DNA from: Stellaceae bacterium
GTDB taxonomy: Bacteria; Pseudomonadota; Alphaproteobacteria; ATCC43930; CGMCC-115725
DNA: 64,000 bases
NCBI GenBank assembly: GCA_036510675.1
Contig: DATCDN010000138.1
Span: 109,199 to 173,198, forward strand
Direction of reading: 5' to 3'
Position 1 is the stretch's first letter. Each line of letters begins with the position of its first letter. Under the pieces are notes generated by a model that did no database searches, was not told the DNA's origin, and saw only the letters and a list, made by a program, of their open reading frames with translations. Shown piece after piece: positions 1 to 64,000 of this stretch. A program made the translations under genes and the position numbers.

Positions 1-564
1 TCGATGCAGGAATATATCCTGCACTCCTGGTCGCTGGTGAAGATGGGGACCACGGCGGCGCAGAAAAAATTGTTCTTCAACCTGCGGCGCATGAAGGGCC
101 GCATCCAGGCCATCGACGATGGCGATCTGTCGCCCGAGAATCTGGCCAAGATCGCCACCGAATTGCGGGTGCCCGAATCCGACGTCATCGACATGAACCG
201 CCGCCTGGCCGGCCCTGACCATTCGCTGAACGCGCCGGTGCGCAACGACAGCGAAGGCGGTGGCGAATGGCAGGATTGGCTGGTCGACGATTCGGACGAC
301 CAGGAAGAGACGCTGGGCGAGATGGAGGAACTCGGCCTGCGCCGCGATCTCCTGACCGCGGCGATGGCGCATCTGACACCGCGCGAGCGGGATATTCTGA
401 ACGAGCGGCGCCTGCGCGACGAGCCGACGACGCTCGAAGACCTCGCCCAGAAATACGGCGTCTCGCGTGAGCGGGTGCGCCAGATCGAGGTGCGCGCCTT
501 CGAGAAGCTGCAAAAGCTGATCAAGGTCAGCGCCACCGAGCGCAAGCTGCTGCCGAGCGGCTAG
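1..564 (+). CDS. rpoH: RNA polymerase sigma-32 (RpoH), 5' end truncated by the window edge
   Basis: The frame is open from base 1. It has the RpoH-box-like QKKLFFNLRRMKG and the region 4 HTH LEDLAQKYGVSRERVRQIEVRAFEKL. Confidence 0.85.
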   Translation, partial: SMQEYILHSWSLVKMGTTAAQKKLFFNLRRMKGRIQAIDDGDLSPENLAKIATELRVPESDVIDMNRRLAGPDHSLNAPVRNDSEGGGEWQDWLVDDSDDQEETLGEMEELGLRRDLLTAAMAHLTPRERDILNERRLRDEPTTLEDLAQKYGVSRERVRQIEVRAFEKLQKLIKVSATERKLLPSG

Positions 565-565
565 T

Positions 566-1600
566 TTAAGACGCCTGCCGCGTCACCAGGCCCGGCAGGC
601 GGGTCGCGATGATCGCCTCGGCGTCGCGCATCATCGTGCGCACGATCTCGCCGGCCGGCATGATCGCGTTGGTCTGACCGACGGATTCGCCCGCCAACAG
701 GCTCATCTCCTCGAAATCGCCGCTGAATTCCGGGGTCGGCGGCAGGCCGGTGAACCGCGGCATCGGCATGGCATTGCCCCCGATGGTCATCTGCCCGATC
801 ACCTTGTGCCCACCCTCGGGCGTCGATTTGTAAGGCGGCGGGTCGTCGCGCCCCAGCCATTCCATCACCACCCGATTGCGCAGCCCGCGCACCGTCGCAT
901 CGGGAAAATCATGGCCGAATATATTGTGCCGCGCGGTGTCGGCGACCGTCGCCACCACCACCCGCCGCTTATATTCCTCATGCGCGAAGGCCTCGGGGCT
1001 GGCCAGCAGGCGCGTGCCGACGCACACACCGTCGGCGCCCAGCGCCAGCACCGCGGCAACAGCGCGCCCGTCGGCGATGCCGCCCGCCGCGACAATCGGC
1101 ACCGTCTCGCCGACCGCGTCGATCACCGCCGGCAGCAGCGACAGCGTCGCCGCGGCGGCGCGATTGTGGCCGCCGGCCTCGCTGCCCTGCACGATCAGCG
1201 CGTCGGCGCGGGCGCGTACCGCGAGCCGCGCCTCGGCGACGCTGCCGATCTGAATCCACACCCGGGTGCCGGCCTCGCGCAGCCGCGCGATCCAGTCATG
1301 CGGCACGTCGTCCCAGAAGAACACGACGACCGGCACCTCTTCCAAGGCGCACAGCTCGATATGCTCAATGCCGTTGAAACGCGGAATGATATTCACGCCG
1401 AACCGGGAATTGCCGCCGGCGCGAATCTCATGAATGGCGGCGCGCAGCGCGTCGACAGGATAGCCGGAGGCGCCGAGCACGCCGAGACCGCCAGCCGCGC
1501 TGACCGCTCGGACCAGCGGCACGGTCGCGACGAACGCCATACCGGCGGAGACGAAGGGATGCGTGAGCCCGTAAGCCTCGGTCAGTCTGGTCTGGATCAT
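566..1600 (-). CDS. nitronate monooxygenase / 2-nitropropane dioxygenase family FMN oxidoreductase
   Basis: 344 aa with NMO-like motifs GLTHPFVSAGMA, GGLGVLGA, VQGSEAGGH and AAGGIADGR. Confidence 0.75.
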   Translation of the reverse strand: MIQTRLTEAYGLTHPFVSAGMAFVATVPLVRAVSAAGGLGVLGASGYPVDALRAAIHEIRAGGNSRFGVNIIPRFNGIEHIELCALEEVPVVVFFWDDVPHDWIARLREAGTRVWIQIGSVAEARLAVRARADALIVQGSEAGGHNRAAAATLSLLPAVIDAVGETVPIVAAGGIADGRAVAAVLALGADGVCVGTRLLASPEAFAHEEYKRRVVVATVADTARHNIFGHDFPDATVRGLRNRVVMEWLGRDDPPPYKSTPEGGHKVIGQMTIGGNAMPMPRFTGLPPTPEFSGDFEEMSLLAGESVGQTNAIMPAGEIVRTMMRDAEAIIATRLPGLVTRQAS

Positions 1601-1616
1601 CCACCCCTCCCTGGGT

Positions 1617-2399
1617 TCAGGTCTGGAACTGTTCCTTCAGCACGCGCTCTTCGAGATTGTGCTCGGGATCGAACAGCATGGTGAACGAGATTTCCGCCGC
1701 CTCGCGCACCGTCACGGTCAGCACGTCGGCGATTTCGGTGAAATCGGCGGCGGCGTTGACCGGGCGGCGCTCGATCTCGATCACGTCGAACCGCACCCGC
1801 GCCTGGTGCGGCAGCAGCGCGCCGCGCCAGCGCCGCGGCCGGAAGGCGCTGATCGGCGTCAGCGCCAGGACCTCGGCGCTGATCGGAATGATCGGCCCGT
1901 GCGCCGAGAGATTATAGGCAGTGCTGCCAACGGGGGTGGCGACCAGCACGCCATCGGCCATCAATTCGTCGAGCCGCACGGTCTGGTCCACGGTGATGCG
2001 CAGCTTGGCCGCCTGGCGGCCCTGGCGCACCAGCGAGACCTCGTTGATGGCGATCGCCGAATGGCTGTTGCCGGCGCGGTCGGTCGCGGTCATTTCGAGC
2101 GGATGGATCATGACCGGCTGGGCCCGCGCCAGCCGTTCCTCCAGCCCGTTCGGCTCATAGCCATTCATCAGAAACCCCACGCTGCCGCGATGCATGCCAT
2201 AAAACGGCACGGTGCTATCGCGATAGCGATGCAATGTCTCCAGCATGAAACCGTCGCCGCCCAGCGCCACGATCAGGTCGGCCGCCTCCGGCGCGACGAT
2301 GCGATAGCGCGCCCGCAATTCTTCGAGCGCGGCCTGGGCGGCCGGTGCTTCGCTGGCGACGATAGCGATCTTTGAGGCGATAGGGGGAAGCCCGCTCAT
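1617..2399 (-). CDS. nadK: NAD kinase
   Basis: 260 aa with the GGDGFML motif, SVGFLMN and [17 protein letters not shown]. Confidence 0.85.
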
Positions 2400-2422
2400 G
2401 GGCGGGGAGTATAGAGCCGGGC

Positions 2423-3415
2423 TTAGCCGCCCGTCACACTCATATGACGCGACACCGCCGGCCGGTCATGGCGGCGGTCGATGATGAAATCATGGCCCTT
2501 GGGCTTGCGGTCGATGGCGGCACGGATCGCGGCCTCGACCGGGGCGTCGCTTTCGGCGGCGCGCAGCGGCGCTCGCAGGTCGGCGGCATCCTCCTGCCCC
2601 AGGCACATGAACAGCGTGCCGGTGCAGGTCAGCCGCACGCGATTGCAGCTTTCGCAGAAATTATGGGTCATCGGCGTAATCAGGCCGAGTCGCTGGCCGG
2701 TCTCGCGGACGGTGTAATAGCGCGCCGGACCGCCGGTGCGATAATCGCTCTCATCGAGCGTCCAGCGCTTGCGCAGATCGGCGCGCACCACCGACAGCGG
2801 CAGATATTGATCGACGCGGGTGCCGGAGCCAACCTCGCCCAGCGGCATGACCTCGATCAGCGTCAGATCGAATCCCTGCTCGCCGCACCAGCCGAGCAGC
2901 CGGTCGAATTCGTCATCGTTGACGCCCTTCAGCGCCACCGCGTTCAGCTTGACCTGGAGGCCGGCGGCCTTGGCGGCGGCGATGCCGTCCATCACCTGCT
3001 CGAAGCGGCCCCAGCGGGTGATCGCCTTGAACTTGGCGGCATCGAGCGTGTCGAGCGAGACGTTGATGCGCTTGACGCCGGCGGCCTTCAAATCCTGGGC
3101 ATATTTGGCGAGCTGGCTGCCGTTGGTGGTCAGCGTCAGCTCGTCGAGGGCGCCCGTCTCCAGGTGCCGGCCCAACGCCTTGAACAGCCACATGATATTG
3201 CGCCGCACCAGCGGCTCGCCGCCAGTCAGGCGCAGCTTCTTGACGCCGAGCCGGATGAAGGCGGTCGATAGCCGGTCGAGTTCTTCCAGCGTCAGGATTT
3301 CCGCCTTGGGCAGAAACGCCATGTCCTCCGACATGCAATAGACGCAGCGGAAATCGCAACGGTCGGTCACCGACACGCGCAGATAGGAGATGGTTCGGCC
3401 GAAGGGATCGATCAT
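2423..3415 (-). CDS. moaA: GTP 3',8-cyclase MoaA (radical SAM, molybdenum cofactor biosynthesis)
   Basis: It has CDFRCVYCM (CxxxCxxC) and a C-terminal CxxC cluster ([14 protein letters not shown]). The ATG at 3415 gives the canonical [18 protein letters not shown]-terminus. The ORF is open up to 3460. Confidence 0.85.
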
Positions 3416-3497
3416 GATGGCTATATGGGTGCGAAGACCTGTGATTTCGAGCGACCCCATACCATAGTGACGCCATGCTGGGGATCAACCGAAATAA

Positions 3498-4127
3498 ATG
3501 GCCGAAACCAGCGCCCCTTCCAGCCCGATCGCCGGCCTGATCCTAGCCGGCGGCCAGGGGCGGCGCATGGGCGGCGACAAGGCGCTGCGCCTCCTCGGCG
3601 GCACGCCCCTCGTGGGCCATGCGATTGCCCGCGCGACACCGCAGGTCGGCCCGCTGGCGATCAGCGCCAATGGGTCGGCGCCATTTGCCGATTTCGGCCT
3701 GCCGATCCTCGCCGACAGCGTGCCGGGCTTCGTCGGACCGCTGGCCGGCATTCTAGCCGGCATGGACTGGGCGGCGGAACAGGGCCTGACGTCGATCGCC
3801 AGCTTCCCCTGCGATGCGCCGCTGTTCCCGCGCGACCTGGTGGCGCGGCTGGCCGAGGCGCGGCGGCGCGAGGGCGCGGTGCTGGCCTGCGCCCGGTCGG
3901 GGGGCCGGCGCCATCCGGTATTCGCGCTATGGCCGACCGAAATGCGGGCGGCGCTACGCGTCGCGCTGACGGATGACGGAATCCGCCGGGTCGCGGATTG
4001 GTGCGCGCGCTATCCGGTCGCCATGGTAGATTTTCCGACGGCGCCGTTCGATCCGTTTTTCAATGTCAACACCCCGAGCGACCTCGCCGAAGCGGAAACA
4101 TTGCTCGCGGCGCACCGATCGGCCTAA
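3498..4127 (+). CDS. mobA: molybdenum cofactor guanylyltransferase MobA
   Basis: 209 aa with the N-terminal LILAGGQGRRMGG-DKAL motif. It is divergent from moaA. Confidence 0.8.
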   Translation: MAETSAPSSPIAGLILAGGQGRRMGGDKALRLLGGTPLVGHAIARATPQVGPLAISANGSAPFADFGLPILADSVPGFVGPLAGILAGMDWAAEQGLTSIASFPCDAPLFPRDLVARLAEARRREGAVLACARSGGRRHPVFALWPTEMRAALRVALTDDGIRRVADWCARYPVAMVDFPTAPFDPFFNVNTPSDLAEAETLLAAHRSA

Positions 4128-4154
4128 TGTGCCACTGATGGTTGCGGGGAGCGG

Positions 4155-4772
4155 ATGAGCACGAACATCGACGTCCGCGTGCTGGAGTTATTGACCGCGC
4201 GCCTCTGCCATGAGCTGGCGGGGCCGGTCTCGGCGGTGGTCAACGGCGTCGAGCTGATGAGCGAAGAAGACCCCGATTTCGTCGCCGACGCGGTGCGGCT
4301 GGTCGGCACTAGCGCGCGCACCGTCTCGAAACGCCTGCAATTCTATCGCTTCGCCTATGGCACGCTGCCCGGCGAGGGGGCATCGACGGCCACCGGGCGC
4401 GACCTCGCGCTTAAATATTTCGATGCCGGCAATGTCCATTGCACTTGGCCGGCGGAGGAGCCGGCGCGGCCGCTCGGGTGGCAGCGCGTCGCCTGCATGC
4501 TGTTGGTTCTGGCCGCCGAGGCGCTGCCCCGCGGCGGCACGGTGACAGTGCGCGGCCAGGGCACGGGCATGGCGATCGAGGCGGATGGCGATGTGGTCCG
4601 CCTGACGCCCGAGGCGCAGGCCGGGTTACAGGCCGACGTCTCGATCGAGAATCTGACGGCGCGCGGCGTCCATGCCCATCTGTGCATGCGCTTCGCCGCG
4701 GATGTCGGGCTGAAAATCGCCCCGCCCCGGCTGGAGCCGCGACGGCTGCGGGTCGAGCTGACCCCGGCCTGA
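4155..4772 (+). CDS. chpT: histidine phosphotransferase ChpT (CckA to CtrA/CpdR relay)
   Basis: 205 aa. LLTARLCHELAGPVSAVVNGVELM matches the ChpT phospho-His helix (Caulobacter LAARLCHDFISPASAIVSGLDLL). It has a degenerate HATPase-like C-terminus and is convergent with ctrA. Confidence 0.8.
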   Translation: MSTNIDVRVLELLTARLCHELAGPVSAVVNGVELMSEEDPDFVADAVRLVGTSARTVSKRLQFYRFAYGTLPGEGASTATGRDLALKYFDAGNVHCTWPAEEPARPLGWQRVACMLLVLAAEALPRGGTVTVRGQGTGMAIEADGDVVRLTPEAQAGLQADVSIENLTARGVHAHLCMRFAADVGLKIAPPRLEPRRLRVELTPA

Positions 4773-4783
4773 GACGGCGCGGC

Positions 4784-5497
4784 TCAGGTCTTGGCGAGCT
4801 TCTTCAGGCCGGCGGCGGCGGGGGCGGGATCGCGCAGCACATAGCCGCGGCCCCACACGGTCTCGATATAATTGTCGCCCTTGGCCGCGGTCGAGAGCTT
4901 TTTGCGTAGCTTGCAGACGAAGACGTCGATGATCTTCGGCTCCGGCTCGTCCATGCCGCCATAGAGATGGTTGAGGAACATCTCCTTGGTCAGCGTGGTG
5001 CCCTTGCGCAGGCTGAGCAATTCGAGGATGCCGTATTCCTTGCCGGTCAAGTGCAAGGGCTTGCCTTCGATATCGACGGTGTGGCTCTCCAGATTGACCG
5101 TGAGCTTGCCGGTGCGGATGGTCGATTCGGCATGGCCCTTGGCGCGCCGGACGATGGCCTGGATGCGCGCCAGCAACTCGCGGCGCTCAAACGGCTTGGT
5201 CAGGAAATCGTCGGCGCCGAAGCCGAGACCCTTCACCTTGTTGTCGAGGCCGGACAGGCCGGACAGGATCAGGATCGGCGTGCGCACCTTGGCCGAACGC
5301 AGCCGGCGCAGCACCTCATAGCCGTCGATGTCCGGCAGCATCAGATCGAGAATGATGATGTCGTAATCATAGAGCTTGCCGATCTCGAGCCCGTCTTCGC
5401 CGAGGTCCGTCGTATCGCAGACGAACCCTTCGGCTTGCAGCATCATCGAAATGCTGGTGGCCGTCGCCGAATCGTCTTCAACCAGAAGCACCCGCAT
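4784..5497 (-). CDS. ctrA: cell-cycle response regulator CtrA (OmpR family)
   Basis: 237 aa. The receiver domain reads [26 protein letters not shown]. The winged-helix part is [51 protein letters not shown], typical of CtrA. Confidence 0.92.
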
Positions 5498-5551
5498 AAC
5501 CCCTCCACCGCGCCAGAACCATCATTCTCTAAAATGCAAGTATAACGGTTC

Positions 5552-5578
5552 TTAATCATCGTTACCAGAACTGTTAAC
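5552..5578. promoter_or_regulatory. CtrA-box-like half sites upstream of ctrA
   Basis: TTAA at 5552-5555 and TTAAC at 5574-5578 are exactly 22 bp apart (two helical turns). An intermediate TTAC lies at 5562-5565. The sites are 55-80 bp upstream of the ctrA ATG. This is not a clean TTAA-N7-TTAAC. Confidence 0.3.
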
Positions 5579-5630
5579 GATGGACGATAAATCAATGGAA
5601 GGGACCGGAAAAGGTTTCGGGCAGGGTCGG

Positions 5631-5933
5631 CTAGCGACGATCTCCGGCGCGATAGCTCTGAAGACGTGTTACGCGTAATCCGGGAATCCCGTGATGATCC
5701 ACCAGGGCCTGCCAGGTGAAGAATTCCTCGGTCGAGAGCTTATAGCGTTCGCACGCTTGCTCGAGGGTGAGGATGCCGCTCTTCACCGCGTCGACGACCG
5801 CGGCCTTGCGCCGAATGACCCATCTCTTGGTATTCGGCGACGGCAGGCCTTCATCGAGCGGCTCCGGTTCCGGCGAGAAGGGAACCGGGGTGCCGAGGGC
5901 ATAGGACATTGTGGTGGCGGGCTTGCTTGGCAT
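5631..5933 (-). CDS. sciP: SciP-like small CtrA inhibitor (DUF1153 helix-turn-helix protein)
   Basis: 100 aa. TKRWVIRRKAAVVDAVKSGILTLEQACERYKLSTEEFFTWQALVDHHGIPGLRVTRLQSYR closely resembles Caulobacter SciP. It lies directly upstream of ctrA on the same strand. Confidence 0.85.
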   Translation of the reverse strand: MPSKPATTMSYALGTPVPFSPEPEPLDEGLPSPNTKRWVIRRKAAVVDAVKSGILTLEQACERYKLSTEEFFTWQALVDHHGIPGLRVTRLQSYRAGDRR

Positions 5934-5958
5934 GGGCGCGAATTTATCGTGGGCGCTC

Positions 5959-5987
5959 TTAACAAAGACCTAAGAGATAGGGTTAAC
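5959..5987. promoter_or_regulatory. near-consensus CtrA box in the sciP/dksA divergent region
   Basis: TTAA-CAAAGAC-CTAA at 5959-5973 (TTAA-N7-CTAA, one mismatch to TTAA-N7-TTAA), plus TTAAC at 5983-5987. It lies just upstream of the sciP start. Confidence 0.4.
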
Positions 5988-6257
5988 GACCGCCCGAATA
6001 AGCCAAAAATGCCGGCCATTCCATCGTGGATCGGACGGCCCGCCCGCTCGGCCGGCAATTCCCCGGCGAATCGGGCGCCCAAGGCGGCCCCACCAGCAGG
6101 CGGCTACCCACAAATCCTGGTGGAATCGCTTAGGCTTTTCAAGCGGCTGGATCGCCATTCTTCCGCTTGCCCGGCTTGGGGGCGATTCATATACTCCGCC
6201 CCGTTATGCCGTCGGGGAGCGGTCATGGTGATGTACGGGGGTCCTACGGAGTTTACG

Positions 6258-6674
6258 ATGCGGCCGATGATTCCGGCGAACTATCGTCCATCCGAGGACG
6301 AGGAGTTCATGAACCCGCGTCAGCTCGAATATTTCCGCCAGAAACTGTTGCAGTGGCGGGAAGAGCTGCTGGTCGAGTCGTCGGGAACCTTGATGAATAT
6401 CAAGGATGGCGGTCTGTCGCAGCCGGACGTGACCGACCGCGCGACACTGGAGACCGACCGCTCGCTCGAGCTGCGAACGCGCGATCGCGAGCGCAAGCTG
6501 GTCTCGAAGATCGACGAGGCGTTGCAGCGCATCGAGGATGGCCGCTATGGCTATTGCGAAGACACGGACGAGCCGATCGGCCTGCGGCGGCTCGAAGCGC
6601 GGCCGATCGCGACCCTGAGCCTCGAGGCGCAGGAGCGGCACGAACGGCGCGAGCGCACCCACCGCGACGACTGA
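6258..6674 (+). CDS. dksA: RNA polymerase-binding transcription factor DksA
   Basis: 138 aa from the ATG at 6258. FMNPRQLEYFRQKLLQWREELL is followed by the coiled-coil DxxDxA tip (DVTDRATLETD). The C-terminus is GRYGYCEDTDEPIGLRRLEARPIATLSLEAQERHE. It is embedded in a longer spurious ORF (5691..6674). Confidence 0.88.
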   Translation: MRPMIPANYRPSEDEEFMNPRQLEYFRQKLLQWREELLVESSGTLMNIKDGGLSQPDVTDRATLETDRSLELRTRDRERKLVSKIDEALQRIEDGRYGYCEDTDEPIGLRRLEARPIATLSLEAQERHERRERTHRDD

Positions 6675-6751
6675 CTGGCGCGGCGCCACCGGGCGCGCCG
6701 CGAACTGTGGTATGCTCCGGGCATTCATCCCCGGAGAGCATCGATTCGCCC

Positions 6752-9256
6752 GTGACCATCGAGACGCTATTGCCCGCCGGCGGTATCGGCGACGACGATC
6801 CGCTGACCCCGGTGCTGATGCCGCAATGGCTGCGCCGGGTGCGCTATACCGGCTTGCTGTTCGGCGCGCTGGGCGTGGTGCTGTTCGCCGCCATCGCGAG
6901 CGGGCTGCTGACCAGCCGGCTGGCGCTGGCGCTGGCGTTGTTTTTCGTGATGCTGGCGGCGATGAGCGGCGTCGCCATTTTTGTCGCGCGCATGGGGGTG
7001 CGCGAGGTCGCGGGCCGCGCGGCCCTCCTCAGCCAGGCGATCGCGGCCTCCCCCAACGCCCACCTGATCGTCGCGCCCGAAGGCTCGATCACCTATGCCA
7101 ATTCGGCGTTCCGGCGCTTTTTCCCCGAGATTCGCACCCTGCCGCTGGAAGTCATCGCCCTTAGCCTGGTCGGCGATGAGGCGGCCAAGGAGTTCCAGCG
7201 CCTGGAGACCGAGGCGGTGGAGCGCGGCCGCGCCAGCGGGCGCCTCGCGATCCGGCGCAGCGCCGGCGCGACGCTGTGGTTCATCGTCTCCGCCAGCCTG
7301 CTGCCGCACAGCCCCGGCTATATGCTGTGGAGCTTCGAGGATATCACCCAGCGCCAGGAAATGGAGCAGGTGATCCGCGAGGAGGGCGAAACCCCCGCCG
7401 ATTTCCTCGACAGCTCGGCGACCGGCTTCTATTCGGTCGATGGCGAGGGCCGCTTCCTGTTGGTCAACCAGACGCTCGCCGATTGGTTCGGCCGCACGCC
7501 GGGCGAACTGGTGGAAAGCGGCGCCCGCCTCATCGATTTCGTCATCGCCGATGGCCCGATCCGCGGTCCCGCCTATGCGCCGTTCGCCGGCGGCGGCGAA
7601 GGCGCCCAGCGGGGCGAGCTGGTGCTGCGCGCCACCGAAGGGCGGCTGATTTACGCCTCGGTCAGCCAGAGCGTGGTGCGCGCCGGCGACCAGCTGCGCA
7701 CCCGCTCGGTGGTGCGCGACCTGACCTCGCAACATGAATGGGCCGAGGCGCTGAAGCGCTCGCGGCTGCGGTTCCAGCGCCTGTTCGCCAACGCGCCGGT
7801 CGGCATCGCGCTGCTGGGCGATCGCGGCCGGATCGAGGAGGCGAACCGCGCGCTCGGCGATATGCTGGGCTCGACCGCCGTCGATCTGATCGGGCGCGAA
7901 CTGGCGGATTTCGTCATCGGCGAGGATCGCGGCCAGGTCGATGCGCATATCGCCGCCGCCAGCCAGGGGCCGGCGCGGCCGGTGGAGGCGCGGCTGATGG
8001 GGCCGCGCGAGATTTGGGCCTCGCTGTTCCTCAGCCGCCTTGAGGGCGAGGACGAGGCGGGGCTGGTCCTGCATGTCATCGACACCACCGAACAAAAGAG
8101 CCTCGAGACCCAATTCGCCCAGTCGCAGAAGATGCAGGCGGTGGGTCAGCTCGCCGGCGGGGTCGCGCATGATTTCAACAATCTGCTGACGGCGATGATC
8201 GGGTTCTGCGATTTGCTGCTGGTGCGGTTCAAGCCGGGCGATCCGTCCTTCGCCGACATCATGCAGATCAAGCAGAACGCCAATCGCGCCGCCAATCTGG
8301 TGCGGCAATTGCTGGCCTTTTCCCGCCAGCAGACCTTGCAGCCGACGGTGCTGAACCTGACCGAGGTGCTGGCCGAACTGTCGAACCTGTTGCGCCGGCT
8401 GATCGGTGAGAAGATCGAGCTGCGCGTCGTGCATGGCCGCGATCTCGGCCTGGTCGAGGTCGATCAGGGCCAGATGGAGCAGGTCGTAATCAATCTCGCC
8501 GTCAATGCCCGCGACGCGATGCCGAATGGCGGCGTGCTGACCATCCGTAGCGCCAACGCCACCATCGCCAGCCCGCTGCGGCGCGGCGTCGAGGTGATGC
8601 CGCCCGGCCAATATGTGCTGATCGAGGTCGGCGATACCGGGTTCGGGATTCCCAAGGAGAATCTATCGCGCATTTTCGAACCGTTCTTTTCCACGAAGGA
8701 GATCGGTAGCGGCACCGGCCTTGGCCTCTCCACCGTCTATGGCATCGTCAAGCAGACCGGCGGCTTCGTCTTCATCGACAGCGAGCCCGGCAAGGGCGCG
8801 CAATTCTCGATCTATCTGCCGCGCGCGCGCGGCAAGGCGGCGGTGCCGGTGCGCCCGATCGAAGCCGGCGACGACAGCGCCGACCTGACCGGCACCGCGA
8901 CGGTGCTGCTGGTCGAGGACGAGGATCCGGTGCGGCTCTTCAGCGCCCGCGCCCTGCGCAACAAGGGTTATCGCGTGATCGAGGCGAAGAGCGGCGAGGG
9001 CGCGCTCGAAATCGTCGAGCGTGGGGCCGAGCAGATCGACCTGATCATTTCCGACGTGGTGATGCCGCGCATGGACGGGCCGGAGATGGCGGCGAAGGTG
9101 CGCGAAAGCCACCCCGACATGAAGGTGATCTTCATCTCGGGCTATACCGAGGAAGCGTTCCGCGACCGGCTGACCCACGATGTCCATTTCCTGCCCAAGC
9201 CCTATAATCTGAAACAGCTCGCGGCCAAGGTGAAGCAGGTGCTGGAGGACGCGTAG
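6752..9256 (+). CDS. cckA: hybrid sensor histidine kinase CckA
   Basis: It has two N-terminal TM helices, PAS regions, the HisKA motif [14 protein letters not shown], HATPase motifs ([25 protein letters not shown]) and a C-terminal receiver ([24 protein letters not shown]). The start is the GTG at 6752 or the ATG at 6818. The tracked ORF start at 6167 overlaps dksA and is rejected. Confidence 0.85.
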
Positions 9257-9260
9257 GGAT

Positions 9261-9462
9261 CAGTCGTCAGTTATCAGTCTTCAGTTATCAGTCTTCAGTT
9301 ATCAGTTATCAGTCTTCAGTTATCAGTCCTGATCGCTATCGACCAACCGCCCAAAAACTGACGACTGATAACTGACGACTGATAACTGATAACTGACGAC
9401 TGACTGATAACTGACGACTGACAACTGACAACTGATAACTGTCAACTGACAACTGACAACTC
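9261..9462. repeat. inverted heptamer-array hairpin (10 x CAGTNNT, 23-nt spacer, 15 x ANNACTG plus one 4-nt partial)
   Basis: Units were read directly. The left arm is 9261-9330 and the right arm 9354-9462. When left unit n pairs with right unit n+1, the order of unit types is mirrored and 64 of 70 positions are complementary, with one 4-nt bulge (9403-9406). Confidence 0.95.
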
Positions 9463-9478
9463 TGGAGGAGGCGAATCC

Positions 9479-10363
9479 ATGAAATCGATCGTCACCGGCG
9501 GCAATCCGGTCGCAACGGTCCTGACCTTTTTGGTCTTTGCGCTGGCGGTGCTGTCGGGCTTCATCGCCCATGGCGGCGATGCGCCGGCTTTCTATGTCAT
9601 TGCCCTTATTCTGGTGGTCATCGCGCTGTTGATACCGCGCACCCTGATGATGGCCAATCAATGGGAGCGCGCGGTGATCCTGCGCGTCGGCAAGCTCGAA
9701 GCGGTGCGCGGTCCCGGCCTGTTCATCATCATCCCGTTCGTCGATTCGGTGGCGGCGATGCTCGACCAGCGCATCCAGACCACCGAGTTCAACGCCGAAT
9801 CCGCGCTCAGCAAGGACACCGTGCCGGTCAATATCGACGCGGTGATCTTCTGGCAGGTGTTTGATTCGGAAAAGGCCGCGCTGGAGATCACCGATTTCCG
9901 CTCCGCGATCGCCCGGGTGGCGCAGACCAGCCTGCGCGAGATGGTCGGCTCGTCCTTCCTCTCGACGCTGCTGTCGGATCGCAAGCAGGCCGACGAGGTG
10001 CTGCGCGCCGAGATCGGCCGCAAGATCGCGGGCTGGGGCATCACCGTTCACACCGTCGAGATTCGCGATGTCGGCATTCCGATGGCGCTGCAGGACGCGA
10101 TGAGCCGCCAGGCGCAGGCCGAGCGCGAGCGCCAGGCCCGCGTACTGCTGGGCCAGGCGGAGGTCGAAGTCGCACAGAAATTCCTCGATGCGGCCGAGAC
10201 CTATTCCAAGAACCCGGCGGCGCTGCAATTGCGGGCGATGAACATCATCTACGAGACCACCAAGGAACGCGGCGCCACCATTCTCATTCCGACCAGCATG
10301 ATCGACGCCATGAATCCGGGCGGCATCCTGGGGCTGGCTAGGGCCGCGCAGGAGGCGAAGTAG
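9479..10363 (+). CDS. SPFH/band 7 (stomatin/prohibitin-like) membrane protein
   Basis: 294 aa with an N-terminal TM segment. The SPFH core reads WERAVILRVGKL..GPGLFIIIPFVDS..TKDTVPVNIDAVIFWQV, followed by a C-terminal coiled coil QAQAERERQARVLL. The SD GGAGG lies at 9464-9468. Confidence 0.85.
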   Translation: MKSIVTGGNPVATVLTFLVFALAVLSGFIAHGGDAPAFYVIALILVVIALLIPRTLMMANQWERAVILRVGKLEAVRGPGLFIIIPFVDSVAAMLDQRIQTTEFNAESALSKDTVPVNIDAVIFWQVFDSEKAALEITDFRSAIARVAQTSLREMVGSSFLSTLLSDRKQADEVLRAEIGRKIAGWGITVHTVEIRDVGIPMALQDAMSRQAQAERERQARVLLGQAEVEVAQKFLDAAETYSKNPAALQLRAMNIIYETTKERGATILIPTSMIDAMNPGGILGLARAAQEAK

Positions 10364-11603
10364 TCCGGGCCGACGCCGAAGTCCGGGTTTCCGGCATCGC
10401 GAGCAGCAACACCAGGAACGCGGCCGCCGCCACCGCGCCCAGACCGAGGAAGGCGGGCGTGTAGCCGAAATGATCGACGATCTCGCCGGCGGCGAGGCCG
10501 CTGATCGAGGCGCCGATCCCTTGCATGGTGGCGACGGCGCCGAGCGCGAGATTGTAGCGGCCGGTGCCGCGCATCAGATCGGCCACCACCAGCGTCGCCA
10601 GCACCGCGAAAATGCCGGCGCCGACGCCATCCAAAAGCTGAATGCCGATCAGCCAGAAGCTGTTGTCGGACAGCGTATAGAGCACCGCGCGGACCGGCAG
10701 CACAGCGAAGCCGGCGAGCAGGAAGGGCTTGCGGCCCCAGGCATTCGCCTTGAGGCCCACCAGCACCGAAATCCCGATCATCACGATTTGCGCCGCGATG
10801 ATGCAGGCCGACATCATCGCCGTCGCTTCCTTCGGGTGCGCGGCCGCCAGCTTCTGCCCGACCAGCGGCAACAGCGGCGCGTTGGCGAAATGAAACAGCA
10901 TCGCGCTGATGCCGAAGATCACCAGCGGCCGGCATTCGAACAGCACGCGCCAGCTCTTGGCGCGGTGCTTGTCGCGCGGCTGCTTGCCGCCGTCGAGGCC
11001 GCGCGCCCGGTCGAGGTCGACGGCGCTGGCCGGGATCGACAGCACCGCCATGATCGCCAGCACGGAAAAGATCGGCGCCAGCAGAAATACCGCGCGCTGG
11101 GTGAAGACATAGCCGACCCCGGCGGCGATGAGCGCGGTGGCGGCGTTGCCGGCATGATCGAACGCGGCGTTGCGCCCCATCCGCCGCGCCAGATACTGGC
11201 GCGCATAAAGGCCGAGCGTCAGGGCCGCGATCGCCGGCACGAAGACGTCGCCGACCACCGCCATGACGGCGTTGGCGACCATCACCGGCCAGAAACTGGG
11301 CACCGCGAACAGCACCCCACCCGACCCCGCGAGAATCGCCAGCGCCAGCACGATGGCGCCGCGCTTGGCCGCGGTGTGGTCGATCGCGGCGCCGATCGGC
11401 GTCTGCAGCGCGAGGCCGAGGAGGCCGCCGATCATCGTGATCAGCCCGACCCGCGACTGGGTCCAATGCAGCTCGGTGATCAGGAAGACATTGAGATAGG
11501 GGCCGAACGCGCCGCGCACGTCGGATTGCGAAAAATTCAGCGCGTCGAGCGACCAGCCGATGCGGCGGCTGGCGCGCTGGCGCGGCTTTATCGCGACAGC
11601 CAT
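10338..11603 (-). CDS. MFS transporter
   Basis: 421 aa, about 12 predicted TM helices and a central basic loop. Its 3' end overlaps the SPFH gene by 26 nt, tail to tail. Confidence 0.75.
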   Translation of the reverse strand: MAVAIKPRQRASRRIGWSLDALNFSQSDVRGAFGPYLNVFLITELHWTQSRVGLITMIGGLLGLALQTPIGAAIDHTAAKRGAIVLALAILAGSGGVLFAVPSFWPVMVANAVMAVVGDVFVPAIAALTLGLYARQYLARRMGRNAAFDHAGNAATALIAAGVGYVFTQRAVFLLAPIFSVLAIMAVLSIPASAVDLDRARGLDGGKQPRDKHRAKSWRVLFECRPLVIFGISAMLFHFANAPLLPLVGQKLAAAHPKEATAMMSACIIAAQIVMIGISVLVGLKANAWGRKPFLLAGFAVLPVRAVLYTLSDNSFWLIGIQLLDGVGAGIFAVLATLVVADLMRGTGRYNLALGAVATMQGIGASISGLAAGEIVDHFGYTPAFLGLGAVAAAAFLVLLLAMPETRTSASARTTSPPARP

Positions 11604-12796
11604 GCGACGCCCAGCGCCAGCGTCAGGATGGTGACCGGCGCGCCGACCAGGAAATAGCGCCAGAACCCTATTCTGATACCGCGCCGCTCGGCCCCCTGCA
11701 CCACGATGAGATTGGCGACCGACCCCAGGATCGTGAAATTGCCGGCCAGCGTCGAGGCCATGGCCAGCACCAGCCAGCCATGCCGCGCATCAGCAAGGGT
11801 CGCGACAAAGGGCTTGAGCACCAGGACGGCGGGCACGTTGCTCACCAGGTTCGAGAGCACTGCTGCTAACAACGCCAGAACCGGCGTTTGGTTCAGCGGC
11901 AACCGGGCGGCGCGCGCCAGAAGGTCGGGCGTCAGCACCGCCTTCTGCATCGCCGCCACCACCACGAACAGCCCGACGAACAGCAGCAGCAGCGACCAGT
12001 CGATGTCGCGATAGACCCGCGCGGGCTTGACCCGGCGCGTCAGAAACAGCGCCGATCCGCCGAGCATCGCCGCCAGCGCCGGCCGCACCCCGAGAAAGCA
12101 CGCGATGATGATCGCCAGCGTCACCAGCACCGCCTTCGCCAGCAGCACGCGGTTGAGATGCACGCGCGGCGGCGCCGCGGTGAAGCGCGCGGCGGACAGG
12201 AATTCGCGCCGCCACGCCACCGCCAGGACCAGGACGATCACCACCAGCGATGCCGCCGCCACCGGCGCGAGGTGGGCCGCGAAATCGCTATAGGCGAGAT
12301 GCGCGACGCTGCCGATCATCATGTTCTGGGGGTTGCCCATGATCGTCGCGGTACCGCCGGCGTTCGACGCCATCGCCAGCGCCAAGAGGTAGGGCACCGG
12401 GTTGCGCTTTACGGCGCGCGCCGTCTCCACCACCAGCGGCGTCAGCATCAGGCAGACCGTGTCGTTGACCAGCACCGCCGACAGAATGCCGGCGACGGCG
12501 ACGATGCCGATCAGCAGCACCAGCGGGCGATGCGCCCGTGCCACGATCCAGCCATGGCACAGCGCGAAGAAGCCCGAAAGATGCAGGTTTGATACCACGA
12601 TCATCATGCCAAGCAGCAGCGCCAGCGTGTCGATGTCGATGGCGTGATACGCCTCTTCCGGTGACAAGGCCCCCACCGCCACCATCAGCGCCGCGCCGAT
12701 CAGCGCCGCCCCGGCACGGTCGAGCCGCAGGCCGGGAATGCGCCCGATCCCGACCACCAGATAGGTCGCGGCGAAGATGATCGCGGTGACGATCAT
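11588..12796 (-). CDS. ArsB/NhaD-superfamily (citrate-transporter-like) anion permease
   Basis: 402 aa polytopic membrane protein. The N-terminus IIFAATYLVVGIGRIPGLRLDRAGAALIGAALMV is typical of the CitMHS/ArsB permease family. Confidence 0.65.
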   Translation of the reverse strand: MIVTAIIFAATYLVVGIGRIPGLRLDRAGAALIGAALMVAVGALSPEEAYHAIDIDTLALLLGMMIVVSNLHLSGFFALCHGWIVARAHRPLVLLIGIVAVAGILSAVLVNDTVCLMLTPLVVETARAVKRNPVPYLLALAMASNAGGTATIMGNPQNMMIGSVAHLAYSDFAAHLAPVAAASLVVIVLVLAVAWRREFLSAARFTAAPPRVHLNRVLLAKAVLVTLAIIIACFLGVRPALAAMLGGSALFLTRRVKPARVYRDIDWSLLLLFVGLFVVVAAMQKAVLTPDLLARAARLPLNQTPVLALLAAVLSNLVSNVPAVLVLKPFVATLADARHGWLVLAMASTLAGNFTILGSVANLIVVQGAERRGIRIGFWRYFLVGAPVTILTLALGVAWLSR

Positions 12797-12929
12797 ACTG
12801 CGCGTCCGCGCACGCGACGGTTGCCGACCATCACCCGCCGGCCGGGCGCGCGGGCGATGATCTCGGTCTCGGCCATCGGGCTATTCTAGCCATTCATGCC
12901 GACCAGCGGCATGTGCTAAAGAGCATCCG

Positions 12930-15029
12930 ATGAGCGACAAACGCCGACGGGGCCTGCGCGCCGACCCAAGCGACCGGCCGCGCCGGGGCCCGCCCGCGCC
13001 GAAATCGCGGGCCGCCGCTGCCCCGCCACCCGTCCCGCCCAAGGATCGCGGGCGCAAGCGCGCGCGCCTCGGCCAGCGCTGGTGGCATTGGGCCGCGTTC
13101 GTCGGGGTGTGGGCGGTGGTCGTGTTCATCGCCGTGCTGGCGTATTTCTGGATGACGCTGCCGCCGATCGACGATCTGACCTCGTCGGCGCGCCGGCCCA
13201 GCGTTACCCTCCTCGGCGGCGACGGCAAGGTCATCGCCACCTTCGGCGACCTGTTCGGCCAGCCGGTCAAGCTCAAGGATTTGCCGCCCTATCTGCCGGA
13301 GGCGGTGATCGCGACCGAAGATCACCGCTTCTACCATCATTTCGGCATCGACGTGATCGGTCTGGTGCGCGCCGCCGTCGCCAATCTGCGCGCCGGCCAT
13401 GTCGTGCAGGGCGGCTCGACCCTGACCCAGCAGCTCGCCAAGAACCTCTTCCTGTCGCCCGACCGCACCATGACGCGCAAAATCCAAGAGGCGCTGCTGG
13501 CGGTGTGGCTGGAGCAGCGCTTCACCAAGAACGAGATTCTCGAAATCTATCTCAACCGCGTCTATTTCGGTGCCGGCGCCTATGGCGTCGATGCCGCGGC
13601 GCATCGCTATTTCGATACCCCGGCGCGCCAGGTGACGCTGTACGAGGCCGCGACCATCGCCGGCTTGTTGAAGGCGCCGACCCGCTATAGCCCCGCGCGC
13701 GATGCCAACGCGGCGGCGATGCGCGCGCTCCACGTTCTCGATGCGATGAAGGAGGCGGGCTATATCGACGCCGGCCAGGAACGGGCGGCGCTGAACCAGG
13801 AAAAGCAGTTGGCGGTGGCCCAGCGCGTGCGGCCCAGCAACCGCTATTTCGCCGACTGGATCTATGAGCAGATCCCCGAATATGCCGGCCTGGGCAATCG
13901 CGACCTGGTCATTACCACGACGCTCGACGCCCGGATGCAGCAGGCGGCGGAGACGGCAATCGACACCACGCTGAGCCAGGACGGCGCCAAGGACAAGGTC
14001 GGCCAGGGCGCGCTGGTGGCGATGACCCCAGACGGCGCCATCCGCGCCATGGTCGGCGGCCGCGATTACAATGGCAGCCAGTTCAATCGCGCGACCCAGG
14101 CGCTGCGCCAGCCCGGCTCGGCCTTCAAATCCATCGTCTACGCGGCGGCGCTGGAGCACGGGCTGAACCCCAATCAGCATTTCAACGATCACCGCATCCG
14201 GATCGGCAAGTGGGAGCCGCGCAATTTCGAGAATGAATATCGCGGCGATGTCAGCGTCGCCGATGCCGTCGCCTTTTCCATCAACACGGTGGCGGCGCAG
14301 GTCATCCAGCGCACCGGCGTCGGCAACGTCATCGCCATGGCGCGCAAGCTGGGCATCACCACCGATCTGCAGCACGATGCCAGCCTGGCGCTCGGCACCA
14401 ACGAGGTGACGCTGATCGAGCTGACCGCCGCCTATGCCAGCTTCGCCAGCGGCGGCATGGGGGCGTGGCCCTATGGCATCGTCGACATCAAGGATAGTAG
14501 CGGCGCCGAGGTCTATCGGCGCGGCGGCTCCGGCCCCGGCCAGGTACTGCCGGCCGAGACCGCCGGCGAGATGAACCGGCTGCTGGCCGGGGTGATCGAT
14601 CGCGGCACCGGACGCGCGGCGCGGCTCGACCGGCCGGCCGCCGGCAAGACCGGCACCACCCAGGATTTCCGCGACGCGCTGTTCATCGGCTATACCGCCC
14701 AGCTCGTCGCCGGGGTGTGGTTCGGCAATGACGACAATTCACCGATGAAGCACATCACCGGCGGCACGCTGCCGGCCAAGACCTGGCACGATTTCATGAT
14801 GGCGGCGATGGCGCGCGCGCCGGTCCGGCCCCTGCCCGGCCCCCCCGCCGGCGCGCGGGCGCCGCAGCTTGCCGGCGCCAATGCGGCGCAACCACGGCTC
14901 GCCGCCGGTGCGCCGCCGGCACGCGGCGGCCTCGATGGGCTGCTCGATCGGATTTTCGGCGCGGATAAGGCCGCCCCGGCGCGCCCCGCCCCGCCGCCGA
15001 CTTACTCCCCGTCCATGCGCTATCGCTGA
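12930..15029 (+). CDS. class A penicillin-binding protein (PBP1A-type transglycosylase/transpeptidase)
   Basis: 699 aa. GT51 motifs are EDHRFYHHFGID and GGSTLTQQLAKN. Transpeptidase motifs are GSAFK (SxxK), SINT (SxN) and KTGTT. It has a basic N-terminus with a TM anchor and a Pro/Ala-rich C-terminus. Confidence 0.9.
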   Translation: MSDKRRRGLRADPSDRPRRGPPAPKSRAAAAPPPVPPKDRGRKRARLGQRWWHWAAFVGVWAVVVFIAVLAYFWMTLPPIDDLTSSARRPSVTLLGGDGKVIATFGDLFGQPVKLKDLPPYLPEAVIATEDHRFYHHFGIDVIGLVRAAVANLRAGHVVQGGSTLTQQLAKNLFLSPDRTMTRKIQEALLAVWLEQRFTKNEILEIYLNRVYFGAGAYGVDAAAHRYFDTPARQVTLYEAATIAGLLKAPTRYSPARDANAAAMRALHVLDAMKEAGYIDAGQERAALNQEKQLAVAQRVRPSNRYFADWIYEQIPEYAGLGNRDLVITTTLDARMQQAAETAIDTTLSQDGAKDKVGQGALVAMTPDGAIRAMVGGRDYNGSQFNRATQALRQPGSAFKSIVYAAALEHGLNPNQHFNDHRIRIGKWEPRNFENEYRGDVSVADAVAFSINTVAAQVIQRTGVGNVIAMARKLGITTDLQHDASLALGTNEVTLIELTAAYASFASGGMGAWPYGIVDIKDSSGAEVYRRGGSGPGQVLPAETAGEMNRLLAGVIDRGTGRAARLDRPAAGKTGTTQDFRDALFIGYTAQLVAGVWFGNDDNSPMKHITGGTLPAKTWHDFMMAAMARAPVRPLPGPPAGARAPQLAGANAAQPRLAAGAPPARGGLDGLLDRIFGADKAAPARPAPPPTYSPSMRYR

Positions 15030-15853
15030 GGGTCGCCGCCCACGGCGCCGCGCCACGCCACCAATTCGCGATAGAAGCCCGCCAGCAGGCTGGCGCTGAG
15101 CGCGACCAGCAGCATGTCGGTGATCGACTCGACGAGGCCGGAGAGGATAGTGAGGCCGAGCGGCGGCTGCGCCAGGACATCGGCGCCGGGCGCGGTCAGA
15201 ACCACGGTCGAGAGCAGGATCGCCGTCACGATCGTGGCCACGACCGTCACCGGCAGCGTCGTCACGATGCTCGCCGCGATCAGCCGCCAGGTATGGCCAC
15301 GCAACAGCCGCCACGCCGCCCCGATGCCCAAGGGCTGGCCGCACGCCGCCGCCGGAAACACCAGGCTACAGCGCACCGCCACCAGCGTCACCGCCAAGCC
15401 GGCGATGACCGCCAGCAGCGCGACCACCGCCACGGTGGCGGTGCTGTCGGCCATCCGCGCCATGGTTACGGCGGCGACCGCGACCACCGTGCCGATCAGC
15501 GCATAGACGACGCAGCCATAAATCAGAAAGCGCGCCCAGGCGCGGAAAAAGGACGCCGCTGGCTGCCGATGGGGATCGCCGACCAGGATCGATTGATGCC
15601 AGCGCACCGCGAAGGCGCTGGCGGCCAACAGCGTGACGACCGCCTGGCCGATGTCGATCGCGTCGAATTGCAGGTCCCCGGTGGCGTGGCGCCCCGGCAC
15701 CAGAAGGTTGGGCACGATCCGCGCCGCCAAGAGGGCCAACAGCATGATCCAGCCGAGATCGAGGATCTGCCCCATCCGGCCGAACACCGTGCGATAGGCA
15801 AAGCGCACTATCGTTCCCACCGCAACCTTGCGCGGCCGCTCCGATCCGTCCAT
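15020..15853 (-). CDS. hypothetical polytopic membrane protein
   Basis: About 277 aa from the ATG at 15853 (alternative 15919), with at least 6 hydrophobic helices. The tracked ORF up to 16474 runs into phoB in another frame and is trimmed. Confidence 0.5.
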   Translation of the reverse strand: MDGSERPRKVAVGTIVRFAYRTVFGRMGQILDLGWIMLLALLAARIVPNLLVPGRHATGDLQFDAIDIGQAVVTLLAASAFAVRWHQSILVGDPHRQPAASFFRAWARFLIYGCVVYALIGTVVAVAAVTMARMADSTATVAVVALLAVIAGLAVTLVAVRCSLVFPAAACGQPLGIGAAWRLLRGHTWRLIAASIVTTLPVTVVATIVTAILLSTVVLTAPGADVLAQPPLGLTILSGLVESITDMLLVALSASLLAGFYRELVAWRGAVGGDPQR

Positions 15854-15939
15854 TCCGCCGCGCCCCGCCACCTCGTCAGGCGCGGGAGCATGCCCGCGAC
15901 CCGCCGGCGCCGCAAGCATCGCGATGGGGCGGCGCGGCC

Positions 15940-16635
15940 CTATTGCGCGGCGGTGTCGAGCGCGTAGCCGGCGGCGCGGACGGTGCGGATAAGGTCGGGG
16001 CGCCCACCCTCGTTCAGCGCCTTGCGCAGCCGGCGGATATGAACATCGACGGTGCGCGGCTCGACTTCGGCGTCGCGGCCCCACACGCCATCGAGCAATT
16101 GCTCGCGCGAGAACACGCGGCCCGGCCGCTCCAAGACGAAGCGCAGCAGGCGAAACTCGGTCGGGCCGAGCCGCACCGGCGCGCCGGCGCGCGCCACGCG
16201 ATGCGCGTGCAAATCCATGACGAGGTCGGAAAAGCCCAGTGTCCGCGCCACCGTCGAGGGGCGGGCGCGGCGGATCACGGCGCGCAGCCGCGCGATCAAT
16301 TCCGAGGGGCTGAACGGCTTGACGATGTAATCGTCGGCGCCGCTGTCGAGGCCACGCACCCGATCCCCCTCCTCGCCGCGCGCCGTCAGGATAATCACCG
16401 GCATTTCGCGCCACGCCGGCACGCGGCGGATCTGGCGACAGATTTCGAGGCCCGAGACGCGTGGCAGCATCCAATCCAGCAGCACGGCGTCGGGCGGCGC
16501 CTCGCGCAGTAGCAGCAGCGCCTCCTCGCCGTCATGCGCCTCGGTGACGACGAAGCCTTCTTTTTCAAGATTGTAGCGCAGCATCGTCACCAACGCCGCT
16601 TCATCCTCCACCACCAGCACGCTTGGACCCGGCAT
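15940..16635 (-). CDS. phoB: phosphate regulon response regulator PhoB
   Basis: 231 aa. The receiver reads VLVVEDEAALVTML..LDWMLPRVSG, and the OmpR-type winged helix is LGPTEFRLLRFVLERPGRVFSREQLLDGVWG..VDVHIRRLRKAL. The start overlaps the phoU stop (TGATG). Confidence 0.9.
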   Translation of the reverse strand: MPGPSVLVVEDEAALVTMLRYNLEKEGFVVTEAHDGEEALLLLREAPPDAVLLDWMLPRVSGLEICRQIRRVPAWREMPVIILTARGEEGDRVRGLDSGADDYIVKPFSPSELIARLRAVIRRARPSTVARTLGFSDLVMDLHAHRVARAGAPVRLGPTEFRLLRFVLERPGRVFSREQLLDGVWGRDAEVEPRTVDVHIRRLRKALNEGGRPDLIRTVRAAGYALDTAAQ

Positions 16636-17372
16636 CAGGCGGACTCCTGGGGCGCGCCCTCGTCGCCGCCCGGCCCGCTCTGCATGCTGGTGCGGTCGCG
16701 CTTGGGGCGCAGCTGGTTGAGCGCGACGCCATGGACGAAGAAGTAGATCGTCTCGGCGATATTGGTGGTGAGATCGCCGACCCGTTCCAGATTCTTGGCC
16801 ATGAACAGAAGATGGGTGGAGACGGTGATGTTGCGCGGGTCCTCGATCATATAGGTCAGCAGCTCGCGGAAGAGGCTGGTGTACATCTCGTCGAGCTCTT
16901 CGTCGCGCAGCCACACCGTCAGCGCCCGGTCGGCGTCGCGGGCGACATAGGCGTCGAGAATGTCCTTCACCATCTGCTGGCAGAAATTACCCATGCGCGG
17001 AATTGCATGCACCGGCCGCACCGGCGGGTTCAGCGACAGCACCAGCGAGCGCTTGGCGACGTTGGCCGCGTAATCGCCGATGCGTTCGAGGTCGCTCGAA
17101 ATCTTCAGCGAGGCCACGATCTGACGCAGATCGCGGGCCATCGGCTGGCGCAGCGCCAAGAGCCGCACCACCAGGCTTTCGACCTCGCGGTCCAATTCGT
17201 CGACCGCGCCGTCGCCTTCCACCACGCGGGTCGCGAGCGGCGTATCGCGCTTCGCCACCGCCTCGATCGCGGCGGCAAGCTGGCTCTCCGCCAGGCCGCC
17301 CATCTGGGTGATGGTATTGTCGAGGCGCCGCAGCTCGTCGTCATAGCTCTTGATGATGTGGTCGGATGCCAT
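16635..17372 (-). CDS. phoU: phosphate signalling complex protein PhoU
   Basis: 245 aa. The duplicated PhoU repeat carries DLERIGDYAANVAK and NLERVGDLTTNIAE. Confidence 0.92.
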   Translation of the reverse strand: MASDHIIKSYDDELRRLDNTITQMGGLAESQLAAAIEAVAKRDTPLATRVVEGDGAVDELDREVESLVVRLLALRQPMARDLRQIVASLKISSDLERIGDYAANVAKRSLVLSLNPPVRPVHAIPRMGNFCQQMVKDILDAYVARDADRALTVWLRDEELDEMYTSLFRELLTYMIEDPRNITVSTHLLFMAKNLERVGDLTTNIAETIYFFVHGVALNQLRPKRDRTSMQSGPGGDEGAPQESA

Positions 17373-17384
17373 TCGCTTCTCGCC

Positions 17385-18269
17385 TCAGCCGAAGCGGCCG
17401 GTGATGTAGTCCTCGGTCTGCTTTTGGCCTGGATGGGTGAAGATGGTTTCGGTCTCGTCGAATTCGACCAGCGCGCCCAGATACATGAACGCGGTGTAGT
17501 CGGAACTGCGCGCCGCCTGCTGCATGTTGTGGGTGACGATGACGATGCAATAGTCGGATTTCAGCTCGGCGATCAGCTCCTCGATGCGCTGGGTCGAGAT
17601 CGGGTCGAGGGCCGACGCCGGCTCGTCCAGCAGCAGGATTTCGGGCTTCACCGCGATGGCGCGCGCGATGCACAGACGCTGCTGCTGGCCGCCGGACAGC
17701 GACAGGCCGCTCTGGCGCAGCTTGTCCTTGACCTCGTTCCACAGGGCGGCGCGCTGCAACGCCTCCTCGACGCGTTCATCCAGCTCGCGCGAACGCAGCC
17801 GCTGATAGAGCCGGATGCCGAACGCGACATTGTCATAGATCGACATCGGGAACGGTGTCGGCTTCTGAAACACCATGCCGATCTTGGCGCGCAGCAGATT
17901 GAGGTCCTGGCCCGGATCGAGAATGTTGTGCCCATCCACCAGCACTTCGCCGGTCGCGCGCTGATCGGGATAAAGCTCATAGATGCGGTTCAGCACGCGC
18001 AGCAGCGTCGACTTGCCGCAACCCGAGGGGCCGATGAAGGCGGTCACCCGCTTGTCGTAGAGTGGCAGGCCGATGCCCTTCAGCGCCTCATATTGCTTGT
18101 AATAAAAACGCAAATCCTTGACCTCGCATTTCACCGCCGGCTTCGGAGCGGCGGCGGCGACGGGGTGCGCGGTGGTTTGCATCGGTTCTATTTTTGGCAT
18201 CGGGGCTTTGGCGGTTCGCGGCGGTGGAGTCACGGCGCCAGAATACTCCCCTGAAAAACCCGTTGTCAT
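17385..18269 (-). CDS. pstB: phosphate ABC transporter ATP-binding protein PstB
   Basis: Walker A is GPSGCGKST, the signature is LSGGQQQRL and Walker B is LLLDEP. The ATG at 18269 overlaps the pstA stop (ATGA). An alternative ATG lies at 18200. Confidence 0.9.
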
Positions 18270-19117
18270 GGTGTCCGGCTGCTCCACCCGGCGAGCATCC
18301 GCGCCAGGACATTGAGGATCAGAATGGTGAAGGTGATCAGCATCGCCCCGCCCCAGGCCAGCGTGCGCCAATCATCATAGGGGCTGAGCGCGAACTGGAA
18401 GATCACCACCGGCAGGTTGGCGATGGGCGCATTCATGTTCGCGCTCCAGAACTGGTTGTTGAGCGCGGTGAACAGCAGCGGCGCGGTCTCGCCGGCGATG
18501 CGCGCCACCGCCAGCATCACGCCGGTCAAAATGCCCTGCATCGCCGCGCGATAGATCACCTGGACGATCACCCGCCATTGCGGCGTGCCCAGCGCGGCGG
18601 CCGCCTCGCGCAAGCCATGCGGCACCAGTTCCAGCATGTTCTCGGTGGTGCGCACCACCACGGGGATGACGATCAGCGCCAGCGCCGCGCTGCCGGCCCA
18701 GGCCGAGAAATGCCCCATCGGCACGACCACGATCTGATAGACGAACAGGCCGATGATGATCGACGGCGCCGACAGCAGGATGTCGTTGACGAAGCGCACC
18801 ACGGACGCCAGCACGCTGCCTTTGCCGAATTCGGAGAGGAAGGTGCCCGTCAGCATGCCGACCGGGGTCCCGACCAGCGTCGCCACGATGGTCATGATCA
18901 GGCTGCCATAGATGGCGTTGGCGAGGCCGCCGGCGCTGCCCGGCGGCGGGGTGCTGGTGGTGAAGAGCGTCCCGCTGATCGCCGGAATGCCGTTGCGCAG
19001 CAGCGCATAAAGCACCAGGAACAGGAAGATCAGACCGAGCGCCGTCGCCGCCATCGAAGCGGCGAGCCAGAGCCGATTGGCGACGCGCCGTCGGGCATAG
19101 CGGCCCATGCTGATCAT
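18266..19117 (-). CDS. pstA: phosphate ABC transporter permease PstA
   Basis: 283 aa permease. It shares an ATGA overlap with pstC upstream and with pstB downstream. Confidence 0.88.
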
Positions 19118-20067
19118 GTCCCCGCCTGGCGCTGCAATCGGATCAGCATGTATTTCGCCGCCGCCAGCACCAGGAAGGTGATGACGAACAGGATGAACCC
19201 CAGCGCGAACAGCGACGAGACATAGAGCGGCGTTACCGCCTCGGTGAACTCGTTGGCGAGCGTCGCCGAAATGGTGGTGCCCGGCGCCAGCAGCGAGGTG
19301 TGGATCTCATGCGCGTTGCCGATGACGAAGGTCACCGCCATGGTCTCCCCCAGGGCGCGGCCCAACCCCAGCATCACGCCGCCGATAATGCCGGTTCGGG
19401 TATAGGGCACGACGATGTCGCGCACCACTTCCGACGTGGTGGCGCCCAACCCATAGGCGGATTCGCGCAGCATCGGCGGCACCGTCAGGAAGACATCGCG
19501 CGTCACCGCGGTGATGAAGGGCAGCACCATCATCGCCAGAATGAAGCCGGCGGTCAGGATGCCCAGTCCCAAGGGCGGCCCCTCGAACAACAGGCCAATC
19601 AGCGGAATGTTGCCCAGCGTATCGATGAGAACCGGCTGCACGGTTTCCTGCAGGAACGGCGCCAGCACGAACAGGCCCCAAATGCCATAGATGATGCTGG
19701 GTATCCCGGCCAGCAGCTCGATCATGGTGCCGATCGGCCGGCGCAAAAACGGCGGACATAGTTCGGTCAGGAAGACCGCGACCCCCAACGCGAGGGGCAC
19801 GCCGATCAGCATCGCGATCGCCGAGGTGGCCAGCGTGCCGAAGATCGCCGGCAGGGCGCCATATTCGTCCTTGACCGGATTCCACGCCATGCTGGTGAGG
19901 AAGCCGGGGCCGAAATGCGCGAAGGCCGGCCAGGCCCCGACGCCCAGCGCCACCATCACCCCGCCCAGCAGCAGCAGCACCAGGATGGCGAAGGCCCGCG
20001 TGGCATTGCGAAACAGCAAATCCCACAGACGCTGCCGATCGTGCCGCGCAACCATCGCAATCGTCAT
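19114..20067 (-). CDS. pstC: phosphate ABC transporter permease PstC
   Basis: 317 aa permease. It is the first gene of a pstC-pstA-pstB-phoU-phoB string. Confidence 0.88.
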
Positions 20068-20113
20068 GTCGGAAAAACGCCTTTCCCTGGGACGGGGAAG
20101 GAGTAGCCGGCCA

Positions 20114-20133
20114 CTGTTACAAGTTTATGACAG
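20114..20133 (-). promoter_or_regulatory. candidate Pho box upstream of pstC
   Basis: The minus strand reads CTGTCAT-AAAC-TTGTAAC. The first repeat is a perfect enterobacterial Pho-box heptamer and the second matches 4 of 7. It lies about 50-65 bp upstream of the pstC ATG. Confidence 0.4.
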
Positions 20134-20168
20134 CACCGCCGATGAGTTGTGGATAACCGGCGGCGCGG

Positions 20169-20714
20169 CTATCCGCCGACCTCGCGGGCGGCGGCGAGCC
20201 AGCGGAACGCCGCGATATCGGGCGCCGGATGGACCGTGCCGCAGCCGCCACAGGTCCGCAACGCGGCGTCGGTGGCGAAGCGTTGGCCCTCAGCATGGTA
20301 CATTTCCTGCGCGATCGCCTTGGCACTGTCCCACACCGCGCGATGAAGCTCGGCGCCGCAGCCACCGCAAAACCATGCCATGCCTTCGAGACCCGCCGGC
20401 TGTGGCTTGTAGCGCAACATGACGTTTTCCTCGGTCGGCACGATCCGGTGCGGCGCGCCCGCCGGAATGTAAATGCAGTCACCCGCCTTCACCGTGAAAC
20501 TGTCGATCGACACGCCTTTGAATTCGACCGTTCCGGCCCCGGATAGCGCCAGCAGCATCGTGTCCTTTTCGCAGATCAGGTGAAATGGCTGCGGCCGGTC
20601 GTTGCGGCTGAGGTGAACCTGAATCTGGATGTCGTCCGGCAGCATCGGCATGTCATCATAGGAGCCAAGCTTCCGGCTTTCGCGCAGCGCCTGAAACGTC
20701 TTCTTGCGCGGCAT
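20169..20714 (-). CDS. cupin dioxygenase resembling 3-hydroxyanthranilate 3,4-dioxygenase, with a C-terminal CxxC..CxxC site
   Basis: 181 aa from the ATG at 20714, with an AGG..AAGG SD after the upstream stop. It has a perfect cupin motif 2 (GDCIYIPAGAPH) and an H/E pair (FHLICE). WFCGGCG..(37 aa)..CGGCGTVHP resembles the rubredoxin-like site of bacterial HAO. Confidence 0.55.
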   Translation of the reverse strand: MPRKKTFQALRESRKLGSYDDMPMLPDDIQIQVHLSRNDRPQPFHLICEKDTMLLALSGAGTVEFKGVSIDSFTVKAGDCIYIPAGAPHRIVPTEENVMLRYKPQPAGLEGMAWFCGGCGAELHRAVWDSAKAIAQEMYHAEGQRFATDAALRTCGGCGTVHPAPDIAAFRWLAAAREVGG

Positions 20715-20722
20715 CCTTGCCT

Positions 20723-21415
20723 CTATTTCCCCGGCGTGCCGGCGGTGGCGGCGAGCAGGGCTTTTCGGCCGGCGATCGCGGCATCGCTCTGGACCGCATA
20801 CCGGTCCCAGCCCCAAGCGGCCACCGGGAATGGCGCATTGACGTGGCCGCAATGCGGGCAGGTGCGCCGCCCCACATCGTCATTGAATTCGGCGAACAGG
20901 GCGGGCATGGCCGCGATCGAAACGAAGGGATAATCGGCCTCATGCGCGTCGGGCGCCGGTGTCGCATCGTATTCCTTGAAGAAAATTTCCTCATGGCATT
21001 TGACGCAACGCAGGCTGCACGCTTCGGTCTGCGGCCCGGCTTCCGCCTGGCGCTGGGTGATGATCATGATCGCGAACGAATTCGGGTCCTTCTCGCGCTT
21101 CAGGAACGAATTGACGCCATGCACGCGGGCGCCGACGAATACCTGTCCGGTCGCGAGCACGCCGCCATTGGCGGCCAGCGTCACCACCACTTCATCCTGG
21201 GTATTGTGGTGGAAGAAGTGGCCGTAATCGGCGTCCGGCCCGCCGAGGATCATGGCGCCCGCCGGCACCATCGCGCCCGGATGAAGATAGGGGAACAGCG
21301 GGATGAGCTGGGTATTGCCGTGCTGCATCGCCTCGAAGGCGTTGACGCGCAGCGGTGGCCGGTCGGCGCGCGGCGGCGCGATCACCAGCATCGGCTCTTG
21401 CGTATCGTCGGGCAT
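20723..21415 (-). CDS. cupin-like putative dioxygenase subunit with a CxxC..CxxC motif
   Basis: 230 aa. It has the metal-site-like HFFHHNTQDEVVV, and CVKC..(about 50 aa)..CPHCGHV. It is 8 nt upstream of the HAO-like gene. Confidence 0.4.
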   Translation of the reverse strand: MPDDTQEPMLVIAPPRADRPPLRVNAFEAMQHGNTQLIPLFPYLHPGAMVPAGAMILGGPDADYGHFFHHNTQDEVVVTLAANGGVLATGQVFVGARVHGVNSFLKREKDPNSFAIMIITQRQAEAGPQTEACSLRCVKCHEEIFFKEYDATPAPDAHEADYPFVSIAAMPALFAEFNDDVGRRTCPHCGHVNAPFPVAAWGWDRYAVQSDAAIAGRKALLAATAGTPGK

Positions 21416-21433
21416 GGCGGACTCCGCGCGGCC

Positions 21434-21715
21434 TTAACGCTTGCCGTATTGTTGCAGCATTTGCGCCATCTCATCGCGCGACTGGGCGAAATGCACCTCA
21501 TGCATTTCGTCGATCGGGAAGCCCAGCACTTCCATCTGTTCCTCGACCTGCTCCTTGGTGTCGGCCTCGAACACGGAGACGATGAGCCCCGAGGCGATGT
21601 TGACGTAAATCTGCCGGAAGGTCGCGATCTTGGCATCCAGCACATTGGCGGCGTTTTGCGCAAGATCGTCGCGCTTCAGCCCCGGCGTGCGGTGAATGGT
21701 GATGAATTGCGGCAT
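21434..21715 (-). CDS. DUF4242-like small protein
   Basis: 93 aa from the ATG at 21715. MPQFITIHRTPGLKRDDL... has the MxxFMxxH-type N-terminus of the DUF4242 family. Confidence 0.5.
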   Translation of the reverse strand: MPQFITIHRTPGLKRDDLAQNAANVLDAKIATFRQIYVNIASGLIVSVFEADTKEQVEEQMEVLGFPIDEMHEVHFAQSRDEMAQMLQQYGKR

Positions 21716-21735
21716 ATCGCTTCTCCCTTTTTTGT

Positions 21736-22317
21736 CTACAGCCCGACATCCTCGGCGAGGCGTCGGGTACGCCGTTCGGCCCAATCGTTACGATCCCGGT
21801 CGTCGGCGCGACGTTCGGCATCGAGCCGGCGCTGAACGCGGACGATGAGACGCTTGAAGGTCCGGATTTCGCTGTCCGATAAATCCGCCATCGCCCGGTC
21901 GTTCACGTCGCGGATCAGCGGCGCCATGGTCGCCGCGAGGCGCCGGCCGCGGGGTGTCAGATGGACCAGACTCTTGCGGCGGTCGTCGGTCGATTTGACC
22001 ACGCGGACCAGCCCTTCGCGTTCCAGAAGCTGGACCGCGACCACGGTCGTCGGCCCCTGGCGGCCGACCCGCCGGGTCAGCTCGCCGCTCGACAGACCGT
22101 CTTCTTCCCACAACTCGCGCAGATAGCGCCATTGGCTGACCGTGACGCCGTGCGCGTCGGCCTCGACGTCCATCGCCTCCTGCCAGCTCTCGGCGAGCCG
22201 ACGGACGTGATAGCCGACGCTGCGCGCCAGCGGGACGAGACCCTCCCCGGCAGGCTCGGGCATCACGGCGGCAAGGACGCGAAGATGATTCACGGGCAAA
22301 CCCATGGGCAAATGCAT
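21736..22317 (-). CDS. MarR family transcriptional regulator
   Basis: 193 aa. The winged HTH reads VTVSQWRYLRELWEEDGLSSGELTRRVGRQGPTTVVAVQLLEREGLVRVVKSTDDRRKSLVHLTPRG. Confidence 0.85.
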   Translation of the reverse strand: MHLPMGLPVNHLRVLAAVMPEPAGEGLVPLARSVGYHVRRLAESWQEAMDVEADAHGVTVSQWRYLRELWEEDGLSSGELTRRVGRQGPTTVVAVQLLEREGLVRVVKSTDDRRKSLVHLTPRGRRLAATMAPLIRDVNDRAMADLSDSEIRTFKRLIVRVQRRLDAERRADDRDRNDWAERRTRRLAEDVGL

Positions 22318-22376
22318 AGATATCTACTAATCTTGTCAGAGTAAGTCTTTGCGCGGCTGTTGTCAAAGGAACGGGG

Positions 22377-23345
22377 ATGGCGATGGAAGCCCGGCTCGAG
22401 CGACCGATTACCCTCAACATGATGGGCGATTGGGGGATCGCGAACCTTCACCGCATCTGCGGCTGGATCGGCGCCGAATTGTGGCGCCGATCGCCCGCGG
22501 GCTCGCGCTTAGCGACCTGGACCGGGCGCGGCGGCACCGACGCGATCGCGGCGGTTCTCGATGGCGAGGTGCAGACCGCCCTGTTCGTGCCCGCCGGTTT
22601 CGTGCGCACCATCTTCGAGGGGCGCGGCATCCTTCATCGCCCCGATGTCGGCCGCCTGCGCGCGCTGGCAACCCTGCCGCAGGACGACCGGCTGGTGTTC
22701 GCCATCGATGCCGGCTTCGGCATCGCCAGCTTTGCCGAGCTGCGCGCCAAGCGCCCGGCGCTGCGCCTCACCACCGCGCCCGATGACGGCGTCAACATGA
22801 CCGGCTTTGCCGCGCATCGGATGCTGGAAGCGTCGGGCGTCGCCGCCGCCACGATCGAAAGCTGGGGCGGCAAAATGCTGCTCGGCGAGGCGCCGTGGGA
22901 TACCATCCCGCTGGCAACGCGCGGCGACGCCGACGCCGTGTTGTTTGAAGCGGTGATGACGCCGTTCTGGAAGGACCTATGCGCCACCCGGCGGATGAAT
23001 TTCCTGCCCTTCGAGGAGACGGCGCTCGCCGCCGTCGAGCGCGACTTTGCCTGGCGGCGCGCCATGGTGCCCCAAGATCGGTTTCCCGGCTTGGCGTCGG
23101 CGTTCGAGGCGCTCGACTTTTCGGACTTTCTGCTCATCTGCCGTGACGATTTGCCGGACGATATCGCCTATGTCATCGCCGCCCTGCTCTGCGAGACGAC
23201 GGATATCCTGGAAAGCCAATATCGCCACATCCCACCCCGGGACAGTCCGGTGACCTATCCCTTGATACCGCGCAAGATCGCGGCCGCGCCGATCCCGCTG
23301 GCGCCGGGCGCGGAACGCTATTATCGCGAACACGGGCTGCGATAA
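22377..23345 (+). CDS. TAXI-family (TRAP-associated) solute-binding-like protein without a signal peptide
   Basis: 322 aa. The C-terminal PLAPGAERYYREHGL resembles the TAXI signature (HPGAxKYYKE). The N-terminus MAMEARLERPITLNMMGDWG has no hydrophobic leader. Confidence 0.5.
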   Translation: MAMEARLERPITLNMMGDWGIANLHRICGWIGAELWRRSPAGSRLATWTGRGGTDAIAAVLDGEVQTALFVPAGFVRTIFEGRGILHRPDVGRLRALATLPQDDRLVFAIDAGFGIASFAELRAKRPALRLTTAPDDGVNMTGFAAHRMLEASGVAAATIESWGGKMLLGEAPWDTIPLATRGDADAVLFEAVMTPFWKDLCATRRMNFLPFEETALAAVERDFAWRRAMVPQDRFPGLASAFEALDFSDFLLICRDDLPDDIAYVIAALLCETTDILESQYRHIPPRDSPVTYPLIPRKIAAAPIPLAPGAERYYREHGLR

Positions 23346-23401
23346 ATCGACTGTGCTTTGACCTTGCCCGGCGCGCCTCATAGACTTGCCCTCCACAAAG
23401 T

Positions 23402-25684
23402 TTGGGGCAGGCCATGGATCACACGATCGTTCGCGTCACGGAAGAGGAGGCCCTGCAATTTCATAAGCGCGGCCTGCCGGGAAAATTGGAAATCGCGGCC
23501 ACCAAGCCGCTGACCACCGCGCATGATCTGTCGCTGGCCTATTCGCCTGGCGTCGCCTTTCCCTGTCTCGCCATCGAGCGCGATCCCGCCACCGCCTACG
23601 ACTACACCGCCAAGGGCAACATGGTCGCGGTGATCACCAACGGCACGGCGGTGCTGGGGCTGGGCGATCTCGGCGCGCTCGCCTCGAAGCCGGTGATGGA
23701 AGGCAAGGCGGTGCTGTTCAAGCGCTTCGCCGGAATCGATGCGGTCGATCTCGAGATCGATACCAAGGATGTCGACCAGTTCGTCAATTGCGTGCGCTAT
23801 CTCCATCCCGCGTTCGGCGGCATCAATCTCGAGGATATCAAGGCGCCCGATTGCTTCGTCATCGAGGAACGGCTGCGCGAACTCCTGGATATTCCCGTCT
23901 TCCATGACGATCAGCACGGCACCGCGATCATCGCCGCGGCGGCGCTGATCAATGCCTGCGATCTGACCGGGCGCGATCTCGCCTCGATCCGCCTGGTGGT
24001 CAACGGCGCCGGCGCCGCCGCCATTGCCTGTGTCGAGCTGATCAAGTCGATGGGCCTGCCCAACGACCATGTCACGCTGTGCGACACCAAGGGCGTCGTC
24101 TATCGCGGTCGCACCGCCGGCATGAACCAATGGAAGTCGGCGCATGCGGTCGAAACCGACCGGCGCACGCTGGCCGACGCGATGGCCGGCGCCGATGTGT
24201 TCTTCGGCCTGTCGGTGAAAGGCGCCGTCACCCCGGCGATGGTGAAGTCGATGGCGGCGCGGCCGATCATCGCGGCAATGGCCAACCCCGATCCCGAAAT
24301 CACGCCCGAGGAGGTCAAATCCGTGCGGTCCGACGCCATCGTGGCGACCGGGCGCTCGGACTATCCGAACCAGATCAACAATGTTCTGGGCTTTCCCTAC
24401 ATTTTTCGCGGTGCCCTCGATGTCCGCGCCTCGACCATCAACGAAGCGATGAAGATCGCCGCCGCCAAGGCGCTGGCGGCGCTGGCGCGCGAGGACGTGC
24501 CGGACGAGGTCGCCGCCGCTTATGCCGGCCAGCGCCTGCGCTATGGCCCCGACTATATCGTGCCGACGCCGTTCGATCCGCGGCTGATCTGGTCGATCCC
24601 GCCCGCGGTCGCGAAGGCGGCGATGGAATCGGGCGTGGCGCGCAAGCCGATCGCCGATCTCGACGCCTATCGCAGCGGCTTGAAGGGCCGCCTCGATCCG
24701 ACGGCGGCCTATCTTCAGCTCGCCTTCGCCAAGGTGCGCGCCAATCCGCGCCGCGTCGTGTTCGCCGAGGGCGAGGATGAGCGCACGATTCGCGCGGCCC
24801 TCGCCTTCCGCGCCGCCGGCTATGGCACACCGGTGCTGATCGGGCGCGAGGATCGCATCGCCGCGACTGCCCACACCATTGGCATGGCGCGGACGGAACC
24901 GCTGGAAATCCACAACGCGGCCCTCTCCACCGCCAACAAGGCCTATACCGATTTCCTCTATCGGCGCCTGCAACGCCATGGCTCGCTGCATCGCGACTGC
25001 CAGCGCATGGTGAACCAGGACCGCAATATCTTCGCCGCCTGCATGGTGGCGTGCGGCGACGCCGACGCGCTGGTCACCGGCGCCACGCGCAACTATTTTA
25101 CCGCCTTCGAGGAAATCACCCGCGTGATTGGGCCGAAGCCGGGCCACCGCGTCTGCGGCTATTCGCTGCTGCTGTCACGCGACCGCTCGGTCCTGGTATC
25201 GGACACCACCGCGCACCCGACGCCAAACGGCGAAGAACTGGCCGACATTGCGATGCAGGCCGCGCAGCAGGCGCGCGGCATGATCGGGTTCGAGCCACGC
25301 GTCGCGCTGCTGTCCTATTCCACCTTCGGCAATCCGATCCGCGCCGACGCCGACCGGGTGCGCGAGGCGGTCGCGATCCTCGACACGCGCAAGCCCGATT
25401 TCGAATATGACGGCGAGATGAGCGTCGAGGTCGCGCTGAATCACCGCCTGATGCGCGAGCGCTATCCCTTCTGCCGCCTCAGCGGACCGGCCAACGTGCT
25501 GATCATGCCGGGCCTCCACACCGCCAGCATCGCCTCGCAGCTCTTGGAGCAGATGGGCGGCGGCCGGCATATCGGGCCGTTGCTGATGGGCCTCGGCCGG
25601 CCCGCGCAAATCATTGAAATGGGCGCGACCGTCTCCGACTACGTCAATCTTGCCGCGCTCGCCGCCCACGAAGCGATTGGATGA
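23402..25684 (+). CDS. maeB: NADP-dependent malic enzyme (malic enzyme plus PTA-like domain)
   Basis: 760 aa. The N-terminal malic enzyme part has [26 protein letters not shown] and [11 protein letters not shown]. The C-terminal domain of about 330 aa is phosphotransacetylase-like. Confidence 0.92.
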
Positions 25685-27063
25685 ACCCGACCGCGCGCTG
25701 GTTGCTGGCGGCTCTGTTTCTCGCCAGCCCCGCGCTCGCGGCGTTCCTGATCCTGGCCCTCGCCGGCGCGTTGGCGCCGGGTCCCGCCGCGCTCGCGGCC
25801 TTCCTGGTGGCGATCGCGATCGCCCTCATCTCGCGCCCGATCCATCTCGGCCTGACGCGGCTGCGCGCGGCCGTCGATGCCATGGCGGAAGACGATGCGG
25901 CGCGGCCCGAGATCGACAGCGTATCGCCCGCGATCCGCGAGCTGTGGCTCGCCATCATGCGCTGGGCGCGCGCCGCGCGGACCCAGGCGCGGGCCCGCGA
26001 AGCCGCGATCGGTACCGCGCAATTGGTGCTCCATCATTTGCCCGACCCGGTGCTGGTGCTGGACGAGCGGCGGCGGATCGCGCGCACCAACGAGGCCGCC
26101 GAAATACTGCTGGGCCGCAATCTTTTGGGTCGCGACCTCGCGGTGGCGCTGCGCCAGCCAGCGCTGCTGGCGGCCACCGACGCGGTGCTGCGCGGCGAGC
26201 GCGACCGGCTGGTCGAATTCGACCTCGCGACGCCGATCGAGCGGCATTTCTCGGCGCGGATCGTGCCGCTGACCCCGGCGCGAGCCGACGGCAGTGTCGT
26301 GTTGATCCTCCACGATGTCACGGTATTGAAACGCAGCGATCGGCTGCGCGCCGATTTCGCCGCCAATGCCAGCCATGAGCTGCGCACGCCGCTGACCGCG
26401 CTGATCGGCTTCATCGAGACGCTACGCGGGCCGGCGCGCGATGACCCGGCGGCGCGCGATCGTTTCCTCGCGATCATGGCGGAGCAGTCGGCGCGCATGG
26501 CGCGGCTGGTGGAGGATCTGCTGGCGCTGGCAAAAATCGAGATGAACGAGCATCGGACCCCGACGGCGCTGGTCGATATTCGCGATCTCATCGAGCGCGT
26601 AGCGAGCGGGCTGGAGCAGCGCGCCGCCGCACGCGACATGATCATCCGGCGGACCGTTCCCGCCGAGACTCCGGCGGTGGTCGGCGATGCCGACGAGCTG
26701 GCGCAGGTCTTTCAGAATCTTCTCGACAACGCGATCAAATACGCCCGCGCGGGGACCGTCGTGGCGGTGACGGCGGGACCATCGCCAAAAGCCCTACTCG
26801 GCGCGCGGGCGGCGCTGGCGATCACCATCGCCGACCAGGGCGAGGGGATTTCGCGCGAGCATCTGGCGCGGCTGACCGAGCGGTTCTATCGCGTGGGCAC
26901 CGCGCGGTCGCGCGAATTGGGCGGGACCGGCTTGGGCCTCGCCATCGTCAAGCACATTGTCAATCACCATCGCGGCGCGATCGATATCGACAGCGAGATT
27001 GGCAAGGGCTCGGTATTCACGGTTCATTTGCCGGTGGCGCCGCCGTCTACCATCGCCGGCTGA
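25681..27063 (+). CDS. phoR: phosphate regulon sensor histidine kinase PhoR
   Basis: 460 aa with N-terminal TM helices and a PAS region. HisKA is FAANASHELRTPLTAL and HATPase is NLLDNAIKY..DQGEGI..GGTGLGLAIVKHIV. The ATG overlaps the maeB stop (ATGA at 25681-25684). Confidence 0.85.
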   Translation: MNPTARWLLAALFLASPALAAFLILALAGALAPGPAALAAFLVAIAIALISRPIHLGLTRLRAAVDAMAEDDAARPEIDSVSPAIRELWLAIMRWARAARTQARAREAAIGTAQLVLHHLPDPVLVLDERRRIARTNEAAEILLGRNLLGRDLAVALRQPALLAATDAVLRGERDRLVEFDLATPIERHFSARIVPLTPARADGSVVLILHDVTVLKRSDRLRADFAANASHELRTPLTALIGFIETLRGPARDDPAARDRFLAIMAEQSARMARLVEDLLALAKIEMNEHRTPTALVDIRDLIERVASGLEQRAAARDMIIRRTVPAETPAVVGDADELAQVFQNLLDNAIKYARAGTVVAVTAGPSPKALLGARAALAITIADQGEGISREHLARLTERFYRVGTARSRELGGTGLGLAIVKHIVNHHRGAIDIDSEIGKGSVFTVHLPVAPPSTIAG

Positions 27064-27069
27064 TCGGCG

Positions 27070-27180
27070 CTAGAGTGCGATCCGGCCGGAGAAATCGCAC
27101 TCTAATCATTGAATTAGAGGCGGATTCACGCCTGATGGAATCGCGAATGCGATTCCATCAAAGGCGATCCGACTCTAGAG
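27070..27180. repeat. composite palindromic intergenic element (three nested or adjacent perfect hairpins)
   Basis: There is an 11-bp stem (27071-27081 / 27094-27104), a 7-bp stem (27100-27106 / 27113-27119) and a 12-bp stem with a GAAT loop (27133-27144 / 27149-27160). CTAGAG motifs lie at both ends. Confidence 0.85.
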
Positions 27181-27226
27181 TTGCTCGGCGCGGCACTCGC
27201 CGCATGAGCGAATAGGGGGAAACGCA

Positions 27227-27610
27227 ATGTCGGACATTACATGGCTGCTGATCGCGGTCATCGTCGGCCTGGTGCAAATCATGCTCGCGGCGCAGATGGC
27301 ACAAAAATATCGTAGCCTCGATTGGAACGTCGGTCCGCGCGACACCTCGATTCCGGTTGAAGGCACCGCCGGCCGCTTGGAGCGTGCCTATCGCAATTTC
27401 CTCGAGACGTTTCCCCTGTTCGCGGCGGCGCTGATCGCGGTGGTGATCCAGCACAAGTCGGGTGGCACGTCCCATTGGGGCGCGCTGCTCTACGTCATCG
27501 CGCGCATCGTCTATGTGCCGCTGTATGCCCTGGGCGTGAAGTATGTCCGCACAGCGGTCTGGGCGGTCTCGATCGTCGGCATCGTGATGCTGATCGTCGC
27601 GGCGTTCTAA
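27227..27610 (+). CDS. MAPEG family membrane protein (glutathione-transferase-like)
   Basis: 127 aa with 3-4 TM helices. RAYRNFLETFPLFAAAL and YVIARIVYVPLY are typical of bacterial MAPEG. Confidence 0.75.
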   Translation: MSDITWLLIAVIVGLVQIMLAAQMAQKYRSLDWNVGPRDTSIPVEGTAGRLERAYRNFLETFPLFAAALIAVVIQHKSGGTSHWGALLYVIARIVYVPLYALGVKYVRTAVWAVSIVGIVMLIVAAF

Positions 27611-27616
27611 AGGGGA

Positions 27617-27749
27617 CAGTTATCAGTTATCAGTTATCAGTTATCAGTTGTCAGTCTGATAACTGACGACTGACGACTGACGACTGACGACTGACGACTG
27701 ACGACTGATAACTGACGACTGACGACTGATAACTGACGACTGACGACTA
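27617..27749. repeat. inverted heptamer-array hairpin (6 x CAGTNNT directly abutting 13 x ANNACTG)
   Basis: The left arm is 27617-27658 (CAGTTAT x4, CAGTTGT, CAGTCTG). The right arm is 27659-27749 (ATAACTG x3, ACGACTG x9, ACGACTA). It fills almost the whole 143-bp gap between the two convergent stop codons. Confidence 0.95.
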
Positions 27750-27753
27750 CCCG

Positions 27754-28716
27754 TTAAACGTCAATCACCAGAATATCCGACAGCGCCCGCGACACGCAGG
27801 GCGTAAAGATCTTGCCGCTCTCATGTTCCTGCTTGGTCAGGATCAGGTCGCGATGGTCGGGCACGCCCGATACGATATTGGTGAGACAGGTCGCGCACAC
27901 GCCTTGTTCGCACGAGACCGGAATATCGATCCCGACGGCGCGTAGCGCCTCGACCACCGTCTTGTCCTTGGGGATGGTAATGAGCTGGCCGGTCTTCTTG
28001 ATTTCGACCAGAAACTCGGTCGCGTCTCCGGGTTTCGCCGCGACGCCGGTGAACCGCTCAAGGTGGAGATGCGCATCGTCCCACCCCAGCTTCTTCGCAA
28101 CATCGACGGCGACGTCCATCATGATGCCGGGGCCGCAAATATAGACATGCTTGCCCGGATCGGGCGCGCCGAGGAAGGCCGCGAGGTCGGGGCGCTGTTC
28201 CTCGGGACCGTCATCGAAGTGGAATTGTACCTGGGGCGCGAATTCCGCCGCCGTCACGCGTTCGTAAAACGCCGTGCGGGCGCGGCTCCGTGTGCAGTAA
28301 TGGAAGGTGAACGGCGCCGCGACGGCATGGAGGCGCTCGGCCATAGCGAGGATCGGCGTGACGCCGATGCCGCCGGCCAGCAGTACCGTCTCCTTGGCGT
28401 CGGTCGCCAGCGGAAAGAGATTGTGCGGCCCGCGAATGACGACGGTATCGCCCTCCGCCACGGTGTCGCAGAAGGCAGCGGAGCCGCCGCGCCCGGCTAG
28501 CTCGCGCTGGACGCCCAGCACATAGCGATGGCGCTCCGACGGCGCGTTGCTCAGCGAGAATTGCCTGATCTTGTCGCCGATCTTGACGTCGAGATGGGCG
28601 CCCGCCTCGAACGGCGGCAATTCCTTGCCGTCGGGATCGACCAGTTCATAGGAATAGATGCCGGTCGCTTCTTCGCGCTTCGCGGCGATCCGCGTCGAAA
28701 ACCAATCGGAACTCAT
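27754..28716 (-). CDS. PDR/VanB-family oxidoreductase (flavin reductase plus plant-type 2Fe-2S ferredoxin domain)
   Basis: 320 aa. It has the flavin-binding RQFSLSN, NAD-binding LLAGGIGVTP and the C-terminal cluster CEQGVCATC. Confidence 0.85.
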   Translation of the reverse strand: MSSDWFSTRIAAKREEATGIYSYELVDPDGKELPPFEAGAHLDVKIGDKIRQFSLSNAPSERHRYVLGVQRELAGRGGSAAFCDTVAEGDTVVIRGPHNLFPLATDAKETVLLAGGIGVTPILAMAERLHAVAAPFTFHYCTRSRARTAFYERVTAAEFAPQVQFHFDDGPEEQRPDLAAFLGAPDPGKHVYICGPGIMMDVAVDVAKKLGWDDAHLHLERFTGVAAKPGDATEFLVEIKKTGQLITIPKDKTVVEALRAVGIDIPVSCEQGVCATCLTNIVSGVPDHRDLILTKQEHESGKIFTPCVSRALSDILVIDV

Positions 28717-28737
28717 ACGCTCTCCAGAAGGAAGTGC

Positions 28738-29382
28738 TCAGCCGCTTGCCCCAGCGGCTGGGCCGTGGCGCTCCGATCCAATGCCACGAAGTACGAGCCG
28801 GATCAATTCCTCCGCGATGTGTCGCATGGAGCCGGTCGGTTCCTTGCCTGGCCAATGCGCGGCCGCGTTGCACATGCCGAGGATGGCGTCCGCCGCGACA
28901 TGAATATCGACATCGCCGCGCAATTCCCCCGCCGCGATACCCTCTTCGATCAAACCCTCGACGATGCGCTCATAGCGCCGCGCCAGCTTCCCGATGCGGC
29001 GCCGCGCCTCCTTGGGCAGAAACCGTACCTCATGGAGATAGGCGCGCAGACTGGCGCAATTGCTGGCCAGCGGCTCGATATGGCGGCGCATGATATTGGC
29101 CAACCGCTCGGTCGCGGAGCCGGGGCCGCCGCCGATCGTCTCGCTGTCGGCGATAATATGTTCGATGCCGCGCTGACACACCTGCTCCAGCGCCGCCTCC
29201 TTCGAGGTGAAATAGTAATAGAGGCTGGCCTGGCGCATGCCCAGGCGATCGGCGATATCCTGCGTGGACGCACCATGGAAGCCCAGTTCGGCGAATACCG
29301 AAGCCGCCGCTTCCAGCACTTCCTCCGCCCGCCGCCGCGGCCCGGCGCTCAACATGCGTACCTTGACGACGCCGTCGCTCAT
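28738..29382 (-). CDS. TetR family transcriptional regulator
   Basis: 214 aa from the ATG at 29382. The HTH reads FAELGFHGASTQDIADRLGMRQASLYYYFTSKEA. The longer tracked ORF (to 29604) is rejected. Confidence 0.85.
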   Translation of the reverse strand: MSDGVVKVRMLSAGPRRRAEEVLEAAASVFAELGFHGASTQDIADRLGMRQASLYYYFTSKEAALEQVCQRGIEHIIADSETIGGGPGSATERLANIMRRHIEPLASNCASLRAYLHEVRFLPKEARRRIGKLARRYERIVEGLIEEGIAAGELRGDVDIHVAADAILGMCNAAAHWPGKEPTGSMRHIAEELIRLVLRGIGSERHGPAAGASG

Positions 29383-29844
29383 GGCCGGCTCGCAATCATT
29401 GGCATTATCCCCATGTCGCGGCGATTTCCGCCCGAAATTGTTCGCAGCGCCCGGTACGGCGTCAAGCGCTGGGATCACAACCCAGCCGGGCGGTTCTGCG
29501 TGATCCCGGGGACGCCACACGCTGACGCCACACTCTAGGGACACGGGCCGAAATGCGCGGACAAATCGGGCAGGGGCGCCGCAAGCCTGGCACACCCACA
29601 CCACATTTTAGCCACGCCGCCGCCTTGATTGTCACACGATCCGCCCCGGTATCGAGGGATTCAGTGGATTTGCGCGGGTTTTCCGTGTCGGGAATACGAT
29701 GATGAATTGCGGCGATCATGCCCTGTATCGGGCGCCACAATTCACAATCGCGCCATAAGATCACCCCACTCCCCCATCAATTTCTCCCCTGTGACGGATG
29801 GCGCCCTGCGGTGTCAATCCCTCGACCAGTGTGGAGGAACAAAC

Positions 29845-30030
29845 ATGAACGCGATCAGAACCGACCTCTCCCCCAGCTCCAACAGCGTCGTTGCCTTGTT
29901 CCCCGACGGCTTGCTGGCCTTCGAAATGCCGCGCGGCGCGACCTTCGCGGAGCTGGCGGAACGGATCGGCAGCCTTGGCGATGCCATGCACGAAATCCCG
30001 ATCAGCGTCGCCGTTCGGACCGCGTTCTAA
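29845..30030 (+). CDS. hypothetical 61-aa protein upstream of the ECF sigma
   Basis: A strong SD (GGAGGA at 29833-29838) precedes the ATG at 29845. I recognise no family. It does not look like NepR. Confidence 0.45.
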   Translation: MNAIRTDLSPSSNSVVALFPDGLLAFEMPRGATFAELAERIGSLGDAMHEIPISVAVRTAF

Positions 30031-30068
30031 GACGCCGCCCGACCTGCCCGCCACAAGAGGAGCCACCC

Positions 30069-30563
30069 ATGACACAAGCGAATCCGACCTTCACCCGGCA
30101 ACTCGGCGAAAAGATGCCCGACCTGCGCCGTTACGCGCGGCGCCTGACCGGCAACACCGCCGACGCGGAAGATCTGCTGCAGGATTGCCTGTTGCGCGCG
30201 ATGGTCAACTGGCACCGCTTCCAGGAGGGGACCAATCTGCGCGCCTGGCTGTTCACCGTGATGCGCAATCTGCACATCAATTCCTATCGCCGGCCATCGC
30301 ATCACGAGGTGGCGTTGCCGCCCGACGAGCTGGCGATCGTGGCGCCGGCCCGGCCGCCCGCGCAGGAAGCCGCGGTCGAAATGACCGATTTCATGCGCGC
30401 GTTCGATCGGCTGAGCGCCGCCCGGCAGGAGACCATCATGATGGTTGGCTGGGATGGCATGAGTTATGACGACGCGGCATCGCGGTTGGGCGTGCCGACC
30501 GGCACGGTTCGCTCGCGGCTGTCGCGCGCCCGTGAAGAATTGCGCGACGCACTGAGGGGTTAA
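30069..30563 (+). CDS. ECF (sigma-70 family) RNA polymerase sigma factor
   Basis: 164 aa. Region 2 reads DAEDLLQDCLLRAMVNWHRFQEGTNLRAWLFTVMRNLHINSYRR. Region 4 reads MSYDDAASRLGVPTGTVRSRLSRAREEL. From memory it resembles EcfG/SigF-type alphaproteobacterial ECFs. Confidence 0.85.
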   Translation: MTQANPTFTRQLGEKMPDLRRYARRLTGNTADAEDLLQDCLLRAMVNWHRFQEGTNLRAWLFTVMRNLHINSYRRPSHHEVALPPDELAIVAPARPPAQEAAVEMTDFMRAFDRLSAARQETIMMVGWDGMSYDDAASRLGVPTGTVRSRLSRAREELRDALRG

Positions 30564-30567
30564 GCAA

Positions 30568-30861
30568 ATGGCCGAGAAAACCAAGACGGAAACCGACCTC
30601 GAAAAGTTGATGGCGGATGTCCAATCATTGAAGCGCGACATTGCGGCGCTGGCCGAACATTCCCGCGGCACGCTGTGGACCGGCGCCTCGGACACCGCCA
30701 ACGCGATCAGCGCCGAGGCAAGCCGCCTCTATGATGGCGTCGCCTCGCAGAGCCGGCGGTCGGCCAAGGCGGTCAGCACGCAGGTCGAGGAACAGCCGCT
30801 GCTCAGCATTCTGATCGCGTTCGGGATCGGATTCCTGGGTGGCCGCGTGCTGCCCCGCTAG
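30568..30861 (+). CDS. DUF883 (ElaB/YqjD-like) C-tail-anchored membrane protein
   Basis: 97 aa. A coiled N-terminal part is followed by the C-terminal anchor PLLSILIAFGIGFLGGRVL. It starts 4 nt after the sigma stop. Confidence 0.7.
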   Translation: MAEKTKTETDLEKLMADVQSLKRDIAALAEHSRGTLWTGASDTANAISAEASRLYDGVASQSRRSAKAVSTQVEEQPLLSILIAFGIGFLGGRVLPR

Positions 30862-30882
30862 GCCGGACGGGGGGACGGGGTT

Positions 30883-31329
30883 ATGAACGGATTATTACGA
30901 AGCGCGCTGGCCATCACCGGCGTCGAGGCGCTCGCCGAAACCGCGCAGGCCAGGGCGCGGCACCTGATGGTGGCGGCGGTGTGCGGCGCGATCGCCGCCA
31001 TCCTGGTGATCGCGGCGGTGATGTGGTTCGACATCGCGCTCTTTTTCTATTGCGCCGCTCGGCTGGGCCCTGGGATCGCCGCGCTGATTTCGGGCGGCGC
31101 GCTGATCGTCGTGGCGCTTCTCGCCCTGGTGCCGATGGCGATGCGTTCGCATCCCGGCCGCCGTCTGCCGCCGCCGGTTTCCAATCCGGTGGCAGGCATC
31201 GCGGTCGCCGACTTGGCCGGCCGGGCGGTTCACGAGGCCAACGCGCTCTTTCGCGAGCATAAGGGCACGGTCATCGTCGCCGCGGCGCTTGCCGGTCTCT
31301 TCCTCAGTGCCCGCGACCGCCGGCACTGA
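30883..31329 (+). CDS. YqjE/Holin-X-like small membrane protein
   Basis: 148 aa with two central TM helices. It follows the DUF883 gene, as yqjE follows yqjD in E. coli. Confidence 0.5.
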   Translation: MNGLLRSALAITGVEALAETAQARARHLMVAAVCGAIAAILVIAAVMWFDIALFFYCAARLGPGIAALISGGALIVVALLALVPMAMRSHPGRRLPPPVSNPVAGIAVADLAGRAVHEANALFREHKGTVIVAAALAGLFLSARDRRH

Positions 31330-31352
31330 GCCGTTTCTTCTGGCCACAAAAA

Positions 31353-31376
31353 GGGGCCGCGCAACCGCGCGGCCCC
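31353..31376. terminator. bidirectional intrinsic terminator hairpin
   Basis: A perfect 10-bp GC stem GGGGCCGCGC-AACC-GCGCGGCCCC has AAAAA on its 5' side (a T5 tract for minus-strand csbD) and TTCACTTTG on its 3' side. It sits between convergent genes. Confidence 0.8.
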
Positions 31377-31397
31377 TTCACTTTGTATCCGCCGACG

Positions 31398-31586
31398 TCA
31401 ATCGGCCTTGTTCACGGCATCGCGGATCGCATCCTTGGCGCCGCCCACCGCGTTCTGAACCTTGCCGGCGGCATGCTGGGCTTGGCCTTCCCGGCGCAGC
31501 TTTTCGTCACCGGTCACTTTGCCGGCCGCTTCCTTGACGTTGCCGGCCGCTTCCTTGGCGGCGCCGGCGACCCGATCCTTATCCAT
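31398..31586 (-). CDS. CsbD family general-stress protein
   Basis: 62 aa from the ATG at 31586, preceded by the SD AGGAGAG. MDKDRVAGAAKEAAGNVKEAAGKVTGDEKLRREGQ is the CsbD signature. Confidence 0.85.
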   Translation of the reverse strand: MDKDRVAGAAKEAAGNVKEAAGKVTGDEKLRREGQAQHAAGKVQNAVGGAKDAIRDAVNKAD

Positions 31587-31677
31587 CGTTCTCTCCTGTC
31601 GAAGATGATTCGCGTGCGCTTTGCCCGATCGGACGGAAAGCAAGGGCTTCCGTCCGACCGGATCCCGCGACTCTAGA

Positions 31678-32250
31678 CTAGGCGTCGTGCCCGTATTTGA
31701 AGGCCGGCATCGATTGGAGTTCGGCCTTGCTGGCATTGGGCATGGTCAGCGACTTCTTGTCGTTGGGCGCCCATTGCAGCTGATCGAACGGCACCGCCAC
31801 CAGCTTCGCGCCGATGCCGAGAAAGCCGCCGACCGAGATCACCGCCATGGTCGCTTTGTTGTTCTGACCGAGCATGATGTCTTCGACCTTGCCGATCGAT
31901 TCGTCCTTGTCGTTCACCACGGCGGTGCCGATGATCTTGCTGGCGCGGTGGCCGGCCATGTCACCGGGAGCCGCCCCCATATCGGGCGCCGTCGCGACAT
32001 GCGTGTCGTCCTTCATGTCGGCGCTGGCGCTGGGCGGCGACGCCTTCATCTCCTTCTGATCCATCTCGGCGCTGGGCGCGGTGGCCTTCATATCCGTCTC
32101 CGCGCTGGGTTTCGGCGCCGGATTGCTCGGCGACATGGCTGAGGGCGGCGACGCGGTGCCGGCCGGCGACGCCGGCTGGGCGGCGGCGGGCAGCGCGAAG
32201 GCGGCCGCCGCCAGGGCCAGAACGGCGATCTGGGTCGATGATGTGCGCAT
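31678..32250 (-). CDS. secreted PRC-barrel domain protein with a Met/Asp/Lys-rich low-complexity N-terminal region
   Basis: 190 aa from the ATG at 32250. The signal peptide ends in ..ALPAAAQP. The PRC-barrel part reads IIGTAVVNDKDESIGKVEDIMLGQNNKATMAVISVGGFLGIGAKLVAVP. Confidence 0.7.
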   Translation of the reverse strand: MRTSSTQIAVLALAAAAFALPAAAQPASPAGTASPPSAMSPSNPAPKPSAETDMKATAPSAEMDQKEMKASPPSASADMKDDTHVATAPDMGAAPGDMAGHRASKIIGTAVVNDKDESIGKVEDIMLGQNNKATMAVISVGGFLGIGAKLVAVPFDQLQWAPNDKKSLTMPNASKAELQSMPAFKYGHDA

Positions 32251-32469
32251 GGAGAGGTTCCCTTTGGTTCGTTGACGAGGGCGGCATCGACTTGCCGTCC
32301 ATTGTGCAAGGGAAACACCGGCCGACCGGCCGTCATTCCCGGCGTCCGGCGCATTGCGTGGAAACCCCAATTCTCCACAATCGCACCACACCAAATCCGC
32401 AATCGCCGCGCAAATTCGCACCCATGGCGCGACCGGAACGGTTTGCGAACCAGTCTTTGGGGGAGCCCG

Positions 32470-33600
32470 ATGGGGCCCGGCGGCACGATCGAAGTTAACA
32501 CCACGATCGAGATCGAAACGGCGCCGCCGCCACCCGCGCCCCCGCATATCGAGATCGAGTTGCCGACCGAATTCCGCAACGTCGTTCTGACCATGATCCT
32601 GGCGATCATCGTCTTCTATACGCTCTATTTCGCGCGCGAGGTCTTCGTGCCGGTCTTGCTGGCGATGCTGTTGCGCCTGTTTTTGCAATTACCGATGAAT
32701 TTCCTGACCGACCGTCATGTGCCGCGTGTCCTCGCCGCCCTTCTCATCCTGATCGGGTTTCTTGGGATCGTCGGCGGACTCGGTTCGGCATTCGGCGGCC
32801 CGGCCAGCGATTGGATCGCCAAGGCACCCAGCAACTTCAGTCACATGAAGGACCGGCTGGAATTCATCAAGCAGCCGATCGAGCAGATGCAAAGCATCGC
32901 GCATCGCATCGACGGCATCGTCGCGGGATCGGCGCCGACGAGCCAGACGGTGACGCTCGCCGGACCGGGCCTCGGCGGGTTTCTCGCCGCGAACACGCAA
33001 TCCCTGGTGCGCAGCGCCGGCACCGTCGTGCTGCTGCTGTTCTTCCTGCTGGCGGGAGGAGACACGTTCCGGCGGCGGCTTGTCGAGATTCTGCCGCGCC
33101 TTAGCGATAAGAAGCAGGCGGTGGAGATCGTCAATGAGATCGAAAACAGTATCTCGGGATACCTTCTGTCGATCACCGTGATCAATGCCGGACTGGGGCT
33201 GCTGACCGGTGTCGCGTTCTATTTCTGTGGCATGCCGGCGCCGGCCTTGTGGGGCGCCGTGGCCTTCATCTTCAACTTCATTCCGTTTGTCGGGCCATTG
33301 TGCGCGATCGCGGTCTTCTTCATGGCCGGCATCCTCAGTTTCTCCAGCAATTGGCTGGCGCTGCTGCCGGTCGGCATCTACATCGTGCTGATTCTGATCG
33401 AGGGCCAGCTCGTGACGCCGACCGTGCTGGCCCGCCGCTTCAGCCTCAATCCGGTGGCGGTGGTGATATCGCTGATCTTCTGGTTCTGGATGTGGGGCAC
33501 CCCCGGGGCGCTGTTGGCGGTGCCGATGCTGGCCGCCTTCAAGATCGTCTGCGACCATGTCCGGCCGCTGACCGCGATCGGACATTTCCTCGAAGGCTGA
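32470..33600 (+). CDS. AI-2E family transporter (PerM-like permease)
   Basis: 376 aa from the ATG at 32470, with the SD GGGGGAG. It is polytopic. FIPFVGP and LIEGQLVTP are typical of the family. Confidence 0.8.
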   Translation: MGPGGTIEVNTTIEIETAPPPPAPPHIEIELPTEFRNVVLTMILAIIVFYTLYFAREVFVPVLLAMLLRLFLQLPMNFLTDRHVPRVLAALLILIGFLGIVGGLGSAFGGPASDWIAKAPSNFSHMKDRLEFIKQPIEQMQSIAHRIDGIVAGSAPTSQTVTLAGPGLGGFLAANTQSLVRSAGTVVLLLFFLLAGGDTFRRRLVEILPRLSDKKQAVEIVNEIENSISGYLLSITVINAGLGLLTGVAFYFCGMPAPALWGAVAFIFNFIPFVGPLCAIAVFFMAGILSFSSNWLALLPVGIYIVLILIEGQLVTPTVLARRFSLNPVAVVISLIFWFWMWGTPGALLAVPMLAAFKIVCDHVRPLTAIGHFLEG

Positions 33601-33667
33601 GGTCGAAGGGGGAACGATGCGATGGGCGCGAGGCGTATCTGGCAGGCGCTGCTCTAATCGGTCGAGC

Positions 33668-34450
33668 TTAGACCGGCACCGCCTCGATGGTCGCGGCGTC
33701 GAGCTCGAAGCTGCCATCCTCGGCCACCGCGAAGTGACGCCGTGTCTCCGCCGAGACGAGGCGCTGGACCGCGCGAATCGCCTCGGCCTGAACGGCGGGC
33801 GTGTTCATGCGCGCGATCCACGGGCCGAACGCGATCGGGACCCGGCGCGGCGTGATCCCGGTCACGGCGAAGCCGGCGTCGGCGAGTGCCGCGCGAAATT
33901 CGGCCTCGGAATAATTCCGGACATGCGAGGGGTCGCGAAACAGCTCGAACGCCTGGAGAAAGGTGTCGAGCGCCGGCTTTCCCGGCGACACCGTATCCAT
34001 GAAGACGGCGCGGCCATTGCCCTTGAGGACGCGGCGCGCCTCACGCAGCGCGGCCGCGAGATCGCTCCAATGATGCATGCTGAAGCGCGTCACCACCAGG
34101 TCGAACGCGCCGTCGTCGAAGGGCAGCGTTTCGACCGCACCCTGCCGGGTCGCGATATTGTCGAGACCGCGCCGCGTCGCTTCGCCGGCCACCGCGTCGA
34201 GCATGTCGCGCGACAGATCATAGGCGACCACCGCGCCGACATGCGGCGCCACCGCGAAGGCGGCATGGCCGCCGCCGCAGCCCAAATCCAGCACGCGTCC
34301 CACGCCCTGCCCGATCACCGACCGGCTGAGCCAGGTCAGATCCTCGCCCTGGCTGTGGGTCGGGCTGGTGACATAGGCCGCCGCGCGCGGCCCGAACTGC
34401 GCCACCACCAGCGCGTCTTGGTCCTGATCCGCCATCTTGCTCTCCCGCAC
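33668..34450 (-). CDS. class I SAM-dependent methyltransferase
   Basis: 260 aa with motif I VLDLGCGGGH, followed by FDLVVTRFSMHHW. Confidence 0.8.
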   Translation of the reverse strand: MRESKMADQDQDALVVAQFGPRAAAYVTSPTHSQGEDLTWLSRSVIGQGVGRVLDLGCGGGHAAFAVAPHVGAVVAYDLSRDMLDAVAGEATRRGLDNIATRQGAVETLPFDDGAFDLVVTRFSMHHWSDLAAALREARRVLKGNGRAVFMDTVSPGKPALDTFLQAFELFRDPSHVRNYSEAEFRAALADAGFAVTGITPRRVPIAFGPWIARMNTPAVQAEAIRAVQRLVSAETRRHFAVAEDGSFELDAATIEAVPV

Positions 34451-34453
34451 CGG

Positions 34454-34666
34454 CTACATCGGGCGGGTCGTGGATGCGGGAATGGGAATGTTGTTGTCCC
34501 GTCGATAAGCGAGCACCGCACGAATTGCCTCTTCGGCCATCGTGAGGGCCTCTGCTTCCGTGTCGCCTTCGGTGACAATTTCGGGCAGCGCGGGCACCGA
34601 GACGGTAAAGCCGCCCTCCAATTGCGGCTCGAGAACCACCGTGAAATCAAACCGCGCCATCGACAT
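34454..34666 (-). CDS. HicB-like (UPF0150) antitoxin-fold protein with no adjacent HicA
   Basis: 70 aa. FTVVLEPQLEGGFTVSVPALPEIVTEGDTEAEALTMAEEAIRAVL is the HicB N-terminal fold signature. It ends 3 nt before the methyltransferase start. Confidence 0.65.
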   Translation of the reverse strand: MSMARFDFTVVLEPQLEGGFTVSVPALPEIVTEGDTEAEALTMAEEAIRAVLAYRRDNNIPIPASTTRPM

Positions 34667-34724
34667 TCTCCGGAATTGATGCGCTCAACCCTACCGCGGT
34701 GACCGATGCGCGTCGAGACCGGCG

Positions 34725-35600
34725 CTAATCCCGATCGCTCTGGGCGGCTTCGCGGCGGAACGGATGGCCGGGATAGACGCCCAGTATCTTCACCTCGCGG
34801 GTGAAGAACGCCAATTCCTCCAGCGCGAGCCGCAGATTGCGATCCTTCGGGTGGCCCTCGACATCGGCATAGAATTGCGTCGCGGTGAAGCGCCCGCCGA
34901 CCATGTAGCTTTCCAGCTTGGTCATGTTGATGCCGTTGGTGGCGAAGCCGCCCAGCGCCTTATAAAGCGCGGCGGGCACGTTGCGCACCGCGAAAACGAA
35001 GGTGGTGACCGTCAGGCCGATATTGGGCTTCGGCCATTGCGGCTTGCGCGCCATGACCAGGAAGCGTGTGGTGTTGTGCTCGGCATCCTCGATGTTCTTC
35101 TTCAGCGAGACGAGGCCGTAAATCTTGCCCGCGAGCTCGGACGCGATCGCCGCCTCCGTCTTGTCGCCGCGCGCCGCCACCTCGGCCGCCGCGCCCGCGG
35201 TATCCGTCGCCACCACCGGCGTCACCCCCAGCGCGCGGATCAGATCGCGGCATTGCGACAGCGCATGGACATGGGAGTGCACGGTCTTCAGCGATTTCAG
35301 CGTGGCGCCGCGCGGCGCCAACAGGTGATGCTCGACGCGCTGATAATGCTCGCCGATGATATGAAGGTTGGAGCCCGGCATCAGGTGATGGATGTCGGCG
35401 ACGCGTCCGGCGACCGAATTCTCGATCGGCAGCAGGGCGAGGCGCGCCTTGTTGCGGCGCACCGCCGCCATCGCGTCCTCGAACCCGACGCACGGCAGGG
35501 TCGTCATGCGCGGGAATACCTGGCGACAGGCGAGATCGGAATAGGCGCCGGGCTCCCCCTGGAACGCGATGGTATTGGCGGGATCGGATTTCGTGCTCAT
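34725..35600 (-). CDS. pheA: prephenate dehydratase
   Basis: 291 aa from the ATG at 35600, which overlaps the kdsB stop (ATGA). It has IAFQGEPGAYS, PIENSVAGRV and TRFLVM, plus an ACT domain. The longer tracked ORF is rejected. Confidence 0.9.
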   Translation of the reverse strand: MSTKSDPANTIAFQGEPGAYSDLACRQVFPRMTTLPCVGFEDAMAAVRRNKARLALLPIENSVAGRVADIHHLMPGSNLHIIGEHYQRVEHHLLAPRGATLKSLKTVHSHVHALSQCRDLIRALGVTPVVATDTAGAAAEVAARGDKTEAAIASELAGKIYGLVSLKKNIEDAEHNTTRFLVMARKPQWPKPNIGLTVTTFVFAVRNVPAALYKALGGFATNGINMTKLESYMVGGRFTATQFYADVEGHPKDRNLRLALEELAFFTREVKILGVYPGHPFRREAAQSDRD

Positions 35601-36376
35601 GAGTCGCTTGCTTCCATAAGGTGGCGCGCCCGCGCGAGATCGTCGGGCGTATCGACGCTCATCGGCACCGCGTCGACCAGCGCCACGTCGATGCGCATGC
35701 CGGCATCGAGCGCGCGCAGTTGCTCCAGCCGCTCGCGCGCCTCGATCGGCGAAGGCGGCAACGCCACGAACCGCTCCAGCGCGGCGCGGCGAAACGCATA
35801 GATGCCGATATGGTGATAGTGCGGCCCATCGCCCGACGGCACCAGGTTGCGGCTGAAATAAAGCGCGCGGGCGATGCGCGCGCCGGGCGCGAAGCCCGCC
35901 GCCACTTTCACCGCCGCCGGACTGGCGCGCTCCCAATCCTCGCGCATCGGAGAGGCGAGGGTCGCGATCTCGACGCCGGGGTCGGCCAGCGGTTCAAGCG
36001 ATGCCAGAACCAGCGCGGGATCGAGCAGCGGCAGATCGCCCTGGAGGTTGACCACCACATCATGGCGCCGCGCCGGATCGAGCCGCATCACCGCCTCATG
36101 AATGCGATCGGAGCCGGAGGGGTGGTCGGGCCGGGTCAGCACCGCGTGGCCGCCCGCCTGCTCGATCGCGTCGGCGATTTCACGCTCGGCGCACGCGACC
36201 ACCACCGGTCCCGCCGCCGCCGCGACCGCCCGGCGCCAGACATGCACGATCATCGGGCGGCCCCGAATGTCCGCCAGCGGTTTCCCCGGCAGGCGGGTCG
36301 ACGCCATGCGGGCCGGGATCACGATGAGCGGCGACGAGGACGGCATGGCGATGGCCGATTTCCGATTCAGGGACAA
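35597..36376 (-). CDS. kdsB: 3-deoxy-manno-octulosonate cytidylyltransferase
   Basis: It has IVIPARMASTRLPGKPLADIRGRPMIVHV and NLQGDLPLL. An alternative ATG lies at 36346. Confidence 0.9.
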   Translation of the reverse strand: MSLNRKSAIAMPSSSPLIVIPARMASTRLPGKPLADIRGRPMIVHVWRRAVAAAAGPVVVACAEREIADAIEQAGGHAVLTRPDHPSGSDRIHEAVMRLDPARRHDVVVNLQGDLPLLDPALVLASLEPLADPGVEIATLASPMREDWERASPAAVKVAAGFAPGARIARALYFSRNLVPSGDGPHYHHIGIYAFRRAALERFVALPPSPIEARERLEQLRALDAGMRIDVALVDAVPMSVDTPDDLARARHLMEASDS

Positions 36377-36561
36377 ATTGCGGCGTTATGCCGCACGAAA
36401 TCAAGGGCTTGGCGCTGCTCGGTCCGGGGCCGGCACGATAAAGTGCGCGCCCAGCTTCAATCACATTTCGTTTGTCTTGTCAGCGAAATTTGGCGTAATT
36501 GCCGGGCTGCGGGTAGCCCCGTAGGGTCACATGGTGGGAAATCAGGCCGAGGGTTTTGTCG

Positions 36562-37407
36562 ATGTCCTTTGAGATGAACAAGATCCTGGGCGCGCTGTTG
36601 GGCGCCATGATCCTGGCGATGGCGACCGGAATCTTCGCCGGCATGCTGGTACACCCCACGGAATTGGCGAAGCCGGTCTATATGGTCGCGGGCGTCAAGA
36701 CCGCGGCGGCGACCGCCACCCCCGCGGCACCGGCCGGCCCCGCGCCGGTCGGGCCGCTGCTCGCCGGCGCCAGCGCCGCCAACGGCAAGGACATCACCCA
36801 CCGCCTGTGCGTCGCCTGTCACACCTTCGACAAGGGCGATCCGAATCGCATCGGCCCCAATCTCTTTGGCGTGTTCGATCAGCCGATCGCCGAGGGCCAT
36901 GCCGGCTACGCCTTCTCGTCGGCGCTGAAGACGCATGACAAGAGCAAGTGGACGCCCGATCTGCTGAACGCTTGGTTGACCAATCCCCAGGATTTCGCGC
37001 ACGGCACCAAGATGACCTTCGTCGGTCTACCCAAGGTGAAGGATCGGGCCGACGTCATCGCCTATCTCGACTCGCTCAGCGACAATCCCGAGCCGCTGAA
37101 GAAATTCGAGACCGCCCCGAAAGCGGCGGCGGCACCCGCCAAACCCGCGGCACCCGCGCCAGCGGCGAAGACGCCGGCGGCAGCCCCGGCCAAGACTACG
37201 CCGGCCGCACCGGCGGCGAAGGCACCCGCGCCACCGGCGACACCGGCACCGGCCGCGAAAGCCCCGACGCCGGCGGCACCGGCCGCTGCTCCAGCAGCGC
37301 CGGCCGCACCCGCCAAGGCGGCGCCGCCACCCGCGACCAATCAGACGCCGCCCGCCGGCACCCAGCCCGCGACGCAGCCGGCGCCGCCCACCACCGGCGG
37401 CAAATAG
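36562..37407 (+). CDS. membrane-anchored class I cytochrome c with a C-terminal Pro/Ala-rich tail of about 100 aa
   Basis: It has an N-terminal TM helix, the heme motif CVACH and the axial Met region GTKMTF. From about residue 180 onward the sequence is almost pure A/P/K/T. The ATG is at 36562; the tracked ORF starts at a TTG at 36556. Confidence 0.8.
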   Translation: MSFEMNKILGALLGAMILAMATGIFAGMLVHPTELAKPVYMVAGVKTAAATATPAAPAGPAPVGPLLAGASAANGKDITHRLCVACHTFDKGDPNRIGPNLFGVFDQPIAEGHAGYAFSSALKTHDKSKWTPDLLNAWLTNPQDFAHGTKMTFVGLPKVKDRADVIAYLDSLSDNPEPLKKFETAPKAAAAPAKPAAPAPAAKTPAAAPAKTTPAAPAAKAPAPPATPAPAAKAPTPAAPAAAPAAPAAPAKAAPPPATNQTPPAGTQPATQPAPPTTGGK

Positions 37408-37424
37408 CCGATGGCGGCGCGCGG

Positions 37425-38195
37425 ATGATCGGCGCCGCCGACATCGCGCTGGCTGAACGGCTCGCCGACGCGGCGGGGGAGATCGCCCGGCGCTATTTCC
37501 GCCAGCCGCTCGCCGTCGAGGACAAGGCCGATCGCTCGCCCGTGACGATGGCCGACCGCGAGGCCGAGGCCGCGATGCGTACGCTGATCGAGGCACGGTT
37601 CCCCGATGACGGCATTCTCGGCGAGGAGCATGGCACCGTCCGCGGCGATGCCAGGCGGGTCTGGGTGCTCGACCCGATCGACGGCACCAAGAGCTTCATC
37701 GCCGGCATTCCGCTGTTCGGCATCCTGATCGCGCTGGTGGAGGATGGCGCGCCGGTGCTGGGGATCATCGATCAGCCGGTGCTGCGCGAGCGGTGGGTCG
37801 GCATCGCCGGCCAGCCGACGCGCAAAAACGGCACGCCGGTTCGCACCCGCGCCTGCGCCCAACTGGCGGATGCGTCGCTCTATGCGACCTCGCCGGACAT
37901 GTTCGGCGCCGACCGGCCCGCGTTCGACCGGCTGTCGCGCGCGGTGAAGGCGACGCGCTTCGGCGCCGATTGCTATGCCTATGCCCAGGTGGCGAGCGGT
38001 TTCATCGACCTCGTCGTCGAGGCCGACCTCAAGCCCTATGATTATTGCGCACTGGTGCCGGTGATTGATGGCGCCGGCGGTGCGATAACCGATTGGCAGG
38101 GCAAGCCGCTCGGGCTCCACTCCGACGGTCGCGTGGTCGCGTCGGGAGACTCCCGCCTCGCCGCCCAGGCGCGCGCCGTGCTGAATGGGGGCTGA
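37425..38195 (+). CDS. hisN: histidinol-phosphatase, inositol monophosphatase family (HisN type)
   Basis: 256 aa from the ATG at 37425. IMPase motifs are ILGEE, WVLDPIDGTKSFI and the C-terminal WD motif ITDWQG. Confidence 0.7.
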   Translation: MIGAADIALAERLADAAGEIARRYFRQPLAVEDKADRSPVTMADREAEAAMRTLIEARFPDDGILGEEHGTVRGDARRVWVLDPIDGTKSFIAGIPLFGILIALVEDGAPVLGIIDQPVLRERWVGIAGQPTRKNGTPVRTRACAQLADASLYATSPDMFGADRPAFDRLSRAVKATRFGADCYAYAQVASGFIDLVVEADLKPYDYCALVPVIDGAGGAITDWQGKPLGLHSDGRVVASGDSRLAAQARAVLNGG

Positions 38196-38290
38196 CTGGG
38201 GCTGACCGGCGCCGCGTGACGCCGCCGGCCATTGTCCGGCCCGGCTCGGATCTCTAGAGTGCAAACGATTCGCGTCGCTTCGAGGTGTCC

Positions 38291-40105
38291 ATGCGCTTTG
38301 CCCTCTGCGTGCTGTTCGCCGGCCTGCTCTTCGCCGGCGCCGCCGTCGCCAAGCCCAGCGGCGGCCTCGCGCTCTATGGCGACCAAAAATACCAGCCCGG
38401 CTTCACCCATTTCGATTACGTCAATCCCGACGCGCCCAAGGGCGGCGCCGTCAAATTCAACGCCATCGGCACCTATGACACGTTCAACCCCTTCACCTTG
38501 AAGGGCGTGAAGGCGGAGGGGTTGGGCTATCTCTACGATACGCTGATGGTGGCGTCGGCGGACGAGCCCGATTCGCAATATGGGCTGGTGGCGCAAAGCG
38601 TCGAGGTGGCGCCCGACCGCCTGTCGGTGACCTTCGAGCTGCGGCCCGAGGCGCGCTTTCACGACGGCAGCCCGATCACCCCGGCCGATATTGTGTGGAC
38701 CTTCGACACGTTGAAGGCCAAGGGCGCGCCGCAATATCATCTCTATTACGCCGATGTGCTGAAGGCGGAACCGGTTGGCGCGCGCGGCGTCAAATTCACG
38801 TTCCGCAATGCCGACAACCGCGAATTGCCGCTGATCATCGGCGAGCTGCCGGTCTTGTCGAAAGAATATTGGCAGGGCCGCGATTTCGAGAAGACCTCGC
38901 TCGACCGGCCGCTGGGCAGCGGTCCCTACACCATCGCCGCGTTCGATCCGGGCCGGTCGATTACCTATCGCCGGGTCGCCGATTATTGGGCGAAGGACCT
39001 GCCGGTGATGAAGGGCCGATTCAATTTCGGCACCATCCGCTATGATTATTACCGCGACGCGTCGGTCGCGCTCGAGGCGTTCAAGGCCGGGCAATACGAT
39101 TTGCGCCAGGAGAACGTCGCCAAGAATTGGGCGATCGGCTACACCAGCCCCGCGCTGGCCGCCGGCCTGATCAAGAAGGCGATGATCAAGAACGAGGTGC
39201 CGCAAGGCATGCAGGCCTTCGCCTACAACACGCGCCGGCCGCTGTTCAAGGACCCGCGCGTGCGGGAGGCGCTGGACTACCTGTTCGATTTCGAGTGGGC
39301 CAACAAGAATCTGTTCTATGGCGCCTATGAACGCACCGAGAGTTATTTCTCCAACTCCGACCTGGCGGCGAGCGGCCTGCCCAGCGCGGACGAGCTGAAA
39401 ATTCTCGAGCCGCTGAAAAGCGAAGTGCCGGCCGCGGTCTTCACCAATGTCTATCACGCGCCCAAGACCGACGGCACCGGCAACATCCGCGACAGTCTCA
39501 AGAAAGCGCTGACGCTGCTGCACGGCGCCGGCTGGGACGTGAAGGGCGGCCGCCTCCTCAATGCGCAAGGCCAGCAATTCAGCTTCGAATTTCTCAATGT
39601 CGAGTCCGACTTCGAGCGCATCATCCTGCCCTTCGGCGATAATCTGCGCCGCATCGGTATCGCCATGAATCTGCGCACCGTCGATCCGGCGCAATATCAG
39701 AACCGGCTCAACGACTATGATTACGACATGACGGTGACGGTGATTCCGGAATCGTTGTCGCCGGGCAACGAACAGCGCGGCTATTGGAATTCGGCCGCGG
39801 CCGACGAGCCTGGCGGCAACAATGTCATGGGGGTGAAGAGCAAGGCGATCGACCGGCTGGTCGATGCGATCATCGCCGCGCCCGACCGGCCCAGCCTGCT
39901 GACCCGCGTCCATGCGCTCGACCGCGTGCTGCTGGAAAGCCACTATGTGATTTCCAATTGGCACATCGCGGTGTTCCGCGTCGCCTATTGGGACAAGTTC
40001 GGCCGCCCGAAGACCAGCCCGCCCTATTCGCTGGCGCTCGATAGCTGGTGGGTCGATCCGGCGCTGGACAAGGCGCTGACGGCGAACAAGGCCAAGCTGC
40101 GGTAG
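38291..40105 (+). CDS. yejA: peptide/microcin C-type ABC transporter substrate-binding protein (family 5)
   Basis: About 604 aa with a signal peptide ([12 protein letters not shown]). Its length and sequence are YejA-like, and it heads a yejA-B-E-F gene order. A GTG at 38285 is also possible. Confidence 0.85.
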
Positions 40106-40119
40106 CTGGCGGCGCCGCG

Positions 40120-41196
40120 ATGCTCGCCTACGCCATTCGCCGCATCCTGCTGATGATCCCGACCCTGTTCGCGATCATCGTCGTCAATTTCTTCATCATT
40201 CAAGCGGCACCGGGCGGGCCGGTCGATCAGATGATCGCGCAGCTCAAAGGGCGCGGCAACGTCACCGGGCGCGTCACCAGCGCCGGCGGCGAGCTCGCGC
40301 CCAATGCCTCGGCGCAAAGCCGCGCGTCGCGCGGCATCGACCCGGCACTGCTGGCGCGGCTCAACAAGCTCTATGGCTTCGACAAGCCGCCGCTCGAACG
40401 CTTCTGGATCATGATCAGGCACTATGTGACGTTCGATTTCGGCACCAGCTTCTACAGCGACCGGCGCGTGATCACCCTGCTCGTCGATAAATTGCCGGTG
40501 TCGCTGTCGCTGGGCCTGTGGACGACGCTGCTGGTCTATCTCATCTCGATCCCGCTCGGCATCGCCAAGGCGGTGCGCGATGGCTCGGCGTTCGATGTCT
40601 GGACCAGCGCCGTGGTCATCGTCGGCTATGCGATTCCGGGCTTCCTGTTCGCGATCCTGCTGGTGGTGCTGTTCGCCGGCGGCAGCTATTTCCAATGGTT
40701 CCCACTGCGCGGCCTCGTCTCCGACGATTGGTCGGAGCTCGATCTGTTTCATCAGATACTCGATTATTTCTGGCACATCGCCTTGCCGGTCACGGCGCTG
40801 GTGATCGGCGGCTTCGCCAGCCTGACCATGCTGACCAAGAATTCCTTCCTCGAGGAAATCAACAAGCAATATGTCGTGACCGCGCGCGCCAAGGGGTTGA
40901 GCGAGCGGCGCGTGCTCTATGGCCATGTCTTCCGCAATGCGATGCTGCTGGTGATCGCGGGCTTTCCCGCCGCGTTCGTCGGCATCCTCTTTACCGGCGC
41001 CCTGCTGGTCGAGGTGATCTTCTCGCTCGACGGGCTGGGCCTGCTGGGCTTTCAGGCCGCGCTGGGCCGCGACTACCCGGTCATGTTCGGCACGCTCTAC
41101 ATCTATACGCTGGTCGGGCTGGTGATGAAGCTGATCAGCGATCTGACCTACATGCTGGTCGATCCGCGCATCGATTTCGCGACCCGCAACACATGA
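40120..41196 (+). CDS. yejB: ABC transporter permease YejB
   Basis: 358 aa. [27 protein letters not shown] is the DppB/OppB-type N-terminus. Confidence 0.85.
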
Positions 41197-42224
41197 TGGG
41201 GCGGCCGCTTACGCCGCTGATGCGGCGGCGCCTCGCCAATTTCCGCGCCAACAGCCGCGGCTATTGGTCGATGTGGTTTTTCCTGGTGCTGTTCGTCGCC
41301 AGCCTGTTCGCCGAATTCATCGCCAACGACCGGCCGCTGATCGTGTCCTATGACGGGCATTTCATGTTCCCGATCATTCGCGATTACACCGAGACCGAGC
41401 TGGGCGGCGACCTGCCGATCGACGCCGATTTTCGCGATCCCGAAGTGGCGGCGCGCATCGAGGCGAAGGGCTGGATGCTGTGGCCGCTGATCCCGTTCGA
41501 TTATCGCGCCATCAATTTCCACCTGCCTTCGCCCGCGCCGTCGCCGCCCAGCGCCGTCAACTGGCTGGGGACCGACGATCAGGGCCGCGATGTGTTCGCG
41601 CGCCTCATCTATGGCTTCCGCATTTCGGTGCTGTTCGGCCTGGTGCTGACGGTGCTGAGCTCGATCATCGGAGTCGCGGCCGGCGCAATCCAGGGCTATT
41701 ACGGCGGCCTGACCGACCTCGCGGCACAGCGGTTCCTCGAAATCTGGTCGGGCCTGCCGGTGCTCTATCTGCTGATCATCCTCTCCAGCATCATCCAGCC
41801 AAATTTCTGGTGGCTCCTGGGCATTATGCTGCTGTTCTCGTGGATGTCGCTGGTCGATCTGGTGCGCGCCGAATTTCTGCGCGCGCGCAATTTCGACTAT
41901 GTCCGCGCCGCCAAGGCGCTCGGCGTGTCGAACCCGGTGATCATCTGGCGCCATGTTTTGCCCAACGCGATGGTGGCGACGCTGACCTTCCTGCCGTTCA
42001 TCCTCAATGGCTCGATCACGACGCTGACCTCGCTCGATTTCCTTGGCTTCGGCTTGCCGCCCGGCTCGCCGTCGCTGGGCGAATTGCTGTCCGAGGGCAA
42101 GAGCAACCTGCAAGCGCCATGGCTGGGCCTGACCGCGTTCTTCACGCTCGGCCTGATGCTGAGCCTCTTGATCTTCATCGGCGAAGCGGTGCGCGACGCC
42201 TTCGATCCGCGGAAGATGGGATAG
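41193..42224 (+). CDS. yejE: ABC transporter permease YejE
   Basis: 343 aa. The start overlaps the yejB stop (ATGA). It is a DppC/OppC-type permease with [17 protein letters not shown]. Confidence 0.85.
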
Positions 42225-42233
42225 GGTAATTGT

Positions 42234-42261
42234 CAGTCTTCAGTTGTCAGTTTTCAGTCAG
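42234..42261. repeat. left heptamer arm of the four-helix-bundle cassette (CAGTCTT CAGTTGT CAGTTTT CAGTCAG)
   Basis: Read directly. The last unit overlaps the AGGAG SD (42260-42264) of the downstream ORF. Confidence 0.9.
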
Positions 42262-42266
42262 GAGAA

Positions 42267-42626
42267 ATGCAGAATTTCCGCGACCTCAAGGTTTGGAGCA
42301 AGGCTCATGCGGTTGTGATTGCCGTGTACGCCGCGACCGAGCCGTTTCCAGCGGCGGAGCGTTTTGGCCTCACAAGCCAGATGCGTCGGGCCGCTTCCTC
42401 GATTCCGGCGAATATCGCCGAGGGATGCGGCCGTTCGAGCAATGCCGATTTGGCGCGCTTTCTCCATATCGCATTGGGATCGGCAAGCGAGCTCGACTAC
42501 TTTTTACTGCTCGCCCGCGATCTGAAATTCTTAAAGCCTCCAATTCACGACGATCTCCGCGCCAATGTTCAAGAGGTCAAACGAATGCTCGGCGGCCTGA
42601 TCGGTCGCGTCAGAACTGATGACTGA
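42267..42626 (+). CDS. four-helix-bundle protein (23S rRNA intervening-sequence protein / DGR Avd fold family)
   Basis: 119 aa. FRDLKVWSKAH, ERFGLTSQMRRAASSIPANIAEGCGR and FLHIALGSASELDYFLLLA match the TIGR02436/PF05635 pattern as I remember it. Confidence 0.85.
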   Translation: MQNFRDLKVWSKAHAVVIAVYAATEPFPAAERFGLTSQMRRAASSIPANIAEGCGRSSNADLARFLHIALGSASELDYFLLLARDLKFLKPPIHDDLRANVQEVKRMLGGLIGRVRTDD

Positions 42627-42646
42627 AAACTGATGACTGAAAACTT
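42612..42646. repeat. right heptamer arm of the cassette (AGAACTG ATGACTG AAAACTG ATGACTG AAAACTT)
   Basis: Read directly. It contains the ORF stop (42624-42626) and the yejF ATG (42633-42635). It includes a perfect 14-nt tandem duplication (42618-42631 = 42632-42645). Confidence 0.9.
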
Positions 42647-44243
42647 ATTGTCCGTCTCCCACCTCTCGGTCGCGTTCCGATCCGGTGACTCGATTGTCGC
42701 CGCCGTAAAGGACGTCTCGTTCGACATCGCCAAGGGCGAGACGGTCGCGCTGGTCGGCGAATCCGGGTCGGGGAAATCCGTGACGGCGCTATCGATTCTG
42801 CAACTCCTGCCCTATCCCGCCGCCAGCCACGGGCCGGGCAGCAGCATCAAGTTCGAGGGGCGCGAGCTGGTCGGCGCGCCCGCCAAGACACTGCGCGCGG
42901 TGCGCGGCAACCGCGTCGCGATGGTGTTTCAGGAGCCGATGACCTCGCTGAACCCACTGCACACCATCCGCAAGCAGATCACCGAGACCCTGTTCCTGCA
43001 CAAGCATCTGGGCCGCGCCGCGGCGACGGCGCGCGCCATCGAATTGCTGAAGCTGGTCGGGTTGAGCGAGGCGGAAAAGCGGCTCGACGCCTATCCCCAT
43101 CAATTGTCGGGCGGGCAGCGCCAGCGCGTGATGATCGCGATGGCGCTCGCCAACGAGCCGGCTCTGTTCATCGCCGACGAGCCGACCACCGCGCTCGACG
43201 TCACCATCCAGGCGCAACTCCTGAAATTGCTCAAGGAATTGCAGGCGCGCTTCGGCATGGCGATGCTGATGATCACCCACGATCTGACCATCGTGCGCAA
43301 GGTGGCGGACCGGGTGATGGTGATGACGCAAGGCGAGATCGTCGAGCGCGGCACCGTCGCCGAGATCTTCGCCCGGCCCCAGCATCCCTATACCAAGCGG
43401 CTGCTCGCCGCCGAGCCCAAGGGCGAGCCGGTGTCGATCGAACCGCCGCCGCCGGTGGTGCTGGAGACCAAGAATCTGCGGGTGTGGTTCCCGATCCGCG
43501 CCGGCCTGTTCCGCCGTACCGTCGGCTACATCAAGGCGGTGGACGGCGTCGATGCGGTGGTGCGGCAGGGCGAGACGCTGGGCATTGTCGGCGAGTCCGG
43601 GTCCGGCAAGACGACGCTGGCGCTGGCGCTGTTGCGGCTCACCCGGAGCGAGGGCGATATCATCTATGCCGGCCGGCCGATCGATGGCATTTCGGAGCGC
43701 GCGATGCGCCCCTTACGCCGCGAATTGCAGATTGTGTTCCAGGACCCGTTCGCCAGCCTGTCGCCGCGCCTCTCGATCGCGCAGATCGTCGAGGAAGGGC
43801 TGACGGTGCATCGCATCGGCGCCAATCGCGACGAACGCCGCGTGCTGATTCGCGACGTGCTGCAAGAGGTCGGGCTCGATCCCGCGGCCGCCGACCGCTA
43901 TCCGCATGAATTTTCCGGCGGCCAGCGCCAGCGCGTCGCCATCGCCCGCGCCCTGGTGCTGAAGCCGCGCCTCGTCATGCTGGACGAGCCGACCTCGGCG
44001 CTCGATGTCTCGATCCAGGCGCAGATCGTCGATCTGTTGCGCGATCTTCAGCGGCGGCATGGCCTCGCCTATCTCTTCATCAGCCACGATCTGCGCGTGG
44101 TGCGCGCGCTGGCGCACGATCTGATCGTGATGAAGGACGGCAAGGTGGTCGAGGCCGGGCCGGCGAAGGAGATTTTCGCGGCGCCGAAAGAACCTTACAC
44201 CCGCGCGCTCATGGCCGCCGCTTTCGACCTTGCCGTGGCTTAG
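42633..44243 (+). CDS. yejF: ABC transporter ATP-binding protein YejF (fused double ATPase)
   Basis: 536 aa. There are two Walker A motifs ([18 protein letters not shown]), two signatures ([16 protein letters not shown]) and two Walker B motifs. The N-terminus [15 protein letters not shown] parallels E. coli YejF MTQTLLAIENLSVGF. Confidence 0.9.
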
Positions 44244-44577
44244 GCGCGCGCTCGCGCCGCCGCCAGCCGCGCGCGACATGGGCCTTCAGCACCAGCTCGC
44301 GGCCGTAGAATCCCAGCCATAATTGCAGGGCGAAGAACACCGCCGCCATCGCCGCCTGCCCACCCAGGCTCCAATTGCGCGGCAGCAGCCAGACCAGCCC
44401 CAGATCGACCACCCACAGCGCCACGAAAATCGCGCCCCAGCGCGGCAGGCGCTGAACGAACAGCGGAATCCCAAGCACGCCCGAGAACAGGAACAGAATC
44501 CAGTCGAACCCGTCGCGGAACGGCTTCACCGCGCCGGTCTTCGGGTTCTCCAGCAGCAGCTCGCGGACCTGGCTCAC
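44209..44577 (-). CDS. small membrane protein (DUF2628-like)
   Basis: 122 aa with two or three TM helices and a basic C-terminus. Its 3' end overlaps yejF by 35 nt, tail to tail. Confidence 0.45.
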   Translation of the reverse strand: MSQVRELLLENPKTGAVKPFRDGFDWILFLFSGVLGIPLFVQRLPRWGAIFVALWVVDLGLVWLLPRNWSLGGQAAMAAVFFALQLWLGFYGRELVLKAHVARGWRRRERAPKPRQGRKRRP

Positions 44578-44595
44578 GGTTGGCTCATCGACGAG

Positions 44596-45969
44596 TCACT
44601 GGCCGAACCGCTCCGCGATCAGGGCATAGGCGGCGCGCAGGGCCAGCGCTTCGCCGCCCTCCGGCCGGCCGGGGCGCGATTTCTGGTTCCACGCGAAGGT
44701 ATCGACATGCGCCCAGCGCGTGCCGGGCGAGACGAATTCCTGGAGGTACAGCGCCGCCTGGATCGCGCCGGCGAAACCCGATTCCGAGACATTGTTGAGA
44801 TCGGCGATCGGGCTTTTATACATGTCGCGATAGCCGGCCCACAGCGGCAGGCGCCATAAGGGATCGGCCTGCCCAGTGCCGGCGCGCAGGAAATCGGCGG
44901 CAAGGCTATCGTCATTGGCGAACAGCGCCGGCAGGTCGGGCCCCAGCGCCACCCGCGCCGCACCGGTCAGCGTGGCAAAATCCAGCAGCAGCGCCGGGTT
45001 CTCGCCATCCGCCTCGGCCAGCGCGTCGCACAGGATCAGCCGGCCCTCGGCATCGGTATTGCCGATCTCGACGGTCAGGCCCTTGCGCGTCTTGACGATG
45101 TCGAGCGGCCGCATCGCATCGGCGGAGACGGAATTCTCCACCGCCGGGATCAGCACCCGCAGCCGCACCGGCAGGCCAGCCGCCATGATCGCGTGCGCCA
45201 GGCCCAGCATGGTCGCGGCGCCGCCCATGTCTTTCTTCATCAGCCGCATGCCGCCACCGGGCTTGAGATCGAGCCCGCCCGTGTCGAAACACACGCCTTT
45301 CCCGACCAGCGTCACTTTCGGCGCGCCCGGATCGCCCCAAGTCAGATCGACGAGGCGCGGCGCCCGCGCCGCCGTGCTGGCCCGCCCGACCATGTGGATG
45401 GTCGGGTAATTCTGCTCCAGCAGCGCGGCGCCGACGATCAGCCGGCAATCGGCGCCGTGGCGGCCTGCCAGCGTTTCGGCGGCGGCGGCAAGCTCGGCCG
45501 GCCCCATATCCTCGGCCGGGGTGTTGATGAGATCACGCGCCAGGAAGATCCCCTCGGCCAGGCGCTCCACCAGGCCACGATCCGCCGCGCCCGGCCAGAC
45601 CAGCTTGGCCCAGCCCTTCTTGCGCGCCTTATAGCGGGTGAAGCGATAGCCGCCGAGCGCCCAGCCCAGCGCCAGCGCGGTCGCGGCGTCGGGCGCGACA
45701 TCGAGCGCGTAGCCGCGCTCCGGCAAGGTGTCGGGCAGGCTCGCCAGCGCCCACAGCGGCTCCGCCGGGCGCCACCCCACCAGCACCCGCGTCAGCCCGC
45801 CTTCGGCATCGGGCAGCAGGGCGACCTGGCCCGGCTCGGCCGTGAAGCCGGTGGTTTCGGTCCAGCGCCGCGCCGGGGCATCGAGCCCGCCGAGACAGGC
45901 CGGAAGTTCGCCGGCGGCGACCGGGGTTACCGGAACCGCGCCGGCCGCATCGCTGATAAAGGGCAACAA
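44596..45969 (-). CDS. M17 family leucyl aminopeptidase-like protein
   Basis: 457 aa. M17 catalytic motifs are VGKGVCFDTGGLDLKP and NTDAEGRLILCDAL. Confidence 0.85.
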   Translation of the reverse strand: MLPFISDAAGAVPVTPVAAGELPACLGGLDAPARRWTETTGFTAEPGQVALLPDAEGGLTRVLVGWRPAEPLWALASLPDTLPERGYALDVAPDAATALALGWALGGYRFTRYKARKKGWAKLVWPGAADRGLVERLAEGIFLARDLINTPAEDMGPAELAAAAETLAGRHGADCRLIVGAALLEQNYPTIHMVGRASTAARAPRLVDLTWGDPGAPKVTLVGKGVCFDTGGLDLKPGGGMRLMKKDMGGAATMLGLAHAIMAAGLPVRLRVLIPAVENSVSADAMRPLDIVKTRKGLTVEIGNTDAEGRLILCDALAEADGENPALLLDFATLTGAARVALGPDLPALFANDDSLAADFLRAGTGQADPLWRLPLWAGYRDMYKSPIADLNNVSESGFAGAIQAALYLQEFVSPGTRWAHVDTFAWNQKSRPGRPEGGEALALRAAYALIAERFGQ

Positions 45970-46043
45970 GGGCTTCTCCCCATCCTATTCTTCTGATATT
46001 GCGCCGCCGCGCGGCAATCGCCACAGTGGCGCCAGGATAACCG

Positions 46044-46715
46044 ATGCCGGACTTCATCATCTATATCGGGAATAGAGTCTATTCCTCCTGGTCGCTGCGC
46101 GGCTGGCTGCCGCTGAAGCAGCTCGGCGTGCCGTTCGAGGAAGTGATGATCCCGCTCTATGACGAGGGCAGCAAGGACGCGATCCTGCGGCAATCGCCCT
46201 CCGGCAAGGTGCCGGCCCTGCACCATAAGGGGCGCATGGTATGGGAATCCCTGGCCATCGGCGAGTATCTGGCCGAGGAATTTCCCGCGGCCCGGCTCTG
46301 GCCCGAGGAGGCCGGCGCGCGGGCGCTGGCGCGCGCGGTGAGCGCCGAGATGCATGCCGGCTTCGCCAATCTGCGGGTCGAGCTGTCGATGAATTTGCGC
46401 CGCATCATTCCCGGCCGCCGCTTCTCGCCCGATGCGCTGGCGCAGATCGCGCGCGTGCAGGCCATCTGGCGCGACTGTCGCGCGCGCCACGGCGCCGGCG
46501 GGCCGTTCCTGTTCGGTCACTTCACCATCGCCGATGCGATGTACGCGCCGGTGGTGACGCGGTTCCGCACCTACGGGATCGAACTCGATCCGATGTGCGA
46601 GACCTATGCCGAGGCGATCTGGGAATTGCCGGCGATGATCGCCTGGTGCGAGGCGGCGGCCAAGGAAACCATCGTGATCGACAAATTCGAATACGAGCCG
46701 GGCGGCTCGATATGA
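46044..46715 (+). CDS. glutathione S-transferase family protein
   Basis: 223 aa. It has a thioredoxin-like N-domain (SSWSLRGW..GKVPAL..ESLAIGEYL) and a helical C-domain. Confidence 0.8.
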   Translation: MPDFIIYIGNRVYSSWSLRGWLPLKQLGVPFEEVMIPLYDEGSKDAILRQSPSGKVPALHHKGRMVWESLAIGEYLAEEFPAARLWPEEAGARALARAVSAEMHAGFANLRVELSMNLRRIIPGRRFSPDALAQIARVQAIWRDCRARHGAGGPFLFGHFTIADAMYAPVVTRFRTYGIELDPMCETYAEAIWELPAMIAWCEAAAKETIVIDKFEYEPGGSI

Positions 46716-46750
46716 GGACGCACTCTATTTATCCCAGCGTGGAGGCTGAC

Positions 46751-48361
46751 ATGGCCCAAATCACTTTGCCGCAAGGCGTGGAACTCAAGGGGCCGATGAA
46801 ACCCGGCTTCGAGCGTGTCGTCACCCCCGAGGCAATCGCTTTCATCGTCGAGCTGGAGCGCACATTCGGCGCGGAACGCAAGCGCCTCTTGGCGCGGCGG
46901 CAGGAGGTTCAGGCCAAGCTCGATGCCGGCTGGAAGCCCGATTTCCTGGCGGAGACCAAGGCGATCCGCGATGCCGACTGGACCGTGGCGCCGCTGCCCA
47001 AGGATCTGCTCGACCGCCGCGTCGAGATCACCGGCCCGACCGACCGCAAGATGGTGATCAACGCGCTCAACTCCGGCTCGTCCGTGTTCATGGCGGATTT
47101 CGAGGATGCCAACACGCCGAGCTGGACCAATCTGATCGAGGGCCAGCTCAATTTGATGGATGCGGTGCGGCGCGACATCTCGTTCGATGATCCATCGAAC
47201 AAGAAACACTATCAGCTCAACCCGCGCACCGCCGTCCTGCTGGTGCGGCCGCGCGGCTGGCATTTGCCGGAGGCGCATGTCATCGTCGACGGCCAGCCGA
47301 TGTCGGGCAGCCTCTTTGATTTCGGCCTCTATTTCTTCCACAATGTGAAGGAATTGATGGCGCGCAACACCGGCCCCTATTTCTATCTGCCCAAGATGGA
47401 ATCGCATCTCGAGGCGCGGCTGTGGAACGAGGTGTTCGTCCACGCCCAGGCCAGGCTCGGCGTGCCCAAGGGCACCATCAAGGCGACCGTGCTGATCGAG
47501 ACCATTCTCGCCGCGTTCGAGATGGACGAGATTCTCTATGAGCTGCGCGATCATTCCGCCGGCCTCAATTGCGGGCGCTGGGACTATATCTTCAGCACCA
47601 TCAAGAAATTCGCCGAGGACCCGGCACGTGTGATGCCGGATCGCGGCCAGGTCACGATGACCGCGCACTTCATGCGCTCCTACAGCCAGCACCTGATCAA
47701 GATCTGTCACCGCCGCAATGTGCATGCGATGGGCGGCATGGCGGCGCAAATCCCAATCCGCAACGATCCCGCCGCCAACGAGGCGGCGATGGAGAAGGTG
47801 CGCGCCGACAAACTGCGCGAGGCCGGCGACGGGCATGACGGCACCTGGGTCGCGCATCCGGGCCTGGTGCCGATCGCCAAGGAAATTTTCGACAAGCAGA
47901 TGCCGGAGGCGAACCAGATCGCGCGCAAGCGCCAGGATGTCCACGTCACCGCCGACGATCTGCTGCGCGTGCCGGAGGGCACCATCACCGAGGCCGGGCT
48001 GCGCCAGAATCTCAATGTCGGCATCGGCTATCTCGAGGCGTGGCTGCGCGGCATCGGCTGCGTGCCGCTTTATAATCTGATGGAGGACGCCGCCACGTCG
48101 GAGATCAGCCGCGCCCAGGTCTGGCAATGGATTCGCCACCAGGCGAAAATGACCGACGGGCGCACCGTCGATCTGGCGACGTGCAAGACGATCATCGACG
48201 AGGAATTGGCGAAGCTCAAGGCGCTGGCGGGCGACGAGGCGTTCGACAAGGGGCGCTATGGCGATGCCGCCAAGATGTTCACCGATTTGCTGGCGGCGCC
48301 GAAATTCCCCGACTTCCTCACTTTGCCCGCTTATGAGGAGATCGTGGCGGAAGGCGCGTGA
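46751..48361 (+). CDS. aceB: malate synthase A
   Basis: 536 aa from the ATG at 46751, with the SD GGAGG at 46741. It has VEITGPTDRKMVINALNSG, FMADFEDANTPSW, YFYLPKMESHLEARLWN and GLNCGRWDYIFS. Confidence 0.92.
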   Translation: MAQITLPQGVELKGPMKPGFERVVTPEAIAFIVELERTFGAERKRLLARRQEVQAKLDAGWKPDFLAETKAIRDADWTVAPLPKDLLDRRVEITGPTDRKMVINALNSGSSVFMADFEDANTPSWTNLIEGQLNLMDAVRRDISFDDPSNKKHYQLNPRTAVLLVRPRGWHLPEAHVIVDGQPMSGSLFDFGLYFFHNVKELMARNTGPYFYLPKMESHLEARLWNEVFVHAQARLGVPKGTIKATVLIETILAAFEMDEILYELRDHSAGLNCGRWDYIFSTIKKFAEDPARVMPDRGQVTMTAHFMRSYSQHLIKICHRRNVHAMGGMAAQIPIRNDPAANEAAMEKVRADKLREAGDGHDGTWVAHPGLVPIAKEIFDKQMPEANQIARKRQDVHVTADDLLRVPEGTITEAGLRQNLNVGIGYLEAWLRGIGCVPLYNLMEDAATSEISRAQVWQWIRHQAKMTDGRTVDLATCKTIIDEELAKLKALAGDEAFDKGRYGDAAKMFTDLLAAPKFPDFLTLPAYEEIVAEGA

Positions 48362-48365
48362 CCCT

Positions 48366-50696
48366 TTAGAGCCGCGCCGCGCGTAGCCGCAGCGCGTTGC
48401 CGACCACCGTCACCGACGAGAGGCTCATCGCGGCGCTGGCGATCATCGGGTTGAGCAGCAGGCCGGTCCACGGATAGAGCATTCCGGCGGCGATCGGCAC
48501 CGCCGCCGCGTTGAAGATAAAGGCGAAGAACAGGTTCTGCCGGATATTGGCCATGGTCGCGCGCGACAGATTCCGCGCCCGCATCAGGCCGGCGAGATCG
48601 CCCTTCACCAACGTAATCCCGGCGCTCGCCATCGCGATGTCGGTGCCGGTGCCCATGGCGATGCCGATCTGGGCCTGCGCCAGCGCCGGCGCGTCGTTGA
48701 TGCCGTCGCCCGCCATGGCGACGATGCGGCCCTCGGCCTGTAGCTGCTTCACCGCCGCCGCCTTGTGATCGGGCAGCACCTCCGCGATCACCTCGACGAT
48801 GCCGAGCCGTCGCGCCACCGCATCGGCGGTGGCGCGGCTGTCGCCGGTCAGCATCACGATGCGGATACCCTCCCGACGCAGCCTGGCGATCGCGCCGCGG
48901 GCGCTGTCCTTGATCGGATCGGCGACCGCGATCATGCCCGCCGCCCGGCCATCGACCGCCACCAGCACCACCGTCTCGCCCTCGCGGCGCCGCGCCTCGG
49001 CGCGGGCCGGCAGATCGCCCGGCGCGATGCCTAGCGCCGCCAGCAGCGCTTCATTGCCGATCCCGACGGCGCGGCCCTCGACGGTGCCGGTGATGCCGGT
49101 CCCGGCATGGGACTGAAAATCGCGCGCGCCCGGCAGGGCGATGCCGCGATCCGACGCCGCGCCAAGGATCGCCGCCGCCAGCGGATGCTCGCTGCCCTGC
49201 TCCAGGCTGGCGGCGAGGCGCAGTAAATCGTTTTCGCCGATGCCGCCAAGGCCCACCACCGCCTCGATGCCGGCGAGACGCGGCCTGCCTTCGGTCAGCG
49301 TGCCGGTCTTGTCGATCACCAGCGTATCGATCGTCTCCATCCGCTCCAGCGCCTCGGCGCTTTTCACCAGGACGCCCATGCCGGCGCCGCGCCCGATGCC
49401 GACCATGATCGACATCGGCGTCGCGAGGCCCAGCGCGCAGGGACACGCGATGATCAGCACCGCGACGGCGTTCAACAGCGCATAGGCGATTTTCGGCTCC
49501 GGTCCCCAGACGCCCCAGGCAATCGCCGACGCGATCGCAATGGCCATCACCGCCGGCACGAACCACGACGCGACCCGGTCCGCCAAACCCTGGATCGGGG
49601 CGCGCGTGCGCTGCGCCTCGCCGACCATGGCGACAATGCGCGCCAGCACCGTCGCGGCGCCGACCCGCTCGGCGCGCATGATCAGGCTGCCGCTGGTGTT
49701 TTGCGTCGCGCCTGTCACCGGATCGCCCGGACCTTTTTCTACCGGCATCGGCTCGCCGGTAATCATCGATTCATCGATGGCGCCGCGCCCGTCGAGCACC
49801 ACGCCATCGACCGGCACCTGCTCGCCGGGGCGGATGCGCAGCCGGTCGCCGACCGCGACCTGATTGAGCGGAATATCCTCCTCGCGCCCGTCGCCGCGCA
49901 GGATGCGTGCCTGTTTCGGCGCCAGATTCAGTAGGGCGCGGATCGCGCCATTGGTCTGGGCGCGCGCGCGCAGCTCCAGCACTTGGCCCAGCAGCACCAG
50001 GGTGACGATGACGGCACTGGCCTCGAAATAAACCGCGATGCCGCCATGCATCATCCTCGCATGAGCCGGGAATAGACCCGGCATCACCGCCGCCACCACG
50101 CTGTAGCCATAGGCGACGCCGGTGCCGAGCGCGATCAGCGTGAACATGTTGAGGCTGCGATTCACCACCGACTGCCAGCCGCGTACGAAGAACGGCGCGC
50201 CCGCCCACAGCACCACCGGACTGGCCAGCGCGAATTGCAGCCAGACGAAGCCCGCCGGCGTCAGCGCGCGCGACACCGGCGCGCCGAAAAGATCGTCGGC
50301 CATCGCCAGCAGGAACAGCGGCAGCGCCAGCGCCAGCGCGATCCAGAAGCGGCGGCTCATATCGATCAGCGCCGGGTTGGGCGCGTCCGCCGCCGTCACC
50401 GAAGCAGGCTCCAGCTCCATGCCGCATTTGGGACAGGCGCCCGGCCCGTCGCGCACAATCTCGGGATGCATCGGGCAGGTCCACGGCACGCCCGGCGCCG
50501 CGCCAGGCGGCGCCGGGCGTGCCGGCGGCGGGTTTAGATATTTCTCCGGTTCGGCGATGAATTTGTCGCGGCACCGCGCGCCGCAAAAATAATGCGTCGT
50601 GCCGCGATAGTCATGCCGGTACTTGGCGGTCGCGGAATCGACGCTCATCCCGCACACCGGATCGCGGGCCGCATGGTCGGAATCGGGTTCGGTCAT
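48366..50696 (-). CDS. copA: Cu(I)-type heavy-metal P-type ATPase with N-terminal TRASH/YHS and CPMHPE..CPKCGM modules
   Basis: 776 aa from the ATG at 50696. It has [15 protein letters not shown] (TRASH/YHS), [17 protein letters not shown], the TM motif [17 protein letters not shown] and GDGINDAP. Confidence 0.88.
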
Positions 50697-50737
50697 GGCA
50701 CGGCGTGGGTCATGGCATGACGTTATATAGTAACGAT

Positions 50738-51724
50738 TCAGCTTGGGTCGAACGCCGTTGTCTCGCGCGATTGCCAGCCATTCTCGGCGTTGCGCAGCCA
50801 GCTTCCCGAAATCGGCGCGTCGATCGCCGCCCAGGGAATGAAGGGCGTGCGCTTGCCGATCGCCCACACTTCGACGCGCAGGCTGGACCGCGCGCTAGGG
50901 CCGCGCGCGTGAAATCCGAATGTGTCGGCCACCACCAGCGTATTCGCCGGCACGCCCAGCACGCGCGGCGGCGGCAGGCCGAGGCGCGCCAGTTCCGCCA
51001 CCGCGACACGGAAGGAGCCTTCCCGCGTCTCGCCGTCGGTCGAATGCGCGGCCTCGAGGCTGCGCGCGCGCTCCCAGGCCAGCCGTCGCGGCGTCAGGAT
51101 GTGGGAGCCGGGAACATAGGAGAATGCCCCCTCATCCTCGGGCACGTCGGTCAGGAACAGCCACGCCTTCACCGTGGGGTGGAACGTGTCGGCATGGACC
51201 AGGGTCTGCGGATCGGGATCGCCGGCGCGGACATGACGCAGCACGCTTTGGAGATAGACCGAAGGCGCCGCCGCGCGCCCGCCGACATAGGCGATGAGAT
51301 GGCGCCATTCGGCGTTCGCCAACAGCGCGCGCAGGGCCGGCAGCGCCGCCAGCACCGCCGGGGTCGCGGTGATCTTGCGCAGCTTGGTATCGCCCTCGAA
51401 CTTTTCGCGCACGGTGCAGCGATAGGCGGCAACCTCGCCGCGCAGCGCCGCGAAGTCGGCCGCCGGCAGGAAATCGCGCCGCACGATATAGCCGTCGCGG
51501 GCGAAATCGGCCCGCGCCTCGGCGCTGACCAGCGGCGCGAGGCGCCGGCGGCGCGCGGCGGTGATCCGGTGCGCCACCGTCACCCGCGCTTCGTGCAGCC
51601 CCCAGCCATTCAGGGTGGGGCTGCCGATCAGCAGATTGTCCTCGAACGATTTGGCGCTGGTGAATAGCTGCGGCAGCGCCAGCGGCGTGGTCACGACCCG
51701 GCGAAACAGCGCATCGCTAATCAT
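50738..51724 (-). CDS. phytanoyl-CoA dioxygenase (PhyH) family Fe(II)/2-oxoglutarate oxygenase-like protein
   Basis: 328 aa. [32 protein letters not shown] gives an HxD..H-type facial triad pattern. Confidence 0.55.
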
Positions 51725-51821
51725 GATTGTATATAGCGGATTTCCGCCATTTTTTTGCCTTCGCGCCGGCCGTTTGCATTAGCATGGGGCACGCGCCGCG
51801 TCGGCAATCGGAGAGAGAGAC

Positions 51822-54143
51822 ATGGCAGGTTTCGGCATTGGGCAACCTATCCGCCGGGTCGAGGATAAACGGTTCCTCACCGGGCATGGCACCTATATTG
51901 AAGACATAACCCTGCCCCGCCAAGCCTATGCGGTTCAAGTCCTGTCGCCGCACGCCCATGCCCGGATCGTAAGTATCGACAAAAGCCCAGCCGAAGCCGC
52001 GCCCGGCGTGCTGTGCGTGCTGACCGGCACCGATGCCGCGGCCGAGGGCGTCGGGCCGATGTTCCCGCTGATGCCCGAGGATATGGGTGGGCCCAAGGGC
52101 TTCCGCGCGCCGCGCTTTCTGCTGGCGACCGGCAAGGTGCGCTATGTCGGCGAGCGCGTGGCATTCGTCGTCGCCGAGACGCTGGCCCAGGCGCAGGACG
52201 CCGCCGAACTGGTCGCGGTCGAGTACGCGTCTCTGCCCGCGGTGATCGATGCCGAGGCCGCGCTGAAGGACGGCGCGCCCAAGATTTGGGACGAATGCCC
52301 GACCGGCAACATCATCTTCTCGCTGGCGATGGGCAATAAAGAGGCGACCGACGCCGCCTTCGCCGCCGCCGCCCACCGGGTCACCCTGCGCATGATCAAC
52401 AACCGCGTCTCCGCCAATTCAATGGAGACGCGCGGCTACATGGGCGATTACAACGCGGGCGACGATTTCTATACGCTTTACACCACGACCCAGAACCCGC
52501 ATGGCGCGCGCGCCACCATCGCCGGCCAGATATTCCATGTGCCGGAAAGCCAGGTCCGCGTCATCGCCAAGGATGTCGGCGGCGGCTTCGGCATGAAAGG
52601 CGACGTTTACCCCGAAGAGGCGCTGGTACTGTGGGCGTCAAAGAAGATCGGCCGGCCGGTGAAATGGATTTCGTCGCGCAGCGAGGGGCTGCTGAACGAC
52701 ACCCATGGCCGCGACCAGATCGTCACCGGCGAAATGGCGCTGGACAAGGACGGCAAGATTCTGGGCGTGCGCGCGCACAGCATCACGCCGCTGGGCGGCA
52801 ATGTCTCCGGCGCCGGGGTCATTCCGGCGATGTCGGCGCTGTCGATGATCCCGCAAGTCTATACCGTGCCGGCGCTCTATCTCACCGGCCATGCCGTCTT
52901 CAACAACACCGCGCCGATGGGTCCCTATCGCGGCGCCGGCCGGCCGGAGGCGACCTATTTCACCGAACGGCTGATCGAGCACGCGGCGCGGGCAATGGGC
53001 ATGGATCCCGTCGAAATCCGGCGGCGCAATTTCATCGCCTCATCCGCGATGCCGCACACCACCCAGACCGGCGTCACCTATGACAGCGGCGATTTCGCCG
53101 CTACCATGGCGAAATGCATCGAGATGGCCGATTGGGACGGCTATGGCGCGCGCAAAGCCGCCAGCACCGCGAACGGCAAGATGCGCGGCCGGGGCCTGAT
53201 CTATTATCTTGAGACGTGCGGCATCTTCAACGACCGCATGGAGCTGCGGTTCGATCCCAGCGGCTCGGTCACCATCGTCGCCGGCACCTTCAGCCATGGT
53301 CAAAGCCACGCCACCACCTTCGCGCAGATGGTGTCGGAATGGCTGGGCGTGCCATTCGAGAGCATCCGGTTCATTCAGGGCGATACCAACCAGGTCTCGT
53401 TCGGTCGCGGCACCTATGGCTCGCGCACTTCGTCAGTGGGCGGCGGCGCGCTGAAGGTCGCGGCGGCGAACCTCGTCGAAAAGGCCAAGAGCCTCGCCAG
53501 CCACCTGATGGAGGCGGCGCCGGCGGATATTCAGTTCGAAAACGGCCGCTTCACCATCGTCGGCACCGATAAATCGATGGCGCTGGTCGATGTCGCCAAG
53601 GCGGCCTATGCACCGATGTTCCTGCCGCCGGATTTCGGCGTCGGGCTGGAGGCCAGCGGCACCGCCGACGGCGTGCCGAACTTCCCCAATGGCTGCCACA
53701 TCTGCGAATTGGAGATCGATCCCGAAACCGGCATGGTGCGGATCGACCGCTATACCGTCGTCGACGATGTCGGCATGGTGATCAATCCGCTGATCGTCGA
53801 GGGGCAGATCGTCGGCGGACTGGCCCAGGGCTTCGGCCAGGCGCTCCAGGAAATCGTGCGCTATGACCCGGAATCGGGCCAGTTGCTGACCGGCAGCTTC
53901 ACCGACTACACCATGCCGCGCGCGGAGGACATGCCGGAGTTCGAGTGCGGCTTTAACAACGTGCCGTGCAAGACCAACGCGCTCGGCATCAAGGGCGCCG
54001 GCGAGGCCGGCTCGGTCGGCGCGCCGCCGGCGGTGATCAACGCCATCATCGACGCGCTGGCGCCGCTGGGCGTCAAGACCATCGACATGCCGGCGACACC
54101 GCTTAATGTATGGAGCACGATCAACGCCGCCAAGGCGGCCTGA
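51822..54143 (+). CDS. xanthine dehydrogenase family molybdopterin-binding large subunit (CoxL-like, AYRGAGR-type)
   Basis: 773 aa. The N-terminus is GIGQPIRRVEDKRFLTGHGTYIEDI, and the active-site loop reads GPYRGAGRPEATYFTERL. The C-terminus has KGAGEAGSVGAPPAVINAI. Confidence 0.85.
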   Translation: MAGFGIGQPIRRVEDKRFLTGHGTYIEDITLPRQAYAVQVLSPHAHARIVSIDKSPAEAAPGVLCVLTGTDAAAEGVGPMFPLMPEDMGGPKGFRAPRFLLATGKVRYVGERVAFVVAETLAQAQDAAELVAVEYASLPAVIDAEAALKDGAPKIWDECPTGNIIFSLAMGNKEATDAAFAAAAHRVTLRMINNRVSANSMETRGYMGDYNAGDDFYTLYTTTQNPHGARATIAGQIFHVPESQVRVIAKDVGGGFGMKGDVYPEEALVLWASKKIGRPVKWISSRSEGLLNDTHGRDQIVTGEMALDKDGKILGVRAHSITPLGGNVSGAGVIPAMSALSMIPQVYTVPALYLTGHAVFNNTAPMGPYRGAGRPEATYFTERLIEHAARAMGMDPVEIRRRNFIASSAMPHTTQTGVTYDSGDFAATMAKCIEMADWDGYGARKAASTANGKMRGRGLIYYLETCGIFNDRMELRFDPSGSVTIVAGTFSHGQSHATTFAQMVSEWLGVPFESIRFIQGDTNQVSFGRGTYGSRTSSVGGGALKVAAANLVEKAKSLASHLMEAAPADIQFENGRFTIVGTDKSMALVDVAKAAYAPMFLPPDFGVGLEASGTADGVPNFPNGCHICELEIDPETGMVRIDRYTVVDDVGMVINPLIVEGQIVGGLAQGFGQALQEIVRYDPESGQLLTGSFTDYTMPRAEDMPEFECGFNNVPCKTNALGIKGAGEAGSVGAPPAVINAIIDALAPLGVKTIDMPATPLNVWSTINAAKAA

Positions 54144-54168
54144 AGGACCATTACCAGGGGGGAACAGC

Positions 54169-54522
54169 ATGCGCCTTGCATTATCCATCGTCGCCGCTTT
54201 GGTGTTGAGCTACGGCGTCGCGCTGGCCGATCCGGTCGGAAATTATCGCGTCGCCGGCACCAATCCCGGCGGCGACGGCAAATATTCCGGCGAGGTCGCC
54301 ATCTCCAAGACCGGCGATACCTTCAAGGTCGTCTGGGATATCGAGGGTGACAAATATGTCGGCACCGGCATCGGGTCGAAGGACTTCATCGCCGTCTCCT
54401 ACAAATCGGGCGACCATACCGGCCTCGCGCTCTATGCCGAGCAGCCCGACGGCTCCTGGTCCGGGTTCTGGACCTATGCCGGCGGCAAGAAAATCGGCAC
54501 CGAGCGCTGGATCAAGGAATGA
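54169..54522 (+). CDS. hypothetical secreted protein
   Basis: 117 aa from the ATG at 54169. The signal peptide is MRLALSIVAALVLSYGVALA. I recognise no family. Confidence 0.5.
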   Translation: MRLALSIVAALVLSYGVALADPVGNYRVAGTNPGGDGKYSGEVAISKTGDTFKVVWDIEGDKYVGTGIGSKDFIAVSYKSGDHTGLALYAEQPDGSWSGFWTYAGGKKIGTERWIKE

Positions 54523-54737
54523 TACCAGCGTGATACCAGCGTGATACTGGCTTGGTAACGCAATGACGGCCCCATAGGGGCCAGAAAGCTATAGCATTTC
54601 AGCCCGAACCGCAGGATCATTCCGGCGTACGATGTGTTCCTCTAATTCCACTCCGGCAATCTTTCCCATCGCCATCCCCGCAAAAACCAGGACCTGCAAT
54701 TCTTGCTGCTGATCGTCAGAACGGCATTGCTCGGGCG

Positions 54738-55955
54738 ATGATGTACGCGCTCTATCAAGCCCAAAGCGACATGACCGAGCCGTTTCGCGCAATGGCGCGT
54801 TTCGCGGTGGATCAGCTCGCTTATTTCCAGGGCAAGGGGTTCGACGATGCCCTGACCCGGCGCCTGTCGGCGACCTATGAGATCATGGGCCGCACCGCCC
54901 TGACCCATCGCCGGCCCGACTATGGCATTGCCACGACCCGCGTCGGCGAGCGCGACATCGCGGTCCACGAGGAAGCGGTGGACACGACGCCATTCTGCAC
55001 GCTCCTGCATTTCCGCAAGGCGGCCGCGCCCGCGCAATCGCCGGTGCTGCTGGTGGCGCCGCTGTCGGGTCATTTCGCGACGCTGCTGCGCGACACCGTG
55101 CGCACCATGCTGCCGGAGCACGATGTCTACATCACCGACTGGCACAATGCGCGCGACGTTTCGTTGAGCCATGGCCGCTTCGGCCTCGACGAATATATCG
55201 AGCATCTGATGCGGTTCTTGGGAAAGCTGGGGCCCGGCGCGCATCTGGTGGCGGTCTGCCAGCCGGTGGTGCCGGCACTCGCCGCGGCGGCGCTGTTGGC
55301 ACAGGACAATAGTCCCGTGCAGCCGCGCAGCCTGACGCTGATGGCGGGGCCGATCGATACCCGCGTCAATCCGACCGAGGTCGATGCGTTCGCCACGTCG
55401 CATCCGCTGCCTTGGTTCGAGCAGACGCTGATCGGCAGCGTGCCGCTCCGCTTCGCCGGTGCGTTCCGCCGGGTCTATCCCGGCTTTCTGCAGCTGGCCA
55501 GCTTCCTCGGCATGAATCCCGAGCGGCATATCAAAAGCTTTCACGATCTCTACCAGCACATTGTCCAAGGCGAAGCCGAAGAGGCCGACACCATCCGCGC
55601 CTTCTATGAGGAATATTTCGCGGTGATGGACCTGCCTGCCGAGTTCTATCTGGAAACGGTGTCCAAGATTTTCCAGGACCATGAATTACCACTCGGCAAG
55701 CTGACCTATCGCGGCGCCCAGATCGAGCCGAGCGCGATCACCCGCACCGCGCTGTTCACCATCGAGGGCGAGCGCGACGATATCTGTTCGGCCGGCCAGA
55801 CCCTGGCGGCACACGATCTGTGCACCGGCATACCGGCCGCCATGAAGCGTCATCACCTCCAGACCGGCGTCGGACATTACGGCGTCTTCGCCGGCCGGAA
55901 ATGGCAGACTCAAATCTACCCTCAGCTGCGCGACTTCATCCACGCCAGCGAATAG
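54738..55955 (+). CDS. phaZ: intracellular polyhydroxyalkanoate (PHB) depolymerase
   Basis: 405 aa. MMYALYQAQSDMTEPFRAMA.., PLSGHFATLLRDTV and ITDWHNARDV are typical of the TIGR01849-type PhaZ. Confidence 0.85.
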   Translation: MMYALYQAQSDMTEPFRAMARFAVDQLAYFQGKGFDDALTRRLSATYEIMGRTALTHRRPDYGIATTRVGERDIAVHEEAVDTTPFCTLLHFRKAAAPAQSPVLLVAPLSGHFATLLRDTVRTMLPEHDVYITDWHNARDVSLSHGRFGLDEYIEHLMRFLGKLGPGAHLVAVCQPVVPALAAAALLAQDNSPVQPRSLTLMAGPIDTRVNPTEVDAFATSHPLPWFEQTLIGSVPLRFAGAFRRVYPGFLQLASFLGMNPERHIKSFHDLYQHIVQGEAEEADTIRAFYEEYFAVMDLPAEFYLETVSKIFQDHELPLGKLTYRGAQIEPSAITRTALFTIEGERDDICSAGQTLAAHDLCTGIPAAMKRHHLQTGVGHYGVFAGRKWQTQIYPQLRDFIHASE

Positions 55956-56067
55956 CCGCCCCTGCGCGCGAGGAAGGCGAGGGTCGTCGAGGAAACAAGA
56001 CTGGGCGCGCCGATTTGGGCTAAAACATTCCCCAGATAGAGCAATCCACAGAGTTGGCATGTGAACG

Positions 56068-58407
56068 ATGGATGACAGCAACGCACTCGCCTTGATGAAA
56101 TTCGGCATCGGCCAGCCGGTGTCGCGCACCGAAGACCCGAAATTATTGAAGGGCGAAGGCCGCTATACCGACGATTTGAATTTCCCCGGCCAGGTCTATG
56201 CGGTGATGGTGCGCAGCCCCTATGCGCACGGCATCATCAAGAGCCTCGACACCGCCGCGGCGAAGACGATGCCCGGCGTGCTGGGCGTTTATATCTGGGA
56301 CGATCTGGCCAAGGCCGGCATCGGCATGACCAAGGCGCCGACCATGATCCCCAATCGCGACGGCTCGCCGGTCAAGCTGAAGCCGCGCCCCGCCCTCGCG
56401 TCGGGCAAGGTGCGTTACGCCGGCGAGGCGGTCGCCTGCGTCGTCGCCGCCACCATCGCGCAAGCCAAGGACGCGGTCGAAACTGTGGTCCTCGATATCG
56501 AGCAACTACCCGCCGTCACCGGCATCGCGGAGGCGATCGCGCCCGGCGCGCCGCTGGTGCATGACGAGGCGCCGGGGAATATCGCGCTCGATTTTCATTA
56601 CGGCGACACGGAGGCGGTGAACGCCGCCTTTGCCAGGGCCGCCCATGTCACCACGCTGATGCCGAAGAGCCAGCGCATCGTCGTCAACCCGATGGAGCCG
56701 CGCGCCGCCATCGCCGAGTTCAGGGATGGCCGCTACATCCTCAATGTCTGCTCGCAAGGCGTGTTCGGCCTGCGCCAGAGTCTCGCCGGCGACATCCTCC
56801 AAGTGCCGCCTAAGCAGGTGCAGGTGCTGACCGGCAATGTCGGCGGCTCGTTCGGCATGAAGATCATCGCCTATCCCGAATACATCGCCGCGATCCACGC
56901 CGCGAAGCAACTGGGCCGGCCAGTGAAGTGGACCGACGATCGCAGCGGCGCCTTCGTCTCCGACAATCACGGCCGCGATCATGAGGTGACGGCAGAACTC
57001 GCCCTCGACCGGGAGGGTAATTTTCTCGCCGTGCGCCTCAGCGGCCACGGCAATTACGGCGCCTTTCTCGGCCTGCCGCTGCAGGTCACCACCAACGCGG
57101 TGAAGAATGTCATCGGCGTCTATCGCACGCCGCTGGTCGAGGTCTCGACCAAATGCGTCCTGACCAACGCGACGCCGGTCGGCGCCTATCGCGGCGCCGG
57201 GCGGCCCGAGGGCAATTATTATATGGAGCGGCTGGTGACGCTGGCCGCGCTGGAAATGGGCATCGACCCGCTCGCGCTGCGCCGTCGCAATCACATCCAG
57301 CCGTCGCAGATTCCCTATAAGACACCGTCGAATCTTATCTATGACAGCGGCGATTATCCGGCGCTGCTGACGGAAGGCATCGACGCCGCCGACTGGAACG
57401 GTTTCGCCGCGCGCCGCGCCGACAGCGAGAAGCGCGGCAAGCTGCGCGGCCGCGGCATCGGTCACTATCTCGAAGTGACGGCACCACCGGGCAAGGAAAT
57501 GGGCGGCATCCGGTTCGAGACCAATGGCGACGTCACGATCATCACCGGCACGCTCGATTACGGCCAGGGCCACGCCGCGCCCTTCGCGCAGGTGCTGGTC
57601 GAAAAGCTCGGCATTCCCTTCCACCGCATCCGGCTGCTGCAGGGCGACAGCGACGAGTTGCTGTTCGGCGGCGGCACCGGCGGCTCGCGCTCGATCATGT
57701 CGAGCGGCACCGCCATCGTGCAGGCCAGCGACCAGGTGATCGACAAGGGCAAGCAGCTCGCCGGCCATTTCCTCGAGGCGGCGGTCGCCGATATCGAATT
57801 CGCGGGCGGGCGCTTCACCATCGCCGGTACCGATCGTGCCATCGGCATCATGGAACTGAACGAGCGCCTGCGCGCCGCATCGACCCTGCCGGAGGGCCTG
57901 CCGAGCTCGCTCGATGTCTCGCTGGTGGCGGACACGCCGCCTTCGGCCTTCCCCAATGGCTGTCACGTCTGCGAGGTCGAGATCGACCCCGAGACCGGGG
58001 TGGTGCAGATCGCGCGCTATCACATGGTCGATGATTTCGGCGTCATCGTGAATCCGCTGATGGTCGAGGGCCAGGTCCATGGCGGCGTCGTCCAGGGTAT
58101 CGGCCAAGCGCTGATGGAGATGACGCGCTATGACAGCGCGGGTCAGCTCCTGACCGGCTCGTTCATGGATTACGCCATGCCCCGCGCAGGCGACGTGCCG
58201 AGCTTCTCCTTCCACAGCCATCCGGTGCCGGCCAACAGCAATATCCTCGGCGTCAAGGGATGCGGCGAGGCTGGCTGTTCGGGCTCGCTGCCCGCGGTGA
58301 TGAACGCGGTGGTCGATGCGCTGTCGGTCTTTGGGATCAGGCATATCGACATGCCCGCCTCCCCGCATCGGGTCTGGCAGGCGATCCGGGACGCACGACG
58401 CGCCTGA
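56068..58407 (+). CDS. second xanthine dehydrogenase family molybdopterin-binding large subunit (CoxL-like paralogue)
   Basis: 779 aa. The N-terminus is GIGQPVSRTEDPKLLKGEGRYTDDL, and the active-site loop reads GAYRGAGRPEGNYYMERL. The C-terminus has KGCGEAGCSGSLPAVMNAV. It is collinear with the 51822 gene. Confidence 0.85.
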   Translation: MDDSNALALMKFGIGQPVSRTEDPKLLKGEGRYTDDLNFPGQVYAVMVRSPYAHGIIKSLDTAAAKTMPGVLGVYIWDDLAKAGIGMTKAPTMIPNRDGSPVKLKPRPALASGKVRYAGEAVACVVAATIAQAKDAVETVVLDIEQLPAVTGIAEAIAPGAPLVHDEAPGNIALDFHYGDTEAVNAAFARAAHVTTLMPKSQRIVVNPMEPRAAIAEFRDGRYILNVCSQGVFGLRQSLAGDILQVPPKQVQVLTGNVGGSFGMKIIAYPEYIAAIHAAKQLGRPVKWTDDRSGAFVSDNHGRDHEVTAELALDREGNFLAVRLSGHGNYGAFLGLPLQVTTNAVKNVIGVYRTPLVEVSTKCVLTNATPVGAYRGAGRPEGNYYMERLVTLAALEMGIDPLALRRRNHIQPSQIPYKTPSNLIYDSGDYPALLTEGIDAADWNGFAARRADSEKRGKLRGRGIGHYLEVTAPPGKEMGGIRFETNGDVTIITGTLDYGQGHAAPFAQVLVEKLGIPFHRIRLLQGDSDELLFGGGTGGSRSIMSSGTAIVQASDQVIDKGKQLAGHFLEAAVADIEFAGGRFTIAGTDRAIGIMELNERLRAASTLPEGLPSSLDVSLVADTPPSAFPNGCHVCEVEIDPETGVVQIARYHMVDDFGVIVNPLMVEGQVHGGVVQGIGQALMEMTRYDSAGQLLTGSFMDYAMPRAGDVPSFSFHSHPVPANSNILGVKGCGEAGCSGSLPAVMNAVVDALSVFGIRHIDMPASPHRVWQAIRDARRA

Positions 58408-58415
58408 CGGCCTCG

Positions 58416-58841
58416 CTAGGAAATCACGCGCAGCGACCGCACGCGGGAAAAGTCGCGATCATGGGTCACGAGGGCGGCCGCATTGATTGCCAAAGCACTC
58501 GCAACTTGAAGCGCATCGGGGAGCTTCAGCCGCAGCGAGGCGCGCAATCGCGCCGCACTTTCGGCGATGTCGATGGTGAGGTTGACGAATTCCCAGGAAG
58601 CGATCGCTGCCCGGTAACGCTCCATCAGGGCTTCATCGCCGACTTGAAGTGGACCGGTCAGGACTTCGGTGATGGTTATCGGCGTGACGGCAAACCGAAG
58701 GCGGCCCTCGCGCTGCGCCACGAAGAATGGCCGGAACCGCGGCGCGAAATTGGGATGCTTCTCAAAGATATAAATAATCGGCGCGGAATCCAACAGAAGG
58801 AGCGCGTCCTCCGGCAAATCATCGGGACCTAGCGGTCCCAT
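58416..58841 (-). CDS. vapC: PIN-domain toxin (VapC-like)
   Basis: 141 aa. The N-terminal LLLDSAPIIY carries the first PIN acidic residue. The C-terminus reads DALQVASALAINAAALVTHDRDF. Confidence 0.75.
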   Translation of the reverse strand: MGPLGPDDLPEDALLLLDSAPIIYIFEKHPNFAPRFRPFFVAQREGRLRFAVTPITITEVLTGPLQVGDEALMERYRAAIASWEFVNLTIDIAESAARLRASLRLKLPDALQVASALAINAAALVTHDRDFSRVRSLRVIS

Positions 58842-59080
58842 TCGTCGCGCATTTTGCGAATCGTCTCCGTGCTATCGTCGCCCCACAAGCCTCGACCCGA
58901 CCCCTCAAGATCCAGGATCGAAAGCTGACGTGCCGACCGTACATAATCCTTCATCGGCACGAGCGCCGCCACTGGCTTGCCATGCCGGGTAATGACCGTC
59001 GATTGGCCTTTCTCGGCGGCATCGAGCAGGTCGGGAAGCTGGTTGCGCGCTTCCTCCGCGCCCTTACGCAGGGTGTCCAT
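58829..59080 (-). CDS. Phd/YefM-type antitoxin paired with the PIN toxin
   Basis: 83 aa from the ATG at 59080. ARNQLPDLLDAAEKGQSTVITRHGKPVAALVPMKDY is the Phd/YefM signature. It overlaps the vapC start by 13 nt. It lies inside a long spurious ORF (58829..60313). Confidence 0.75.
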   Translation of the reverse strand: MDTLRKGAEEARNQLPDLLDAAEKGQSTVITRHGKPVAALVPMKDYVRSARQLSILDLEGSGRGLWGDDSTETIRKMRDEWDR

Positions 59081-59233
59081 GATGGGACTGTACAGCACCG
59101 TACAGGTTGCGTCAAATCCGGGCCACGACAAGCCCTCGTCCGACGCGCCGGAACCATGGAATGCGCGCTTGAAGCGGGCGTGAAAGCCCCGTAACGTCCG
59201 CGCCGCAACGATAATATATTTAGTGGAGCGCCC

Positions 59234-60325
59234 ATGAAGGCCGCCTTGTTCTCTCCCGTCGCCTATCAGGGCACCGCGTCCCCCGGCTGGCCCGTCCCCG
59301 CCGATGTCTATTCCCAGGAAGCGGCCGCCCATTCCTTTAGCAGCGCGATCGAGCGGTTCCGCCTCGCCGACGAGATCGGCTTCGACTGGGTGACGGTGGC
59401 CGAGCATCATTTCTCGCCGTTTTCGCTGACGCCCAATCCGATGCTGTTGGCCGGCGCGCTGACCCAGGTGGTGAAGCGGGCCAAGATCGCGGTGCTGGGC
59501 CCGACCCTGCCGATGCTCAACCCGGTGCGCGTCGCCGAGGAATTCGCGATGCTCGACACCATCACCGGCGGCCGGGTGATCGCGGGCCTGATGCGCGGCA
59601 CGCCCAACGAATATGTCACCTACAACATCAATCCCGAGGAATCGCGCGCGCGGTTTCAGGAGGCGCTGCAATTGCTGCGCATGGCGTGGACCGAGCCGCA
59701 GCCCTTCGGCTGGCAGGGGCGGCACTATGAATTCCGCGCCATCTCGGTGTGGCCGCGCCCGGTACAGAAACCGCATCCGCCGATCTATATGTCGGGCTCC
59801 AGTCCGGAATCGGGCGAGTTCGCGGCCAAGAACCAGGTCGGCCTCGGCTTCGCGGTGACGACGATTCCGCTGGCGACCAAGGCCGCCGCATATTACCGCG
59901 AACAAGCCAATATCGCGGGATGGACGCCGACGCCGAACGACATCATCTATCGCTGCGGCATCCATGTCGCCGATACCGACGATCAGGCGCAGGCGGACAT
60001 GGCGAACTTGCCGGCGCAGCGGCGGTTTTCGATCTCCAATCCCGCGCTCGAGCAGGCGGTGGCCGGCACCTCCTATTACGGCCGCGATTTCGAGGCGCAG
60101 CGCGGCCGCGTCGGCCGACCGGGCGCGATCAAGGACGCGGTCGAGAACGGGCAGATTCTGCTCGGTTCGCCCGCGACGGTGATGACGCAGATCGGCCGCA
60201 TCCGCGACGAGATCGGCGCCGGCATTCTCGACCTGATCTTCATGCATCCGACCGATGACAAGGCACGCCACGCCATCGAACTGTTCGGCGCCAAGGTGCT
60301 GCCGCGCCTCCACGAAATGGAATAA
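59234..60325 (+). CDS. LLM-class (luciferase-like) flavin-dependent oxidoreductase
   Basis: 363 aa with DEIGFDWVTVAEHHFSP and RVAEEFAMLDTITGGRVIAG. Confidence 0.8.
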   Translation: MKAALFSPVAYQGTASPGWPVPADVYSQEAAAHSFSSAIERFRLADEIGFDWVTVAEHHFSPFSLTPNPMLLAGALTQVVKRAKIAVLGPTLPMLNPVRVAEEFAMLDTITGGRVIAGLMRGTPNEYVTYNINPEESRARFQEALQLLRMAWTEPQPFGWQGRHYEFRAISVWPRPVQKPHPPIYMSGSSPESGEFAAKNQVGLGFAVTTIPLATKAAAYYREQANIAGWTPTPNDIIYRCGIHVADTDDQAQADMANLPAQRRFSISNPALEQAVAGTSYYGRDFEAQRGRVGRPGAIKDAVENGQILLGSPATVMTQIGRIRDEIGAGILDLIFMHPTDDKARHAIELFGAKVLPRLHEME

Positions 60326-60330
60326 GTGAC

Positions 60331-61113
60331 ATGAGTTTTCAGGAGCATTACGTCGAGGCGGACGGATTTCGCATCCGCTATCTCGAAGCCGGCCAGGGCG
60401 AGCCTTTGGTGTTTTTCCATGGCGGAGGCGGCGTTCATCTTTCCAAGATGCACGACATGCTCGCCGCGAAGCGCCGCATCATCGCGTTCGAAGTGCCGGG
60501 CTTCGGCGACTCACCGGTCAACACCCGCACCCAATCGATGGCGGAGCTGGCCACGACCATGGGCGCGGCCGTCGCCGCGCTCGGCATCGACAAGTTCGCG
60601 GTGATGGGCATTTCCTTCGGCGGCAAGCTGGCGCTGTGGACCACGATCCTGCATCCGGAGAAAATCACGGCGGCGGTGCTGATCGCGCCGGCGGCCATTC
60701 GTCCCGAGAATGCGGTGCCGCCGAGTTCGCCAGCGGAAATGCGCGCCATCATGTACGCCCATCCCGAGCGCATCCCCGCCGGGCCGCCGCCGAATCCCGA
60801 GGCGATGAAGAAAAACATGGGCTTCGCCATGCGCATCATCGGCCCCGGACGCGACACCGAGATGGAGGCGCGGATGGCTGATACCAAGGTGCCGGTGCTG
60901 GTGCTGATGGGCACCGCCGACCGGCTGATTCCGCCGGCGATGGGCCGGCACTATCGCGAGAAGCTGCCCGATTGCCATGTCGTGATGGTCTATGACGCCG
61001 CCCATGCGGTCGACACCGACCGGCCCGAAGCCTGCTTCGCGGTAGTCGATGATTTCCTGATGCGTCAGGGTAAATTCGTCGTCAGCAACGAGAACGGCGT
61101 CATTTTTCCTTAA
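60331..61113 (+). CDS. alpha/beta hydrolase
   Basis: 260 aa. The oxyanion motif is FFHGGGG, the nucleophile elbow is GISFGG and the C-terminal His region is YDAAHAV. Confidence 0.8.
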   Translation: MSFQEHYVEADGFRIRYLEAGQGEPLVFFHGGGGVHLSKMHDMLAAKRRIIAFEVPGFGDSPVNTRTQSMAELATTMGAAVAALGIDKFAVMGISFGGKLALWTTILHPEKITAAVLIAPAAIRPENAVPPSSPAEMRAIMYAHPERIPAGPPPNPEAMKKNMGFAMRIIGPGRDTEMEARMADTKVPVLVLMGTADRLIPPAMGRHYREKLPDCHVVMVYDAAHAVDTDRPEACFAVVDDFLMRQGKFVVSNENGVIFP

Positions 61114-61140
61114 GCGCCGCCCGGCAAAGCTCCCATGCGT

Positions 61141-61250
61141 GCTTCGAGACGCGCGCGGCGCGCGCTCCTCGGCATGAGGAGCTTGGGAAAACGGCAGTAA
61201 GAAAAACCCTCATCCCGAGGAGCGGTCCGTGGTTCGACTGCTCGTCGAGC
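61141..61250. repeat. REP-like palindromic element A
   Basis: The inner inverted repeat is CGCTCCTCGGCATGAGG (61163-61179) / CCTCATCCCGAGGAGCG (61208-61224), 16 of 17 complementary, with a 28-nt loop. It shares the 11-mer TCGACTGCTCG (61234-61244) with element B. Confidence 0.8.
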
Positions 61251-61287
61251 ATATAGTTCGCGGCGACGTCGGCGGCGGCTTCGGGCG

Positions 61288-61386
61288 CGCGATCTTGGTC
61301 GCGGCGGGAATTATCCGCGCCTCGTTCCGCAGCCCGTCGCGCGGCCCGACCTCAACCAGGCGCACATACCGGGGCAACGCCGCCAT
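61288..61386 (-). pseudogene. 5' remnant of hydroxymethylglutaryl-CoA lyase (liuE/hmgL), about 33 codons
   Basis: The ATG directly follows the mccA TGA (TGAATG). MAALPRYVRLVEVGPRDGLRNEARIIPAATKIA matches the conserved HMGL N-terminus (V+IVEVGPRDGLQNE). The similarity then stops, and the frame runs as a Pro/Ser/Thr-rich stretch with no HMGL similarity to a TGA at 61210-61212, inside REP-like element A. Confidence 0.7.
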
Positions 61387-63288
61387 TCAACCCGCCGCCG
61401 GGGTGAAGCCGATCAGCACGGCGCCTTCATCGACCAGTTCGCCCACCGCATAATTGATGGCATCGACAATGCCGTCGGCCGGGGCGGCGATGGTGTGCTC
61501 CATCTTCATCGCTTCCAAGATAAGGATCGGCTGGCCGCGTTTCACCGTCTCCCCCGAGCGCGCCAGCACCTGCACGATCTTGCCCGGCATCGGCGCGGTA
61601 AGCCGCCCGCCCGCCGCCGCGACATCCGCGCGGTCGGCCCAGGGATCGACATAGTCGAGCTGCCACGAGCCGTTGCCGTCGATGACGGTGAAGCGGCTGC
61701 CGATTCTCACGACGTCAATTTCGTCCGCCACTCGCGGCATGGCGATGTCGCCGTCGCGGATCGAGACAACCCGCTCGCCGTCGCCCTCTCGCCAGCCGAT
61801 TTCCCGCGCGACCGGACCGTCCAGCCGCCAGCCGTCGCGCATCGCCCAGGGCGAGTGCGGGTCGCCGCTGGCCGCCGGCTTCTCGTCGGCGATCAGGGCG
61901 CGGCTCGCCGCGAGATAGGCAGCTTCCGGCGCGGCGGGCGCGGCCAGCGCGATGCGATGGCGCGGGATGAAGCCGGTATCGACGGCGCCGTCGATGAAAT
62001 CGGGCTGACGCGTCAGCCGCAACAGGAAATCGCGATTGGTGGTCACGCCGGCGATCCGGTATTGCGACAATCCGTCGGCGAGGCGATGGATCGCGGCCGC
62101 GCGATCCGCGCCCCAGGCCACCAGCTTGGCGATCATCGGGTCATAGAACGGCGTCACCCGATCGCCTTCGCGCACCCCCGTTTCGATGCGCAGATCGGGC
62201 GCGGGTGGCGGCGCGCGCAATCGCACCAGTGTTCCGGTGGCGGGCAGGAAGTCGCGCTCGGGATCCTCGGCGTAGACGCGCGCCTCGACGGCATGGCCCC
62301 GCGCGGTGATTTGGTCCTGTTCCAGCGGCAGCGCCTCGCCCGCCGCCACGCGCAATTGCCACTCGACCAGATCGAGGCCGGTGATCATCTCCGTCACCGG
62401 ATGCTCGACCTGGAGGCGCGTGTTCATTTCCATGAAATAGAAATCGGTGCCCTCGACGATGAACTCGATGGTGCCGGCATTGACATAGCGCACCGCGCGC
62501 GCGGCGGTCACGGCGGCCTCGTGCAGCGCGCGCCGCATGCTGGGGTCGAGGGCGAACGCGGGCGCCTCCTCGATCACCTTTTGATGGCGACGCTGCACCG
62601 AACAATCGCGCTCGTGCAGGTGGACGACATTATTGAAGCGGTCGCCGAACACCTGCACCTCGATATGGCGCGGCCGCTCCAGATATTTTTCGATCAGCAC
62701 CCGGTCGTCGCCGAACGCCGACAGCGCTTCGCGTTGGGCGCCCGCCAGCGCGGCCGCGAGTTCGCCCGGCCGCTCGACCACCCGCATGCCCTTGCCGCCG
62801 CCGCCGGCCCAGGCCTTGATCAGCACCGGATAGCCGATCTGTCGTGCCGCATCGGCGAGGCGCTCGGGATGCTGATCGTCGCCATGATAGCCGGGCACCA
62901 CCGGCACCCCGGCGAGTTCCATCAATTGCTTGGCCGCCGCCTTCGAGCCCATGGCCCGGATCGCGTCCGCCGAGGGACCGACAAAGACCAGCCCGGCTGT
63001 CGCGACCGCCGCCGCGAAATCGGCATTCTCGGCCAGGAAGCCATAGCCGGGATGGACCGCCCGCGCGCCCATCTGGCGTGCCGCGTCGATGATCGCCGCG
63101 CCATTGAGATAGGAGTCGCGCGGTGCCGCCGGGCCGATGCGAACCGCCTCGTCGGCGTCGCGCACATGCAACGCGTCGGCATCGGCATCGGAATAGACCG
63201 CGACCGTGGCGATGCCCATTCGGCGCGCTGTGCGGATCACCCGACACGCGATCTCGCCGCGATTGGCGATCAGCAGTTTTTGGAACAT
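61387..63288 (-). CDS. mccA: 3-methylcrotonyl-CoA carboxylase alpha subunit (biotin carboxylase plus BCCP domain)
   Basis: 633 aa. The N-terminus is MFQKLLIANRGEIACRVIRTA. It has an ATP-grasp domain and the biotinylation motif EAMKMEH. It lies between a hydratase gene and an HMGL remnant, which is liu-operon context. Confidence 0.8.
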   Translation of the reverse strand: MFQKLLIANRGEIACRVIRTARRMGIATVAVYSDADADALHVRDADEAVRIGPAAPRDSYLNGAAIIDAARQMGARAVHPGYGFLAENADFAAAVATAGLVFVGPSADAIRAMGSKAAAKQLMELAGVPVVPGYHGDDQHPERLADAARQIGYPVLIKAWAGGGGKGMRVVERPGELAAALAGAQREALSAFGDDRVLIEKYLERPRHIEVQVFGDRFNNVVHLHERDCSVQRRHQKVIEEAPAFALDPSMRRALHEAAVTAARAVRYVNAGTIEFIVEGTDFYFMEMNTRLQVEHPVTEMITGLDLVEWQLRVAAGEALPLEQDQITARGHAVEARVYAEDPERDFLPATGTLVRLRAPPPAPDLRIETGVREGDRVTPFYDPMIAKLVAWGADRAAAIHRLADGLSQYRIAGVTTNRDFLLRLTRQPDFIDGAVDTGFIPRHRIALAAPAAPEAAYLAASRALIADEKPAASGDPHSPWAMRDGWRLDGPVAREIGWREGDGERVVSIRDGDIAMPRVADEIDVVRIGSRFTVIDGNGSWQLDYVDPWADRADVAAAGGRLTAPMPGKIVQVLARSGETVKRGQPILILEAMKMEHTIAAPADGIVDAINYAVGELVDEGAVLIGFTPAAG

Positions 63289-63306
63289 GCGATCATGTTG
63301 GAAATT

Positions 63307-63446
63307 CGTTCGTGCGTCCCTCGACTGCTCGCGCCGCTGACGCGGCGCTCCGCGCTCGGGATGAGGATTTTTCTTCGTGCCATCAAAATTTCACCTCATC
63401 CTGAGCACGCAGCCCCGATGAAATCGGGGCGAGTAGTCGAAGAACG
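63307..63446. repeat. REP-like palindromic element B (multi-hairpin)
   Basis: The inner inverted repeat is GCTCGGGATGAGG (63354-63366) / CCTCATCCTGAGC (63394-63406), with a 27-nt loop. The outer arms are 63307-63332 / 63429-63446. Side hairpins lie at 63333-63348 and 63412-63428. Confidence 0.8.
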
Positions 63447-63463
63447 CAATTGTTCCGGCAGCG

Positions 63464-64000
63464 CTATGGCCGCCACGCGGGCTTGCGCTTCTCCAGGAAG
63501 GCCGTCGTCCCTTCGCGCCCCTCGGCGCCGGCGCGCGCATCGGCGCTGGCCTTGGAGGTATCGCGCAAGACCTCATCATCGACATCGCGATTGGCGAGAT
63601 CGATGGCGAGCCGCTTCGACACCGCCTGCGCCCGCGCGCCGCCCTCGAGCAGCATCGCGACGAATTTCTCCACCAGCGTATCGAGCTCGGCGCGCGGCAC
63701 GATCTCGTGGATCAGGCCGATGCGCCGCGCCTCGTCCGCCGCGATGCGCTCGGCGGTCTGGAACAAGCGGCGCGACGCGCGCGATCCGATGGCCGCGACG
63801 AGATAGGGGCCGATGGTGCCCGGCACCAGACCGAAACGCACTTCGCTGACGGCGAATACCGCCTCGGTCGCGGCGATGGCGATGTCGCAGCACGCGATCA
63901 ACCCGACGCCGCCGGCGAACGCCGCGCCATTGACGCGCGCGACGGTGGGCTTCGGAAATTCGTTCAGCCGCCGCAGCATCGTGGCGAGGCCCATCGCGTC
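63464..64000 (-). CDS. enoyl-CoA hydratase/isomerase family protein (probable methylglutaconyl-CoA hydratase), N-terminus beyond the window
   Basis: KPTVARVNGAAFAGGVGLIACCDIAIA and FAVSEVRFGLVPG are crotonase motifs. The frame is open to the window end. Confidence 0.8.
   Translation of the reverse strand, partial: DAMGLATMLRRLNEFPKPTVARVNGAAFAGGVGLIACCDIAIAATEAVFAVSEVRFGLVPGTIGPYLVAAIGSRASRRLFQTAERIAADEARRIGLIHEIVPRAELDTLVEKFVAMLLEGGARAQAVSKRLAIDLANRDVDDEVLRDTSKASADARAGAEGREGTTAFLEKRKPAWRP

Follow-up and report, generated by a model that had tools for sequence, protein, structure and literature searches.

The perfect 14-nt tandem repeat at the start of a yejF-like gene is best explained by an intervening-sequence (IVS)-type cassette inserted between yejE and yejF in a Stellaceae-like alphaproteobacterium, the repeat being the outer portion of the cassette's right arm; we give this explanation, taken as a whole, a probability of about 0.6. 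In this model the arm, which supplies both the stop codon of the cassette's own four-helix-bundle (4HB) ORF and the start codon of yejF, would have overprinted the first yejF codons and been re-patterned in this lineage, and would couple translation of the two genes. Table 1 lists the features; the window is the whole 64,000-nt stretch of DNA that was analysed.

Heptamer arms around the 4HB ORF

The sequence-only reading had described a tandem pair of GATGACTGAAAACT at this junction, and both copies are read directly, at 42618-42631 and 42632-42645. TRF gives 42614-42645 a period of 14 (2.3 copies, 100% matches) and also reports a period of 7, and a repeat search agrees. Heptamer 3 of the right arm holds the yejF ATG, and heptamer 4 corresponds to yejF codons 2 to 4. 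Among twenty sequences simulated from a first-order Markov model of the window, none held a perfect tandem duplication with a period of 12-30, versus nine in the window itself (all within its three heptamer arrays), so the periodic array lies far beyond chance. Once a four-heptamer array is accepted, the perfection of the repeat is unremarkable in itself; by arithmetic on the relatives' arms, an array built from about three variants (AAA, ATG, ACA) shows a perfect 2+2 pattern with a probability of ~0.15. The ACTGATG heptamer is specific to the junction, being missing from the window's two ORF-less heptamer arrays. The ACTGA core presents a TGA in each reading frame within three units, so every frame that enters the arm stops, the 4HB frame included, and the ACTGATG variant yields the stop-start overlap TGATG.

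Table 1. Features at the yejE-yejF junction (positions in the window)
Feature	Position	Strand	Basis
yejE-like ABC permease gene	41193..42224	+	Pfam BPD_transp_1, sequence, gene calls on near-identical contigs
Left arm: TTGTCAG, TCTTCAG, TTGTCAG, TTTTCAG	42230-42257 of 42230..42264	+	TRF period 7 and 14, repeat search, sequence
5' strand of predicted 22-bp uninterrupted helix	42239..42260	+	pairs with 42620-42641; MFE fold
Left arm, fifth, degenerate unit TCAGGAG, with SD-like AGGAG	42258-42264	+	
4HB ORF, 119 aa, 23S-rRNA-IVS-protein family	42267..42626	+	PF05635, TIGR02436, PDB 2gsc
Right arm: ACTGATG, ACTGAAA, ACTGATG, ACTGAAA	42615-42642 of 42615..42649	+	sequence, repeats, alignment with relatives
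Perfect 14-nt tandem repeat, GATGACTGAAAACT x2	42618..42645	+	sequence, repeat search, TRF
Mini-ORF ATG ACT GAA AAC TGA, 4 codons	42619..42633	+	read from sequence
yejF-like double ABC ATPase gene, 536 aa	42633..44243	+	NCBIfam PRK15134, N-terminal alignment with relatives
Right arm, degenerate terminal unit ACTTATT	42643-42649	+	

The left arm has a 14-nt periodicity as well (93% identity in the repeat search), and the SD-like AGGAG in its last unit lies only 2 nt upstream of the 4HB ATG, a short spacing for an SD. An exact complement of the repeated motif had been proposed in this arm and is found there: 42249-42260 (AGTTTTCAGTCA) is the reverse complement of both 42620-42631 and 42634-42645, and complementarity extends over 13 nt for the inner copy, where 42248 also pairs with 42632, and over 12 nt for the outer one. 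An 11-nt direct repeat around the cassette (42229-42239 and 42647-42657, 10/11 identical) was considered as a target-site duplication and rejected, because its right copy belongs to the native coding sequence of yejF and occurs at empty sites too, and because relatives have no comparable repeat.

The enclosed ORF belongs to the family of 23S rRNA IVS proteins, with matches to PF05635 (E=5.7e-38, 129.8 bits, cut-off 33.8), TIGR02436 (E=2.2e-36, 124.4 bits, cut-off 24) and PDB 2gsc (XCC0516; E=2.8e-20). Purifying selection acts on it (dN/dS of 0.04-0.22 versus relatives). Synonymous divergence of 4HB versus the host genes was uninformative as a test of co-divergence, because GC3 is 0.64 in 4HB and 0.87 in the host genes and pS is saturated. 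The ORF ends ...ACT GAT GAC TGA, and this TGA (42624-42626) lies inside the right arm, bearing out the claim that the arm supplies its stop. Homologues carry short C-terminal tails of arm type (KTDN, KTDD, KADS, KLKTEN), and where loci were read as DNA (the window, L087, L171 and Nostoc punctiforme) the last 4HB codons and the stop fall within right-arm heptamers. From these sequences, supply of the 4HB stop by the arm is a family-wide trait.

On the host side, the yejE stop is the TAG at 42222-42224, and the start codon of this gene shares ATGA (41193-41196) with the stop of yejB. The yejF product scores 742 bits against NCBIfam PRK15134 YejF, under the equivalog cut-off of 834. Its N-terminus had been called native-looking although encoded by the second repeat copy, and it is of native type, since P0001 and P0016 also have MTENLL and three others have MTDNLL. 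Exact look-up of the window's YejF protein gave no identical record; among the matches listed, relatives in genome contigs, which were used for the N-termini, are at most 75% identical, and a metagenome search with the YejF N-terminus gave none closer than 73%. Scans of 41900-42900 for promoters, terminators and Rfam families found nothing relevant.

The yejF start in occupied and empty relatives

The same junction holds a cassette with 4+4 heptamers, including a matching four-heptamer left arm, in three relatives whose yejF is 88-89% identical (L085, L087 and L171), and the yejF ATG sits in the third right-arm heptamer in all four of these crown-clade cassettes, the window's included. Aligned by column, their right arms show no 14-nt gap, the window differing from its relatives by one extra base (a 1-nt indel) and a changed heptamer identity; the window therefore shows re-patterning of its heptamers and no gain of 14 nt. 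In other samples, four contigs that nearly match the window (L081-L084, 99.7-100% identical) carry the very same arms. Phase variation finds no footing here, the number of heptamers being constant across these five near-identical sequences and across the four crown-clade cassettes.

In L087 and L171, the 4HB stop runs into the yejF ATG as TGATG, and this overlap strengthens the case for stop-start coupling. L085 also has TGATG at this point if a 2-nt frameshift in its 4HB ORF is ignored; as it stands, the frameshifted ORF stops 31 nt upstream of yejF, and a genuine frameshift would mean that yejF expression there does without coupling to 4HB. A decoy mini-ORF had been noted in the window and is present at 42619-42633, where A42633 is both the last base of its TGA and the first of the yejF ATG, giving TGATG. 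Its counterpart in L085 reads ATG ACT GAT GAC TGA, and a second ATG is absent from L087 and L171.

At sites that have no cassette, the yejE stop and the yejF ATG overlap as TGATG in two of the five sampled (L088 and L170), the two genes overlap by 8 nt in L169, and yejF again lacks an SD, L172 having a 70-nt spacer with none. L169 is the closest yejF relative among the empty sites and the window's sister in the yejF tree (100% bootstrap). The crown clade is otherwise poorly resolved in that tree, so the order in which gain, loss and overprinting took place is one that we infer. Sliding-window identity around the junction, used as a recombination test, was noisy.

Whether ATGACTGAAAAC is the ancestral, single-copy yejF 5' end, as the sequence-only reading had asked, receives a divided answer: the empty site L086 has one copy and L088 a near-identical one, whereas L169 and L170 differ and carry the GC-rich ends ATGGCTGATCCA and ATGCCCGATCCG. 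The heptamer-type ends at L088 and L086 could be footprints of cassette loss, or could belong to a 5' end older than the cassette. With a GC-rich end in the closest yejF relative and single-copy heptamer-type ends at two empty sites, the first four yejF codons were probably overwritten by the arm, M-A/P-D/E-P becoming M-T-E/D-N. The heptamer-type 5' end, which would be arm-derived under overprinting, has the form ATGACTGA(A/T)AAC. The native yejF start ATGGCTGAT is one base off ATGACTGAT, a likeness that may have favoured capture of the site. Cassettes at the yejE-yejF site also differ in their heptamer cores, ACTGA versus GCTTA, each mirrored on both sides.

Predicted helix, coupling and competing explanations

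The predicted fold of the region (MFE -180.6 kcal/mol, z = -3.7 versus shuffles) has 36 arm-arm pairs in the window, including the uninterrupted 22-bp run, and extensions that pair 42218-42237 with 42643-42660. Overall the predicted helix spans 33-37 bp, with equivalents in L085, L087 and L171, and predicted pairing probabilities leave the yejF ATG with P(unpaired) <=0.01 in all four cassettes. The predicted cost of opening the yejF start region is highest in the window (27.8 kcal/mol, versus 6 to about 18 at empty sites), on a scale that is noisy in GC-rich long contexts (13.9 kcal/mol in L085, 18.4 in the empty L170). Duplex energies of the sense and antisense strands, compared as a test for selection on the RNA, are inconsistent, the sense strand being better in the four crown loci and the antisense strand in L173 and L175.

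From the arrangement of its codons, termination-reinitiation at yejF after 4HB is plausible. It had been claimed that yejF has no SD of its own and begins 6 nt after the upstream stop, and both points are right: no GGAG-like motif occurs in the 20 nt upstream of its ATG (42633-42635), and 42627-42632 separate this ATG from the 4HB stop, with the TGATG of the mini-ORF bridging to yejF. The cassette comprises four nnnTCAG heptamers, the SD-like AGGAG, a conserved 4HB ORF and four ACTGAnn heptamers. In the relatives, ACTGATG restores the native yejE/yejF overlap with 4HB as the new upstream partner. In the history that we propose for the window's lineage, an extra base near the 4HB 3' end would have moved the stop one heptamer inward, leaving the 6-nt gap, and the innermost right-arm heptamer would have become a second ACTGATG, creating the perfect repeat and the mini-ORF. 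The arm would then be one of fixed length that was re-patterned by conversion or point changes, not one that grew as an array. In the transcript, the paired arms would close off the 4HB ORF and bury the yejF ATG; ribosomes ending 4HB or the mini-ORF would melt the right arm and reinitiate at yejF, probably its main route of expression.

Array growth, which the sequence-only reading had suggested, looks unlikely. Here, a recent 14-nt replication slippage would have enlarged the right arm and drawn the native yejF 5' end into it, which would suit the 32-nt span of the perfect repeat, the confinement of the ATG-bearing heptamer to the junction, the matching periodicity of the left arm, and the position of the inner ATG-bearing heptamer, first in the window and second in L085, which resembles copying of units. 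Yet each arm has four heptamers in all four related cassettes, the arms align with no 14-nt indel, the four near-identical contigs show the same copy number as the window, and two bases of the first heptamer separate the window's arm from one like that of L087, within the level of substitution at variable positions; the 2+2 pattern, too, is one that such an arm would show with appreciable frequency. The proposal that the left arm alternates between the motif copies, masking or exposing the yejF start and so regulating yejF, draws on the exact fit of the left-arm 12-mer to both copies, but we consider it very improbable. The full-length register is predicted at -35.6 kcal/mol versus -23.8 and -21.6 for the sub-pairings, which are at least 12 kcal/mol weaker by our estimate, and the MFE fold buries the ATG; even pairing with the outer copy would still cover the TG of the ATG, and no Rfam family matched 41900-42900. 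L087 and L171 have a single ACTGATG, the complementary ACTGAAA being itself tandem in L087, and therefore two copies of the start-codon motif are not conserved. The alternative pairings are accordingly neither comparable in stability nor conserved in relatives.

Two further readings concern what the helix does. RNase III might cut it, excising the 4HB segment and splitting yejABE from yejF, whose expression would then depend on a processed 5' end instead of coupling; this is compatible with the main model, and we hold it as a tentative possibility. The predicted helix, with 22 perfect base pairs in its overall length, is of the size of an RNase III substrate, RNase III excises homologous 4HB elements in 23S rRNA (PMC4990558), and the 23S IVS of Azospirillum lipoferum 4B plasmid AZO_p2 has an unannotated 4HB ORF between heptamer-type arms. 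However, a right-arm cut would land at or beside the yejF ATG, possibly destroying the start site, and the TGATG overlap kept in relatives is better explained by coupling. In a neutral-passenger reading, which we find doubtful, cassette and arm pattern would play no role in yejF expression: the gene would initiate by itself at its AT-rich start with no SD, and repeat, mini-ORF and the placing of the stops would be incidental. The SD-less yejF of empty sites (that of L172 with its long spacer included), the frameshifted 4HB of L085, and L175-L177, where the arm ends 10 nt upstream of a yejF ATG predicted to be unpaired, all accord with passengers; against them stand the TGATG overlap retained in L087, L171 and L085, and the strong predicted helix that holds the ATG in four lineages and would block independent initiation unless opened.

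Wider meaning and comparison with known systems

The coupled-cassette model bears on the function of the IVS protein family and on the origin and mobility of IVSs, and the yejE-yejF junction offers a natural comparison set, with occupied and empty alleles, differing mirrored cores and a host start codon captured by an arm. Start-codon calls and N-termini beside such cassettes can derive from the arm, and where a 4HB gene sits in a cas or transporter operon, it is probably a passenger and not a component of the pathway. We suggest, tentatively, that 4HB ORFs with heptamer arms form one widespread class of hairpin-bounded cassette, of which the 23S IVS and many cyanobacterial arrays would be special cases. 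If so, cassettes would settle at stop-start junctions within operons, the arms, with their stops in all frames, their SD and in some cases a start codon, would rebuild host coupling and keep the cassettes tolerable, and some templated or concerted mechanism, in which the 4HB pentamer may take part, would keep the two arms complementary and so explain the mirrored ACTGA and GCTTA cores. Such cassettes may be mobile, selected for RNA pairing and made harmless by the rebuilt coupling.

The closest known parallel in architecture is the 23S rRNA IVS with an S23p/4HB ORF of Coxiella burnetii and Leptospira, which shares with the window a PF05635 ORF within terminal inverted repeats and a long stem (here predicted). 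In Coxiella, the IVS is cut by RNase III and has the heptameric repeat GACAGAT beside its S23p ORF in 2-3 copies, the number varying with strain (PMC4990558). Tandem heptamers likewise adjoin the ORF on both sides here (TRF period 7), as in the Coxiella and Azospirillum IVS. In contrast to these elements, which lie in the 23S rRNA gene (helix 25 or 45), the window cassette lies in a protein-coding operon, with arms that share sequence with the stop and start codons of the adjacent genes; an SD-like motif precedes its ORF, on which purifying selection acts, whereas that of the Coxiella IVS is decaying and probably untranslated. The Avd accessory protein of diversity-generating retroelements shares the fold family, but score and gene context differ: matches to PF22296 (bAvd) and NF033474 are weak (29.9 bits versus a cut-off of 80 for the latter), the 4HB neighbours are yejE and yejF, with no reverse transcriptase or template/variable repeat adjoining, and this assignment was rejected.

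Heptamer contingency loci such as Haemophilus hmw1A, with its RNase III-targeted 5' UTR (PMC12721329), also have tandem heptamers by a start site, so placed that a change in their number could affect expression, as it could here; unlike in those loci, the window's arrays are stable (4+4 in four lineages) and form paired inverted arms around an ORF. In cyanobacteria, 4HB genes stand co-oriented inside operons, as in cas6-4HB-cas4 and cmr2-4HB-cmr3 (PMC3936711). Like the window's ORF, these operon genes have heptamer-array flanks, and Nostoc punctiforme has a left arm of TCAGGAG units (with SD-like AGGAG) and its 4HB TGA in the right arm. Short tandem heptamer repeats (STRR) are a known class of cyanobacterial repeat. 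The cyanobacterial cores differ from the window's, the Pseudanabaena arrays are direct, not inverted, and none of the cases examined has a downstream start codon inside the arm, unlike the window. Our literature search on 4HB with heptamers or STRR returned only the Coxiella IVS paper and a cas-gene catalogue, and the cassette architecture was not found described.

Translational coupling by termination-reinitiation at ATGA or TGATG, or through a downstream start hidden in structure, is familiar from the trp operon and the MS2 phage genes. As in such coupled pairs, stop and start here are near or overlapping, the downstream gene has no SD of its own, and its start lies in a predicted helix that a ribosome would open. 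Unlike in classic coupling, the upstream partner is the ORF of an inserted cassette, not the native neighbour.

A repeat arm that carries a stop and a start codon

The cassette at the yejE-yejF junction, a four-helix-bundle (4HB) ORF between inverted heptamer arms, carries in its right-arm region two tandem copies of GATGACTGAAAACT (42618-42631 and 42632-42645). Tandem Repeats Finder describes 42614-42645 as 2.3 copies of period 14 at 100% identity, and also as period 7, and a second repeat search concurs. The window sequence bears out the sequence-only reading on the positions of this duplication, the mini-ORF and the 4HB stop, on the 6-nt gap from that stop to the yejF ATG, and on the left-arm segment (42249-42260), whose reverse complement occurs exactly at 42620-42631 and again at 42634-42645. 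Both the 4HB stop and the yejF start fall within right-arm heptamers and are supplied by the arm, and, as also claimed, no Shine-Dalgarno (SD) motif is found upstream of the yejF ATG.

Features of the cassette and of other heptamer arrays in the window, with right arms of relatives (aligned column by column with that of the window) and empty junctions
Feature	Position	Strand	Description
yejE-like permease	stop TAG 42222-42224	+	5' flank of cassette
Left arm	42230-42257	+	four heptamers TTGTCAG TCTTCAG TTGTCAG TTTTCAG
Fifth left unit, TCAGGAG	after left-arm heptamers, before 4HB ORF	+	holds SD-like AGGAG
4HB ORF	42267-42626	+	ends ACT GAT GAC TGA; stop 42624-42626
Right arm, window	42615-42642	+	four inverted heptamers ACTGATG ACTGAAA ACTGATG ACTGAAA; 4HB ORF continues into arm
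Mini-ORF	42619-42633	+	ATG ACT GAA AAC TGA; stop and yejF ATG share A42633
yejF-like double ATPase	from 42633	+	3' flank of cassette
yejF ATG	42633-42635	+	read from window sequence
ORF-less inverted pair	9258-9327 + 9357-9458		~10 and ~15 units, core CAGT/ACTGA, spacer ~29 nt
ORF-less inverted pair	27614-27748		~6 CAGTTAT then ~12 ACTGACG/ACTGATA units; arm lengths strongly unequal
Right arm, L085			GCTGAAA ACTGATG ACTGATG ACTGAAA
Right arm, L087			ACTGAAA ACTGAAA ACTGATG ACCGACA
Right arm, L171			ACTGAAA ACAGAAA ACTGATG ACTGACA
Empty junction, L170			ggggTGATGCCCGATCCG
Empty junction, L169			ATGGCTGA overlap, then TCCACTG
Empty junction, L088			gggcTGATGACTGATAACTTACTG
Empty junction, L086			TAGgccggcaACTGATGACTGAAAACTTACTG
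Empty junction, L172			70-nt spacer

Within 21 nt, ACTGA units give every frame a TGA, the ACTGATG heptamer is itself a stop-start overlap, and the left arm is free of stops in every frame, with an SD-like motif at its end. Of perfect tandem duplications with a period of 12-30, the window has nine, all within heptamer arrays, and 20 Markov simulations gave none, so the heptamer array is real. That the 14-mer is perfect is unremarkable in itself, since a four-unit array of about three heptamer variants gives a perfect 2+2 pattern with a chance of ~0.15 (arithmetic on the arms of the crown clade, the window's close relatives in the yejF tree). Both ORF-less arrays share the ACTGA core of the cassette, and ACTGATG is absent from both. 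The first begins 2 nt past the stop codon TAG 9254-9256, and its end lies ~20 nt upstream of a gene start (9479) that has its own GGAGGAGG; the second nearly fills the gap between convergent genes (27227-27610, +; 27754-28716, -).

The 4HB ORF matches PF05635 (E=5.7e-38), TIGR02436 (E=2.2e-36) and Xanthomonas XCC0516 (PDB 2gsc, E=2.8e-20), and is under purifying selection (dN/dS 0.04-0.22). The source annotation of an identical protein is Stellaceae. Tails of its homologues are short (KTDN, KTDD, KADS, KLKTEN), and N-terminal extensions mis-called on homologues resemble translated left arms. GC3 of the ORF is 0.64 versus ~0.87 in yejE/yejF (41193-44243), with a window GC of 0.66, a composition atypical for the host and retained across lineages. 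Close homologues number in the thousands (64-91% identical among the 120 listed, P0121-P0240), and most contigs bearing them are ~1 kb, as expected if cassettes or arrays break assemblies; this points to a high copy number per genome or community. Downstream, a 122-aa ORF without a Pfam match (44209-44577, -) overlaps 35 nt of the yejF 3' end in antisense, and a counterpart of 120-125 aa is called at the same position in all relatives.

Predicted pairing and yejF translation

An arm-arm helix is predicted in the transcript (fold z = -3.7 vs shuffles), comprising in the window 22 uninterrupted base pairs (42239-42260 with 42620-42641), with two G-U pairs at the ATG, and 36 pairs once extensions are counted. 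The helices predicted for L085, L087 and L171, three related loci with the cassette, have 33-37 pairs and likewise pair the ATG. The sequence-only reading had proposed a switch, in which the left arm pairs with either motif copy and so masks or frees the yejF start; the predictions do not support it. Pairing of the left-arm 12-mer with one copy only is at least 12 kcal/mol weaker, and pairing with the outer copy leaves the TG of the ATG covered, so no competitive structure frees the start codon, whose predicted probability of being unpaired is at most 0.01 in the window and likewise in L085, L087 and L171.

Ribosomes terminating at the 4HB or mini-ORF stop would melt the right arm and restart translation from the yejF ATG, and yejF would then be coupled to the cassette in place of yejE. 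An ATGA overlap joins yejB to yejE. Judged from the codon arrangement, such coupling is plausible. It may not be obligatory, as yejF of the empty junction L172 is uncoupled and SD-less and the 4HB ORF of L085 is frameshifted, barring assembly error. By analogy with rRNA intervening sequences (IVS), it is a serious possibility that RNase III cuts the arm-arm helix, in parallel with coupling.

Origin of the repeat and of the yejF 5' end

Eleven informative junctions came from exact look-ups and searches for homologues. Four near-identical contigs (99.7-100%) have arms exactly as in the window, and L085, L087 and L171 (YejF 88-89% identical) carry a homologous cassette at the same junction with 4+4 heptamers each, the sole length difference being one additional base in the window immediately 5' of the right arm. 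This argues against the proposed array growth by slippage: on the aligned arms, the 14-nt repeat is to be read as a re-patterned arm of stable length, with no net 14-nt gain, and arm length is constant over ~10% protein divergence. In all four arms the third heptamer holds the yejF ATG. The 4HB stop and this ATG overlap as TGATG in L087 and L171, and in L085 if a 2-nt frameshift is disregarded (an insertion at ~2380-2400 that moves the stop to 31 nt before yejF, and is either a pseudogene mutation or an assembly error). ACTGATG is specific to the junction, single in L087 and L171, with an extra copy at heptamer two of L085 and heptamer one of the window; these shifting positions suggest occasional copying of units inside the array. 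A pair of point changes would have an equal outcome, and the two routes are inseparable.

Among the more distant occupied junctions, the arm of L173 stops 4 nt short of a GC-rich ATGCCC, and in L175-L177, from a more distant Stellaceae lineage (positions 2937-3400), a homologous 4HB cassette has arms with another heptamer core, GCTTA (left CTnTAAG, right AGCTTAn), mirrored on both sides and ending 10 nt before the yejF ATG. Bootstrapped neighbour joining on yejF codons makes the window and the empty L169 sisters (100% support) and recovers the seven-member crown clade at 98%; other nodes are poorly supported.

Two types of yejF 5' end are found in relatives: a GC-rich type (M-A/P-D-P-L-L) in empty L169 and L170 and, at the protein level, in many other homologues, and a heptamer type (M-T-E/D-N-L-L) shared by every occupied crown site and by empty L088 and L086. 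The sequence-only reading had called MTEN a native-looking N-terminus and considered recruitment of the yejF 5' end into the array, or an insertion footprint. The comparison it called for divides the empty sites; an arm-derived end is the more likely account, ahead of recruitment. ACTGATAACT and ACTGATGACTGAAAACT fit the array consensus beyond chance, from which we infer that the L088 and L086 ends are arm remnants and MTEN is arm-encoded, the order of events being likewise deduced. Native ATGGCTGAT and ATGACTGAT are one base apart; the junction already resembled a heptamer, and this may have made its capture easier. Sliding-window identity around the junction, used as a recombination test, gave a noisy signal. 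An 11-nt direct repeat on either side of the cassette (42229-42239, ATTGTCAGTCT; 42647-42657, ATTGTCCGTCT; 10/11 identical) is probably not a target-site duplication, since yejF codons 5-9 make up the right copy, which empty sites also have.

Relation to intervening sequences and other 4HB cassettes

Our literature search found no description of operon-resident 4HB cassettes whose arms supply neighbours' stop and start codons. Assignment as a DGR Avd protein was rejected (score 29.9 bits, cut-off 80; no reverse transcriptase nearby), and a contingency locus is ruled out by the stable heptamer copy number. 4HB genes between cas genes were recorded in 2013, with repeats unmentioned (PMC3936711). 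On the cyanobacterial plasmids L181, L182, L183 and L185, co-oriented 4HB genes occupy cas6/cas4, cmr2/cmr3 or hypothetical-gene gaps, with a long heptamer array to either side. The left arm in Nostoc punctiforme consists of SD-like TCAGGAG units and the right arm holds the 4HB TGA; in Pseudanabaena the arrays beside the 4HB ORF are direct, not inverted. As far as these sequences indicate, the window design (4HB TGA in the right arm, arm-type tails) recurs in the 4HB family. An unrelated contig of lower GC from a metagenome (L143) bears [AG]CTGAnn arrays (1-60, 200-220, 1210-1345), including an inverted pair, in short gaps 5' of two consecutive ABC ATPase genes.

The nearest described system is the 23S rRNA IVS with an S23p ORF. 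In that of Coxiella, RNase III cuts a terminal stem of 28 bp, and two to three tandem GACAGAT heptamers, variable among strains, lie 5' of the ORF (PMC4990558). The window cassette is alike in architecture but differs in site, lying at the yejE-yejF junction rather than in rRNA, and we rejected filing it as an IVS for want of that defining location. A classical IVS sharing its layout is found on Azospirillum lipoferum 4B plasmid AZO_p2 (L180, 14398-14730), where an unannotated 4HB ORF lies within a 23S rRNA gene between heptamer-type inverted arms (GGACGGA/GGACAGA versus TCCGTCC/TCTGTCT units). The interest of the window cassette lies mainly in its natural series of occupied and empty junctions, and in the possible insight it offers into the IVS protein family.
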